Source: Candidatus Omnitrophota bacterium (GTDB lineage: Bacteria > Omnitrophota > Gorgyraeia > Gygaellales > Profunditerraquicolaceae). From it: 55,795 nucleotides of DNA. The notes under the pieces were generated by a model that was given only the letters and a program-made list of their open reading frames with translations, did no database searches and was not told where the DNA came from. The stretch covers positions 1-55,795 of the forward strand of contig JBAXLM010000003.1 of the NCBI GenBank assembly GCA_037134795.1. The letters are read 5' to 3'. Position 1 is the first letter of the stretch, and every line of letters starts with the position of its first letter. Positions 1 to 55,795 of the stretch are shown in pieces. The translations under genes were made by a program, and so were the position numbers.

Positions 1-54
1 ATTTCCCGGGACCTACCTCAATTGCTTTGTGATTCTTTGCAACCCTCTGAAATG

Positions 55-91
55 AAAAGGGAAGCGTTAGTCTTAGGACTATACGCTTCCC
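55..91 (-). terminator. Rho-independent terminator downstream of tRNA-Gln
   Basis: GGGAAGCGT...ACGCTTCCC hairpin followed by TTTT on the minus strand. Confidence 0.6.
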
Positions 92-101
92 GACATCAAA
101 T

Positions 102-176
102 TGGTTGCCCCGCATGGAATCGAACCATGATAGCCAGATCCAGAATCTGAAGTCCTACCGATTAGACGACAGGGCA
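102..176 (-). tRNA. tRNA-Gln(CTG)
   Basis: Cloverleaf; anticodon loop TTCTGGA; T-loop GGTTCGATTCC; U1-A72 pair; encoded CCA. Confidence 0.95.
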
Positions 177-306
177 GATAATTTATGAATTAATTATACT
201 CGATTTTAGAAAACCTGTAAAGCAGCATCTAGATAAAAAGCCGGGATAAACCCGGCTTAATATGAATTACTTAAAAACAATTAACTATTAGTTTATTCCT
301 AAGGCG

Positions 307-492
307 TTACCAGAGCTTATCTTTTATCCACGCGTCGGCCTTTTGGATTGAATTATAATCTTCTTTAGCCCCTTCTTTTACGCCTTCGGCAAACCCGCCA
401 CCAGCACACGTTATCCCTTTGACTAAAGTACAACCGTTAGCTAAAAAAACAACGACAAAAAGGACAACCCACAAGAATGACTTTTTAACCAT
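307..492 (-). CDS. Small lipoprotein (entericidin-like size and layout)
   Basis: ATG at 492 after AGGAGG; hydrophobic signal with lipobox LANG-C; followed by hairpin at ~236-258. Confidence 0.7.
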   Translation of the reverse strand: MVKKSFLWVVLFVVVFLANGCTLVKGITCAGGGFAEGVKEGAKEDYNSIQKADAWIKDKLW

Positions 493-752
493 TATTTCCC
501 TCCTCCTACTTACCACTTGAGTATTTATGGTAATCTTATCATTAATGATACCAAAGTCTACAAATTTATCAAGTCTTTTTAGGAATCGGGGGATTTTCGG
601 GCTTTCAGTAGGAATAAAAAAGGCAAGGGGAAATTTTTTGGCTTTAATTCCTGGGCATTGCCTGCCCGCTGGTAGTTTACCCCTCGCCTTATTCTATATG
701 TATCAATTAACTATAACACATAAACAAGGCGGTTTTCAAGTAGCAAACGGAT

Positions 753-2048
753 TTATTTTTTTACCCATTTAAGCAACCTTGCTTTGCTACGATCTCGTCC
801 AAGATAATAAATGACTTCAAATAACCCTGGGCCAACAGTTTTTCCGGTGAGCGCGACACGTATAGGATGAATCAATTTTTTGGCCTCAATCCCTAATTCA
901 GAAACTAACTTACGGAAGCTATCCTCAATATTAACTACGTCAAAACTAGCTAAATTATCCAACCTCTCAGAAAAAAGTTTAAACTCTTTTGATAAATCGC
1001 AAACTAGATATTTCTCTTTTGCTACCGCGTCAATTACGGGTTCATCGAGAAAAAAGAAATCCGCCCAATCTACAAAATCATTTATCCGGGGTAACCTGGC
1101 CTGAAACAACTTGATTAAAGTTAAAAGATAAGCGCGGTCATAGCTATCTTTATTAATATAATTTCTTTCTGCTAGCAAAGGAATGAGTTCCTCGGCTAAT
1201 TTTTCAGGATCCGCATTTTTAAGGTATTGGTTGTTCATCCAATCCAGCTTCTTTAAATCAAAAGTTGCTGCGGTCTTATTTACGTTCTTTATATCAAATA
1301 ATTTTACTGCCTCAGAGATATTAACTACCTCGCGGTTATCGCCTGGAGCCCAACTAAGCAATAAAAGATAATTAAGCAGCGCTTCGGATAAATAACCCAT
1401 CTTACGATAATCGCTAATAGCCGTAGCCCCCGTTCTTTTAGAAAGCCTGCCTCCATCCACTCCCATAATTAAGGGAAGGTGCGCAAATTCAGGCAAACTA
1501 AATCCCAAAGCGGAATAAAAAAGCATCTGTTTAGGGGTATTGGATATATGGTCATCCCCGCGGATAATATGCGTAATATTCATCTCCGCGTCATCTACTA
1601 CACAGGCAAAATTATAAGTAGGCGTGCCATCAGACTTAATCAATACCTGGTCCTTAATTAAGCTCGCGTCAAACTCAATTTTCCCGCGAATTAAATCATT
1701 TACGCTTATTTTCTGAGGATTCACTTTAAAAATTATCGCTTCTTTTCCCTCAGGAGATTTTTCGATATAGGCTAGCCCTTGCTTAAGCAGCTTTTCCGCG
1801 TGCATACGGTACCTCTCAAAACGCTCGCTTTGATAATACAATTCATCCCAATTAAAACCTAACCATTTAAGGCTAAAAAGTATTTCATCTACAAATTCTT
1901 TTTTAGAGCGCTCTTTATCCGTATCTTCAATTCTTAAAACAAACTTGCCCTTTTGTGACTGCGCGAAAAGCCAGTTAAACAACGCGGTACGCCCTCCTCC
2001 AATATGTAAATTTCCCGTCGGACTAGGCGCAAATCTTACTCTAACCAT
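753..2048 (-). CDS. gltX: Glutamate--tRNA ligase
   Basis: RFAPSPTG-LHIGG (HIGH) and LSKR (KMSKS-equivalent) motifs. Confidence 0.97.
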   Translation of the reverse strand: MVRVRFAPSPTGNLHIGGGRTALFNWLFAQSQKGKFVLRIEDTDKERSKKEFVDEILFSLKWLGFNWDELYYQSERFERYRMHAEKLLKQGLAYIEKSPEGKEAIIFKVNPQKISVNDLIRGKIEFDASLIKDQVLIKSDGTPTYNFACVVDDAEMNITHIIRGDDHISNTPKQMLFYSALGFSLPEFAHLPLIMGVDGGRLSKRTGATAISDYRKMGYLSEALLNYLLLLSWAPGDNREVVNISEAVKLFDIKNVNKTAATFDLKKLDWMNNQYLKNADPEKLAEELIPLLAERNYINKDSYDRAYLLTLIKLFQARLPRINDFVDWADFFFLDEPVIDAVAKEKYLVCDLSKEFKLFSERLDNLASFDVVNIEDSFRKLVSELGIEAKKLIHPIRVALTGKTVGPGLFEVIYYLGRDRSKARLLKWVKK

Positions 2049-2577
2049 TTGCTAACTTTTCTCCGCTTCTTAAAGCCTTTTCATTAATCTCTAAAATGTT
2101 CGTTTTCCCAGCAGGAGCCATAAACTTAAACACTTCAAGCATCAAATCAAGCTTTATAGTTTTCTTCATAAATAGATAACATCCCAACGCCACCATATTC
2201 GCTACTTTTATATTACCTAGCTTTATAGCAATATCAGAAAAAGGGAACTGCAATATATCTACTCTTTTGTTTATGCCGGCCTTAGCTAAAGAAGAATTTA
2301 GAATTAACAATCCGTGATCTTTTACCCTATCCCCAAATCTTTCAAATGAAGGATTATTCAGAATAATAACCGTATCCGCCTTATCGATATAAGGTGAACC
2401 AATTTCGGAGTCAGAGATAGTGACCATGCAATGGCTAGTCCCCCCGCGCACCTCTGGGCCATAAGCAGGAAACCAGGTAACAAACTTACCCAGACGCATA
2501 GCGGCTTCGGCTAAAACCTTACCTAGCAACATTACTCCCTGGCCGCCGCTTCCGGCGATAATTATGCGCTCGATCAT
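2041..2577 (-). CDS. 2-oxoacid:ferredoxin oxidoreductase gamma subunit
   Basis: AGSGGQG and YGPEVRGG motifs; operon context. Confidence 0.92.
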
Positions 2578-3302
2578 TTAATCCTTCCTAAAGGAAATTC
2601 TTTTTGCATTACATCCCTAATCCAATCCAGGGATTCTTTGGGGCTTAACCCCCAATAAGTCGGACAAGAAGATAAAATTTCTACCAGAGAAAAACCCAAA
2701 TTATTAATTTGGTTTCCAAATGCCTGTTTTATAGCTTGTTTAGTTTTTAATACCTCTTGCGGGTTATGCATTGATACCCGCTGGATAAAACAGACACCAG
2801 GTAGCAGCGCTAGCATCTCAGAAATTTTTAAAGGATAACCATGTTTTTCTTTTTCTCTGCCTTCGATAGAAGTAGAAGTCTTCTGGCCTAAAAGCGTAGT
2901 AGGAGCCATCTGGCCCCCGGTCATTCCATAAACTGCATTGTTAATAAAGATTACCGTTAGATTCTCTCCGCGATTTGCCGCATGAATAGTTTCATTCGTG
3001 CCGATAGCCGCGAGATCCCCATCTCCCTGATAAGTAAAAACAATATTTTGCGGATGCACTCTTTTTATAGCGGTGGCAACAGCCAATGCCCTGCCATGCG
3101 CTGCCTCTGAACAATCAAAATTCCAATAATCATAAGCAACTACAGCACAACCTACTGGAGCTACACCAATAACCTTCTCTCTTATGCCTAACTCATCAAC
3201 TACTTCAGCAATCAAGCGATGCACAATCCCATGTCCACAACCCGGACAATAGTGCGTAGGTAAATCATACAGCGCTTCCGGACGCTTAAATATTTTTTCC
3301 AT
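2574..3302 (-). CDS. 2-oxoacid:ferredoxin oxidoreductase beta subunit (TPP-binding)
   Basis: [12 protein letters not shown]...NN, YGMTGGQ motifs. Confidence 0.93.
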
Positions 3303-4351
3303 TATAGTATTTTATTAATTCTGTTAATAATCTCTTTCACGCCAGGCACGCCGCCGCCTGAGCGGCCCAGAAACTCTATTTCCTGCCTGCCGTTAACTGC
3401 TAACTTTACATCTTCAAGCATCTGGCCGTAGGACATTTCAACTACCAGGTATTTTCTTTTTTTATTTCCAAATTTAAAAGCTGCTTCGGGAAACGGCCAA
3501 AGAGTAACTGGCCGGATCAGTCCTATTTTCTTGCCCGACGGCCTTAATTGGTTAATTACGCTTTTGACAATACGCGCCATTGTGCCATAGGCCACAATAA
3601 CAACTTTAGCATCATCCAAAAATAAACCCTCAAAAAGAGCTTCTTTCTTTTTAATCATTTCATACTGTTTCTGTAATCTAAGGTTAGCTTCTTCTAAAGC
3701 ACCTTCGCGTAAGAAAAATGATTTAACAATATTCGGCTTTCTTTCAACGCATCCGCAAAGCGCCCAAGGTTTTGCTATAGTAGCCTTAATTTTTGCGCTT
3801 GATAATTGCACCGGTTCCATCATCTGGCCTAGGATCCCATCACCTAAAATCATTACTGGGATACGATACTTATCCGCTAAATCAAAACTTGTTTGCGTCA
3901 GATCATACGCCTCCTGTACAGAACCGGGAGCCAAGACTATCAGATGATAATCACCGTGGCCTCCGCCACGGGTAGCCTGAAAATAATCTGATTGCGCAGG
4001 AGCGATATTGCCTAAACCAGGGCCACCGCGCATAATATTAACAATTACCGCCGGAAGTTGTGCTCCGGCAATATAAGATATCCCCTCCTGCTTTAAGCTT
4101 ATTCCCGGGCTTGACGATGAAGTCATTGACCTTGCCCCTGCCGCGGAAGCGCCATAAACCATACTGATCGCTGCTAACTCTGATTCTGCCTGAATAAACA
4201 CACCATTGACTTTAGGCATATATTTAGCCATATAAGCAATGAGTTCATTTTGCGGAGTAATGGGATAACCCGCGTAAAAAGAGCACCCTGCCTGAAGCGC
4301 GCCTTGCGCAATAGCCTCATTCCCGCTCATTAATATTTTATTTTTAGCCAT
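3302..4351 (-). CDS. 2-oxoacid:ferredoxin oxidoreductase alpha subunit (VorB-like)
   Basis: [30 protein letters not shown] motifs. Confidence 0.93.
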
Positions 4352-4357
4352 AATTTT

Positions 4358-4459
4358 AACTCAAAAGTAAAAACTCAAAAGTTAAAACCACAATTTAAAA
4401 GTTAAAACTTTTTAATTCTGACTTGTGGTTTTGCCTTTTTACTTTTAACTTTTAACTTT
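4358..4459. repeat. Heptamer-built palindromic element (family H), intergenic copy
   Basis: A-rich arm of ~7-bp units (TCAAAAG/TTAAAAC) with AAAACCACAA core; T-rich mirror arm with TTGTGGTTTT. Confidence 0.85.
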
Positions 4460-4661
4460 ACTTATACACCTCAATACAACAATCCGGGCAAATCACTGCG
4501 CATTGCATACAACCAATACAATCAGAGTTTGAATCAAACTCTACAAAATTCAATCCTCTTTTATTTAAAGTTGAGCTTTTCTTAATCAAACCCTTGGGAC
4601 AAAAACTTACACAAAGAAGGCAACCTTTGCATTTATCAGAATTAATTATAATTTTAGCCAT
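4458..4661 (-). CDS. 2x[4Fe-4S] ferredoxin, oxidoreductase delta subunit
   Basis: Two CxxCxxCxxxCP motifs. Confidence 0.93.
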   Translation of the reverse strand: MAKIIINSDKCKGCLLCVSFCPKGLIKKSSTLNKRGLNFVEFDSNSDCIGCMQCAVICPDCCIEVYK

Positions 4662-6519
4662 TTCCCTTTAAAACCTTTCGTATACTTGCTGCAACTCCCT
4701 GCGCAGTTAATCCATATTTCTCTAAAAGTAAATCTCTTGCACCATGCGGAATAAATTCAGCTGGCAAGCCAATGCGCAAGACCTGTTTATCAAGCTCTTG
4801 AGCAATAGCAGTGCCAAAACCAGCATCCACAACTCCTTCTTCCAAGGTAAAAACAAAATTTGTTTTTGCGCAAACACTTTTAATTAAATCCATATCCAAT
4901 GGATACACAAATCTAGCATTAATTAGGCCACCCGAAAGATTCTCTTTACTTAATATGTCAATAGCTTCGCTAGCTACCGAAACCATAGTTCCTAAGGCTA
5001 TAATAGTAAAATCTCTAGCCTCTTTAATTAATTCAGCTTTACCTAATTTTAAAGGCGCACATGTATTCTCAGAAACAATGGCGCTGGCACGCGGGTATCT
5101 TATAGCTACTGGTTTGCCTAACCCCACAGCAAACTCTAACATTTTCTCTAATTCGCCTGCGTCTTTAGGCGCCATAATCACTAGGTTTGGAATACTCCTT
5201 AGATAAGCAATATCAAATATCCCCTGATGCGTAACACCATCTTCTCCTACAATTCCTGCCCGGTCAACAGCAAATATTACCGGCAGCCCTTGTAAAGAAA
5301 CCTCTTGGATAATCTGATCGTATGCGCGCTGTAAAAATGTCGAGTAAATCGCCACCACCGGCTTTAAACCTTGCTTAGCAAGCCCGGCGGCAAAACAAAC
5401 AGCATGCGGCTCGGCAATGCCGCAATCAAAAAATCTTTCTGGAAAAATATCACGGAACTTATCTAAACCTGTTCCCTCCGGCATAGCCGCGGTTATGGCA
5501 ACAATACGTTTATCCATTGCGCCCAGTTTTGCTAACTTTATACCAAAAATTTCAGTAAAACTTTTCTCCTCAGTTTGATCTTTCTTAACTAAAACCTCAC
5601 CTGTATTGATATCAAAACAGCTGATCCCATGAAATCTTACCGGATCCTTTTCAGCAAACGAACATCCTTTTCCTTTTTTAGTAACTACATGTAAAAGTCG
5701 CGGCCCCTTAATACTCATAATATTTTTTAGTGTAGTCGTTAATATGCCTAAATCATGGCCATCAATAGGCCCAAAATAGCGAAATCCCAACTCTTCAAAA
5801 AGTACCCCAGGAACAAAAAGCCCTTTTAAACCTTCTTCGAATTTACTCATAAGTTTTATCAAACGGCTTCCCCGAGGTACTCGAGATTTTAGAAAATTCT
5901 CCACGTTATCATGAAAACGATTATATACTGGCAAAGAAATAATTTTATTCAAATAATTGCTAATTGCTCCGACATTAGGGGCAATACTTAGTTCATTAGT
6001 ATTTAAAACCACTAATATATCTTTTTTTAAGTGGCCGGTATTATTCAATCCCTCAAAACAAAGGCCGCCACTTAAGGAACCATCACCGATAACACAAACA
6101 ACTCGAAACTTTCCTTCTTCAGGCATTAAATCCCTGGCGCAAGCTAACCCTAAACCCAAAGAAACTGCATTCGAACTATGCCCGGTAGTAAATGGATCAT
6201 AATCTGACTCATCTTTGGAAGGAAACCCGCTTAATCCCTGATATTGCCTAAGTGTAGAAAATTTAGTATTACGGCCGGTTAATAACTTGTGCGCGTATGC
6301 CTGGTGCCCCACATCAAAAATAATCTTATCTCTAGGGGTATCTAAACAATAGTGCAAAGCAACGATTAATTCTACCGCTCCAAGGCTTGAAGCAAGATGC
6401 CCGCCGGTTTGCGAAACTACCTCGATTAATCTTTGCCTGATCTCCTTAGATAAACAATTAAGCTGCTCTAAACTTAATTGTTTTATATCTCGAGGAGAAT
6501 TTATTTTCTCTAATAACAT
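4654..6519 (-). CDS. dxs: 1-deoxy-D-xylulose-5-phosphate synthase
   Basis: GGHLASSLG, DVGHQAY, GDGSLSGG, DRAG.VGEDG.THQG motifs. Confidence 0.97.
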   Translation of the reverse strand: MLLEKINSPRDIKQLSLEQLNCLSKEIRQRLIEVVSQTGGHLASSLGAVELIVALHYCLDTPRDKIIFDVGHQAYAHKLLTGRNTKFSTLRQYQGLSGFPSKDESDYDPFTTGHSSNAVSLGLGLACARDLMPEEGKFRVVCVIGDGSLSGGLCFEGLNNTGHLKKDILVVLNTNELSIAPNVGAISNYLNKIISLPVYNRFHDNVENFLKSRVPRGSRLIKLMSKFEEGLKGLFVPGVLFEELGFRYFGPIDGHDLGILTTTLKNIMSIKGPRLLHVVTKKGKGCSFAEKDPVRFHGISCFDINTGEVLVKKDQTEEKSFTEIFGIKLAKLGAMDKRIVAITAAMPEGTGLDKFRDIFPERFFDCGIAEPHAVCFAAGLAKQGLKPVVAIYSTFLQRAYDQIIQEVSLQGLPVIFAVDRAGIVGEDGVTHQGIFDIAYLRSIPNLVIMAPKDAGELEKMLEFAVGLGKPVAIRYPRASAIVSENTCAPLKLGKAELIKEARDFTIIALGTMVSVASEAIDILSKENLSGGLINARFVYPLDMDLIKSVCAKTNFVFTLEEGVVDAGFGTAIAQELDKQVLRIGLPAEFIPHGARDLLLEKYGLTAQGVAASIRKVLKGNG

Positions 6520-6520
6520 A

Positions 6521-6763
6521 TTATTTTTCTTCTATCCCTGTATCATCAAATTTATCCAAACTGAATTTACCGTCTTTTTTCATGAGTAATTCTACTTTAC
6601 GCTGTGCCCCGGCTAATGTTTGGGAACAAGACTGTGCTAATCGCACCCCCTCTTCGTATTTCTTCAGTGATTCACCCAACGTAATCTTACCACTAGAAAG
6701 CTCTTCAACAATCTTCTGCAGTTTCTTTAAATCTTCCTCAAATATCGGTTTTTCTTTCGTCAT
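6521..6763 (-). CDS. xseB: Exodeoxyribonuclease VII small subunit
   Basis: FEE.L..L..IV..L.SG...L.ESL..YEEG pattern; follows xseA. Confidence 0.93.
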   Translation of the reverse strand: MTKEKPIFEEDLKKLQKIVEELSSGKITLGESLKKYEEGVRLAQSCSQTLAGAQRKVELLMKKDGKFSLDKFDDTGIEEK

Positions 6764-7961
6764 TAATTACCTCCTGGACTAAACTGATAAATGCGCCTTT
6801 ATGTAAAATTGTTTTTAGTTTATCTCCCGGTTTAACCTGAGCGGTATCTTTAACAATCGCGCCTTGGGCCATAAGCATGCTTAAACTATAACCGCGCGAT
6901 AATATAGCTAACGGACTTAATGACTCCAACCTTTGGATTAGAGAACTGCTCCGCTCGCTTGCTAATTCAAAAGTATGCCGCATATTATAATTTAACCCGG
7001 AAAAAAGTTCATCCAAGAACTGTTGTTTTTCCAAAAGGCGATCTGCCGGACTTTTCAGCATATGCGTAAGTCCGGTAAGCCTGTTTTTTAATTCGTTGAC
7101 GGTATTAGTTGCCGCAAACTCTAATCCATGCTTTAAACTATCAAGTTGCGCAAGTAAACTATTTTTCTTATCTACAATAATCTTAGCTGCCGCAGATGGC
7201 GTCTCTACAAAAATATCTGCAACTAAATCCGATAAAGTGGTGTTAATCTGATGCCCCACTGCTGAAACAACCGGAAGCCTGGAATTGTAAATTGCGCGGG
7301 CGACACTCTCTTCATTAAAACTCCAAAGGTCCTCTGCGCTGCCACCGCCGCGGCTGACAATAATCAAATCTATTCCACCAAAAGAATTAAACTCCTCTAC
7401 TGCTTGCGCAATCTCATTAGCCGCATGTTCTCCTTGCACGCGTACAGAGCGGATAACTACATCTACGCATGAGGCGCCTTTTTTAAGAATTTGCAAAATA
7501 TCGCGCACAGCTGCGCCCTTACTGGATGTAACAAGGCCGACAGAAAAAGGCATTAATGGCAGCGTTTTTTTATGACTTAAATCGAATAAACCTTCCTGCT
7601 CTAATTTTTTCTTTAACTGCTCGAATGCCAACTGCTGCGCGCCGACGCCTTTAGGCTCGACTCGCTCAACAATAACTTGATATTTCCCATGAGGCCCATA
7701 AACATTAATTTTCCCAAAACAAATAACCTTAAGGCCGCTTTCAAGTTTAAACTTTAATCCCTTATTCGCATAAGCAAACATTGCCCCACTGATAATCGCA
7801 TTTTGATCTTTAAGTGAAAAATAAAAATGCCCGTTAGGGCCTACGCTAAAATTGGATATTTCTCCTTCGATCCAAACTTCTCCTACTTTCTCCTCAAGTA
7901 CACCCTTAATCACCTGGGTGATTTCGGAAACAGTATAAATATGTTTATGGTTTTTCTGCAT
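6738..7961 (-). CDS. xseA: Exodeoxyribonuclease VII large subunit
   Basis: VWIEGEISN, GHFYFSLKD, RGGGSAEDLWSFN, SAVGH, TPSAAA. Confidence 0.96.
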   Translation of the reverse strand: MQKNHKHIYTVSEITQVIKGVLEEKVGEVWIEGEISNFSVGPNGHFYFSLKDQNAIISGAMFAYANKGLKFKLESGLKVICFGKINVYGPHGKYQVIVERVEPKGVGAQQLAFEQLKKKLEQEGLFDLSHKKTLPLMPFSVGLVTSSKGAAVRDILQILKKGASCVDVVIRSVRVQGEHAANEIAQAVEEFNSFGGIDLIIVSRGGGSAEDLWSFNEESVARAIYNSRLPVVSAVGHQINTTLSDLVADIFVETPSAAAKIIVDKKNSLLAQLDSLKHGLEFAATNTVNELKNRLTGLTHMLKSPADRLLEKQQFLDELFSGLNYNMRHTFELASERSSSLIQRLESLSPLAILSRGYSLSMLMAQGAIVKDTAQVKPGDKLKTILHKGAFISLVQEVINDERKTDI

Positions 7962-9759
7962 CTTTCACCACTTCTTTAACAGTATCCGGATTTACTTCAA
8001 CTACCTCAACTACCGGCTCCGGAGGCTTTTTCTTAAAAACTAACAACTGCACTGAATAAGGGCTTAACTCTAATGTCGCTAGATAACCTTGATTAAGATC
8101 AACTTCCTTTTGCTCACCTGCACTAAATTCGCAATCACGGCTACATTTACTATCTACCGTATATTGGCTTAACATGTATAAATCTTTTGTCCCTTTAAAA
8201 GAAATTTTTATTTTACGATTTTCGGCAGAGAATTTCTTGGATAAATTATTTAACTCGACTGCCTGGCTAAACATATTTTTTACTTTAGGCGTCAGGCGCA
8301 AAGTTAATAAACTTAACTCTCCGGAAAGAATTTTTTCTATGCGGTCAGATTTAATAATATCAAGAACTGACTTTTTCTCAGCGCTATTTAAATAAACTAT
8401 ATTGCGTGATAGATAGTTCAAGGCCACTTGCGGATCAATATAATTATAAATAAGCACAGCTAAATAATCCGCAGACTTTGTAGTAATTAGGCCTACAAAA
8501 TCATCCCCTGAAGGACTCGGTAATAGTTCATTTCCCAAAAGATTGAGCATGCGCAAGGTGTTATAACTTGCCTTAGCATGCCCTTTAGAATCAATACGCT
8601 CAACGCTAAACCCAAAAATACCCAGATTCCTATTTACCCCTTCCTTGTTATCTGCAAAATCCTCGAGTGAGAAATAAGTTTGGTAATCTACGCCAGCTTC
8701 ATACATATTCTTCAAGTGCGCAGGTATAAAACTTGCTGTTACAGAAGAATCCTTGCCTCTTTCTGATAAAATATTTGCCGGCCCATCAAAATTCCATTCA
8801 TCGATAACTAACGGCAAAGAACTAGAAAAATTAAAATATTTTAACCACTCGCGAATAAGTTTAATAAAAGATTTTTGATAAATAGTTTCCTGCTTTTCAA
8901 GTTTAGGATCGGATGAATAAGCATGCCAAGATATAAAATCAAGAGGCAACCGATAGCTATAGCAATATTTTATCAATTCATAAATTAAACTACGCTCCGG
9001 ATATAAAATATTATTGGCTTCAATATTTGCAAACCAGGAACTTACTGAAGGGCCGCCTAAGGGGATATGTATCTTAGCCTCAAGGCGCAATTCTTTTACT
9101 GCTTCGCCAACAATACGATAAAGATTAAGATACTCTGACCTTTCCCCTAAAAAGAAATCTTCCAGGTCTGGAGCATTCCAAACCTCATACCAAATATTAT
9201 ATTTCTTATTACAGCTTAGCTTACGAATCGTATTTTTAACCAGTTCTTTATATGCCTTTAGATTATGCGGAGGGCTATTTTTATCAAGCACTCTTCCTAA
9301 ACCTGAAGGCGTACCAAATAAATTAAGAATAACTGTTCCACCGCTATCGCTGATTTTTTTTATAATTGTTTCGTAGTTATCTATTAGGCTGGCTTGCGCG
9401 GCCTTATCATGGGCTAATTGTTCAATCTCCCAAAGATTATATTGTATGCGGTAAAATCCAGCAAAACCTAAATCCGCTTGCAATTTCTCTAAGGCATCTT
9501 TAGCAGCTAATGTTTGTGGCCAAGTTATATCGCGGTGCGCACCCCTACCACTTAAATCTATATTGGGTTTATATATTTTAGGGGTGGGTACTGTGGGGGA
9601 ATTAAGATCTATATTAAATTCCAAATCATCGCTAGTTTGAGCAAAACAATTTAACGCAAAATTTAAAATGCAAAACGCAAAACCACAAGCCAAAATGTAA
9701 AATTTAAACTTTTTAGTTGTAGTTTTTAATTTTGACTTTTGACTTTTGACTTTATTCAT
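7945..9759 (-). CDS. Secreted glycoside hydrolase family 39-like protein (acid/base Glu replaced by Ala)
   Basis: EVWNAPD (cf. EVWNEP), GGPS, LDFISWHAY, IDEWN; signal peptide ending NCFA. Confidence 0.75.
   Translation of the reverse strand: MNKVKSQKSKLKTTTKKFKFYILACGFAFCILNFALNCFAQTSDDLEFNIDLNSPTVPTPKIYKPNIDLSGRGAHRDITWPQTLAAKDALEKLQADLGFAGFYRIQYNLWEIEQLAHDKAAQASLIDNYETIIKKISDSGGTVILNLFGTPSGLGRVLDKNSPPHNLKAYKELVKNTIRKLSCNKKYNIWYEVWNAPDLEDFFLGERSEYLNLYRIVGEAVKELRLEAKIHIPLGGPSVSSWFANIEANNILYPERSLIYELIKYCYSYRLPLDFISWHAYSSDPKLEKQETIYQKSFIKLIREWLKYFNFSSSLPLVIDEWNFDGPANILSERGKDSSVTASFIPAHLKNMYEAGVDYQTYFSLEDFADNKEGVNRNLGIFGFSVERIDSKGHAKASYNTLRMLNLLGNELLPSPSGDDFVGLITTKSADYLAVLIYNYIDPQVALNYLSRNIVYLNSAEKKSVLDIIKSDRIEKILSGELSLLTLRLTPKVKNMFSQAVELNNLSKKFSAENRKIKISFKGTKDLYMLSQYTVDSKCSRDCEFSAGEQKEVDLNQGYLATLELSPYSVQLLVFKKKPPEPVVEVVEVNPDTVKEVVKDAEKP
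9655..9753 (-). repeat. Family H element encoding the GH39 signal peptide
   Basis: Minus strand aligns with the intergenic copy at 44936-45040 (AAAACTACAACT...CTTGTGGTTTT...TTTTGCATTTT). Confidence 0.8.
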
Positions 9760-10540
9760 CTAAAAGTTTTTTCTGTATTCTTAAAATCGAACACGCCCTA
9801 CCCGTATTTTCATCTACTTCAATAAGAACACCATGCAACTGTATATTTTCTTCGGCAACATTAAATTTTATCGGGATAGCACTTAAAAAACGCGTCAATA
9901 CATCCTCTACTCTTCTGCCAATTACAGAATCATACGGGCCGGTCATACCTACATCTGTTATATAAGCCGTGCCTTTCGGAAGAATTTTCTCATCAGCAGT
10001 TTGGATATGAGTGTGCGTGCCACAAAGAGCAGAAACTTTACCGTCTAGATACCAACCTAAAGCAACTTTTTCTGAAGTAGCCTCTGCATGGATATCCACA
10101 ATGATAATTTTAGTTTCTTTAATCAACTCTTCAGCAGCCTTAAGCGTAGCCCTAAAAGGGCACTCCAGGGCATCCATAAAAACCCGGCCATTAACATTAA
10201 TTACCCCGACCTTAATCCCTTTTTTAGATTTAAACACTGCCGCCCCGCGTCCAGGAGCGCCACTAGGAAAATTTAATGGCCGCAAGATCCTTTCCTCGCT
10301 ATTAATCAGTTCAAAAATTTCGCTTTTTTTCCAAATATGGTCCCCAGAAGTAATCACATCTAAGCCGGAACCAAATAGTTCCTCAGAAACCCTGGAAGTA
10401 ATTCCTGAACCACCGGATGCATTCTCGGCGTTAGCGATCGCAAAATCTATTTTATATTCCTCTTTTAGCAAAGGAAGTAATTTTGCAATCGCTTTTCTTC
10501 CTGGCGCGCCAACTATATCCCCGATAAAAAGTATCTTCAT
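9752..10540 (-). CDS. ymdB: YmdB-family metallophosphoesterase
   Basis: GDIVG, NAENASGG, HAEATSEK, GTHTH, DVGMTG; adjacent to rny. Confidence 0.93.
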   Translation of the reverse strand: MKILFIGDIVGAPGRKAIAKLLPLLKEEYKIDFAIANAENASGGSGITSRVSEELFGSGLDVITSGDHIWKKSEIFELINSEERILRPLNFPSGAPGRGAAVFKSKKGIKVGVINVNGRVFMDALECPFRATLKAAEELIKETKIIIVDIHAEATSEKVALGWYLDGKVSALCGTHTHIQTADEKILPKGTAYITDVGMTGPYDSVIGRRVEDVLTRFLSAIPIKFNVAEENIQLHGVLIEVDENTGRACSILRIQKKLLDE

Positions 10541-10541
10541 A

Positions 10542-12098
10542 TTATTTGGCGTACTCGATAGCGCGCATCTCGCGAATAACTGTTACTTTGATCTGGCCTG
10601 GATACTCCATCCCCTCTTCAATCTTCTTGCGTATATCCCTAGCCATTGCCGTTGCTTCATTATCATTTATTTTTTCTGGCTGAACAATTACGCGAATTTC
10701 ACGGCCAGCCTGAATAGCAAAAGATTTCTCAACCCCTTTAAATAAATTGGCAATGGACTCTAACTTATCCAAACGTTTAATATACGTCTCTAATGTCTCT
10801 CTTCTAGCCCCGGGACGCGCCGCGCTAATAGCATCAGCTGCGACAGCTAAAACTGCATATAGGCTCTGCGGCTGAGCTTCTTCATGATGCGATTCAATTG
10901 ACCCAACCACTTCAATAGATTCATTATATTTTCTCGCCAGGTCCGCTCCCAACTTAGCGTGCGTTCCTTCAACTTGATGGTCTACTGCCTTACCAATATC
11001 ATGCAACAATCCAATCCTGCGGCCTAACTTAAAATCCAACCCCAGCTCAGAAGCCATTACTCCCAGTAAAAACGAAACCTCTTTGGAGTGTTGCAAAGCA
11101 TTCTGCCCATAACTAGTACGGTACTTAAGCCGGCCAAGAAGTTTAATTATCTCCGGATGTAAACCATTAACCTGGGTATCAAAAGCCGCGCGCTCACCTT
11201 CTTCGCGAATCTTCTCATCCATTTCTTTTTTAGTCTTTTCAACTATCTCTTCAATACGCCCAGGATGAATTCTGCCGTCGCTGATAAGCTTCTCAAGGCT
11301 AAGACGGGCGATCTCACGGCGCACGGCATCAAAACCTGATAAGGTAACTGCCTCTGGAGTATCATCAATAATTACATCAACTCCAGTTGCCATCTCTAAA
11401 GCACGGATATTTCTTCCTTCACGGCCGATAACTCTGCCCTTCATTTCATCATTAGGTAAATTTACTACGCTTACAGTTGACTCTACAGTATGCTCTGCTG
11501 CACAGCGTTGAATTGCGAGGCTTATAATCTCACGGGCTTTTTTATCAGCGATACTACGCACTTCTTCTTCCTGACGCTTAATAAATATAGCCTTTTCATT
11601 ACTTAATTCTTCATTAAGGCGGCTAAGCAAAATTTGCTTTGCTTCTTCAGTAGAAAGAGAAGAAATCTTTTGCAACCTTTCTTTTTCTTCAGCTATCAAA
11701 GCATGCAGTTGATTATCTTTTGTTTTTAATCCTTCTTCTTGCTGCTTTAGCCCGTCTTTACGTAGATCAATCTCTTTTTCCTTTTTTTCCGAGAGATCCA
11801 GCCTACGGTCAATATTTTCCTCTTTCTGAGTTAACCTACGCTCAAGATTTACAATCTCTTGCCTACGATCCTTAGTCTCCCGCTCAAAATCTTGACGCAT
11901 ACGGTGCAGGAGATCTTTGGCTTCTAGCTCTGCTTCCCGGCGCTTATCAAGCACATCTTTTTTAGCAACTTCTAAGATATGCTCAGCTTCAGCTTCAGCG
12001 CTTTTTAACTTTTTTTCAGCAATATGTTTCCTTAAGAAATAACCTACATATGTAGCGGCAGCTGCAATAATAATGAGAATAACTATGTTAAGAATCAT
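10542..12098 (-). CDS. rny: Ribonuclease Y
   Basis: N-terminal TM, coiled coil, KH ([12 protein letters not shown]), HD (LLHDIGK). Confidence 0.97.
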
Positions 12099-12146
12099 TT
12101 CTTTTCCTCCCTTTTAACCAAAAATATTAAGTTTGTTTGTAGGAGT

Positions 12147-12797
12147 TTAAGAGAAGATAATTTCCTTGACGCTTACATCGTGTGTGGTGGTGGGGACTAG
12201 GGGTAAGATTTGGAAATCAAAAGCCAGGCCGATAGAATATGTTTTATTAGAAAGCGTGCTTAAAAAACGGTCGTAATAACCCTTGCCTCGGCCTAAACGG
12301 TTGCCTTTTTTATCAAATGCTAAACCTGGGACAATAACAAGATTCAAATCCTTCGGTTTAATCAAATTTTCAGTTGCAGGCTCCCAAACCCCGTAAGGGC
12401 CAAGCTTTAATTTCGCATGATTTTCTAATATGGCTGGCTGCATAATTTCTTTATCTTTTCTACACATTGGCACACAAATAACCTTGCCTATTTTTTGGGC
12501 TTCCCTAATCATCTCTGTTGTATTTACTTCACCACCAAAAGCGATGTAAAACATCACTATCTTCGCCTTCCTAAAAGCCTTATTCTTTAAAAGTTTATTC
12601 AAAATAAACTTGCTTTTTCGGTTTCGCTCTTCATCCTCCTGTATTTTTAATCTCAAAAGAATTTTACTACGTATTTGAGCTTTTGTCAATGGTTCGACTG
12701 CGCTCACCATTGAACCTGAGCGAAGCCGAAGAGTCAACTCCGTTACAAATTTTGAATTAGCAGGTTTCACCTTCATGGGCATGCCCTTTATCTTCAA
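12147..12797 (-). CDS. ygfA: 5-formyltetrahydrofolate cyclo-ligase (start uncertain; ATG at 12776 plausible)
   Basis: VPGLAFD..GNRLGRGKGYYDRFL motif. Confidence 0.92.
   Translation of the reverse strand: MKIKGMPMKVKPANSKFVTELTLRLRSGSMVSAVEPLTKAQIRSKILLRLKIQEDEERNRKSKFILNKLLKNKAFRKAKIVMFYIAFGGEVNTTEMIREAQKIGKVICVPMCRKDKEIMQPAILENHAKLKLGPYGVWEPATENLIKPKDLNLVIVPGLAFDKKGNRLGRGKGYYDRFLSTLSNKTYSIGLAFDFQILPLVPTTTHDVSVKEIIFS
12685..12737. repeat. TTCGACTGCGCTCA-type inverted pair (family S) flanked by GTCAA direct repeats
   Basis: TTCGACTGCGCTCA (12693-12706) pairs with TGAGCGAAGCCGAA (12717-12730); GTCAA at 12685 and 12733, 48 bp apart. Confidence 0.75.
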
Positions 12798-13191
12798 ACG
12801 GAACAGGTAAACCCTGTTTTTTATAATAATCTTTTAAAGCTGAGCGTAAAGCTTCCTCCGCCAAAACCGAACAGTGCATTTTCTTAGGAGGCAAGCCGCC
12901 TAAAGCCTCTGCAACTGCATTGTTAGTGATCGTTAAGGCTTCAGTAATACTTTTGCCCTTGACCATCTCAGTTACCATGGAGCTAGTGGCTACTGCTGCC
13001 CCGCAGCCAAAAGTCTTAAATTTTATATCGACAATAATTTCGTTTTTAATGCGCAAATACATTTTCATTACATCGCCACAAACAGGATTCCCCACAGTAC
13101 CAACCCCGCTAGGATTGGTAATCTCGCCAACATTACGCGGATTGGTAAAATGATCCATGACTTTTTCGCTATAAGGAAGTTGTTCTGCCAT
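12757..13191 (-). CDS. iscU: Fe-S cluster scaffold IscU/NifU
   Basis: YSEKVMDHF.NPRNVG, CGD, FGCG, LPPKKMHCS. Confidence 0.95.
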   Translation of the reverse strand: MAEQLPYSEKVMDHFTNPRNVGEITNPSGVGTVGNPVCGDVMKMYLRIKNEIIVDIKFKTFGCGAAVATSSMVTEMVKGKSITEALTITNNAVAEALGGLPPKKMHCSVLAEEALRSALKDYYKKQGLPVPFEDKGHAHEGETC

Positions 13192-13192
13192 A

Positions 13193-13843
13193 TTATTTCA
13201 TTATCAATTTATGCGGCTTACTAGATTTTTTATGATCCCGGGGTAAACGGATTTCTTTTAAAGATTCTAGTTTTTTATTTTTTTCTAATTCTTTATAGAT
13301 TAAAACCCAAGTGCAATCTTTTTCATTATCAACTTCGCATTTTCCTTTATTCATTCCTCCGCAAGGGCCATTTAAAAGTCCTTTGGGGCAAAGGGTTATT
13401 GGGCAAATTCCAGCAGTAATATCTAAAACACATTCTCCGCACATAGAACATTTTTCATAAAAATTCCCCTGCGCGTCCATCACCGCGCCAAAAATAGTAT
13501 TATTCGCGGGTATAGTTGCCTGAGTGAGGCGGTTGTTATCTTTTACTGATTGTACCCCCAACCCACAGGCCAAAACTAAAATTGCCTCTGATTGGCGCAA
13601 AGCTAACATATTCTTGGCTAACTCCGTCTTGATCTGTGCAGCAATACAAGGAGCACTTGGTATACAAAACCCAGTAACAATTTTGCCTTGAGCCTCAAGC
13701 TCAGCCTGCATTTTTAATAACTCCGGCTGGCCACCGCTCTTACAAGTAGTGGCGCACTCACCGCATCCCACCAAAAATATTTTATTATATTCTTTTAGGC
13801 TAGCAAATAACTCATCTAATGGCTTTTGTTGGCTAATAATCAT
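13193..13843 (-). CDS. MetV-like Cys-rich methylene-THF reductase accessory subunit
   Basis: GCGECATTC..GG, CSMCGEC, CPITLCPKGLLNGPCGG...GKCEV...CTW. Confidence 0.85.
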   Translation of the reverse strand: MIISQQKPLDELFASLKEYNKIFLVGCGECATTCKSGGQPELLKMQAELEAQGKIVTGFCIPSAPCIAAQIKTELAKNMLALRQSEAILVLACGLGVQSVKDNNRLTQATIPANNTIFGAVMDAQGNFYEKCSMCGECVLDITAGICPITLCPKGLLNGPCGGMNKGKCEVDNEKDCTWVLIYKELEKNKKLESLKEIRLPRDHKKSSKPHKLIMK

Positions 13844-13905
13844 AATAAAATTTTAACACAATTTCGTGCCTATCTCAAGTGAAAATAGGAAACTTCTCCG
13901 CGCAA

Positions 13906-15966
13906 CTATTCCCTAAAATGCTCCTCCATACTCTCGAAAAATTCTTTATTCCTCTGCCTTTTCTCGCCAATAATATCTTCTAGCTCTACGTCATCCCATT
14001 CATTCGCATCTCCGGCGCCTTGCACATCTACAAACTTATTAAGCAGGCCACCCTGCTCCAAGAAACGGGAAACCTGGGTGAACACTGAGCCGCCGCCATC
14101 CATAAAACTCCTAGGAGACCTGTCAATGTGCGGTTTTAATAAAAATAAATTTATTTTGGCCCGCGTAGCCGCAACATAAAACAACCGGCGCTCCTCTTCG
14201 ATCTCGTCATCTGTTTCTAAAGACAGGTAGGAAGGAAGGTGCCCCTCAGCAACATAGATTAAAAATACCGTATGCCATTCCAGGCCTTTTGCTGAATGTA
14301 TGGTCGACAGAGTAAGCGCCGCATCAGGCTTGTCTCTTTTGCCTGCCTCAACCAGGCTTCTCTCCGGAGGCTCCAAAGCCATATCCACTAAAAATTGTTC
14401 CGTTGTTTTATAACGGTCAGCAATTCTTAATAACGAATCAAGGTCATTTAAGCGCTTATTAAAATCATCGTATTTAATTTTTAACAACGGCTGATAATAA
14501 CTAAGAAATTTTTCGATTGTCTTAGCCGGCGCATCGCGCTGGCAATCCACGCTTTTTAACAGCTCAAGCAATTTAACTAATTCCTCATTTTTAAGCAATA
14601 GCTCATTATCTTTAGTATCGCCTATAACTGCCTCAATAATTTTGGTTCGCTTGGGAACTATTTCCATGATCTTCTGCGCGGTTTTAGGGCCTATTTTAGG
14701 AATCAGTAAAAGAGCGCGCAACCAGCTAACTTGATCTTGCCCGTTATAGGCAATACGTAAATAGCTTAAAATGTCTTTTATGTGCGCAGCTTCCGCAAAC
14801 TTCTGGCCGCCATATTTTGCAAAAGGGATATTGCGGCTGGCCAGTTCGATCTCTAAATCATTAGAATGCCAGCCTGAGCGGAAAAGAACAGCTATATTTT
14901 TTAAGGCTACACCCTCTTCTCTTAATTCCAGGATTTTATCCGCGACAAAAGTTGATTGGGAGTTTTCATCCGGACAATCAATAAAAATCGGAACATTACC
15001 TTCCTTTTTTTTGGTAAAAAGATGTTTCTCGAATTTTTCTTTTGCTTGAGCGATAACTGCGTTAGTCAAATTTAAAATCGGTTGCGTCGAACGGTAGTTC
15101 TCTTCGAGAGTAATAATTTTAGTGCCTTTAAAAATTTTGGGGAAATCCATTATATTTTTGAAATTAGCCCCTCGGAATGAGTATATGCTTTGAGCATCAT
15201 CACCCACCACCATGATATTAGCGTGGTCTGCTGCCAGAAGGCAGGCAATATGCGCCTGAAGCTTGTTGGTATCCTGATACTCATCCACCATAATATATTT
15301 ATATTTAGCAGCTAAAGCTAAGCGCACATCTTCATACTTGCTTAGTAAATTCTTTAAAAAAACCAGCAAGTCATCATAATCTAGAAGTGATTTTTGCAGC
15401 TTGTATTTCCGATATTCATCGCGTATTTTCTTAATAGAATCGGTAAACTCAATAAACTGCGGGTATTCATCATAAAGCACATCCTTAATATCTTCAGATT
15501 TATTCACGCTTTTAGAAATTACTTCTAAAATAGCGTGTTTACGTGGAAAACGTTTTTCGGATTTATGAAACCCGAGCTGTGTACGCACTAAATTTACAGC
15601 ATCCTCGGCATCTGAGCGGTCAAGAATAGTAAAATTATTGCTAATCTCCAAAAGCTTAGCGTATTTTCTTAAAATCATATTGGCAAAAGAATGAAAGGTT
15701 CCCCCGGAGATCTTTTTACAACGCTCATCCAAAAGCAAGCTTGCCCGACGGAGCATCTCTTCGGCTGCGCGGCGGGTAAAGGTAAGGAGCAAGATCTCCT
15801 CCGGTTTAACCCCTTTTTCAACCAAATGCGCTACCCGGTGCACTAATACACGCGTCTTTCCGCTGCCTGCTCCGGCAATCACAAGGAACGGGCCATCAAT
15901 TGATTCAACAGCTTCAAGCTGCGCAGGATTTAGTTCGTTTTTATAGCTAAAGATTTTTTTATTCAT
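13906..15966 (-). CDS. UvrD/PcrA-family SF1 DNA helicase (start likely MNKK at 15966)
   Basis: AGAGSGKT, VDEYQDTN, VGDDAQSIYSFRGA, STIHSAKGLEW, EERRLFYVAATRA. Confidence 0.93.
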   Translation of the reverse strand: MNKKIFSYKNELNPAQLEAVESIDGPFLVIAGAGSGKTRVLVHRVAHLVEKGVKPEEILLLTFTRRAAEEMLRRASLLLDERCKKISGGTFHSFANMILRKYAKLLEISNNFTILDRSDAEDAVNLVRTQLGFHKSEKRFPRKHAILEVISKSVNKSEDIKDVLYDEYPQFIEFTDSIKKIRDEYRKYKLQKSLLDYDDLLVFLKNLLSKYEDVRLALAAKYKYIMVDEYQDTNKLQAHIACLLAADHANIMVVGDDAQSIYSFRGANFKNIMDFPKIFKGTKIITLEENYRSTQPILNLTNAVIAQAKEKFEKHLFTKKKEGNVPIFIDCPDENSQSTFVADKILELREEGVALKNIAVLFRSGWHSNDLEIELASRNIPFAKYGGQKFAEAAHIKDILSYLRIAYNGQDQVSWLRALLLIPKIGPKTAQKIMEIVPKRTKIIEAVIGDTKDNELLLKNEELVKLLELLKSVDCQRDAPAKTIEKFLSYYQPLLKIKYDDFNKRLNDLDSLLRIADRYKTTEQFLVDMALEPPERSLVEAGKRDKPDAALTLSTIHSAKGLEWHTVFLIYVAEGHLPSYLSLETDDEIEEERRLFYVAATRAKINLFLLKPHIDRSPRSFMDGGGSVFTQVSRFLEQGGLLNKFVDVQGAGDANEWDDVELEDIIGEKRQRNKEFFESMEEHFRE

Positions 15967-16044
15967 CGGGATAATTTTTATGTATATCATTCTATCCCCT
16001 GATGAGTTTATTGCAAGATAAATATTGGCATAACAAGAGGAAAG

Positions 16045-16110
16045 AAAAAGGGGCGCTCGTTTAGGGACCTTTTAAAGCCGATGAGCTCTTAAAAGGCAGG
16101 ACGCCCCTTT
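16045..16110 (-). terminator. Long composite hairpin / terminator downstream of the 1497-aa gene
   Basis: Outer stem AAAGGGGCG/CGCCCCTTT, inner stem CCTTTTAA/TTAAAAGG, T-tract on the minus strand. Confidence 0.55.
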
Positions 16111-16165
16111 GAAAAGTCAAAAATTAAAAGTACCTGCCTGCCGACAGGCAGGAAAAGTTAAAACT
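16111..16165. repeat. Family H half-arm with nested CCTGCCTGCCGACAGGCAGG palindrome (family P, 16133-16152)
   Basis: Same compound arrangement as at 49441-49500. Confidence 0.8.
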
Positions 16166-16174
16166 AAAGGAACT

Positions 16175-19100
16175 TTATTGCTCTAATAACTTCGGTTCTT
16201 TTTCCTGCACCGTAATTTGCGCTAATGCTAATTGTATTTGGGCAACCGGTTTATCTGATTCCAATAGCATTAACATTGCTTTTAAAGACGCATCTGTATC
16301 AGCCACCCTTTCTTCCTCAAACCTAAATATATCGGCAATACAGGACAGTACTTTATCAATATCTTGATTAAAATCTTGTTGCTGAGAACAGGATTGCAGG
16401 TATTCCTTAATTCTTTCACTTGACGGCGTAATGCCTGAAGCGAGCATATTCTCTATCCGCAGCCATTCGCTATTTAATTCAGCTAAGGGAATCGGAGGAA
16501 TAATGCTCACATTAACCTTTTGATTAATCAATACCGGTTGACTGGCTATAGGTAACGCGCGAAAATCAATCCCGCCTGTTTTCTGTTCTTCGTTATAAAC
16601 AGGTGAAGCACTGTTGGCTTGCATTTCGCCGCTCTTCTCCTCAAAATAAAGCGTATACTTTGCGTTTATCATTACAGTATATGTTTCGCCTTCAATAGGC
16701 TTATCCACTATCTCAAACCCTTCGTTACCTAAAGTATTCTTGAAAGCATCTCTTTTAGTTTCATCCTCTATATATAAAGAGATTTTACCTTCAATTTGCC
16801 CGCTTTTTGAAAGAATAGCTTTAGTCATTAAGCTTTGCTCAGTTGGCAGAGGATAAGGATTTAGTATAAATCCTTTCCCCAATAAATAATTTACTATTAG
16901 GAGATTCTGCACATATATGGTAACAAAAGTAAACTGCCTACTCGTAAAAGATTGATCCTGCAATTTATCCAAGATGGCATCTAAAATTACCTTGGCATAA
17001 TTTTCACTGCGGAAATCCGGATTTATATATATGTAATTCAAGAGGCTCTCTCTAAGCAGGATATCAACAAAACCAATCTGTTCGCCATCCTTATTATAAA
17101 ATGCTACTGAAACTATATTTTCTTCCTGCCCTTTGCGCATAGATAGCTTATCACCATTATTTATAGAAATAACCCCTATATCTTCTTTTGGCTCCACTCT
17201 CGGCTGCTTAATCGCCGAAGAGGATCTTTCGTTTGTTTCTTCAGGCGAAAACCCAAGTAAATACGGCTGGACACCTTTTGCTTTAAATGTAGCCACTACA
17301 ATCCCTTGCTCTTTCTTTCGTATATCATTAGCCATAATCTCGTCAAACGGATCCCAGTGATATTCCCCATTACCATCATAATATCCGCCTTCTGTAAAGA
17401 CCCAACCCGCTGACTCAAATAATCTGACTATCCCAGTTGAAAAAAGTGACTTGCCTTCTACAAGCTCTTTAAGTGACTCCTCGCTGGCAATCTCTGTTGT
17501 AATAGTTTTACCATCGGGGAATACCTTTCTTACTTCTTCCAAAATTAATTTTGCAAATCCTTGGTTAAGATAGGATTCATTAGTTATCTTAATATATCTG
17601 GCATTAGAAAAACCCATAGATTTCGTACTTAATTCGAAAAACCCAACCTCTTCTAAGCGTTCATCTTTAAGCACAACAACTCTATCCCAATTATCATTAT
17701 CCCTGCGCTGAACCTTAAATCTATAAATTTTCCCATCTTTCTTTATCTCTAAGCCTTCTATCCTCTTTAAAGCCTTGATCATTTGGGTATCTACTACCGA
17801 TGAGCTGGCCGTTTTATTAGTTATCGCAACGGCAAGCGGTATCTCATAGAAACCTAATCTCCCAATATCCTCGCTAGAAGCTATTTTTTCTTTTATAAGA
17901 TAATCTTTACCAAATTCATTTAATTGTTCCGGGCTCATTTGCTCCGACAGTTCGCGCATCTTATCACTACGAACTTTCTCTATGCGTTTTTGTTCTTCCA
18001 CAGAACCTATCTTAAGTGACAAATCATAATTTTCCTGTTCAATATCAGCTATTTTCCCAATAATATTACGCAATTCAATGTTAGATAAACTCTTTAAGCT
18101 GGGGATTTTTGGTTCAAAGAAATACATCGGTATATTCCTGTTGCCGACTATATTTTTAACTTCTTCTTTATCCTTTATATTTGCTATTATTCCAATTGCG
18201 GATTCATTCTTCATGCGTTCTATATCTACAGCTATTCTTTTTCCCGAATCCCATTTACTTAAAGCGAGCAGCTTGGAAGCATCAAAAAGCAAAATTATAC
18301 TTCCTGAAGAATTAACATCGCCAAAAGATAAATAAGCTTCATTTTGGGTAAAAGGCTCTCCTTTTTGATTAATCCCAAGAAAAACAGCATTGGCCTCTTG
18401 ACCAACCCCTAATCCATTTTCCAGGATGCTTCTTAGTTTAGCTAGATCTGTACCATGCAAACCCAGGCCTTCTTCATTGGGGTCGCGTAAGCCGTCTTTA
18501 AAATCAACAATCTCAACTAAACGCATGGGATATTGAGGATTCTCTAATAATTCTTTATTTACTCTATCTATAAAACGACCCGCCGGAGAAGAAGATTGAT
18601 TATTTATCGGTGAAGAAGCTTGATTATTGGTATCCAATGTTGCCACGGAGAATGCCCCTGAAGTGGAAGCCAGAAGAAACCCTTCTTGTAGTTCAAAAAT
18701 ATCTATCTCGTCATTTAGATTGGTATCGCCCACTAATACTTTGCCAGTGCCAATAGGAAATACATATTGCTTTCCTTCTGCTTTTAATTCAAAAGGCACT
18801 GAAAGAACCCCTGTTTTTTTGTTAAACATAACCTGCCTGTTAATATCATAATCTATGCCTTTAGAATTGCCTAATTTCCCTTTAATTATTTTGAATGCGT
18901 CCAAGAGCATCTGTTCAATAATCAGGCAATTTTTAGGCATACTCCCCATTTTTTCCATTATTTCAAGCGTAGCCTTACGCACCATCTCCTCGCGCTCTAA
19001 AACTGTTTTTCCTTTATTTTCTATGCGGATTTTCTCCTGCAAAATTCTAATCGCCAGCCACTTCTCTAAAACTCCTTCTTTTAGCCATTGGAATAAATCC

Positions 19101-20668
19101 CGGTTTATCACAATTAAGTTTAAATTCTCTAAAACTATAGCCTGGCCTGTGGTTTTTAGACCAGTGAGAAAAAGTACTTTAAATCGGTTGCTGGAAGAAA
19201 ATCTTACTCCATTATTGGCAAGCAATTCGTAGGCTCGCTTAACATACTTTATGCTATTATCGCTATTTGAATAACTAATGCATTCTTTTAAAAAGTTATC
19301 TACTATTTCTATTCCTAACTTGTCGAATAAGCCTTTCTGGAGGCTCAAGCGATAGGCTTTATCAGTAGGCACATAATACTGGTTTATATCCGCGCTGACT
19401 TTTTCCAAAGCTTCAGCTACTCCTGTATTATCTAATGCTAATGCAGCAACAGCTACTCCTGCAACTTTCAAGAATTCCCTGCGGCTAATTCCAACATTAG
19501 AAGGATCACTTGCCGCTTGACTACCCGAAACAACAAACTCCACCAAATTCTTTACTCCTCTAAACATATCTCTTTTTGAAACAATAGCTGAACTAGCAAT
19601 CATCCCTGTAATCTGCGGCCCAAAATTTATCCCTCCGCTCATATAGCTTCTCATACTCTGGCCCTGAGGGGTACGTACTGATTCTTTGGTATCATACTCT
19701 CCCTGCTGGAAGGAACTTTTGTATTGCTGAAAATAATCCTGCTTATCCCAAGCTACCTTTGAAGTAAGGTTAGTAAGATTCCTTTTGTCGATTAACCAAG
19801 AGTAGAGGCCACCTTTGCCATAAAACTTTTGCTTGAACCACTGAGCAAGGATAAGTGAGTAATAAACCTGTCTTAAAGGGGCATATCTTTTGGCGGTGTT
19901 TACATCTTTGGTTAGTTTGGGAATAATTAATTCCCGCATAAGCTGAGAAGAGTATTCATTCAGAGCTTTTTGCCGGTCATCTTTAAAACTGTAGGCAGAT
20001 GAATCTTTTAAGTAGTCTTGCTCCAACATTACCTTTAAGGTTGCTTTGTAGATATAGGCATTATCCGTGGATTCCCTGATAATTATCTCATTCGGAACTA
20101 TCCAGGGCCGTGTCAAAGTAGGAATGCTCACGTTCTCGCCTGCAAAGAGCTCCCCTGCTTTTTTATAAAGCTTACTCCAATATTCTTTGCCTTCGCTGGT
20201 TTGCGGAGAAGTAAAACCTGCGGTATCTTTTTTTAACTGCAGATCAGCTTCAAGAAGAATCTTGCCTATATCTGTTTGCCCTAAATATGGGTCAATGATA
20301 TCTTGCGGAGAATCAGGCCGAAGATTAACCCAAAAACTATCATTAGGCAAAGAGATGCCAATAAAAAAATAATTTAGTAAAGTCTTGGTTGAGTTCTCGA
20401 TTTCTGAAGTTGCTAGATCGCTAGGGTCTCCCTTATCCAAAAGAAGATTAAAGTTGTTATTTAAATTATCATAGGAAATATACCTCAGGTGCGCGGGCCT
20501 AAACTTATTCGCAGTGAAAAAACTTGAGAGGCGGCTAAAGTGGCCGGACAAATCCAGTTCTCCGGCAACCTGGGCAAAAGCCGCCTGCCTGCCGGCAGGC
20601 AGGGATTGCTCAAAAATCAGCAAAAAACAAACTAAAAAATATAATATTTTGGGAAATTTACGTTTCAT
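16175..20668 (-). CDS. Large secreted modular protein (signal peptide; ~350-aa N domain; Tat-like, ART-like and two GNAT-like modules; GGIDF C domain)
   Basis: 1497-aa ORF; SS[P/A/S] linkers; SRREFLK; HGT...L.SIL.NGL; YLNQGFAK and FRSENYAK. Confidence 0.8.
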   Translation of the reverse strand: MKRKFPKILYFLVCFLLIFEQSLPAGRQAAFAQVAGELDLSGHFSRLSSFFTANKFRPAHLRYISYDNLNNNFNLLLDKGDPSDLATSEIENSTKTLLNYFFIGISLPNDSFWVNLRPDSPQDIIDPYLGQTDIGKILLEADLQLKKDTAGFTSPQTSEGKEYWSKLYKKAGELFAGENVSIPTLTRPWIVPNEIIIRESTDNAYIYKATLKVMLEQDYLKDSSAYSFKDDRQKALNEYSSQLMRELIIPKLTKDVNTAKRYAPLRQVYYSLILAQWFKQKFYGKGGLYSWLIDKRNLTNLTSKVAWDKQDYFQQYKSSFQQGEYDTKESVRTPQGQSMRSYMSGGINFGPQITGMIASSAIVSKRDMFRGVKNLVEFVVSGSQAASDPSNVGISRREFLKVAGVAVAALALDNTGVAEALEKVSADINQYYVPTDKAYRLSLQKGLFDKLGIEIVDNFLKECISYSNSDNSIKYVKRAYELLANNGVRFSSSNRFKVLFLTGLKTTGQAIVLENLNLIVINRDLFQWLKEGVLEKWLAIRILQEKIRIENKGKTVLEREEMVRKATLEIMEKMGSMPKNCLIIEQMLLDAFKIIKGKLGNSKGIDYDINRQVMFNKKTGVLSVPFELKAEGKQYVFPIGTGKVLVGDTNLNDEIDIFELQEGFLLASTSGAFSVATLDTNNQASSPINNQSSSPAGRFIDRVNKELLENPQYPMRLVEIVDFKDGLRDPNEEGLGLHGTDLAKLRSILENGLGVGQEANAVFLGINQKGEPFTQNEAYLSFGDVNSSGSIILLFDASKLLALSKWDSGKRIAVDIERMKNESAIGIIANIKDKEEVKNIVGNRNIPMYFFEPKIPSLKSLSNIELRNIIGKIADIEQENYDLSLKIGSVEEQKRIEKVRSDKMRELSEQMSPEQLNEFGKDYLIKEKIASSEDIGRLGFYEIPLAVAITNKTASSSVVDTQMIKALKRIEGLEIKKDGKIYRFKVQRRDNDNWDRVVVLKDERLEEVGFFELSTKSMGFSNARYIKITNESYLNQGFAKLILEEVRKVFPDGKTITTEIASEESLKELVEGKSLFSTGIVRLFESAGWVFTEGGYYDGNGEYHWDPFDEIMANDIRKKEQGIVVATFKAKGVQPYLLGFSPEETNERSSSAIKQPRVEPKEDIGVISINNGDKLSMRKGQEENIVSVAFYNKDGEQIGFVDILLRESLLNYIYINPDFRSENYAKVILDAILDKLQDQSFTSRQFTFVTIYVQNLLIVNYLLGKGFILNPYPLPTEQSLMTKAILSKSGQIEGKISLYIEDETKRDAFKNTLGNEGFEIVDKPIEGETYTVMINAKYTLYFEEKSGEMQANSASPVYNEEQKTGGIDFRALPIASQPVLINQKVNVSIIPPIPLAELNSEWLRIENMLASGITPSSERIKEYLQSCSQQQDFNQDIDKVLSCIADIFRFEEERVADTDASLKAMLMLLESDKPVAQIQLALAQITVQEKEPKLLEQ
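20584..20603. repeat. Family P perfect palindrome CCTGCCTGCCGGCAGGCAGG inside the signal-peptide coding region
   Basis: 20-bp perfect palindrome, translated LPAGRQ. Confidence 0.85.
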
Positions 20669-20715
20669 TTTTAACCTGTTTTAATGTTTTTATCGGCTCA
20701 TCGGCCTTTAAGAGA

Positions 20716-20743
20716 AGTATGCTATATAGGTAAGTGATTTCAA
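20716..20743 (-). promoter_or_regulatory. Putative sigma70 promoter of the 1497-aa gene
   Basis: TTGAAA-16 nt-CATACT on the minus strand. Confidence 0.4.
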
Positions 20744-20780
20744 GAGTAAAACAGGAGTTTTAGGAAAGCGCTTTCTTAAG

Positions 20781-20808
20781 TGTAGCGGACGTTTAAACAT
20801 CCGCTACA
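20781..20808. repeat. GTAG-type REP-like palindrome
   Basis: TGTAGCGGA-CGTTTAAACA-TCCGCTACA. Confidence 0.5.
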
Positions 20809-20819
20809 GGAATTGGAAA

Positions 20820-20852
20820 TAAAAAAAGCCCTAATAGATAGGGCCTTTTTTT
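20820..20852 (-). terminator. Terminator after the cyclophilin gene (possibly bidirectional)
   Basis: GCCCTA-ATAGA-TAGGGC stem flanked by A- and T-tracts. Confidence 0.65.
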
Positions 20853-20880
20853 ATGAAAATATTTAAAGTTGGAGGGGGCT

Positions 20881-21420
20881 CTACTTTACATATGCCCGAA
20901 TGATTTTTTGCTCGACAATCGGCCGGTCTTCGGTATTAACCGGTGTATTTTCAATTTTTTGTACTACCTCTAAACCAGAAACAACCTCGCCAAAAATAGT
21001 ATGGCGCATATTTAACCAAGGGGTTTTAGCGCAGGTGATAAAAAATTGGCTCCCGTTTGTGTTTGGGCCGGAATTAGCCATAGCTAAAATTCCCGCGGAA
21101 TCAAATTTAGCTACTGGAGTAACCTCATCTTCAAAAGCCTTGCCCCAAATTGACTCTCCTCCCGAACCTGTCCCTGTGGGATCCCCGCCCTGAATCATAA
21201 AACCCTTGATTACACGGTGAAAAATTAGGCCATTATAATAACCTTTTTCTGCTAATTTAATAAAGTTTTCGCATGCCTTAGGAGCTAGGTCAACTTTTAA
21301 TTTAATTTCGATATTTCCCTGGTTAGTCTCTAAAACTACAATTTTCTCATCCATAGCAAAACTTCCTCCGTAACAATAAACTAAACAAATAGTTAATAAT
21401 AAAACAGCTAACTTTTTCAT
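20881..21420 (-). CDS. Secreted cyclophilin-type peptidyl-prolyl isomerase
   Basis: FHRVIKGFMIQGGDP, AMANSGPNTNGSQFFI; signal peptide. Confidence 0.95.
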   Translation of the reverse strand: MKKLAVLLLTICLVYCYGGSFAMDEKIVVLETNQGNIEIKLKVDLAPKACENFIKLAEKGYYNGLIFHRVIKGFMIQGGDPTGTGSGGESIWGKAFEDEVTPVAKFDSAGILAMANSGPNTNGSQFFITCAKTPWLNMRHTIFGEVVSGLEVVQKIENTPVNTEDRPIVEQKIIRAYVK

Positions 21421-22163
21421 ATCTTCTTTTCTCCTTCTTCGTTTCTTAGAGATAAAGCCGTTCTTAAATGCGCAATCTCTTCCGCAAAACTTTTTAATCT
21501 CTTTTCTTTTTCCTCTAAATCTTTTTCTAGCTCTCCATATTTCTCATTCAATTGATTAAACTCCGCCTTTGGTACCCATTCACTGATTTTTTCCTTACGA
21601 TTAAACTCCGCAATGGTAGCTGAATATTCACCTATATCTTTAAGCTGTTTTTCAATCTGATGTTTTTGTATTTGCAGCTGTTCTTCTTTAAGCTTAGCCT
21701 CTGCTTCTTTAGCTTCTAAAGAAGCTTTGGTTTCGCGAATCTCTCGTGACAAATTTACGTTTTTAGTAAACTCCTCCTGTACCTCATTTTCTTTGGCAAT
21801 AAATTTATTCTTTAGATCCAAGTTCTCCGGCCGAATCTTATTTAATTCTGCTTCCGCCCTGGCCACCAAATCCTCTCTGCGTTTCAACCCGTCTAAAAAT
21901 CTAACTTCTTGCTCCCCAGTTGCTTTAAATTCAGATTTTTCTTTCCCATGTGCAATCTTAATCTGGCTTAATTCATTCTCTAACTCAGAAACCCGTTTTT
22001 GCAGCTGTTGTATTTTTTGCTCTTTGCTAGGTTCGTCTGGTAAAATTGGCTTCTTATCACTTTTTTCAGGCTGCGCCTCACCAGGCTTACTCAGTACTCC
22101 AAAAACAGCATAGATAATCATGCCTATTCCTAAAACCACTAGTATAAGCATTATCGTCATCAT
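21417..22163 (-). CDS. Membrane-anchored coiled-coil hypothetical protein
   Basis: N-terminal TM helix, then E/K/Q-rich helical region; ATGA overlap with the next gene. Confidence 0.75.
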   Translation of the reverse strand: MMTIMLILVVLGIGMIIYAVFGVLSKPGEAQPEKSDKKPILPDEPSKEQKIQQLQKRVSELENELSQIKIAHGKEKSEFKATGEQEVRFLDGLKRREDLVARAEAELNKIRPENLDLKNKFIAKENEVQEEFTKNVNLSREIRETKASLEAKEAEAKLKEEQLQIQKHQIEKQLKDIGEYSATIAEFNRKEKISEWVPKAEFNQLNEKYGELEKDLEEKEKRLKSFAEEIAHLRTALSLRNEEGEKKI

Positions 22164-22289
22164 CTTAATTTATCCTCCAAGCCATTATCTATTATACTTG
22201 ATAAATCTGTTATTTGAAGCGTTTTTAATTCACAAACAATCAAACAAAGCTGAGGTAAGCGGGCTAAGCCCTATCAGCCTCAATAAAAA

Positions 22290-22446
22290 ATCCCCGCAAA
22301 AGTGCCGTTGGATAGATAGTCTGAACCGATTTGGTTTCAGGTGGGTGCCCTCCACTTAACGCCTTAGCGTTAAGTGAGTTTAGGCTCCCTTGAAAATAGT
22401 GTTGGTTCAATAATTATCAAGATCTCCAACGTGCACCGCAGGGATA
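22290..22446 (-). ncRNA. ssrS: 6S RNA
   Basis: Long rod: CCCTGCGGTGC...GCACTTTTGCGGGG closing stem, TTGAACC/GGTTCA helix, central bubble with GGGAGCC/GGCACCCACC; downstream of pheT as is typical. Confidence 0.85.
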
Positions 22447-22505
22447 TCTAAAAGAACGCTTTGATTCTAAAAAAAGCATAACACATATTTATTAGATAAT
22501 CAATC

Positions 22506-24572
22506 CTAGCGTAATTTTATACCAAATCGCTCAACTAAAAAAGCACAAATAGAATTATGTATTGGCGAGAGTTCTTCTTCGGTAAGCGTCCGATCAGACG
22601 CGCGATAAACACAAGATATGGTCAAGCCCCTAAATCCAGCAGGGATTTGCTTACCTTGATAATAATCCACAACTTTTGCCAAACTCAATAGTGTTAACCC
22701 CTTTTCTTCTATTGCCCGAATCAAATCCTTCGCAGATATATCATCTTTAACTATAAAACTTATATCCCTGGTTATCGCCGGATATCTGGGAATGTTTGAA
22801 AATTTCTTCTTTAAATTGATATATGTAAATATCTTCTCTAAATTTATTTCCGCCAAAACAACTTGCTTGTTTTTGATATCAAAAGCATCTAAAACTTGTT
22901 TATTTAAATCAAGCATAACTCCTACTTCCTGCTCGCCCACAACAATACTAACCTGTTTACCGCCTTTACTCTTAAAACCATACCCCTGTATCCCAAGTTT
23001 ATTAAATAGCTCTTCTAAAATACCTTTTAAATGCAGGAGGGTAATTTCATCTTTGATTAAACCCTGTTTAATCAAGAAGGAGCTGGTCCCACATAAAGCA
23101 ATACCTAGGGATAACTCTTCCTCCGGAACATTATTGCTACCTGAAAAAATATTAGCTACTTCAAAAATATTTACATACTCCTGCTGCTGGTTTAAATTAT
23201 AAGCCAAACAGCGCATAAGGCTAGGCAAAAGCGTAGGACGTAAAACCTCTTGTTCGCAACTTAAAGGATTGGAAATTTCGACTAGATTAACATCAAGTTT
23301 AATTCCTGATTTTGTCAATAACTGCCGATCCACCAAACTATAAGTAATCGCCTCTTGTAAACCTAGCCCCAATAAAATATTCTTAATATAAGAAACAATC
23401 TCTGTCTTACCGAAGATGTTTGGGCCAGGCTTTATTGCAGGTAAGGTTTGAGCAATTGCATCATAACCATAGATACGTGCAACCTCTTCCACTAAATCTA
23501 TTCCAGATTTGATATCCTGCCTGAAACTGGGCACCTTTACTAACAAAGTATTTTTTGCTTGTGTCTTTAAACTAAAACCTAAACTACTTAAGATCTCCCT
23601 TATCTTAAGCGTAGTTATTTTTGTTCCCAGTATTCTATTAACATAAGCAACATCTAACTTAATTGATACGCAGGTGGGTTTAAACACACCTAAGCTTATA
23701 CTACCACTTGGCAGGCCATGAGCCAATTCACAGATTAATTTCTGAGCCGATAAAGAAGTATTTTTTGCGCTTTCTAAATCTACTCCTCTTTCAAATCTAT
23801 AAGCCGACTCAGATTGCAACCCTAACTTTTGCCGGCCTCGGCGCACCAATATAGGATTAAAGATTGCTGATTCAAGTAAAATATTGCGCGTGTTAAAAGT
23901 AACCTCAGTATCTTTTCCGCCCATAACCCCGGCTACGGCTACTGGCTTATCAATATCTGCAATAACTAAAATCTCAGGAGTTAATAACTTTTGCTGATTA
24001 TCAATGGTGGTGATCTTTTCGCCTGCTTTAGCCCGGCGCACAATAACCGTAGCCTGATTTAATTTATCCAGGTCAAAAGCATGCAAAGGATGGCCTAATG
24101 CAAATAAGCAATAGTTAGTAATATCCACAATATTATTTACACTGCGGCATCCTACTAGTTCCAATCGCTTTCTTAGCCACTCCGGAGAAGCACCAACCTT
24201 TACATTTTTAATTATTCTGGCGGTATAAAGCGGACAATCTTTTTTATCCTCAATTTCAATTCTAAAATTACCTTTAAGGGTTTTAACTTTTGGTTCTAAG
24301 TTTTGAATTTTGAGTTTTGAGTTTTTAATTTTGAGTTTTGAGTTTTTAATTTTGAGTTTTGAGTTTGTTATAGCCGCAACTTCCCGGGCAACCCCCAAAA
24401 CGCTTAACCAGTCTGGACGGTTTGAAGTAATTTCTATCTCAAAAATAAAATCACCTTGCGCAGCTTCTAAAGAAACTACTTCTAGCCCAATATTGGTTAA
24501 TTTTTCTGCCAAAGCCTTAGGCGGGATCTTAATATTTAAAAAATCTTTTAGCCAATTATAAGTGACTTTCAC
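22506..24572 (-). CDS. pheT: Phenylalanine--tRNA ligase beta subunit (short form, no B2 OB domain)
   Basis: ITSNRPDWLS..GVARE, NNIVDITNY, FERGVD, DLVEEVARIYGY, C-terminal FDX-ACB. Confidence 0.96.
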   Translation of the reverse strand: MKVTYNWLKDFLNIKIPPKALAEKLTNIGLEVVSLEAAQGDFIFEIEITSNRPDWLSVLGVAREVAAITNSKLKIKNSKLKIKNSKLKIQNLEPKVKTLKGNFRIEIEDKKDCPLYTARIIKNVKVGASPEWLRKRLELVGCRSVNNIVDITNYCLFALGHPLHAFDLDKLNQATVIVRRAKAGEKITTIDNQQKLLTPEILVIADIDKPVAVAGVMGGKDTEVTFNTRNILLESAIFNPILVRRGRQKLGLQSESAYRFERGVDLESAKNTSLSAQKLICELAHGLPSGSISLGVFKPTCVSIKLDVAYVNRILGTKITTLKIREILSSLGFSLKTQAKNTLLVKVPSFRQDIKSGIDLVEEVARIYGYDAIAQTLPAIKPGPNIFGKTEIVSYIKNILLGLGLQEAITYSLVDRQLLTKSGIKLDVNLVEISNPLSCEQEVLRPTLLPSLMRCLAYNLNQQQEYVNIFEVANIFSGSNNVPEEELSLGIALCGTSSFLIKQGLIKDEITLLHLKGILEELFNKLGIQGYGFKSKGGKQVSIVVGEQEVGVMLDLNKQVLDAFDIKNKQVVLAEINLEKIFTYINLKKKFSNIPRYPAITRDISFIVKDDISAKDLIRAIEEKGLTLLSLAKVVDYYQGKQIPAGFRGLTISCVYRASDRTLTEEELSPIHNSICAFLVERFGIKLR
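24277..24367 (-). repeat. In-frame heptamer tandem array in pheT (NSKLKIK repeated)
   Basis: (AAAACTC AAAACTC AAAATTA) 21-bp unit about three times plus degenerate heptamers. Confidence 0.9.
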
Positions 24573-24631
24573 CCAGCGCTTACCTCTCTGTTCTTAACCC
24601 CAGCCCCCTTAGGAAGGACTGGAGCCATCGT

Positions 24632-25645
24632 CTAAAATTGTCTCAAAAACCTTAAATCATTCTCAAAGAATAACCTGATATCATTAATTCCATATTTAAG
24701 CATGGCGATTCTCTCTATCCCCATGCCAAACGCAAAACCAGTATATTTATTAGGATTATAACCCACCTGCTTAAAAACATTAGGATGAATCATCCCCGCG
24801 CCTAAAATCTCAAGCCAACCTTTTCTGCCGCACACAGAACAACCTTGGCTCTTACAGATAATACAAGAGATATCCACTTCTACCGATGGTTCAGTAAAAG
24901 GAAAAAAATGCGGCCGAAAACGCATTTTAATATCACGGCCAAATATGTTTTTAGCAAAAAGTTCCAGTATCCCTTTTAAATCTGAGAACCTGATAAATTC
25001 ATCAACTAAAAACCCCTCAATCTGGTGAAACATAAAAAGATGGCTGGCATCTACAGCATCCGGACGATAAACCCGGCCTGGAACGACTATTGCCAAGGGG
25101 GGCTTGTGCGCTTTCATCACGCGTACCTGCACAGGTGAAGTATGGCTACGCAGGAGCATCAAGGCATAATCTTTCAGGTAGAATGTATCAAAAGCATCGC
25201 GTGAGGGATGATCCAAAGGGATATTCAGGCCAGTAAAATTATTATATTCTGTTTCAATTTCAGGCCCCTGGACTACGGAAAAACCCATGCGGGTAAATAT
25301 GGTGCAGACTTCATCAATAATCTGGGTAATCGGATGCCGCGTTCCTAAGCCCCGGGCAATTCCAGGCATTCCTATATCTAAATCATTGGCTTGAGAAGAA
25401 TCTACTTGTACTTTTAAACTTTTCTCTTTCTCTTGGATAAGAGTAGTTATTTTATTCTTTAGAGCATTGACTTTTTTACCAAATACGCCTCGCTCTTGGA
25501 TAGCAAGCGTGGGAATAACGCTAGTCAACTCTGCGACTAGGCCTTTCCTGCCCAGGTATTTAATACGCACATCTTCTAAACCCTGGATAGAAACAACAGC
25601 AGTTAAATCATCTTCTATTTTTTCTTGAATAAGGTTAATATCCAT
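24632..25645 (-). CDS. pheS: Phenylalanine--tRNA ligase alpha subunit
   Basis: HPSRDAFDTFY, LLRSHTSPVQ, FFPFTEPS, GFAFGMGIERIAM. Confidence 0.97.
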   Translation of the reverse strand: MDINLIQEKIEDDLTAVVSIQGLEDVRIKYLGRKGLVAELTSVIPTLAIQERGVFGKKVNALKNKITTLIQEKEKSLKVQVDSSQANDLDIGMPGIARGLGTRHPITQIIDEVCTIFTRMGFSVVQGPEIETEYNNFTGLNIPLDHPSRDAFDTFYLKDYALMLLRSHTSPVQVRVMKAHKPPLAIVVPGRVYRPDAVDASHLFMFHQIEGFLVDEFIRFSDLKGILELFAKNIFGRDIKMRFRPHFFPFTEPSVEVDISCIICKSQGCSVCGRKGWLEILGAGMIHPNVFKQVGYNPNKYTGFAFGMGIERIAMLKYGINDIRLFFENDLRFLRQF

Positions 25646-26103
25646 ATTAAAAATAATGCCACTAATAAAATAAGCGCTAAATTCCTTTTATCTAAATTAA
25701 CCCCTTCGGAAACTACTCTACCATTAGCAATTTTACGTATTCCTTGCGCATGAATATCCAAATCTCCGCCATGCTCAAGACAAGCTCTATTAAATATGCC
25801 AACTATCTCTAAGTTATCCCCTCGAGATTTATAATTACCGGTAAATTTTATCTGGCTGGCTAAAGATGCATTCATCCATACGCCAAGCGCGTTATCTCCG
25901 TCATTAATATTAACCCAGGCAAAGTTGCCGCGTAACATTACATCTCCAATAACTTCACCGGAATAAGTAACGGTTAAGCCGCTATATTGCTTAGCATTTT
26001 TAATCAATTCATTGCTACTCAATTCTTGGGCAAAAGAAATACGCGCAGGAATTAATGCAACAAAAAATATAATTATTAAATTTAATTTTAAATTAATTTT
26101 CAT
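25615..26103 (-). CDS. Exported OB-fold-like protein with C-terminal TM, coupled to trkH
   Basis: Signal peptide, GEVIGD...W.N.NDG, G.F..AC.EHGG.LDIHA, C-terminal TM. Confidence 0.65.
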   Translation of the reverse strand: MKINLKLNLIIIFFVALIPARISFAQELSSNELIKNAKQYSGLTVTYSGEVIGDVMLRGNFAWVNINDGDNALGVWMNASLASQIKFTGNYKSRGDNLEIVGIFNRACLEHGGDLDIHAQGIRKIANGRVVSEGVNLDKRNLALILLVALFLIWILTLFKKK

Positions 26104-27602
26104 TTGCCTTTAATGATGGCGACTAAAAACCCAAGAATTGTAAATACCGACATAAACTCTAATCGGCCTGCCCACATCTGTATTATATAAGTTACTTTTA
26201 GCGGTATGGGCATAGCAATATTAGTAATTCCGCAGGACAACCCCACGTTAGCTGCCGCAGAAGTAGATTCAAAAAGCGAACCCAAAAAAGAATAACCATA
26301 AAACATCCCCACTAATGTGCCAAGGCCATACAAAATTAAATAAGCTAAAGTAATAATTAATGCGCTTCTAACCTGCCTGTCCTCTAAAAATACTTCCTTT
26401 ATATGATGAAACTTCTCAATAATAATTGCTTTCTCTGGCATAATGATTCTCTTCAAGTCTTCTTTAAAAGCCTTAAAAATAATTCCGATGCGTAACATCT
26501 TAATCGCCCCGGTAGTTGAGCACACTGCCCCGCCTAAAGCCATAGCTATGATTACCCCGACCATTGCAAGTTGGTTCCAATCCGTAAAAAACTGCTGGGG
26601 ATAAATAGTCTGAAAGCCTGTTCCAGTATGCCCGGAGATAAGCTGATAGAACCCTTTACGGAAAAGCATTACCGCTGTATGGTAGCTGGCTGTCTGCGCT
26701 AAGCCTACAGCAACAATTAAAAAGGTAGCGGTAATCGTTATAAAAAGAGCGTTGGTTTCAATATTTCTGATAATCTCTTTACGATTACCCATCCATAAAT
26801 GGTAGTGCAACTTAAAATTAAGCGCACCTAAAACCATTATTACTATAGTAATAATCTCGTAAATCACAGAATGATAATAAAGCATGTTTTGTGACTGCGG
26901 ACTAAACCCTCCAGTATCAAAAGCAGCCATAAATATACAGGCCCCGTGAAAAAACGCATTCACTGGCTGCATTCCATTAAATATTCCAGTTACGCCTAAA
27001 GCCACTGTACCCAGGATAAGATAAACAATGCTTACCAACCAGATAAACCTGGAAGTATGAATTATATTAGGCATGATTTTTTCGTCGCGGCCCTCACCCA
27101 CGTACATTTTAAATGCCCCAGAAAAACCACGGACAAAAAATGATAACGCAATCACTACAATCCCCTGGCCACCAAGAAACATAATAAGATGCCGCCAAAA
27201 ATTATGGGCATAAGACAAGTGATCAAGGTCTTGTACCAGAGAAAGGCCGGTAGTAGCAAATCCAGACATAGAATCAAAACAAGCGTCGAGAAAAGACACC
27301 CAATGGCCGCTTAAATACAAAGGTATTGCACCTAGCACCATCGCTACCAACCAAGACAGGCTAACCACAATCATCCCCTGCATCCAGTTTAGGTCTTTCT
27401 CGGTATGGCAGATCTTAACCAAGAGAGCCCCTAAAAAAATAGCTATTTGGATGCTAATAAGAAAATCTAAGGCAGGATTTATTTCTTTAAAAGTTATTCC
27501 TATTATAATAGGAATAACCATAGTAAGGGCCAACCCGAGGATGATTTTCCCGAGGTAAAAACCAATAATTTTAAAATCTTCTAAGTGTGGTTTAAGAATC
27601 AT
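26100..27602 (-). CDS. trkH: TrkH potassium uptake permease
   Basis: Multiple TMs; pore loops SGFATTGLS, TGGFS, STTGAIK, ANVGLS. Confidence 0.93.
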   Translation of the reverse strand: MILKPHLEDFKIIGFYLGKIILGLALTMVIPIIIGITFKEINPALDFLISIQIAIFLGALLVKICHTEKDLNWMQGMIVVSLSWLVAMVLGAIPLYLSGHWVSFLDACFDSMSGFATTGLSLVQDLDHLSYAHNFWRHLIMFLGGQGIVVIALSFFVRGFSGAFKMYVGEGRDEKIMPNIIHTSRFIWLVSIVYLILGTVALGVTGIFNGMQPVNAFFHGACIFMAAFDTGGFSPQSQNMLYYHSVIYEIITIVIMVLGALNFKLHYHLWMGNRKEIIRNIETNALFITITATFLIVAVGLAQTASYHTAVMLFRKGFYQLISGHTGTGFQTIYPQQFFTDWNQLAMVGVIIAMALGGAVCSTTGAIKMLRIGIIFKAFKEDLKRIIMPEKAIIIEKFHHIKEVFLEDRQVRSALIITLAYLILYGLGTLVGMFYGYSFLGSLFESTSAAANVGLSCGITNIAMPIPLKVTYIIQMWAGRLEFMSVFTILGFLVAIIKGK

Positions 27603-27719
27603 AACTTAAAATATATTACCAGGCAAATTAAGAAAGCTACCCCTATTATAGAAAAAACGTATAGGATTTCCGTGATTATGCCGAAGGCAATATTTAAGGT
27701 GGGTTTAAATTTCATTTTT

Positions 27720-28382
27720 TTAAAGCTTACCGGCTAAAAGACTTAATAATTGCGGTTCATTGCCGATCAACGTAAGAGCGATAACATCGTCCCCGGGCTT
27801 AAGTACTGTGTTGCCTTTAGGCAGGATAACTTCTTCCCCGCGGACAATAGACACCAAAACCGCATCCTGCGGTAAAGTGATATCCTTTACTTCTTTATTA
27901 ATTACCGGAGAATCATCGGGTAAATCTACGCGCACTATCGCAAGTTTCCCGCGCTTAAAACTCATCAAATTTACAAAATCAGAAAAAGAAACTTCCTCTT
28001 CAATAATTTTAGCAATAATTTTTGTTGAATCCACTGGCACATCAATACCTAATTCACTAAAAGTATGTTCGTTATCCGGATTATTCACCCGGCCAACTGT
28101 ACGTTGTAAATGAAATGTTTCTTTGGCTAATTGGCAAATGATCAAATTGTCTTCATCATCTCCGGTAACCGCGGCTAAAACATCAGCACGCTTAATCCCT
28201 GCCTCTTCCAGGATTTTTGGGTCACAACCATCTCCGTTAATTACAAGGATCTCCAATTCCTTTGCCGTCTCTTCACAAATTACACGGTCTTTATCCACAA
28301 TACTAACCGTATGCTTACCCTGGCAAAGCCTTTTGGCTAAAAAATACCCCACCTTGCCTGCTCCAATAATTATAATATACAT
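27720..28382 (-). CDS. trkA: TrkA/KtrA RCK regulatory subunit
   Basis: GAGKVG Rossmann fold plus TrkA_C. Confidence 0.9.
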   Translation of the reverse strand: MYIIIIGAGKVGYFLAKRLCQGKHTVSIVDKDRVICEETAKELEILVINGDGCDPKILEEAGIKRADVLAAVTGDDEDNLIICQLAKETFHLQRTVGRVNNPDNEHTFSELGIDVPVDSTKIIAKIIEEEVSFSDFVNLMSFKRGKLAIVRVDLPDDSPVINKEVKDITLPQDAVLVSIVRGEEVILPKGNTVLKPGDDVIALTLIGNEPQLLSLLAGKL

Positions 28383-28384
28383 AA

Positions 28385-29038
28385 TTATTTCTCCCCTAGA
28401 TGGAATCTTTCCCTTACCTGTTGAAGGCTAGAAACCTTAACTACGCCCATCAATATATCCTGATTTTTTAATATTGTCTTTGGCTCTGGAATAATAACTC
28501 CTTGCATTCTTCTGATAGCTACTACAATAAAATCTCCCGGGATATTTATATCCTGAATAGTTTTACCTATTAAACTATTTTTTACTTCAATTTCAATAAC
28601 CCCTAAATCCTTAGATTCAATTAAATAACTGGAGAATCTGCTTTCAATAATTTTATCACGTAACATTGCTGAAAAAAGCATTGTCCCGCTGATGATATCC
28701 AAACCCAAGGCAGCATAAATATGCGCGCGCTGCGGATCATATACTCGGGCAAATACTTTAGGGACACGAAAAATCTTTTTCGCCACCTGAGCGCTAATCA
28801 GATTAGTATTATCTCCGTTAGTTACCGCGCAAAAGGCATCGGCTTTTTCAATACCCACCTGTTTTAAAAGCGTTAAATCAAAACCATTGCCCACCATGGT
28901 CAAACCATTAAAAGTATCGCCAAGCCGGTTAAAGGCATCCTGTGATTTATCAATAACAACCACATCATGGTCCTCGCCGGATAAAAGCTTAGCCAACTCC
29001 GCGCCTACTCTTCCACAGCCTACAATAATTACATACAT
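28385..29038 (-). CDS. trkA: TrkA/KtrA RCK regulatory subunit (second paralog)
   Basis: MYVIIVGCGRVG; start taken at 29038. Confidence 0.9.
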   Translation of the reverse strand: MYVIIVGCGRVGAELAKLLSGEDHDVVVIDKSQDAFNRLGDTFNGLTMVGNGFDLTLLKQVGIEKADAFCAVTNGDNTNLISAQVAKKIFRVPKVFARVYDPQRAHIYAALGLDIISGTMLFSAMLRDKIIESRFSSYLIESKDLGVIEIEVKNSLIGKTIQDINIPGDFIVVAIRRMQGVIIPEPKTILKNQDILMGVVKVSSLQQVRERFHLGEK

Positions 29039-29065
29039 CCCGTTGCAAACCTCCAAATTCTGCCG

Positions 29066-29413
29066 CTATTTCTTGATCATCTCAACTATCTTCTTAAAAG
29101 CATTAGCATCTTTTACCGCCAAATCTGCTAAAATTTTACGGTCCAAATTAATTTTGGATTTCTTTAAACCGTTTATAAAAGTACTATAGGTAATCCCAGC
29201 TTGTCGGCAAGCCGCGTTAATACGCACAATCCAGAGGCTACGCAATGCACGCTTTTTATTCCTACGGTCGCGATACGCGTACCTGAGCGCATGCATCAAT
29301 ACCCTTTTAGCTTGCTGATATTGCTTGGAGCGATCCCCCCAGAATCCCTTAGCCTGTTTTAAAACCCTCTTTTTTCTTTTTCGCGTTGCAACACTATGTT
29401 TAGCCTTTGCCAT
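29066..29413 (-). CDS. rplT: 50S ribosomal protein L20
   Basis: [32 protein letters not shown]. Confidence 0.97.
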
Positions 29414-29447
29414 TGTTCTGCTCCTTTAAGATTAACTTATGACTTTT

Positions 29448-29648
29448 CTATCCATAAGGTAACATGGATTTGATGAACCTTGCTTCTTTCTTTCCAGCGA
29501 TGGTTTTGCGCTTGCGCAAAGAACGCATCCTCTTGGCATTCTTCGATGATGCCAGATGACTTTTCCCGCCGCCTGAATATTTAACTTTACCTTTTTTGGT
29601 AAGTTTGAAACGCTTAGCTACTCCTCTTTTCGTTTTTAATTTTGCCAT
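29448..29648 (-). CDS. rpmI: 50S ribosomal protein L35
   Basis: KLKTKRGVAKRFK..MLPYG; between infC and rplT. Confidence 0.95.
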   Translation of the reverse strand: MAKLKTKRGVAKRFKLTKKGKVKYSGGGKSHLASSKNAKRMRSLRKRKTIAGKKEARFIKSMLPYG

Positions 29649-29667
29649 TTTATCTCCCCATTATATC

Positions 29668-30174
29668 CTATTTTGGAGCAATCACAAAGGACATTATTCT
29701 CCCCTCTAATGCCGGGAGCTTCTCTACTTGGCCATCCCCTTGCGTATCCACAATAAATTTATCTAAAACCTTTCTTCCTAAATCCAAATGCTCCATCTGT
29801 CTACCGCGGAAGAAAAGATTAACCTTAACTTTATCTTTCTTCTTCAAGAAACTTTGCACCTGTTTAACTTTGGTTGCGAAGTCATGCTCATCAATATTCG
29901 GCTTAAGGCGAATTTCTTTAAAACGGCCCTGCTTTTGGTGTTTCTTAGCTTCACGTTCTTTTTTCTCAAGGTCATATTTAAACTTGCTGAATTCAATGAT
30001 CCGGCAAACTGGCGGTGTGGCTGTTTGGGCAACCTCTACTAAATCTAAATCATGCTGGTTAGCGATCTCTAATGCTCTTTGCACAGACATAACCCCCAAC
30101 TGGCTACCATCGTGGCCGATAACTCGCACCTGTGATGCAGTAATTCTGTCGTTAATACGAATAAACTTTTTTAT
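29668..30174 (-). CDS. infC: Translation initiation factor IF-3 (probable ATA start)
   Basis: RINDRI..VRVI, DLVEVA..PPVCRI; SD GAGGTG 6 nt before ATA at 30174. Confidence 0.95.
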   Translation of the reverse strand: MKKFIRINDRITASQVRVIGHDGSQLGVMSVQRALEIANQHDLDLVEVAQTATPPVCRIIEFSKFKYDLEKKEREAKKHQKQGRFKEIRLKPNIDEHDFATKVKQVQSFLKKKDKVKVNLFFRGRQMEHLDLGRKVLDKFIVDTQGDGQVEKLPALEGRIMSFVIAPK

Positions 30175-30191
30175 AGCAACCACCTCTCTTT

Positions 30192-31934
30192 CTATTTATG
30201 TTCATCTATCTGGCTGTTTAACTGCTCAATAAATTTATCCAAAGCAACCGCGCCCTGGTCTCCGCTTCCTTTTTTACGCACACTTACCTGGCCTTGCTTT
30301 GCTTCACGCTCGCCTAGAATCAAACAATAAGGAATTTTTTCAAGCTCGGCATTACGAATGCGTTTATCCAGGGTTTCATTACGCAAATCTATATCTACGC
30401 GTATGTTGTTTTCTTCTAGCTTTTCTTTTACTTCTCTAGCATAAGTATGAACTGTATCTTTAATCGGAATCAACAAAACCTGCGTTGGAGCTAGCCATAA
30501 AGGAAGCTGGCCTTTATACTGCTCGACAAGAGCACCAATAAAACGCTCAAGGCTTCCCAATAAAACCCGGTGCAACATAATCGGCTGTTTTTCTTTTCCT
30601 TGGGCATCAATATAAGCAAGATTAAATCTTTTAGGAAGCGCGAAATCACACTGGATAGTCGCGCACTGCCATGTTCTTTTAAGCGCATCTTTTAATTTTA
30701 TATCAATTTTAGGGCCATAAAACGCGCCATCACCCACGTTAACCTCGTAAGCTAATTTTTTTTCTTTTAACACATCTTCTAACGCGCTAGTAGCAAGCTT
30801 CCAATCATCATCTGAACCAATATATTTTTCTGGGCGCGTACTTAATTCTATGCTCATCTTTTCAAAGCCAAAAACCTTCATCGTATCAAAAACAAAATCA
30901 ATAATCTTTTTAATCTCTTCACCTACCTGCTCCGGTAAACAAAATATATGCGCATCATCCTGAGTAAATCCGCGCACGCGTAAGAGCCCATGTAAAACGC
31001 CAGCCTTTTCACGGCGGTAAACTGTACCCAACTCAAAATACCGAATAGGCAAATCTTTATAACTTCTGGTTTTGGATTTATAAATTAAAATATGCCCCGG
31101 GCAATTCATCGGCTTTAAAACATACTCCTGTTCATCTGCATTAAGGATAAACATATTATCTTTGTAATAATCATAGTGGCCGCTTGTTTTCCATAAATCC
31201 GACTTCATAATATGCGGAGTAATCACGATTTCATAGCCGCGTTTAAGATGCTCTTTTCTTTCATAATCTTCAATAATAGTACGTAAGAGGGCTCCTTTAG
31301 GATGATAAAAAACTAATCCCGCTCCTGCCTCTTCATGATATATATCAAAGAGCCCTAAGCTTGGCCCTAGTTTACGATGATCGCGCAATTTGGCTTCTTC
31401 TAAATTTTTTAAATGCTCTTCTAATTCTTTTTGGGAATTAAAGCAAGTACCATAAATCCTTTGCAACATAGGGTTAGTTTCAATTCCATGCCAATACGCT
31501 CCAGCAACTGATAATAACTTAAAAGCCTTAATTTCTCCGGTAGATTTTATATGCGGGCCGCGGCATAAATCCAGAAAACTCTTACCCGTACTATAAATTG
31601 AGATCTTTGAGTCAACTAATGAATTGATCAGCTCTATTTTATATGGTTCATCCAGCTTCTTAAACAAATCTAAAGCTGATTTTTTGTCCAGCTCTTCCCT
31701 TATAAATGGTTCGTTTTTAGAGATAATTTCGGCCATCTTTTTTTCAATCCTGGCTAAATCCTCGTCAGTAAAAGCCTCTTTTTTGCCTGCACTGAGCGCA
31801 GTCGAAGTGTCAAAGTCATAATAAAAACCATCTTCAATCGCCGGGCCAATAGCTAGCTTAACCTCCGGCCAAAGCTTTTTAACAGCTTCTGCTAAAACAT
31901 GCGAACAAGAATGTCTTAAAGTAGATATGTCCAT
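30192..31934 (-). CDS. thrS: Threonine--tRNA ligase (no N-terminal TGS domain)
   Basis: LRHSCSH, DLCRGPH, KPMNCPGH, RVRGFTQDDAH, GAFYGPKID. Confidence 0.97.
   Translation of the reverse strand: MDISTLRHSCSHVLAEAVKKLWPEVKLAIGPAIEDGFYYDFDTSTALSAGKKEAFTDEDLARIEKKMAEIISKNEPFIREELDKKSALDLFKKLDEPYKIELINSLVDSKISIYSTGKSFLDLCRGPHIKSTGEIKAFKLLSVAGAYWHGIETNPMLQRIYGTCFNSQKELEEHLKNLEEAKLRDHRKLGPSLGLFDIYHEEAGAGLVFYHPKGALLRTIIEDYERKEHLKRGYEIVITPHIMKSDLWKTSGHYDYYKDNMFILNADEQEYVLKPMNCPGHILIYKSKTRSYKDLPIRYFELGTVYRREKAGVLHGLLRVRGFTQDDAHIFCLPEQVGEEIKKIIDFVFDTMKVFGFEKMSIELSTRPEKYIGSDDDWKLATSALEDVLKEKKLAYEVNVGDGAFYGPKIDIKLKDALKRTWQCATIQCDFALPKRFNLAYIDAQGKEKQPIMLHRVLLGSLERFIGALVEQYKGQLPLWLAPTQVLLIPIKDTVHTYAREVKEKLEENNIRVDIDLRNETLDKRIRNAELEKIPYCLILGEREAKQGQVSVRKKGSGDQGAVALDKFIEQLNSQIDEHK
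31785..31808 (-). repeat. Family S in-frame 24-bp insertion in thrS (TSTALSAG)
   Basis: ACTTCGACTGCGCTCAGTGCAGGC directly after GFYYDFD; same 14-mer as at 12693. Confidence 0.8.
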
Positions 31935-31948
31935 TTTTAGTAACTTCT

Positions 31949-32548
31949 TTAACTAAATTTATCTAAATAATAATCAGCTTGTTTTTCTATCCAATTTTTT
32001 AATTTATAATTGTTAAACTGAATCCTCGCTATGCCAAATTTTGACCTTTGCTCTTCAAGTTTACTTCTTTTATCTGTATGAGGATAAATACCGATCTGCA
32101 CCTTGGGAATCAGTAAAGTTTTTGACCAATATTCCAAAGCTTCGTCTCTATTGAACTTTTTATACAACTGAACATATAAACTAATTTTATTCTTATTTAT
32201 TCCACAAATCTTTCTTAAAAACCCTATAAAAACTTTTAGGATCCGATGATCTAAATTTGCAAGTTGAGTTGAATGCCTATTACTTCTGTTACCTTCTCCA
32301 CAATACAACATCAAGCCGCACATTAATAATCCTTTTTCATTCTCATTAAGCTTCTTCTTTATTGTAAAAGGATCTCCGTTAGGATTCTGTTTAATGTACG
32401 AACTATCTCGCCACGACCTTCTTTTTATTTTATATTTCTTAAGCCAATAATAAATTGTGGCATGGGTAACCCTCAATCTCTCTGCAATTTCCATCATTGA
32501 GAGTTTTTTATTATTATACAAATTACGAAGTTTCTTTTTATTAACCAT
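31949..32548 (-). CDS. HTH + LAGLIDADG-like hypothetical protein
   Basis: N-terminal LS..EIA.RL.V...TI.YWL HTH; GLMLYCGEG...ANLD..IL..F..FL; AT-rich. Confidence 0.6.
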   Translation of the reverse strand: MVNKKKLRNLYNNKKLSMMEIAERLRVTHATIYYWLKKYKIKRRSWRDSSYIKQNPNGDPFTIKKKLNENEKGLLMCGLMLYCGEGNRSNRHSTQLANLDHRILKVFIGFLRKICGINKNKISLYVQLYKKFNRDEALEYWSKTLLIPKVQIGIYPHTDKRSKLEEQRSKFGIARIQFNNYKLKNWIEKQADYYLDKFS

Positions 32549-32557
32549 CTTGTTAAA

Positions 32558-32631
32558 TGGGCAGTACAGGACTCGAACCTGCGACCCTCACAATGTCAAT
32601 GTGATGCTCTAACCAGCTGAGCTAACCGCCC
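32558..32631 (-). tRNA. tRNA-Val(GAC)
   Basis: Cloverleaf; anticodon loop TTGACAT; no encoded CCA. Confidence 0.95.
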
Positions 32632-32638
32632 GAATTTA

Positions 32639-32721
32639 TGCCAGGGGAGGGAGTTGAACCCTCACGTCCTTACGGACAGTGGATTTTAAGTCCACATCGT
32701 CTGCCATTCCGACACCCCGGC
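32639..32721 (-). tRNA. tRNA-Leu(TAA)
   Basis: Anticodon loop CTTAAAA; long variable arm. Confidence 0.95.
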
Positions 32722-32732
32722 AAATCAATTCA

Positions 32733-32804
32733 AGGCGCGGAGCGGATTCGAACCGCTGAATAGCGGTTTTGCAGACCGCTGCCTTACCACTTGGCTACCG
32801 CGCC
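32733..32804 (-). tRNA. tRNA-Cys(GCA)
   Basis: Anticodon loop CTGCAAA; U73 discriminator. Confidence 0.95.
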
Positions 32805-32810
32805 AAAATA

Positions 32811-33353
32811 TCAAAAACTATTTTTTACCTCTTTTACAATCGTTTCAACCTCTGCTAAACAACCTACCCCCACCTTACCACAAGCAAGTAAGCCTTTTTG
32901 AGGTGCAATAAACTTATAACCGCAGGATTTTAATTTTGCAATATTACTCTGCGTTATCTTATTTTGATACATATTCTCGTTCATCGCCGGAGCAATCAAA
33001 ACTCTTTTTTTACTCGCGCAAATCGTGCAAGTAAGCAAATCATCGCAAATTCCGCAAGCAAGTTTAGCAATAAAATTAGCCGTGGCCGGAGCAACCAAAA
33101 TCAAATCCGCTTTCTCTGCTAAAGCTATATGTTCAATCTCCCATGTATCGGGTTCATCAAATATTCCTCCCCGATAAACTCGCCTGCCACTTAGGCTCTG
33201 GAAAACAATTGGCTTAATCAACTCTTCTGCTTCTTTCGTCATTACTACTGAAACCATAAAACCGCATTCTTTAAGTTTACGAATAAGCTCACAGGATTTA
33301 TAAATAGCAATGCTCGCGGTGACGCCTAAGAGAATATTTCTTTCTACCTTCAC
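32811..33353 (-). CDS. coaC: Phosphopantothenoylcysteine decarboxylase (stand-alone CoaC half)
   Basis: GVTASIAIYK, APATAN..AK, PAMN..M, LACG..G.G; ends at 180 aa. Confidence 0.9.
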   Translation of the reverse strand: MKVERNILLGVTASIAIYKSCELIRKLKECGFMVSVVMTKEAEELIKPIVFQSLSGRRVYRGGIFDEPDTWEIEHIALAEKADLILVAPATANFIAKLACGICDDLLTCTICASKKRVLIAPAMNENMYQNKITQSNIAKLKSCGYKFIAPQKGLLACGKVGVGCLAEVETIVKEVKNSF

Positions 33354-33355
33354 CG

Positions 33356-33565
33356 TTATTCCTTTCCCTTTATTTTCTTAGCTTCTATTTTTCCTTCAGC
33401 AATTTCGTGTAAAGCCACGGTGGATGGCTTAGCCGTAAGAGCATCTTCTACCAGCCTAGGCTGGCCTTCAGCAATTTCTAATGCCCGCTTAGAAGCTAAT
33501 ATCACCAGTTTATAAACTGAACCTAAACTTTTGTTTAATAGTTTCTCTCTGCCTTCATATCCCAT
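33356..33565 (-). CDS. rpoZ: RNA polymerase omega subunit
   Basis: SVYKLVILASKRA, KP...ALHEI..G; follows gmk. Confidence 0.92.
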   Translation of the reverse strand: MGYEGREKLLNKSLGSVYKLVILASKRALEIAEGQPRLVEDALTAKPSTVALHEIAEGKIEAKKIKGKE

Positions 33566-34175
33566 TTGTTCCTCCCGTGGAAAAAATCGCCTTTTTAATA
33601 ATTTCCTTGAGCTTTCCTAACGCTACTTGCAAATTTTTGTTCAAAATACAGTGATCAAAACGCGAGCAAGCCTTAATCTCCCGGCGGGCAAGACTTAAAC
33701 GCTGCGCTATCTCTTGTTTTGCAGTACATTTACACCGCTTTTTGATCCTAGTCTTTAGTGTCTTTAAGGAAGGCGGTAGAACAAAAATCGTTACTGTATT
33801 TTTCGGATAGATTTTTTTCAGAATTGCCGCGCCCTTAAGGTCTAAACAAAAACCAAGATTTTTGCCTTTTTTAAGCTGGACATCTACAAACTGTTTAGGC
33901 GTTCCGTAATAATAACCTAAATATCTGGTCCATTCAAGAATTTTCTTCTGTTTTATCAGGCGCTTAAACTCAAGCCGCGTTACAAAGAAATAGTCCTCCC
34001 CTTGCCTTTCTTGCGAGCGCTTAGGCCGCGTGGTAAGAGAGCGGGATTTTATAAGTAGTTTGCTGATTTCTCTATCTTGAATTAACTTACCCAGAAGGGT
34101 GGTCTTGCCTGAGCCCGAAGGCCCGGAGATAACAAAAATCTTGCCTATCTTCTTTTGCTTATTAGCGATTTTCAC
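33555..34175 (-). CDS. gmk: Guanylate kinase
   Basis: SGPSGSGKTT, TTRPKR..E..G.DYFF, YYGTP. Confidence 0.93.
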   Translation of the reverse strand: MKIANKQKKIGKIFVISGPSGSGKTTLLGKLIQDREISKLLIKSRSLTTRPKRSQERQGEDYFFVTRLEFKRLIKQKKILEWTRYLGYYYGTPKQFVDVQLKKGKNLGFCLDLKGAAILKKIYPKNTVTIFVLPPSLKTLKTRIKKRCKCTAKQEIAQRLSLARREIKACSRFDHCILNKNLQVALGKLKEIIKKAIFSTGGTNGI

Positions 34176-35011
34176 TACTCAATATTCTGTACTTGTTCAC
34201 GAATCTTTTCAATCTGGCTTTTCATTTGTAGAGCTCTGCCTGAAATGATCAGATCAAATGATTTCGCTGCCAAGGTGTTAGCTTCCCGTTGCATCTCTTG
34301 AGTAATAAAATCTAATTCTTTACCCACCGGCCCGCCCTTGGCAATCTTTTGCTGAAAATTCTTAATGTGAAAATTTAAACGGTCTATCTCCTCGGCAATA
34401 TCCGCGCTTTTTAAAAAGGCCGCGCGTTCCTCTAAACAAATCTTTTTCAGCCGATTTTTTATTTCAAATGCAAAACGTTGTTTTATTAAAACCAGGTCCT
34501 TCTTCAATAGCTCGCTTCTATTTCTTAATAAACCTGCCAGCGCCTTGCCTTCTTTCAGACGTGTTTTTAACAGTTCTAACAGGGCGCGCTTAAGCAAAGG
34601 CAAAAGATGCTCACGGATATGCACTCCTGCCGGTTTATTTTCCTTAAGTGATAAAATACCAGGCAAGCGAATCAAAGAGTCTAAAGTTAATCCGTCTTTA
34701 ATTTTAAACTCGGCGCTAATACTATTGAACTCGCGTAGATAATTTTTTAACAGTTTACGGTTGATAAATATGCCCTGCGCCTCTTCTCCTTTAATATTGA
34801 TAGCACAAAAAACCTTACCCCGCTTTATTACAGATTCAATTTCTTTTTTTAATTTATCCTCCAAAGAAAGCAATCCATCAGGCAGGCGAAAAACACACTC
34901 TAAAAATTTATGATTCGTGCATCTTAATTCTACAGAAATCCTACCGATAGAATTAATCTCGGCTTCAAAACTACCAAATCCAGTCATGCTACTAATCATT
35001 TTTTTCCTCAC
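34175..35011 (-). CDS. yicC: YicC/YloC family endoribonuclease
   Basis: SMTGFG, GKELDF..QEM.REANT..AKS, EKIREQVQNIE. Confidence 0.93.
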   Translation of the reverse strand: MRKKMISSMTGFGSFEAEINSIGRISVELRCTNHKFLECVFRLPDGLLSLEDKLKKEIESVIKRGKVFCAINIKGEEAQGIFINRKLLKNYLREFNSISAEFKIKDGLTLDSLIRLPGILSLKENKPAGVHIREHLLPLLKRALLELLKTRLKEGKALAGLLRNRSELLKKDLVLIKQRFAFEIKNRLKKICLEERAAFLKSADIAEEIDRLNFHIKNFQQKIAKGGPVGKELDFITQEMQREANTLAAKSFDLIISGRALQMKSQIEKIREQVQNIE

Positions 35012-35516
35012 GCTTAGCCCAAATTTTGCTTCTAACTTCTTTTTGCAATATTTCTTTTACGGGATAAAGATCAACGATAACCTCAGCCGGAGCAAACCAA
35101 AGCTTAATCTCTCTTTCTGCCTCAGGCTCGTTAGATGAAACATGAATTGCATTTTCATATACACCGGTCGTGGTAATCCTACCGTAAGAGCCGCGGATAG
35201 AAGTTGGATCCGCTTCTTCGGGATTGGTGGCCCCAGCTAAATCACGGCATTTTTTAATAGCATCCTCACCCCAATAAACCAAAGCCATAACTTTCTTGCG
35301 ATCATGCAACTGGCCCTGCAAATACATAATAATATCACTAAAAAATGGTTTATCTTTTAAATGTTGATAATGTTCCTCAGCTAATTCCTTTGACACGCGT
35401 ACCATCTTTGCCGCGACAATTTCAAGTTTGGTTTCAGATAGGCGCGTAAGAATATTGCCCGTAAGTGATTTTATCAACCCGTCGGGTTTAATCAATATTA
35501 AGACTGCCTGGCTCAT
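34992..35516 (-). CDS. ndk: Nucleoside diphosphate kinase
   Basis: LIKPDG, GATNP..A...SIRG, NAIH. Confidence 0.93.
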   Translation of the reverse strand: MSQAVLILIKPDGLIKSLTGNILTRLSETKLEIVAAKMVRVSKELAEEHYQHLKDKPFFSDIIMYLQGQLHDRKKVMALVYWGEDAIKKCRDLAGATNPEEADPTSIRGSYGRITTTGVYENAIHVSSNEPEAEREIKLWFAPAEVIVDLYPVKEILQKEVRSKIWAKREEKND

Positions 35517-36376
35517 TATTTATTCCCTCCCTTGATAACTTTTGCAATGCGCTCTAAGTCTTCTTGCGAATAAAATTCAATATTAATATGCCCCCGCTTT
35601 TTTCTTTTAATTATGCGCACTTTAGTGGCTAAAGCGTGTTGCATTTGCTCCTCAAGAATAGCAACTAATGGTTCACTCTGTCCTTGGCCAATTTTTCGTC
35701 TTAGTCCTTTTGGCCGGCTAGTTTTAATTAAATTTTCCAATTCTCGTACAGAAAGGCCTTTGCTGATAATATCCTGAGCCAATCTACGCTGTTGGTTCGC
35801 ATCGTCAATTTCAAGTAAGGTGCGCCCATGCGCAAAACTGATGCGGCCTTTTTTCATCTCCTGTTGAATTTCATGCGGGAGTTTGAGTAGGCGCAAAGTA
35901 TTTGTAATTGTAGACCTAGCTTTTCCTAAAACTTCACTTATTTTTTCTTGAGTAACTTGAAACTTATCCATCAAGTGTTGATAAGCATGGGCTTCTTCAA
36001 TAGGATTTAAATCTTCCCTTTGAATATTTTCAATTAAAGCTAATTCTAAAGAATCTTGATCCGAAACATCGCGTACAATAATCGGTATCTCTTTGAGCCC
36101 CAAAGAGTTAGCAGCGCGAAGCCTCCGCTCTCCTGCAATAAGCTCGTAATTATCCCCTTTGCGCCTAACTAAAAGTGGCTGGATAACCCCTTTTTCCTTT
36201 ATAGACTGCGCTAATTCTTCAATACTTTGTTGATCAAAATCTTCGCGTGGCTGAAAGGGATTAGGCTTGATTTCTCCAGATTGGACATAAACAATCTCTT
36301 CTTTGCGCTCTTTGCTCTCTAAAACCTTTTCCGGAATCAATGCGCTAAGGCCTTTTCCTAATGCTTTTCTTTCCAT
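35516..36376 (-). CDS. parB: Chromosome partitioning protein ParB
   Basis: ALGKGLSALI, GVIQP, AGERRLRA, ENIQREDLNPIEEA. Confidence 0.96.
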   Translation of the reverse strand: MERKALGKGLSALIPEKVLESKERKEEIVYVQSGEIKPNPFQPREDFDQQSIEELAQSIKEKGVIQPLLVRRKGDNYELIAGERRLRAANSLGLKEIPIIVRDVSDQDSLELALIENIQREDLNPIEEAHAYQHLMDKFQVTQEKISEVLGKARSTITNTLRLLKLPHEIQQEMKKGRISFAHGRTLLEIDDANQQRRLAQDIISKGLSVRELENLIKTSRPKGLRRKIGQGQSEPLVAILEEQMQHALATKVRIIKRKKRGHINIEFYSQEDLERIAKVIKGGNK

Positions 36377-37152
36377 TATACCTCTCCTTGTCTACTTAAA
36401 CCTAAAATCTCTTTACTTAACTCTGCATATTTTTGTGCTCCAAGGGAATTGGCATCATATAAAGCAATAGGCTTACCAAAACTCGGCGCTTCAGTCAACC
36501 GAATATTGCGCGGGATAACAGTATTATAAACTTTATCTTTAAAATGATTACGCGCTTCCTGGATAACTTCTTTAGTCAGATTAGTACGAAAATCCGCCAT
36601 GGTCAAAAGCACCCCTTCAATGGCTAAGGAAGGATTGAGATTTTCTTTCACAAGTCTAACAGTGTTATGGAGTTGCGTCAATCCTTCCAATGCATAATAT
36701 TCACATTGTACTGGAATGATTACTGAATCAGCGGCACATAAAACATTAATTGTTAATAACCCCAATGATGGTGGCGAGTCTATAATAATAAAATCGTAGT
36801 TTTCTTTTTCTTTCTGCAAACCTCTTTTTAATCTATACTCTCTTCCTAACATTCCTACTAATTCTACCTCTGCACCTGTTAAATCTAGATTAGAAGGAGC
36901 GAGTAGAAGATTATCAACCAAAGTCTTTTGTAAGATATCACCAACGCTTAATTCTTCTAATAAAACATGATAGGTGCTTTTCTTAATGTCATGCTTATTG
37001 ATTCCAATACCACTTGTAGCGTTAGCCTGAGGATCTAAATCAACAAGCATAACTTTTTTACCCGCCAAAGCTAGATAAGCTGCCAGGTTAATCGAAGTGG
37101 TAGTTTTACCTACTCCACCCTTCTGATTACAAATTGCAATTATTTTACCCAT
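36376..37152 (-). CDS. parA: Chromosome partitioning ATPase ParA/Soj
   Basis: NQKGGVGKTTT, DLDPQANAT, EAPSFG. Confidence 0.96.
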   Translation of the reverse strand: MGKIIAICNQKGGVGKTTTSINLAAYLALAGKKVMLVDLDPQANATSGIGINKHDIKKSTYHVLLEELSVGDILQKTLVDNLLLAPSNLDLTGAEVELVGMLGREYRLKRGLQKEKENYDFIIIDSPPSLGLLTINVLCAADSVIIPVQCEYYALEGLTQLHNTVRLVKENLNPSLAIEGVLLTMADFRTNLTKEVIQEARNHFKDKVYNTVIPRNIRLTEAPSFGKPIALYDANSLGAQKYAELSKEILGLSRQGEV

Positions 37153-37174
37153 TGATATTGTTTCAGTTACAAAT

Positions 37175-37190
37175 TGTTCCCCGGGAAACT
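37175..37190. promoter_or_regulatory. parS-like site 1
   Basis: TGTTCCCCGGGAAACT vs consensus TGTTNCACGTGAAACA, just upstream of parA. Confidence 0.55.
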
Positions 37191-37226
37191 TCCCGTCTGC
37201 TTACATCTAAAATGTCTTGTTAAAAA

Positions 37227-37242
37227 TGTTCCGTGTGGAACA
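37227..37242. promoter_or_regulatory. parS-like site 2
   Basis: TGTTCCGTGTGGAACA. Confidence 0.7.
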
Positions 37243-37292
37243 CTTAAGCTTCTTAAAGTTATTATCCTAAAATATGCTGTTTTGTCAAGCAG

Positions 37293-37484
37293 TTATTTGC
37301 TTTCAACCACACTAACCCGCACCTTAGCTGGTTTGGCTCCTGGCATACCAAAAAGGCCCTTTTTCTCCTCAGAGAGCATTTCAACTCGCACGCGCTTACG
37401 TGGCAACTTCAATATCTGTAACGCCTTTTCTATGGCTTCTTCTACTGTTTTGCCTTCAGCTTCTATGTATCTCTCGTTCTTCAT
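37293..37484 (-). CDS. Jag N-terminal-domain-only protein
   Basis: EGKTVEEAIEKAL..L, KKGLFG...KPAKVRV; stops at 63 aa with no KH or R3H domain. Confidence 0.85.
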   Translation of the reverse strand: MKNERYIEAEGKTVEEAIEKALQILKLPRKRVRVEMLSEEKKGLFGMPGAKPAKVRVSVVESK

Positions 37485-38998
37485 TTCTGACTATTAATAC
37501 GAAACTGGTATGCAAGCATTAATGCGCTATTCACAAACCAATAAAGCACTAATCCTGATGGCATTTGGTAAAAAATAACCCCAAACATAATTGGCATAAT
37601 TATAGACATGATCTTTTGCTGTTGGGCTGCTTCACCCGTAGCTTTAGCCATAGATATCTTTTGCTGCACAAACATGCCAATAGCCATTAGAATAGGTAAT
37701 ATATTAACCTGGTTACCTAAAAACGGTATTGTATTTTTAAAGACAAAAAGCTGATCTGGAGCAGACAGATCTTTAATCCAGAGGAATTTGGCGCCTCTTA
37801 AAGCTACTGAGCGGATTAATGCTTGATAAAGCGCAAAGAAAATAGGCATTTGCAGCAATAATGGCAAACAACCACTTAGCGGATTAACCTTATGCTCTTT
37901 GTAGAGCTCCATAATCTCCTTATTCAGCTTCTGTGGGTTGTCCTTTAGCTCTTTACGTAAACCTTCAATCTTTGGTTGTAGAAGTTGCATCTCCTTCATA
38001 GAGCGCATTTGTTTTAATGTAAGTGGAAATAATGCAAGATACACTACAACGCTAAGTAAAATTATCGCCCAACCCCAATTATGCACTAAAGTATAAAAGA
38101 ATCCTAATAACTGCAAAAGAAGTTGTGCGATAAAATCAAAAGTACCATAGTAAATACTTGATGTCCATTCTGGTTTAATACTACTTATTGTCTTTAAATC
38201 TTGTGGCCCCAAATAGATACGATATGATTGTCCAATCTGAGCGCCAGGTTTTAGACTAATCTCCTTTGCTAACACACCTACTTCAGATTCTTGAGAGTTA
38301 ATCTTCTTGATATAACCACTGCCTTCTCCAGTTGCCGGCTCAGCAATCAGACAAAAATATTGATCACGTAATCCCATGAATTTTACATCCTGACTATTAA
38401 AATCTTTACCCGGGCCAAGATGCAAAGTTTTTGCATTACCTCCAACAAAAACCCCCTGATAACGCGACTGCACATTTTTTGCGGATAAATCTAGCTTTCC
38501 TAAAACTAATTGGGAAGAGAAAGAAAGAGGGGAGGTAGATAAATTGATCGTTTGTATATCTAACCCTATGGCATAGCTATTGTTAGGAATAGTAAACTTC
38601 TTAATAATCCGTTTATTTTGATCTTGATAAACAAAAGAAATTGAATCTTTATTGATTGTCTCAACTTTAAACAAACTTTTGTCATTACTGTAAAAACCAA
38701 CAGTAAGCGGCAATCGATGCTCTTTATTGTTTTTAAACACCACCTCAACAATAGCAGCCTTGGCGACATCAAAAATAATTTCCCTGGTATCTTGTTTGAA
38801 AGTTACAAGCTCTTTTACAACTTCTGCTTTTTCTTGAGATAAATCTGCAGCTATAACAGAAGGGGAAGATTGCACAATAGATGGCTGCAATTGTGTAACT
38901 TGTTGATTACCAGCGGTTTGTGGCTTGGTAACCAAAGCTGACCAAGCTAAAAGAATTAAAAGCGACAATGCAATAGCCAGTACTAAGCGTTTTTCCAT
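37481..38998 (-). CDS. yidC: Membrane protein insertase YidC
   Basis: NWGWAII, LQPKI, NPLSGCLP.L.QMPIF, FLWI.DLS.PD, PSGLVLYW. Confidence 0.96.
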   Translation of the reverse strand: MEKRLVLAIALSLLILLAWSALVTKPQTAGNQQVTQLQPSIVQSSPSVIAADLSQEKAEVVKELVTFKQDTREIIFDVAKAAIVEVVFKNNKEHRLPLTVGFYSNDKSLFKVETINKDSISFVYQDQNKRIIKKFTIPNNSYAIGLDIQTINLSTSPLSFSSQLVLGKLDLSAKNVQSRYQGVFVGGNAKTLHLGPGKDFNSQDVKFMGLRDQYFCLIAEPATGEGSGYIKKINSQESEVGVLAKEISLKPGAQIGQSYRIYLGPQDLKTISSIKPEWTSSIYYGTFDFIAQLLLQLLGFFYTLVHNWGWAIILLSVVVYLALFPLTLKQMRSMKEMQLLQPKIEGLRKELKDNPQKLNKEIMELYKEHKVNPLSGCLPLLLQMPIFFALYQALIRSVALRGAKFLWIKDLSAPDQLFVFKNTIPFLGNQVNILPILMAIGMFVQQKISMAKATGEAAQQQKIMSIIMPIMFGVIFYQMPSGLVLYWFVNSALMLAYQFRINSQK

Positions 38999-39003
38999 AA
39001 ATT

Positions 39004-39228
39004 TTATACTAAGGGGTCATAACTTGGCCGTCTACAAAAAGGATGGCACCGGCATATTCTTGTTATTCCCTTAAATACTCCTTTAATAATTCCATATTTT
39101 AAAATAGCCTGCTTTGCATACTCTGAACAGCTGGGTTCAAAGCGGCAGGTTGCAGGTATTACCGGCCTGATATACTTTTGATACGCAGTAATTAAAGCTT
39201 GTGTTAAATTTACCAATATTAAACGCAA
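39004..39228 (-). CDS. yidD: Membrane protein insertion efficiency factor
   Basis: [20 protein letters not shown]. Confidence 0.92.
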
Positions 39229-39356
39229 AGCTTCTTTCTGCCTTTCTGTCGTCGGCGTGCCAAAAGTTTACGCCCAGACTTGGTGGCCATTCTACTGCGG
39301 AAACCATGCTGCTTTTTGCCCACAATATTTGTCGGGGTCTTCAAGTTCTTCTTCAT
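39219..39356 (-). CDS. rpmH: 50S ribosomal protein L34 (missing from the ORF track)
   Basis: Translated by hand: [45 protein letters not shown]; SD GGAG upstream. Confidence 0.93.
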
Positions 39357-39633
39357 TTTTTATCTCCCTAGTAATGCATCCACTGTTTATGTAGTTTACT
39401 TAAAAAATGATTTGAAATTTTCTCCGTGAATTTGTGAATTGTAACACAAATTTTTATAGCGGTCAAGTTTTTTGTTGACGTAAATATTTATTATTGTATA
39501 ATAGCTAGCGTTTAACTTTTTTACTTGCAAGGATTTTGGTCTCTGTTATAATGGCTTTATTAATAAATATTTTGAGCTGCATTTTTATCCACAGATTTAT
39601 ACAAGGTGTGCATAAACTGTTAATACTGTAAAT
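39357..39633. other. oriC part 1 (upstream of dnaA) with DnaA boxes
   Basis: TTATCCACA at 39585-39593; TGTGCATAA at 39607-39615; gene orientation flips here. Confidence 0.75.
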
Positions 39634-40971
39634 ATGTTAGAGCTTAATCAGTGCTGGGAAGAGTCGCAAAAAGAGTTAAAGCGCAAGCTCGGTGATACGA
39701 TTTTTTCTACCTGGATCGCGCCGCTCAAGTTTATACCCAAGGATAACAACACCATTGATCTTGAAGCGCCAGATCAGTTTTTCAAAGAATGGGTGGAGAA
39801 ACATTACTTCACGCTGATCCGAGAGGCAGCGCAAAGCAAGGGCGTGGATAATCTGTTAGTAAATTTGGTTGTGGGGAATAAGCTAGACTATCCCGCTCTG
39901 ACCGATAGAACACCGGAACATACTGTTAAAGCAACGCAAGGCACCGGGCTTGTTAATCTTAATTTACGTTATACTTTTGAAAATTTCGTTGTAGGCTCGG
40001 GCAACCGCCACGCGCATGCTTATTCTTTAGCAGTAGCAAACTCCCCGGCCAAAACATATAACCCGTTATTTATTTACGGAGGGGTGGGTTTAGGTAAAAC
40101 ACACCTCATCCAGGCGATCTGTCATCAAATCAAAAACTCTGCGCCTGGCGGAATTAAAATTTGCTACATCTCAAGTGAAAAATTCACTAATGAATTGATT
40201 GACGCCATCCAGCATCATTCCACCGCGGCGTTCCGGCAAAAATACCGCAATGTTGATGTCCTGGTTATTGATGATATCCATTTTATCGCCGGTAAAGAGT
40301 CAACCCAGGAAGAGTTTTTTCACACTTTTAATACTCTTTATGACGCGCATAAGCAGATAGTGTTCTCCTCAGATAGGCCGCCTAAAGAGATCGCTAATTT
40401 ACAGGAAAGACTGGTATCGCGTTTTGGCTGGGGGCTGACTACTGATATTCAACCTCCGGATTTAGAAACACGCGTGGCGATTTTAAAGAAGAAAATTGAG
40501 CGCGAGCCCGTAAGCGTCCCCGATGAAGTAATTTTCTTTATTGCCCAACTTATTAAAACTAATGTACGTGAATTAGAAGGGGCTTTAATTCGTACTATTG
40601 CCTATTCTTTATTAGAAGAAGCACCCGTAACCTTACAATTAGCTAAAGAGGTGCTGAAAGATTTACTCAAAGAACCAAAAAAACTAGTTACTGTCGATTT
40701 TATTCAACGTTCGATAGCAGAAGAGTTTGGTATGACGTTACAGGATATTAAATCTAAGCGCCGCAACAAACAAGTAGTTTTCCCCCGGCAGATCGCCATG
40801 TATTTAAGCAGGGAGTTAACGGAGTTGTCTCTGCCTGAAATTGGAGAGCTTTTTGGCGGGAAAGACCATACTACTGTTTTACATTCCTATAATAAAATTA
40901 AAGAAGAGTTATTGCGGAACGCGGAACTCAAAGAGCGTTTAGAAAAAATTATACAAGGGATTCGGCAGTAA
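39634..40971 (+). CDS. dnaA: Chromosomal replication initiator DnaA
   Basis: YNPLFIYGGVGLGKTHL, IDDIHF, RELEGAL, GGKDHTTVLH. Confidence 0.98.
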   Translation: MLELNQCWEESQKELKRKLGDTIFSTWIAPLKFIPKDNNTIDLEAPDQFFKEWVEKHYFTLIREAAQSKGVDNLLVNLVVGNKLDYPALTDRTPEHTVKATQGTGLVNLNLRYTFENFVVGSGNRHAHAYSLAVANSPAKTYNPLFIYGGVGLGKTHLIQAICHQIKNSAPGGIKICYISSEKFTNELIDAIQHHSTAAFRQKYRNVDVLVIDDIHFIAGKESTQEEFFHTFNTLYDAHKQIVFSSDRPPKEIANLQERLVSRFGWGLTTDIQPPDLETRVAILKKKIEREPVSVPDEVIFFIAQLIKTNVRELEGALIRTIAYSLLEEAPVTLQLAKEVLKDLLKEPKKLVTVDFIQRSIAEEFGMTLQDIKSKRRNKQVVFPRQIAMYLSRELTELSLPEIGELFGGKDHTTVLHSYNKIKEELLRNAELKERLEKIIQGIRQ

Positions 40972-41111
40972 TCCACTGGATATTCAAAGGATAGTTTTGC
41001 TCTAATTGTGGTAAAAATATATAGTTAAAGAGTTTTTAACAGAAATCTAACCCCTTTACTACTATTACGATATTAAGTTTCTATATATATATTAATAGAA
41101 GGAGATAAAAA
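40972..41111. other. oriC part 2 (dnaA-dnaN) with DnaA-trio-like run and AT-rich unwinding element
   Basis: CCCC then TACTACTATTAC (41057-41068) then TATATATATATTAAT, resembling the Bacillus-type basal unwinding system. Confidence 0.6.
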
Positions 41112-42203
41112 ATGAAGTTTAAAGTACAAAAAAGTATTTTAATTAACGCCATTCAGATCGTACAAAACGTTATAAGCACAAAAGCAGCTTTGCCTATTCT
41201 TTCTAATATATTAATAGAGGCTCAAGTAGACGGGGTAGCTTTAACTGCTACTGACTTAGATATAGGAATAACCTGTGTAATCCCTGTGGATATCCAGGAA
41301 CAAGGGGCGATTACTATTCCTGCTAAAAGATTTAGCGATATTATTAAAGAATTCCCTTTAGAGTCTGTGAGTATTACTACGAAAAAAAACAACCTGGTAA
41401 TTATTGATTCGGAGGCATGTCAGTTTAAAATTATGGGGTTGGGCCGCGAAGAGTTTCCTAAATTGCCCGAGTTTAAAGATAAAAAAGTGATTAAAATTGA
41501 GCAAGCCCTTTTAAAGCAAATGTTATCCTTGACTTCTTTTGCGGTTTCTGGTGATGAAACCCGCTATGTGTTAAATGGAACACTTTTTAAAATTAACAAA
41601 GGAGTTTTAACTCTTGTGTCTACCGACGGCAAAAGGCTGGCTATCGCAGAGAAAAAGTTGGGGGCCGAAGAAGACGTGGACTTACAAATAATTATCCCGA
41701 TTAAAACCATTCATGAGTTAAACCGCAATCTTAAAGACGAGGGAGAATTATCTTTAATTGTAGGCAGTAATCAGGCATTGTTTGATTTGGGGGCTGTTGT
41801 GGTAATTTCGCGTTTGATAGAGGGGGAATTTCCCGACTATAAACAGGTGATTCCAGTAGCATCGGAAAATAAGATGAAGGTGGCACGCAGCCAGTTTTTA
41901 TTGGCGGTAAAAAGAGCGGCACTTTTAGCAACCCCGGATTATCAGGGAGTAAAGTTAGAGGTTTTTAAAAATAAACTAGTTGTGTCAAAGTCAACGCCTG
42001 ATGTAGGCGAGTCGCGGGAAGAGTTGGTTGTGGAATATCAGGGGCGCGAGTTGGCAATTGGGTTTAACCCCGTTTATCTAATTGATATTTTGAAAAACCT
42101 CAGCGAGGAAACAATTAACTTGGAATTAACGGATAGCGAGAAACCCGGGGTGATCCGTATTAGCGGGTATGTGTATATAGTTTTACCTATGCGGCTTAAT
42201 TAG
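41112..42203 (+). CDS. dnaN: DNA polymerase III beta sliding clamp
   Basis: ATDL, TDG.RLA, SRLIEGEFPDY, C-terminal LPMR. Confidence 0.97.
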   Translation: MKFKVQKSILINAIQIVQNVISTKAALPILSNILIEAQVDGVALTATDLDIGITCVIPVDIQEQGAITIPAKRFSDIIKEFPLESVSITTKKNNLVIIDSEACQFKIMGLGREEFPKLPEFKDKKVIKIEQALLKQMLSLTSFAVSGDETRYVLNGTLFKINKGVLTLVSTDGKRLAIAEKKLGAEEDVDLQIIIPIKTIHELNRNLKDEGELSLIVGSNQALFDLGAVVVISRLIEGEFPDYKQVIPVASENKMKVARSQFLLAVKRAALLATPDYQGVKLEVFKNKLVVSKSTPDVGESREELVVEYQGRELAIGFNPVYLIDILKNLSEETINLELTDSEKPGVIRISGYVYIVLPMRLN

Positions 42204-42208
42204 CTAAC

Positions 42209-42493
42209 ATGGAGCCTTTGAAAAATACATTAGATGCGCTTATGCTCGGCCTCTCGCATAAAAAAACAGGTTGTCCAGGCGCTGGCCCTGAGCAGTGGTT
42301 AAAAAAAGCCTTGACAAAGAAAGAGTTGCAGCATATAAAAGTTAAATATTTCAGTAAGGGCGTGCTTAGTTTAAACGTAGATTCTTCCGTGTGGTTATAT
42401 ATTTTAAGCCTGAAGAAAGAAGAGCTACTGAAGATATTACAAAAAGAAGCTCCTGCGGTCAGAAATATTAATTTACGCATTGGGGAAATGTAA
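42209..42493 (+). CDS. DUF721/DciA-like protein
   Basis: W...H......GVL...VDSSVW...L...K..LL pattern; position before gyrB. Confidence 0.7.
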   Translation: MEPLKNTLDALMLGLSHKKTGCPGAGPEQWLKKALTKKELQHIKVKYFSKGVLSLNVDSSVWLYILSLKKEELLKILQKEAPAVRNINLRIGEM

Positions 42494-44935
<2,442 letters not shown>

Positions 44936-45040
44936 CAAAAGTAAAAAGTTAAAAGTAAAAAGTTAAAACTACAACTCAAAATTCAAAAGTTTTAACTTTT
45001 GACTTGTGGTTTTACCTTTTGCATTTTTAGTTTTAAGTTT
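44936..45040. repeat. Family H element between gyrB and gyrA
   Basis: AAAAGTT/AAAAGTA heptamers, AAAACTACAA core, mirror arm TTGTGGTTTT. Confidence 0.85.
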
Positions 45041-45063
45041 GGGCTCTAATACGGGAATAAAAC

Positions 45064-47496
45064 ATGTATACTCGCAACGAAAAAATAATTCCGGTTTATA
45101 TTGAAGATGAGGTTAAGGATTCTTATTTGAATTACGCGATGAGCGTAATTGTGGGCCGCGCCCTGCCTGATGTGCGCGACGGATTAAAGCCTGTGCATCG
45201 CAGAATTCTTTACGCCATGCAGGAGCTTAATCTTGAGCATTCTAAACCCTATAAGAAATGTGCGCGTATTGTCGGTGAGACTATGGGTAAGTATCACCCG
45301 CATGGCGATGTAGCTATTTATGATACCTTAGTAAGAATGGCGCAGGATTTTTCCTTGCGCTATCCGCTCGTTGATGGCCAAGGAAATTTCGGATCAGTCG
45401 ACGGGGACGCAGCAGCGGCTATGCGTTATACCGAAGCGCGCCTGGCTGCGATTTCTGAAGAGATGCTCAGTGATATTGAAAAAGAAACCGTCAATTTCGG
45501 CCCGAACTTTGATTCTTCTTTAAAAGAGCCGTTACTGTTACCCGCGAGTTTGCCGAATCTATTAGTGAATGGCTCAAGCGGTATTGCCGTGGGCATGGCT
45601 ACCAATATACCGCCGCATAATTTAAATGAAGTATGCGATGCCATTATTTACCTGCTTGATCACCCCGAGGCTGAAATTAAGGATTTGATGCGTTATATCA
45701 AGGGGCCGGATTTTCCTACCGGAGGATTAATTTGCGGCAAGGCGGGGATTAAAGATGCGTATACTACCGGAAGAGGTAAGTTGCTCATACGTTCCCGGGC
45801 AACCGTAGAGCATCAAAAGAACGGTAAAGATTTGATTATTATTACTGAAATTCCTTATCAGGTGCAGAAATCCGGAGTTATTGAAGCTATCGCAGCTTTG
45901 GTTGATGATAAAAAAATTGAAGGCATATCTGATATCCGCGATGAATCTGATAAAGATGGCATGCGCATTGTGGTTGAACTCAAGCGGGATATTGAATCTC
46001 AGATTGTTTTAAATCAACTTTTTAAACATACCCAACTGGAAACTACATTTGGCATTATTATGCTGGCTTTGGTGGATAACCGGCCCAAGGTATTAAATTT
46101 ACGCCAGGTTTTAGATTGCTATATTGAACACCGCAAGATTGTTATCCGCCGGCGTACCCAGTTTGAATTAGATAAGGCTTTAAGGCGCGCGCATATTTTA
46201 GAAGGATTAAAGATAGCGCTTAAGTTTATCGATCGTATTATTAAAGTAATCAAAACTTCCAAATCCGTTGAGTTGGCTAAGATAAACTTAATGAAGGAGT
46301 TCGAGCTTTCGGAGTTGCAATCGCAGGCAATTCTTGAAATGCAGCTGCAGCGCTTAACTGCTCTTGAGCGCGATAAACTTGACGCGGAGTATGCTGAGCT
46401 TTTAAAGAAAATTGAAATCTGCCGGGCGATTTTAGGTTCGGAGAAAAAAATTGAAGGGATCATTAAGGAAGAACTGGAGAATTTAAAGAAAAAATACGGG
46501 GACCAAAGGCGCACAGATATAGTAGGCGAAGCAGAAGAGTTGGAGGTTGAGGATTTTATTGCCGAAGAGGATGTAGTGGTGACAATTAGCCATGGCGGTT
46601 ACATTAAACGTTTGCCAGTAAGCGCCTACCGTAAACAAAAACGCGGGGGCACAGGGGCAACCGGCGCGGATTTAAAAGAGGAAGATTTTAGCGAGCATCT
46701 TTTTGTAGCTTCTACCAAAGATTTCCTTTTGATCTTTACAGATAAAGGGCAGGTGCACTGGTTAAAGGTTTATGAGATACCTCAAGCTAGCCGTATTTCT
46801 AAGGGCAAGGCTATTGTGAATTTAGTGCAGATGGAACAGGTTGCGAAAATTAGTTCTACTATTCCGGTTAAAGAATTTTCACCGGATAAATATTTAGTCA
46901 TGGTGACTAAACTCGGGCAAATTAAGAAAACTAAGTTAGAAGCTTATGGTAATCCGCGTAAAGGCGGGATTATCGGGATCGCTTTAGATAAGGACGATGC
47001 TTTGATCGGCGTAGAAATGACCGATGGCAAGCAGGAGCTGTTGATTGGAACCAGGCAGGGTAAAGCTATTAGGTTTTCCGAAGAGAATGTGCGCGACATG
47101 GGTAGAGGCGCACATGGGGTACGCGCGATATCTCTGGCTAAAAAGGATGAAGTTATTGATATGGTTGTCCCGCAAAAAAAATCCACCATTCTTACAGTTA
47201 CTAGTTTAGGTTTTGCCAAACGTACAACTATAGATGAATATCGTTTAACTAGCCGTGGCGGGAAAGGCGTGATTAATATTAAGGTTACTGATAAAAATGG
47301 CGAGGCAGTAAATTTAAAAAGTGTAAATGATAATGATGAACTTATGGTAATTACTCAGAATGGTATATTTTTGCGTTGTGCTATAAAAGATATACGTGAA
47401 ACCGGCCGTTCTGCTCAAGGTGTACGTTTAATTAAGCTGCAAGCTAAAGATCGGGTTGCTTGTGTTGCCCCGGTAATTGCCGAAGAAGAAGAATAA
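45064..47496 (+). CDS. gyrA: DNA gyrase subunit A
   Basis: [22 protein letters not shown], GyrA-box QKRGGTG. Confidence 0.98.
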
Positions 47497-47502
47497 AGAC
47501 TT

Positions 47503-47577
47503 GACCCCATCGTCTAGCCTGGTCTAGGACAAGAGCTTTTCAAGCTCTCGACACGGGTTCAAATCCCGTTGGGGTCA
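47503..47577 (+). tRNA. tRNA-Glu(TTC)
   Basis: Cloverleaf; anticodon loop TTTTCAA. Confidence 0.95.
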
Positions 47578-47595
47578 CTAAATTTAAGGTGCGCA

Positions 47596-49431
47596 ATGTG
47601 TGGAATAGTTGGATACATTGGTGAAAGGCCAGCTCAAGAAATTCTTTTGGCTGGCCTTAAACGCTTGGAGTACCGTGGATACGACTCTAGCGGCATCGCT
47701 ATTATTTTAGAAAACAAAAAGACCCCCTCTATCAGAAAATCTCCCGGAAAAATTAGTGTTTTAGAGAAACTATTAAAAATAAAACCCCTTGCTGGAAACG
47801 TGGGCATTGCGCATACGCGTTGGGCAACCCATGGCGCGCCTACTTATGTGAATTCTCATCCCCATGCTGATTGTAAGAATGAAATTATGCTGGTGCATAA
47901 CGGTATTATTGAGAATTATGAACAACTCAAAACTCAGTTGATCAAAGAAGGGCATTTTTTCCGTAGTCAAACTGATACGGAGGTAATTGTTCACTTAATT
48001 GAAAAATTTTATAAGCAGGTTAGCTTAGAGGAAGCGGTAAGAAAAACGCTTAAGCTTCTTAAGGGATCTTTTGCGGTTGGGGTAATTGCTAAGCATGAGC
48101 CGAATAAAATTGTCGCGGCGCGTTGCGGAAGCCCGCTTATTGTGGGATTAGGAAAACAAGAAAATTTTCTTGCCTCAGACGCACCTGCCATTCTCGAATA
48201 TACTAAAGACATTATTTTTCTCGAAGAAAACGAAATTGCCATCTTAGGGAAAAACGAAGTGCGTTTGGAAAATATGAATGGCCAGATTTTGAAAAGGAAA
48301 TCTGTACGCATTAATTGGGATATTACCCAGGCGCAAAAACAAGGATATAAACATTTTATGCTTAAGGAAATTAATGAGCAACCGGAAATAATTCAAAATC
48401 TGCTTGCTTTGAGAATTACCAAAGCCAATAAGGTATTTTTTAAAGAGCAAAATATTCCTGAAGTTAAATTAAAAAAGATAAATAAAATTTTTATTGTTGC
48501 TTGTGGCACTGCTTACCATGCCGGGTTAGTGGGTAAGTATATTATTGAATCACTCTGCGGAATACCTGTTTCCATTGATGTCTCTAGTGAATTTCGCTAT
48601 CGAGACCTACTTATTGACGCAAATACATTGGTTATGGCTGTTAGCCAGTCAGGAGAAACAGCTGATACCTTAGCTTGTGCCCGAGAAGCAAAAAAACACG
48701 GGTCGACAGTTCTTTCTATATGCAATGTTTTAGGCTCTACCTTAACTCGCGAGTCAGAGGGAGTAATTTATACGCATGCCGGGCCCGAGATAGGCGTTGC
48801 CTCAACCAAGGCGTATACCGCGCAGTTAGCGGCAATTTATCTTTTTGCTTTTTACCTGGCTCAAATAAGGGGTATTTTACCACAGCAAAAAGTTAGCAGG
48901 CTTATCGAAGAGTTAAAAATGATTCCGCAGAAACAAACAGAGATTCTTAAACATCAGGATAATATTGCTAGGGTAGCGCGCAGGCACTCACATTTTGGTT
49001 CATTTTTGTATCTCGGTAGGAATGTTAATTACCCTTCTGCTTTAGAGGGCGCGTTAAAGTTAAAAGAAGTATCTTATATTCCCGCAGAAGGTTATGCGGC
49101 TGGGGAAATGAAACATGGCCCGATTGCTTTAATCGATGAATATCGCGCGGTAGTTTGCATTGCCCCTGAGTCAAAGATATATGAGAAAATGATCTCCAAT
49201 ATTCAAGAGATTCACTCACGCAAAGGGAGAATTATTTCAATTGCTACCACAGGCGATGAAAATATTAAAGAGCTTACCAGTGAAGTGATCTATATCCCCA
49301 AGTGTAGCGAAATATTTTCACCTTTCTTGGTTATTTTACCTTTGCAGCTTATGGCATATCATATTTCCGTAAAACGCGGTTGCGACGTAGACCAACCGAG
49401 AAATCTTGCCAAAAGCGTAACCGTAGAATAA
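47596..49431 (+). CDS. glmS: Glutamine--fructose-6-phosphate aminotransferase
   Basis: True start MCGIVG at 47596; LEYRGYDS, HTRWATHG, PRNLAKSVTVE. Confidence 0.98.
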   Translation: MCGIVGYIGERPAQEILLAGLKRLEYRGYDSSGIAIILENKKTPSIRKSPGKISVLEKLLKIKPLAGNVGIAHTRWATHGAPTYVNSHPHADCKNEIMLVHNGIIENYEQLKTQLIKEGHFFRSQTDTEVIVHLIEKFYKQVSLEEAVRKTLKLLKGSFAVGVIAKHEPNKIVAARCGSPLIVGLGKQENFLASDAPAILEYTKDIIFLEENEIAILGKNEVRLENMNGQILKRKSVRINWDITQAQKQGYKHFMLKEINEQPEIIQNLLALRITKANKVFFKEQNIPEVKLKKINKIFIVACGTAYHAGLVGKYIIESLCGIPVSIDVSSEFRYRDLLIDANTLVMAVSQSGETADTLACAREAKKHGSTVLSICNVLGSTLTRESEGVIYTHAGPEIGVASTKAYTAQLAAIYLFAFYLAQIRGILPQQKVSRLIEELKMIPQKQTEILKHQDNIARVARRHSHFGSFLYLGRNVNYPSALEGALKLKEVSYIPAEGYAAGEMKHGPIALIDEYRAVVCIAPESKIYEKMISNIQEIHSRKGRIISIATTGDENIKELTSEVIYIPKCSEIFSPFLVILPLQLMAYHISVKRGCDVDQPRNLAKSVTVE

Positions 49432-49440
49432 ATTACAATT

Positions 49441-49600
49441 GCAGAAGTCAAAATTCAAAAGTACCTGCCTGCCGGCAGGCAGGAAAAGGTAAAACCAAAA
49501 GTTAAAAGTAAAAATATTGTATAGGATTATAGGCTAAAAAAGATATGGTTTTGACTTTTAAATTGTGGTTTTAACTTTTGCGTTTTTACTTTTTAGTTTT
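49441..49600. repeat. Family H element with nested family P palindrome (49464-49483) and a ~35-bp central spacer
   Basis: A-rich heptamer arm, CCTGCCTGCCGGCAGGCAGG, T-rich arm with TTGTGGTTTT. Confidence 0.85.
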
Positions 49601-49619
49601 ATCATAATTTGTCATTAAT

Positions 49620-50273
49620 ATGCTATATATCGTAGCTACTCCAATCGGGAATTTAAAAGACTGCACGCATAGGGCAATTGAGGTTTTAAAAAGCGTGGAT
49701 TTAATTGCCTGTGAAGATACGCGGCATACTAAAATCCTGCTTACCCACTACGCAATTAATACACCGACCACAAGTTTTTTTCAGCATAACAGATTTACCA
49801 AGGGCGAGTATTTAATTGGCTTATTAAAAGAAGGTAAAAATATCGCGCTTGTTTCTGATGCCGGCTCTCCTGGAATTTTAGATCCCGGGTATAACTTGAT
49901 TAATCTGGCGATCAAAAATAACCTGGAAATGACTTTTATCCCGGGGGCAACCGCATTTGTAAATGCGCTGGTGCTTTCTGGAAAACCGGCTCATGAATTT
50001 TATTTTGCCGGGTTTTTCCCTAATCGCACAGGCGCGCGTAAGAATCAATTGGAGAAATTAAAAAAACTCAGCTGCACCCTGGTTTTTTATGAATCCTGCC
50101 ACAGAATTTTAGCTACTCTGGAGGATATAGATGCAGTTTTCAAGGAGAGAGAAATTGTAGTAGCCAGGGAATTAACCAAAAAATTTGAAGAAATTCTTCG
50201 CGGCAGCCCTAAAGTTGTTCAAGAAAAGCTGGCTAAAAACAAGCCCCGCGGTGAATTTGTAGTAATAATTTAA
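49620..50273 (+). CDS. rsmI: 16S rRNA C1402 2'-O-methyltransferase
   Basis: LYIVATPIGNL, ACEDTR, VSDAG.PG..DPG, ARELTK.FEE, GEFV. Confidence 0.96.
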   Translation: MLYIVATPIGNLKDCTHRAIEVLKSVDLIACEDTRHTKILLTHYAINTPTTSFFQHNRFTKGEYLIGLLKEGKNIALVSDAGSPGILDPGYNLINLAIKNNLEMTFIPGATAFVNALVLSGKPAHEFYFAGFFPNRTGARKNQLEKLKKLSCTLVFYESCHRILATLEDIDAVFKEREIVVARELTKKFEEILRGSPKVVQEKLAKNKPRGEFVVII

Positions 50274-50275
50274 GC

Positions 50276-50303
50276 TTGACAAAGAATGAGCTTATGGTAT
50301 ACT
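50276..50303 (+). promoter_or_regulatory. sigma70 promoter of the pyr operon
   Basis: TTGACA-16 nt-TATACT with extended TG. Confidence 0.7.
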
Positions 50304-50318
50304 TCTTTTAATAATATG

Positions 50319-50422
50319 AACCTTTAAGCCTAGCTCTGTGAAGCTGGCAAGGTAAACAAAATGAAAAATATAGCGGTAAAAATCATGAACCCTTGGCATA
50401 AACAGCCAGGGGTATTTTTTTT
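50319..50422 (+). promoter_or_regulatory. PyrR-binding loop and attenuator terminator
   Basis: ACCTTTAA-GCCTAGCTCTGTGAAGCTGGC-AAGGT stem-loop, then CCCTTGGC...GCCAGGGG plus T-tract, immediately before pyrR. Confidence 0.8.
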
Positions 50423-50432
50423 GAGGGCATAA

Positions 50433-50972
50433 ATGAAAGAAAAAGTTAAAATACTAGATCAGGAAGGTATCAACCGCGCGATCACGCGTATTGCCCATGA
50501 AATTATTGAAAAAAATAAGGGGACTACAGAGCTATGCGTTATCGGCATCAGGAATCGCGGAGTACATATTGCTTCACGCCTGGCAGAATGCATTAAAAAG
50601 ATCGAAGGTTCGGAGATTGCAACCGGGGCATTGGATATTACGCTTTACCGCGATGATCTGGCTTTAGCCAGCGGCCAGCCATTGGTGCGGAAGACGGAGA
50701 TAGATTTTGATATTAATAATAAAAACGTAGTGTTGGTTGATGATGTACTTTATACGGGCCGCACAATCAGAGCTGCTTTAGACGCTTTAATTGATTTTGG
50801 CCGGCCTAAGTCCATACAATTGGCAGTTTTAGTTGATCGCGGCCATCGTGAATTACCCATTCGCGCGGATTTTGTAGGAAAGAATATTCCTACTTCTAAA
50901 AAAGAATCCGTGGAAGTGCATTTGCAAGAATCTGATGGATCTGATGAAGTATTAATCGCGGAGAAAGAATAA
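50433..50972 (+). CDS. pyrR: Pyrimidine operon attenuator / UPRTase
   Basis: [38 protein letters not shown]. Confidence 0.97.
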
Positions 50973-51904
50973 TGCCTTGGACAAAGAAGGATCTTTTGGG
51001 CCTGGAGTATTTAACGCAAGAAGAGATAGAGCTAATTTTAGACACCACAGAATCTTTTAAAGAGGTTTCTACGCGTGAGATTAAAAAAGTTCCTGCTTTA
51101 CGCGGGAAAACCGCAGTTAACCTATTTTATGAACCATCCACGCGTACCCGTGTATCTTTTGAAGTAGCAGCCAAAAGGCTTTCTGCCGACGTAATTAATA
51201 TCGCCACAGAAACCTCAAGCGTACGTAAAGGAGAAACTCTTATTGATACCGGTAAAAACATTCAGGCGCTTAAGGCCGATATAATTATTGTGCGGCATAA
51301 CTGTTCAGGTGCTGCCAATATGTTGGCGCGCACGTTAGAGATCAGCGTAGTTAATGCCGGAGACGGTTGGCATGAACACCCAACTCAGGCACTTCTAGAT
51401 ATTTTTACTTTAAAAGAAAAACTAGGCAAAATAAAAGGTTTAAATATTGCCATTGTAGGTGATATCGCGCATTCTCGGGTTGCCCGCTCTAACATTTGGG
51501 GTTTGACTAAATTGGGGGCTAATGTTACGGTATGCGCGCCAGAGATTTTGCTTCCGGTGGGAATAGAAAAAACCGGAGTAAAGGTAACAAGCAATATTGA
51601 TGAAGCCCTGAGGAATGCTGATGCAGTAAATGTTTTAAGAATGCAATTTGAGCGCGATGAAGGCGCGGCATTTCCTGAACAACTGGATTATTATCAAAGA
51701 TTTGGCATTACCGAGGAAAGATTAGCTAAGGCTAAGAAAGATATAGTGGTTATGCATCCCGGCCCGATTAATCGCGGAGTTGAGATGTCTAGTGAAGTGG
51801 CTGATGGTGCAAATTCAGTAATCTTAGAGCAAGTAACTAACGGTATTGCCGTAAGAATGGCAGTTTTATTTTTAGTGGCGCAAGCAGGGGAAGTAAAAAA
51901 ATGA
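50972..51904 (+). CDS. pyrB: Aspartate carbamoyltransferase
   Basis: EPSTRTR, HPTQALLD, MHPGP.NRG. Confidence 0.97.
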   Translation: MPWTKKDLLGLEYLTQEEIELILDTTESFKEVSTREIKKVPALRGKTAVNLFYEPSTRTRVSFEVAAKRLSADVINIATETSSVRKGETLIDTGKNIQALKADIIIVRHNCSGAANMLARTLEISVVNAGDGWHEHPTQALLDIFTLKEKLGKIKGLNIAIVGDIAHSRVARSNIWGLTKLGANVTVCAPEILLPVGIEKTGVKVTSNIDEALRNADAVNVLRMQFERDEGAAFPEQLDYYQRFGITEERLAKAKKDIVVMHPGPINRGVEMSSEVADGANSVILEQVTNGIAVRMAVLFLVAQAGEVKK

Positions 51905-53175
51905 GCATATTGATTAAGGGTGGCAGAGTGATTGATCCAGCGAATAAAATTGACGCTATTTTGGATATTTTTATCCAGAACAATAAAATATCTAAGGTTG
52001 CTCAGAATATCCAGGCCTCGGCCGAAACTATAATTGATGCAACTGATAAAATTGTTGCTCCGGGTATTGTGGATATGCATGTGCATCTACGCCAGCCTGG
52101 CAGGGAAGATAAAGAAACAGTGGCTACCGCAACAGCAGCAGCGGCTAAGGGTGGAGTGACTACTGTTTTAGCCATGTCGAATACTCAACCGCCAATGGAC
52201 TGCCCGCAGAACGTTGAGTTATTAAAGAAAATAATCCAAAAAGACGCAAAAGTCGATGTGCTTATTTGTGGAACAATTACTATGGGCCGCCTAGGCCAAG
52301 AATTAAGTGAGATTGAAGCTTTAAAAAAATCTGGCGTATATGCTATTTCCGATGATGGATCGTCCGTAGACAACAATGAGTTGATGCGTGAGGCATTTAA
52401 AAAAGCAAAACAGGCGGGCCTTTTAACTATCTGCCACAGTGAAGATAAAAAGCTTTCCGGAAAAGGAGTAATTAATTTAGGTTTTAATTCTACGCGGCTG
52501 GGGTTACGCGGCATATCTAATGAGTCAGAGTATAAAAGAGTAGCACGTGATATTGAATTAGCAGAAAACTCAGGCGCTTGCGTACACATTGCCCACGTAA
52601 GCTGTAAGGAGTCAGTAGAAATAATTGCCGCGGCTAAGAGAAGAGGAGTTAAAGTCACCTGCGAAACCGCTCCACATTATTTTGCTTTAACAGAAGAGGA
52701 TATTGTTGATTATGACACTAACATGAAAATAAACCCACCTTTAAGAACTAAAGAAGATGCAGCCGCGATAAAAGCAGGACTTAAAGATATGACCATAGAT
52801 GTAATTGCTTCAGATCATGCTCCTCACACGGAAAACGAAAAAGATATTGAGTTTGATCGCGCCGAATTCGGAAAGATCGGGCTGGAGTCTGGATTAGCCG
52901 TAAGCATTATGGAATTAATTGATAAAAAGATTTTAAGCTGGTTGGAATTGTTTGATAAGCTAGCGGTCAATCCAGCAAGGATTTTAGGTATTAGTAAAGG
53001 CGGATTAAGTGTTGGCGCTGTCGCGGATATAATTATTGTAGATGCTGACAAGGAATTTATTCTTGAGAAAAAGAGCATTGTTTCGAAATCAAAAAACTCT
53101 CCGTTTATCGGGAAAAAGGTAAAAGGATCAGTGGAATATACAATTTATAACGGTAAGATAGTCTATAAAAGATAA
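51901..53175 (+). CDS. pyrC: Dihydroorotase
   Basis: DMHVHLR.PG, KINPPLR, SDHAPH, NSPF.G. Confidence 0.96.
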   Translation: MSILIKGGRVIDPANKIDAILDIFIQNNKISKVAQNIQASAETIIDATDKIVAPGIVDMHVHLRQPGREDKETVATATAAAAKGGVTTVLAMSNTQPPMDCPQNVELLKKIIQKDAKVDVLICGTITMGRLGQELSEIEALKKSGVYAISDDGSSVDNNELMREAFKKAKQAGLLTICHSEDKKLSGKGVINLGFNSTRLGLRGISNESEYKRVARDIELAENSGACVHIAHVSCKESVEIIAAAKRRGVKVTCETAPHYFALTEEDIVDYDTNMKINPPLRTKEDAAAIKAGLKDMTIDVIASDHAPHTENEKDIEFDRAEFGKIGLESGLAVSIMELIDKKILSWLELFDKLAVNPARILGISKGGLSVGAVADIIIVDADKEFILEKKSIVSKSKNSPFIGKKVKGSVEYTIYNGKIVYKR

Positions 53176-53177
53176 AT

Positions 53178-54416
53178 ATGGAATTTATCGCAGATCTGCA
53201 TATTCACTCTAAATACTCGCGCGCCACCAGCCGTGATATGGATATTAAGAATTTAGCTCTTTGGGCTAAATTAAAAGGAATTACGCTGATGGGTACGGGT
53301 GATTTTACGCATCATTTGTGGCTTGAGGAATTGAAACATACACTGGAAGATTGCGGAAATGGCTTATTTAAACACGCGGATGTTTATTTTATGCTTACCG
53401 CGGAAATCAGCAGTATTTATTCTAAGGGGGGCAAGGGACATCGTATCCACAATCTTATTTTTGCTCCTTCTTTTGCCGTTGTAGACAAGATTAATAATGC
53501 TCTTTCTCGCCGGGGTGCAAATTTATCCAGCGATGGCCGGCCGATCATTGGCCTGGCAGCCGCGGAGCTTGCGCGGATTGTATTTGATATTGATGAGAAT
53601 TGCATGATTGTTCCGGGGCATATTTGGACACCTTGGTTTAGCCTGTTTGGGTCGATGTCTGGGTTTGATAAAATTGAAGATTGTTTTGAGGAGCAGACGT
53701 CAAAAATATTCGCTTTGGAAACCGGGCTTTCAAGTGATCCGGCAATGAACTGGCGCTTGAGCGCTTTAGACAAATTTACTTTAATTTCCAATAGTGACGC
53801 GCATTCACCACAAAAAATTGGCCGTGAAGGCAATGTTTTTGAGTGTGAATTAAATTATAAAACTATTCGTGAAGTATTAAAAACCAAAGATAAAAAAAGA
53901 TTTTTATACACATTAGAGTTTTTTCCTGAAGAAGGCAAATATCATTATGATGGCCATCGCCTTTGCCAGGTGCGTTGGGCACCCAAAGAGACAAGGGAAA
54001 ATAATGGTAAGTGCCCTAAGTGTGGTAAGCCTGTAACTATAGGCGTTGTAAACAGGGTAGAAAAACTTGCTGATCGCGAGGAAGGGTTTGAGCCGGAAAA
54101 CTCCATCCCCTTCAAGAATTTAATTCCTTTTGATGAAATAGTTGCTGAAGTAAAAGGCGTAGGTAAGGCTTCGTTAAGCGTAGTAAGGGAGTATCGCAGT
54201 TATCTGGCAAAATTTGGAACAGAGTTTGATATATTGCTTAAAGCCTCGAAGGAGGAACTGCTTAAAGGTTTACCGGCAAAGGTGGCGGAAGGGGTTTTGC
54301 GCGTGCGCCAGGGAAAAGTTGATATTCGTCCAGGTTATGATGGTGAGTATGGTACAATTTCTATATTCGGAAAAGATAAGCCGGAGCAAACTGAGCAACA
54401 GTTAAGTTTATTTTAG
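53178..54416 (+). CDS. Endonuclease Q family (PHP domain + Zn finger)
   Basis: DLHIHSKYSRATS, GTGDFTH, ETGLSSD, SNSDAHS, GKYH..GHR.C, CPKCG, PGYDGEYG. Confidence 0.88.
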   Translation: MEFIADLHIHSKYSRATSRDMDIKNLALWAKLKGITLMGTGDFTHHLWLEELKHTLEDCGNGLFKHADVYFMLTAEISSIYSKGGKGHRIHNLIFAPSFAVVDKINNALSRRGANLSSDGRPIIGLAAAELARIVFDIDENCMIVPGHIWTPWFSLFGSMSGFDKIEDCFEEQTSKIFALETGLSSDPAMNWRLSALDKFTLISNSDAHSPQKIGREGNVFECELNYKTIREVLKTKDKKRFLYTLEFFPEEGKYHYDGHRLCQVRWAPKETRENNGKCPKCGKPVTIGVVNRVEKLADREEGFEPENSIPFKNLIPFDEIVAEVKGVGKASLSVVREYRSYLAKFGTEFDILLKASKEELLKGLPAKVAEGVLRVRQGKVDIRPGYDGEYGTISIFGKDKPEQTEQQLSLF

Positions 54417-54420
54417 ATAC

Positions 54421-54492
54421 GCCCCTGTAGCGCAATGGATAGCGCATTAGCCTCCGAAGCTAGTGGTACAGGTTCGACTCCTGTCAGGGGCA
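54421..54492 (+). tRNA. tRNA-Arg(CCG)
   Basis: Cloverleaf; anticodon loop CTCCGAA. Confidence 0.95.
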
Positions 54493-54643
54493 AGTAAATA
54501 GCCTAAAAAGCTAAAGTGGAGTAAAAATACTTAAATTTAGCAAGTATTTGGGGCAAAGTGGAAGAAATAGCTGATTATTAGGGTAATAATGGAGTATAAA
54601 TACCAATAAAACAAATCAACAAATTTAAAAGGAGAGGTAAATA

Positions 54644-55750
54644 ATGAAAGCAATTTTGGTTACCGAAGATGGAAAGAATTTTCAAGGAGAAAGTGTTTTA
54701 GCGGGAGAGCGCTTTGGGGAATTGATTTTAAACACCGCAGTAGTAGGTTATCAGGAGATGCTTACTGATCCGGCCAATGCCGGAAAAATTCTCGTATTTA
54801 CCTATCCTCTTATTGGAAATTATGGGGTTGCTCCAAAGTTTAATGAATCTGGTAAAGTTTGGGTAAGTGGATTAGTGATGAAAGAAAAAAGCCGGATCTA
54901 CTCTAATTGGCAAGCCAAGGGTAGTTTAGATGATTTTCTCAAAATCCAGAATGCTTTAGGGATTTACAATTTAGATACGCGTACTCTAGCTGTGCACTTA
55001 AGGGAAAAAGGGCCTTTGTATGGAATGATCTCAACTAATGAACTTGACCCAAAGAAACTCCTGGAGAAATTAAATAAAATTAAAAAACAACCCGCGCAAA
55101 CTTATTTGCCAGATGTATCGGTAAAAAAGCAGAAGGTTTTAGGGTTGGGTAAGAAAATAGTAGTTTTAGATCTGGGAGTAACTGCTAGCTTGCTTAAACA
55201 GTTAGAGTCATTGGGTTTTTCTATAAACATACTTCCTTATAATACTACTGCAAAACAAATTTTATCGCTTAAACCAAAGGGGCTAATTATATCAAACGGG
55301 CCGGAAAATGACCCGGGGTTAGCAGAGGTAGCGCAAAATTTAAAACCGCTCATTGGTAAATTACCCATATTAGGAGTTGTTACGGGGTGGCAGGTAATAG
55401 CCACTGCGTTAGGCGCAAAATTAACCCGTTTAAAACTTGGCCATCGTGGAGTAAATTATCCATTGGCCAGGGCAGGTACTTTTAAGGGAGAGATTACTTC
55501 TCAGAATCATGGGTACGTCATTGAGTATGATACATTACGTAAAATTAAAGAGATAAAAGTTACTGCTTATAATTTAAATGACCATACAGTTGAGGAGGTG
55601 GAAAGTAAGAAATTAAAATTTATCGGTGTTCAGTATAACCCTGTAACTGCTGGTTTCAACCAAATTAATCAGGTACTAAATAAATTCAACAAAATGTTAA
55701 AGCCTGCCTGCCCTGACTGCCGTCAGGCAGGCGGCAGGAAAGGGAGATAA
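54644..55750 (+). CDS. carA: Carbamoyl-phosphate synthase small subunit, catalytic triad lost
   Basis: GYQE.LTDP, TYPLIGNYG, SNGP.DP, SQNHGY retained; GVVTGWQ replaces GICLGHQ; QYNPV replaces QFHPE. Confidence 0.92.
   Translation: MKAILVTEDGKNFQGESVLAGERFGELILNTAVVGYQEMLTDPANAGKILVFTYPLIGNYGVAPKFNESGKVWVSGLVMKEKSRIYSNWQAKGSLDDFLKIQNALGIYNLDTRTLAVHLREKGPLYGMISTNELDPKKLLEKLNKIKKQPAQTYLPDVSVKKQKVLGLGKKIVVLDLGVTASLLKQLESLGFSINILPYNTTAKQILSLKPKGLIISNGPENDPGLAEVAQNLKPLIGKLPILGVVTGWQVIATALGAKLTRLKLGHRGVNYPLARAGTFKGEITSQNHGYVIEYDTLRKIKEIKVTAYNLNDHTVEEVESKKLKFIGVQYNPVTAGFNQINQVLNKFNKMLKPACPDCRQAGGRKGR
55703..55738. repeat. Nested family P palindromes in the carA 3' end
   Basis: CCTGCCTGC[CCTGACTGCCGTCAGGCAGG]CGGCAGG, 36 bp, in frame. 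Confidence 0.75.
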
Positions 55751-55752
55751 AT

Positions 55753-55795
55753 ATGCCAAGAAGAAAAGATATCAAGAAGGTTTTAATGATTGGTT
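55753..55795 (+). CDS. carB: Carbamoyl-phosphate synthase large subunit (5' fragment, runs off the window)
   Basis: MPRRKDIKKVLMIG N-terminus directly after carA. Confidence 0.9.
   Translation, partial: MPRRKDIKKVLMIG

Follow-up and report, generated by a model that had tools for sequence, protein, structure and literature searches.

The window (the whole stretch of 55,795 nucleotides that was analysed) carries on its minus strand, at 16175..20668, an open reading frame of 1,497 amino acids with an ATG start and a TAA stop; all features described below lie on that strand. Working from the amino terminus, residues 1-32 (20573..20668) form a predicted Sec-type signal peptide, for which direct reading of the sequence gives Lys or Arg at four of the first seven residues (MKRKFPK), a 12-residue hydrophobic core, and a predicted cut between AFA and Q. 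A conserved head domain containing no cysteine follows (residues 34-351, 19616..20569) and ends in SGGINF, the GGINF motif itself lying at 19622-19636. Four cargo modules of 321, 257, 190, and 199 amino acids then alternate with short linkers, and the protein ends in a conserved tail (residues 1363-1497, 16178..16582) that starts with GGIDFRALPI (GGIDF at 16562-16576) and has two cysteines. The motifs listed in an earlier sequence-only reading of this DNA were all recovered by translation, and the signal peptide it proposed was borne out, its three N-terminal features recurring in 166 of the 182 family records whose N terminus is intact. The neighbors of the gene are housekeeping genes, the one downstream coding for a UvrD-type helicase.

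The protein is a member of a very large Omnitrophota family with a head-cargo-tail architecture, which among the genomes sampled is limited to one class of Candidatus Omnitrophota. Using the head as the query (E<=1e-3), the signal peptide, the ~320-residue head, and the ~135-residue tail were found to be common to 7,445 cluster representatives, the middles of which differ. The head is present in 871 proteins of 823-2,620 amino acids, begins within residues 1-40 in 146 of the 150 matches listed, and was detected in 70 of 301 sampled genomes of the phylum; a single tail query detected the tail in 35 of the 301. The tail is the extreme C terminus in 155/201 family members, and its start, GGID[FL]R.LP, is near-invariant family-wide, with G-G-I-D invariant in alignment A2. 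The head ends as GG[IMLV]x[LFV] across the family; the proposed bracketing of the cargo by GGINF and GGIDF therefore holds for the presence of both motifs here, but as a symmetry it is only loose family-wide. The tail had also been called helical, as a crude propensity estimate would suggest. The head matched no Pfam family and no PDB sequence, and the tail matched nothing in NCBIfam or Pfam. A TIKI/TraB/GumN hydrolase-like head was considered and rejected at the sequence and profile level: PF01963 had no match in 51 heads and matched only one of 121 genomes, none of the head-bearing ones, hhalign gave a probability of 0.3%, and the head has no invariant His.

The modules are separated by linker 1, ASSAI (residues 358-362, 19583..19597), a double linker 2, ASSPI...SSSPA, ASSPINNQSSSPA (684-696, 18581..18619), linker 3, ASSSV (954-958, 17795..17809), linker 4, SSSAI (1149-1153, 17210..17224), and linker 5, SASPV (1353-1357, 16598..16612); homology to G095 begins at residue 1149, the first of linker 4. 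Similar short linkers had been proposed as module boundaries, and the motif is indeed enriched: [AST]SS[PAS][IVAL] has five copies in this protein (expected 0.095; 0/2000 shuffles reach five) and 452 across 202 family proteins (expected 20.6), while SSP[IVLA] has 393 in the latter set (expected 24.9). The distance from the last linker to GGIDF has a median of 11 residues (72 family members). The codons differ among the five linkers, which shows that selection acts on the peptide, and the pentapeptide [A/S]-S-S-[P/A]-[V/I/L] is tighter in sequence than ordinary flexible linkers. The motif is also dense in giant open frames of the source genome (36 copies in a 17,780-residue frame on contig C4), and those frames have no head, no tail, and no module in common with the 1,497-residue protein.

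Recombination has swapped complete cargo modules between genes, and the breakpoints are concentrated at the linkers. Every module recurs whole in its own subset of relatives, at varying positions, and identities to the present protein differ block by block: P0006 is 75% identical in the head and 95% in both module 4 and the tail; P0003 is 91% identical in the head, 60% in module 1, 88% in module 2, and 92% in the tail; and P0010 is 75% identical in the head, 85% in module 4, and 60% in the tail. Of 569 block starts, 16.2% fell within 10 residues of a linker, as did 13.5% of the 1,747 block ends, compared with 4.1% for random positions. In a metagenome contig of run X3, residue 1148 is joined to residue 1365 with the frame kept, so that 212 codons net are lost and module 4 is absent; the joint lies at 17226, and the match to a contig of X2 ends at 17221, both near linker 4. 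The slot between the cyclophilin and UvrD genes in three congeners is occupied by genes of 2,971, 2,692, and 1,266 codons, and the 1,266-residue product has only the head and tail in common with ours. Since the modules are exchanged as whole blocks, the gene is a recombinant mosaic in a fixed core-chromosome slot, and the idea of a constant chassis with interchangeable cargo is upheld both by the constant ends and differing middles of relatives and by the slot itself. The many paralogs with conserved ends that the sequence-only reading asked for are borne out in a modified form: the source genome holds a single paralog (head 61% identical over 366 amino acids, tail 31% over 127, middle unrelated), and the thousands of members lie across relatives.

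Module 1 (residues 363-683, 18620..19582) has no assigned function, but it contains an internal Tat-type signal, ISRREFLKVAGVAVAALAL, at residues 394-412 (19433..19489), which the sequence-only reading overlooked. When module 1 was scanned by itself, Pfam TAT_signal scored 23.9 bits (cut-off 22.7) and TIGR01409 scored 22 bits (cut-off 16.7). ISRR.FL is kept in 5/5 module-1 homologs, and internal Tat-type signals occur in five further family members against 0.00 expected, three of the five beginning 6-19 residues past a linker. Neither TatC nor TatA was found in the source genome, which is 92% complete, and of 41 genomes from the taxonomic family just 7 yielded a TatC. Module 1 was consequently rejected as a Tat substrate, because its signal is internal rather than at the precursor N terminus and because those Tat components were not found. 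Whole-block homologs of module 1 are in P0012, P0003, P0005, and P0123, and those of module 2 (residues 697-953, 17810..18580) are in P0003, P0012, P0008, and G095; free-standing relatives of either were sought and none was found. Module 2, also without an assigned function, carries an HGT-type motif, LHGTDLAKLRSILENGL, translated at 18410-18460, and possibly displays an ADP-ribosyltransferase-like H/Y/E pattern, its H738, Y779, and E852 being invariant in a set of only five close sequences. It matched nothing in Pfam, NCBIfam, or PDB sequences, and an atlas lead to DarT/PARP (score 0.89, rank 26) was at noise level.

The proposal that modules 3 and 4 are GNAT-like receives moderate support. 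Module 4 (residues 1154-1352, 16613..17209; whole-block homologs in P0006, P0007, P0010, and P0004) scored 19.7 bits against Acetyltransf_1 (E 0.001), just below the cut-off of 20.7. Module 3 (residues 959-1148, 17225..17794; homologs in P0018, P0034, P0036, and P0135) had no direct Pfam match and is linked to the GNAT group, distantly, through module 4 (hhalign probability 85.7%, E 5.4e-6). The consensus for the acetyl-CoA loop of GNAT enzymes is Q/R-x-x-G-x-G/A, and the loop in both modules looks degenerate by comparison. Elsewhere in the family, much of the cargo belongs to ordinary sugar and nucleotide metabolism, and many cargo types require ATP, GTP, SAM, NAD, or acetyl-CoA. The sole phosphoglycerate kinase (PGK) detected in the source assembly sits inside the paralog, and no free PGK, GAPDH, or TIM was found in that assembly. 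This is probably an assembly gap, because of 40 other genomes from the taxonomic family, 36 have a canonical free PGK (516-545 bits). PGK copies inside long frames score only about 100-214 bits; the cargo PGKs are divergent extras, and the cargo enzymes are specialized additions.

Export of the chain is suggested by its signal-peptide features, its near cysteine-free cargo, and its lack of membrane segments. Cysteine makes up 0.22% of cargo, 0.07% of the head, and 2.0% of the tail; the figure for the source genome's 817 remaining frames of 200 residues or more is 1.24%. Residues 5-23 are the only membrane-like segment of our protein, and 104 of 148 complete family members likewise have none past residue 45. 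The earlier proposal of exported cargo, perhaps cleaved at the linkers, accordingly stands in its first part, on these indirect grounds. The source genome also has three secretin genes. Some observations run the other way: a Tat signal has no place inside a chain exported through Sec, and the producer yielded no TatC or TatA; membrane-like segments are present in 44 of the 148 complete members; and there is no dedicated partner gene upstream among the housekeeping neighbors. Nor does the head show an invariant His, Cys, or Ser triad of the kind that would point to self-processing.

Taken as a whole, we consider it probable that the gene is a recombinant head-cargo-tail mosaic whose product is exported through Sec, with enzyme-recognized linkers and with modules acting outside the producer cytoplasm. 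The chain would leave as a nearly cysteine-free polypeptide, and the head and tail would be its constant handling parts, serving export, anchoring, assembly, or delivery. The linker pentapeptide may be a recognition site, either for a processing protease or for an enzyme that modifies it, rather than a mere spacer. The putative cargo, comprising a Tat-signal module, a possible ADP-ribosyltransferase-like H/Y/E module, and two GNAT-like modules, would then act at the surface of the producer, or on or inside a different cell; this may involve cutting of the chain at its linkers and delivery into such cells. Outside a cytoplasm there is no supply of ATP, GTP, SAM, NAD, or acetyl-CoA, which counts against action of cofactor-needing cargo there unless that cargo enters another cell.

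The same export features would also serve for a surface or periplasmic enzyme scaffold, kept whole and anchored or assembled via its head and tail in the manner of a cell coat or cellulosome-type display, with the Ser-Ser-Pro linkers as flexible spacers. In other bacteria, linkers rich in Ser, Pro, and Ala are known to be targets of O-glycosylation, so the spacers could be modified in this way, and the density of the motif in the giant frames also fits. The strict pentapeptide is nevertheless more constrained than a flexible spacer, cofactor-dependent cargo would be idle at the surface, and no lipobox, membrane helix, or known cell-wall-binding domain was found in the protein; we regard the scaffold as a tentative alternative, somewhat unlikely on balance. 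Cargo of that kind would be sensible within another cell's cytoplasm, as would be expected of a delivered effector array resembling MARTX or polymorphic toxins, whose head and tail form a translocation device and whose ADP-ribosyltransferase and acetyltransferase modules are freed in the target by linker cleavage. Constant ends around recombining cargo, the invariant HGT, Tyr, and Glu of module 2 with its weak DarT/PARP lead, and a cultured related Omnitrophota predator reported to pass RNA into archaeal cells (PMC13153191) are in its favor. It is, however, unlikely, because RTX repeats, a cysteine-protease processing domain, Rhs/CDI parts, and a downstream immunity gene were not found, and much family cargo is metabolic rather than toxic.

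A more specific version, which we think quite unlikely, has the head and tail as the constant parts of a dedicated Omnitrophota machine by which strings of cytoplasm-type enzymes leave the cell and enter the cytoplasm of prey or host, where a protease would cut the Ser-Ser-Pro marks and free the modules; modules that start with a Tat signal, module 1 among them, would then use the Tat system of the target, the producer apparently lacking one. The internal Tat signals, their proximity to linkers, the twin-arginine motif kept in all module-1 homologs, and the location of the sole detected PGK could instead speak for a cytoplasmic polyprotein that is cleaved at its linkers within the producing cell, with enzymes that stay and Tat-started modules that are exported separately. 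This is highly improbable: the N-terminal Sec-type signal is nearly always present, the cargo is strongly depleted in cysteine, TatC is rare in the taxonomic family, and the PGK argument fails given the free enzyme of most relatives.

Omnitrophota are widespread, ultra-small, largely uncultured bacteria suspected of being predators or parasites, whose long multi-enzyme proteins have been recorded but are still not understood. The gene resembles an all-purpose carrier of exported enzymes more than a one-off toxin. With thousands of members, the family defines two new domains, the head and the tail, together with a putative site of processing or modification. Recombining modules, joined by a fixed pentapeptide and framed by a fixed signal, head, and tail, amount to a testable grammar for building, diversifying, and possibly delivering extracellular enzymes. 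The sequence-only reading had suspected an undescribed system, and no description of the head-cargo-tail family was found in the literature searched.

Among known systems, MARTX toxins have conserved N- and C-terminal regions framing an effector array that differs between strains through recombination, and they leave by type I secretion. The conserved ends around a recombining domain array are alike, whereas the 1,497-residue protein has a Sec signal, and the family cargo is largely metabolic; a MARTX toxin was rejected because no RTX-repeat or cysteine-protease match was obtained in Pfam or NCBIfam at E<=1, and the same scans agreed with the earlier statement that RTX, Rhs, and CDI parts are not recognizable. 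A polymorphic, CDI, or Rhs toxin was rejected because the C terminus is the constant part and the helicase gene, not an immunity gene, lies downstream. Two-partner secretion (TpsA) was set aside for want of a TPS-domain match in a whole-protein Pfam scan, and type IX secretion because the tail has no Por_Secre_tail-type match in NCBIfam or Pfam. In flagellin-type proteins the termini are conserved and the middle is hypervariable and at times enzymatic; their ends are of the helical D0/D1 kind, and they have no Sec signal. Conserved ends bracketing a variable insert are common to both, but our protein has a Sec signal and matched no flagellin Pfam family.

Within the phylum, the resemblance is to the giant or long multi-enzyme proteins of archaeovorin type (West-Roberts et al. 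2023, bioRxiv 10.1101/2023.11.21.568195; 2026 preprint 10.64898/2026.06.07.730766). As far as the portions compared extend, these also have signal peptides and strings of enzyme domains, and the two groups overlap in methyltransferases, NUDIX, GNAT, HEAT repeats, glycolytic enzymes, and pyruvate-phosphate dikinase; the repertoire of methyltransferase, NUDIX, GNAT, HEAT, and sugar-enzyme domains is present in the family, and in our protein only GNAT-like modules were recognized. The SSP[IVLA] linker is likewise found in both our protein and the source genome's giant frames. Archaeovorin-type proteins are, however, described as having tens of thousands of residues, and the protein was rejected as one of them on its length of 1,497 residues, its lack of SecA-like, C39, or S8 peptidase matches in Pfam, and its lack of a membrane segment past the signal; the portions of those descriptions compared make no mention of a conserved head, tail, or linker pentapeptide. 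The Crinkler (CRN) effectors of oomycetes, as partially described (PMC5289972), combine a signal peptide with an N-terminal header ending in HVLVxxP, a motif regarded as a hotspot of recombination, at which diverse C-terminal effector modules are joined. The likeness lies in the signal peptide, the conserved header, and a short conserved motif where cargo joins. CRN proteins, so far as that account goes, are eukaryotic, carry a single C-terminal cargo and no conserved tail, and have no sequence in common with the head-cargo-tail family, in which the junction motif recurs from one module boundary to the next with varying codons.

The gene at 16175–20668 of the window (minus strand) is an uninterrupted open reading frame, ATG to TAA, encoding a 1,497 amino acid protein (P0001), and translation placed all the motifs named in the sequence-only reading at the positions reported there. 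The N terminus resembles a Sec signal, with four Lys or Arg residues within residues 1–7, a 12-residue hydrophobic core, and the sequence AFA|Q. The remaining parts, all encoded on the minus strand, are delimited by linkers: the head (residues 34–351), module 1 (363–683), module 2 (697–953), module 3 (959–1148), module 4 (1154–1352), and the tail (1363–1497). P0001 contains five copies of the linker pattern [AST]SS[PAS][IVAL] against 0.095 expected, and none of 2000 shuffles yielded five or more. Across 202 family proteins (357,353 residues), SSP[IVLA] was counted 393 times versus 24.9 expected, with A or S favoured as the residue just before it. The five linkers of P0001 are encoded by differing codons; the constraint thus acts on peptide rather than DNA sequence, and the linkers are ruled out as DNA recombination sites. 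A further candidate, a duplicated junction or DNA repeat at the end of the head and the start of the tail, was also rejected, as the extended tail motif is present in only 3 of 185 head ends; no nucleotide repeat was found at these two places.

A constant chassis (signal, head, and tail) with swappable cargo is strongly supported. The pattern of shared ends and unrelated middles that the sequence-only reading predicted is massive beyond the source genome (G000), but within it, just one paralog was found. That genome is 1.28 Mb in 91 contigs and 92% complete. The paralog, of 1,935 amino acids, lies on contig C2 (L005:5642–11449), immediately downstream of a gene recognised by eye, from its translation, as GroEL-like. 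Compared with P0001, it is 61% identical across 366 residues of the head and 31% across 127 residues of the tail, and between the two there is no related sequence. The head is common to 871 proteins of 823–2,620 amino acids, whose source names include GGDEF proteins, methyltransferases, metallophosphoesterases, cellobiose phosphorylase, phosphoglycerate kinase (PGK), GAPDH, and others; each source name that states a phylum gives Candidatus Omnitrophota or Omnitrophica. Precomputed Pfam labels of many different kinds are attached to 54 of the 120 listed head-sharing proteins, the family names for accessions that were not re-scanned being those we presume them to carry. For the precomputed labels PF26216 and PF26217, a local Pfam scan of family members P0069 and P0088 gave no match, and these two labels are thus tentative.

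An exhaustive search with the head recovered 7,445 cluster representatives, with E ≤ 1e-30 for 5,466. The best 150 of the 7,445 range from 453 to 7,391 amino acids, and the head begins no later than residue 40 in 146 of these 150. Among 301 sampled genomes of the phylum, the head is present in 70; the listed head-positive genomes are all of the same class as the window and have from one to many copies each, the maximum being 75 first-look candidates in a single genome. The tail, searched with a single query, matched in 35 of the 301, within the same long frames as the head. It evolves faster than the head and, in 155 of the 201 family members that were fetched, lies at the very C terminus. One tail-bearing frame without a head, in genome G119, runs off the contig end, and the absence of the head there may reflect an incomplete frame. 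In the 609 amino acid P0183, about 190 linker-rich residues are all that separates the head from the tail; the chassis can thus exist almost empty.

Movement of the modules as blocks is supported by five results: whole-block recurrence, discordant identities, breakpoints near linkers, varied genes in one chromosomal slot, and metagenome contigs. Each module of P0001 recurs at about full length in its own subset of relatives and at differing positions. Whole-block homology was found for module 1 in P0012, P0003, P0005, and P0123, for module 2 in P0003, P0012, and P0008, for module 3 in P0018, P0034, P0036, and P0135, and for module 4 in P0006, P0007, P0010, and P0004. Relative to P0001, P0006 is 95% identical over module 4 and the tail and 75% over the head; P0003 is only 60% identical in module 1 against 91% in the head and 92% in the tail; and P0010 and P0004 are 83–85% identical in module 4, 75–76% in the head, and 58–60% in the tail. 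Identities are thus discordant within single protein pairs. When all pairs of the 202 proteins were compared, homology breakpoints internal to the cargo fell within 10 residues of a linker for 16.2% of 569 starts and 13.5% of 1,747 ends, compared with 4.1% of random positions. Two public metagenome runs contain other arrangements (a third, X1, probably the source of the window, served only as a control). A contig from run X3 fuses residue 1148, where module 3 ends, to residue 1365, which is the leading G of GGIDF, skipping 649 nt and placing 13 nt between, for a net in-frame loss of 212 codons; the junction is supported by one contig of depth 3.6, with 52 letters on the shorter side. In run X2, a contig match ends at 17221, the linker between modules 3 and 4, and cover is absent over 17224–17777, which is a coverage gap. 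RNA run X20 gave no aligned contig. Because both contigs are from relatives, they represent natural arrangements rather than events within this strain.

Three congeners have a chassis gene in the same chromosomal slot, between genes for a secreted cyclophilin and a UvrD-type helicase, with product lengths of 2,971, 2,692, and 1,266 amino acids. That of G095 has modules 2 and 4 in common with P0001; the sole cargo link of the G272 gene is a module 3 relative of 37% identity; and the G273 gene has only the head and tail in common. Identity among congeners is 86–91% for UvrD and 88–89% for cyclophilin versus 66–72% for the head and 43–77% for the tail, and the whole chassis gene thus turns over faster than its neighbourhood. 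More generally, housekeeping genes lie upstream of family loci; 12 of 29 loci have an rsmI-like gene there, preceded in 10 of the 12 by a glmS-like gene (both assigned by eye from the sequences). Between the window's cyclophilin gene and pheT, at 21417–22163 (minus strand), is a gene for a 248 amino acid, Lys/Glu-rich protein with a hydrophobic N-terminal segment, a coiled-coil-like look, and no Pfam match at E ≤ 1e-5. The window also contains, at 37481–44935, YidC, a 635-bp gap, dnaA, dnaN, and gyrB at the cumulative GC-skew minimum; the replication origin thus probably lies inside the window, about 19 kb away from the chassis gene.

Neither end of the chassis matched a Pfam family, with no family recurring across the 51 heads and 28 tails scanned. 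Searches of the PDB gave nothing below E 0.44 for the whole of P0001 and no match at E ≤ 10 for the head profile. The invariant residues of the head are mainly aromatic, Pro, Gly, Asp, Lys, Asn, and Arg, and neither His nor Cys is among them. A TIKI/TraB hydrolase-like head was considered but lacks sequence-level support for the head type of P0001. About half of the tails in the tail alignment, including that of P0001 (window 16178–16250), carry a conserved end, ...T[VI]..KEP.L.EQ; this extension, the last ~25 alignment columns, could be a separate terminal signal.

Pfam and NCBIfam scans of P0001 gave just two matches, an internal twin-arginine signal and a near-threshold GNAT domain; no RTX, Rhs, or CDI part was recognised, as the sequence-only reading had maintained, nor was a TPS or type IX sorting domain. 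In the whole protein, the twin-arginine signal (residues 394–412) is marginally below the Pfam cut-off; a scan of module 1 by itself brings it above, and it also exceeds the NCBIfam cut-off. The proposal that modules 3 and 4 are GNAT-like has moderate support: module 4 is at threshold (19.7 bits versus a cut-off of 20.7), and module 3 is linked to GNAT only through the matching stretch of module 4 (hhalign probability 85.7%, E 5.4e-6). BLASTP found no match between these two modules, and the remaining five module pairs scored at most 3.8% by hhalign. In module 2, HGT, the Tyr in NEAYLSFG, and the Glu in YFFEP are invariant among five sequences of 64–84% identity. HGT has an unproven likeness to the PARP HG[ST] motif, and an atlas lead to DarT/PARP was at noise level. 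At word-index sensitivity, a large protein collection contained no free-standing relatives of module 1 (176–562 aa) or module 2 (141–450 aa).

Export of P0001 is likely. Of 182 records whose N terminus is intact, 166 show all three signal-peptide features, and 127 have the identical GFA|Q. The only membrane-like segment in P0001 is at residues 5–23, and 104 of 148 complete members have none after residue 45. Cysteine makes up 0.22% of cargo (209,300 residues) and 0.07% of head residues versus 1.24% in 817 other G000 frames of at least 200 amino acids; P0001 has none in its head and modules 2–4, and the tail is Cys-rich at 2.0%. The Cys-poor cargo and head fit passage of an unfolded chain across membranes, with folding outside the cytoplasm; autotransporter passengers are comparably Cys-poor. 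Three secretin genes are present in the 1.28-Mb genome (contigs C66, C22, and C71). Linker cleavage, delivery, and toxin roles are hypothetical. Two matters do not fit neatly with this picture. Many cargo families need cytoplasmic cofactors, and there are internal Tat signals in a genome with no detected Tat translocase. Internal Tat-type signals were found in five further members versus 0.00 expected, three of the five beginning 6–19 residues past a linker, and ISRR.FL is kept in all five module 1 homologs. Neither TatC nor TatA was found in the 92%-complete G000; within the taxonomic family, TatC was found in only 7 of the 41 genomes and not in the 95%-complete congener G095.

The middle of the paralog carries a very divergent PGK, whose match to the closest PGK of solved structure scores 41.7 bits; a GAPDH-like stretch, with 15 bits where the cut-off is 367, was too faint to accept. 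This PGK cargo is the sole PGK detected in the G000 assembly, where no free-standing PGK, TIM, or GAPDH was found above cut-off, and it could thus be imagined to be the only PGK of the cell. However, a canonical free PGK of 516–545 bits was found in 36 of 40 related genomes, and that idea was therefore rejected; copies inside long frames are divergent extras, at about 100–214 bits (128 for the G000 copy). The missing PGK, TIM, and GAPDH are therefore probably an assembly gap; gap, pgk, and tpi often share one operon. In the related genome G222, a 68,606-aa open frame also contains a PGK-like domain (C1:215138–215983), and glycolytic-enzyme cargo thus occurs in true giant genes as well.

Four G000 contigs are filled by single frames that run off both ends: C4 (17,780 aa), C34 (4,297), C58 (1,950), and C69 (1,552), with 36, 12, 8, and 3 SSP[IVLA] linkers, respectively. 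Together with the two chassis genes, they account for 63 of the 100 linker occurrences in all G000 frames of at least 100 amino acids. They are likewise low in Cys (0.34–0.75%) and probably represent fragments of at least one giant gene. In them there is no head, no tail, and no module shared with the chassis genes at E ≤ 1e-4. In the Omnitrophota/Omnitrophica and Velamenicoccus archaeovorus literature searched, no description of the head, tail, or linker was found; works consulted were West-Roberts et al. 2023, Seymour et al. 2023, the 2026 complete-genome preprint, Kizina et al. 2026, and a CRN review. With linkers present in these frames and head, tail, and modules absent, the comparison with the Archaeovorin-like giant genes divides in two: the linker grammar is alike and shared with them, but the chassis is unlike and belongs to the family of P0001.
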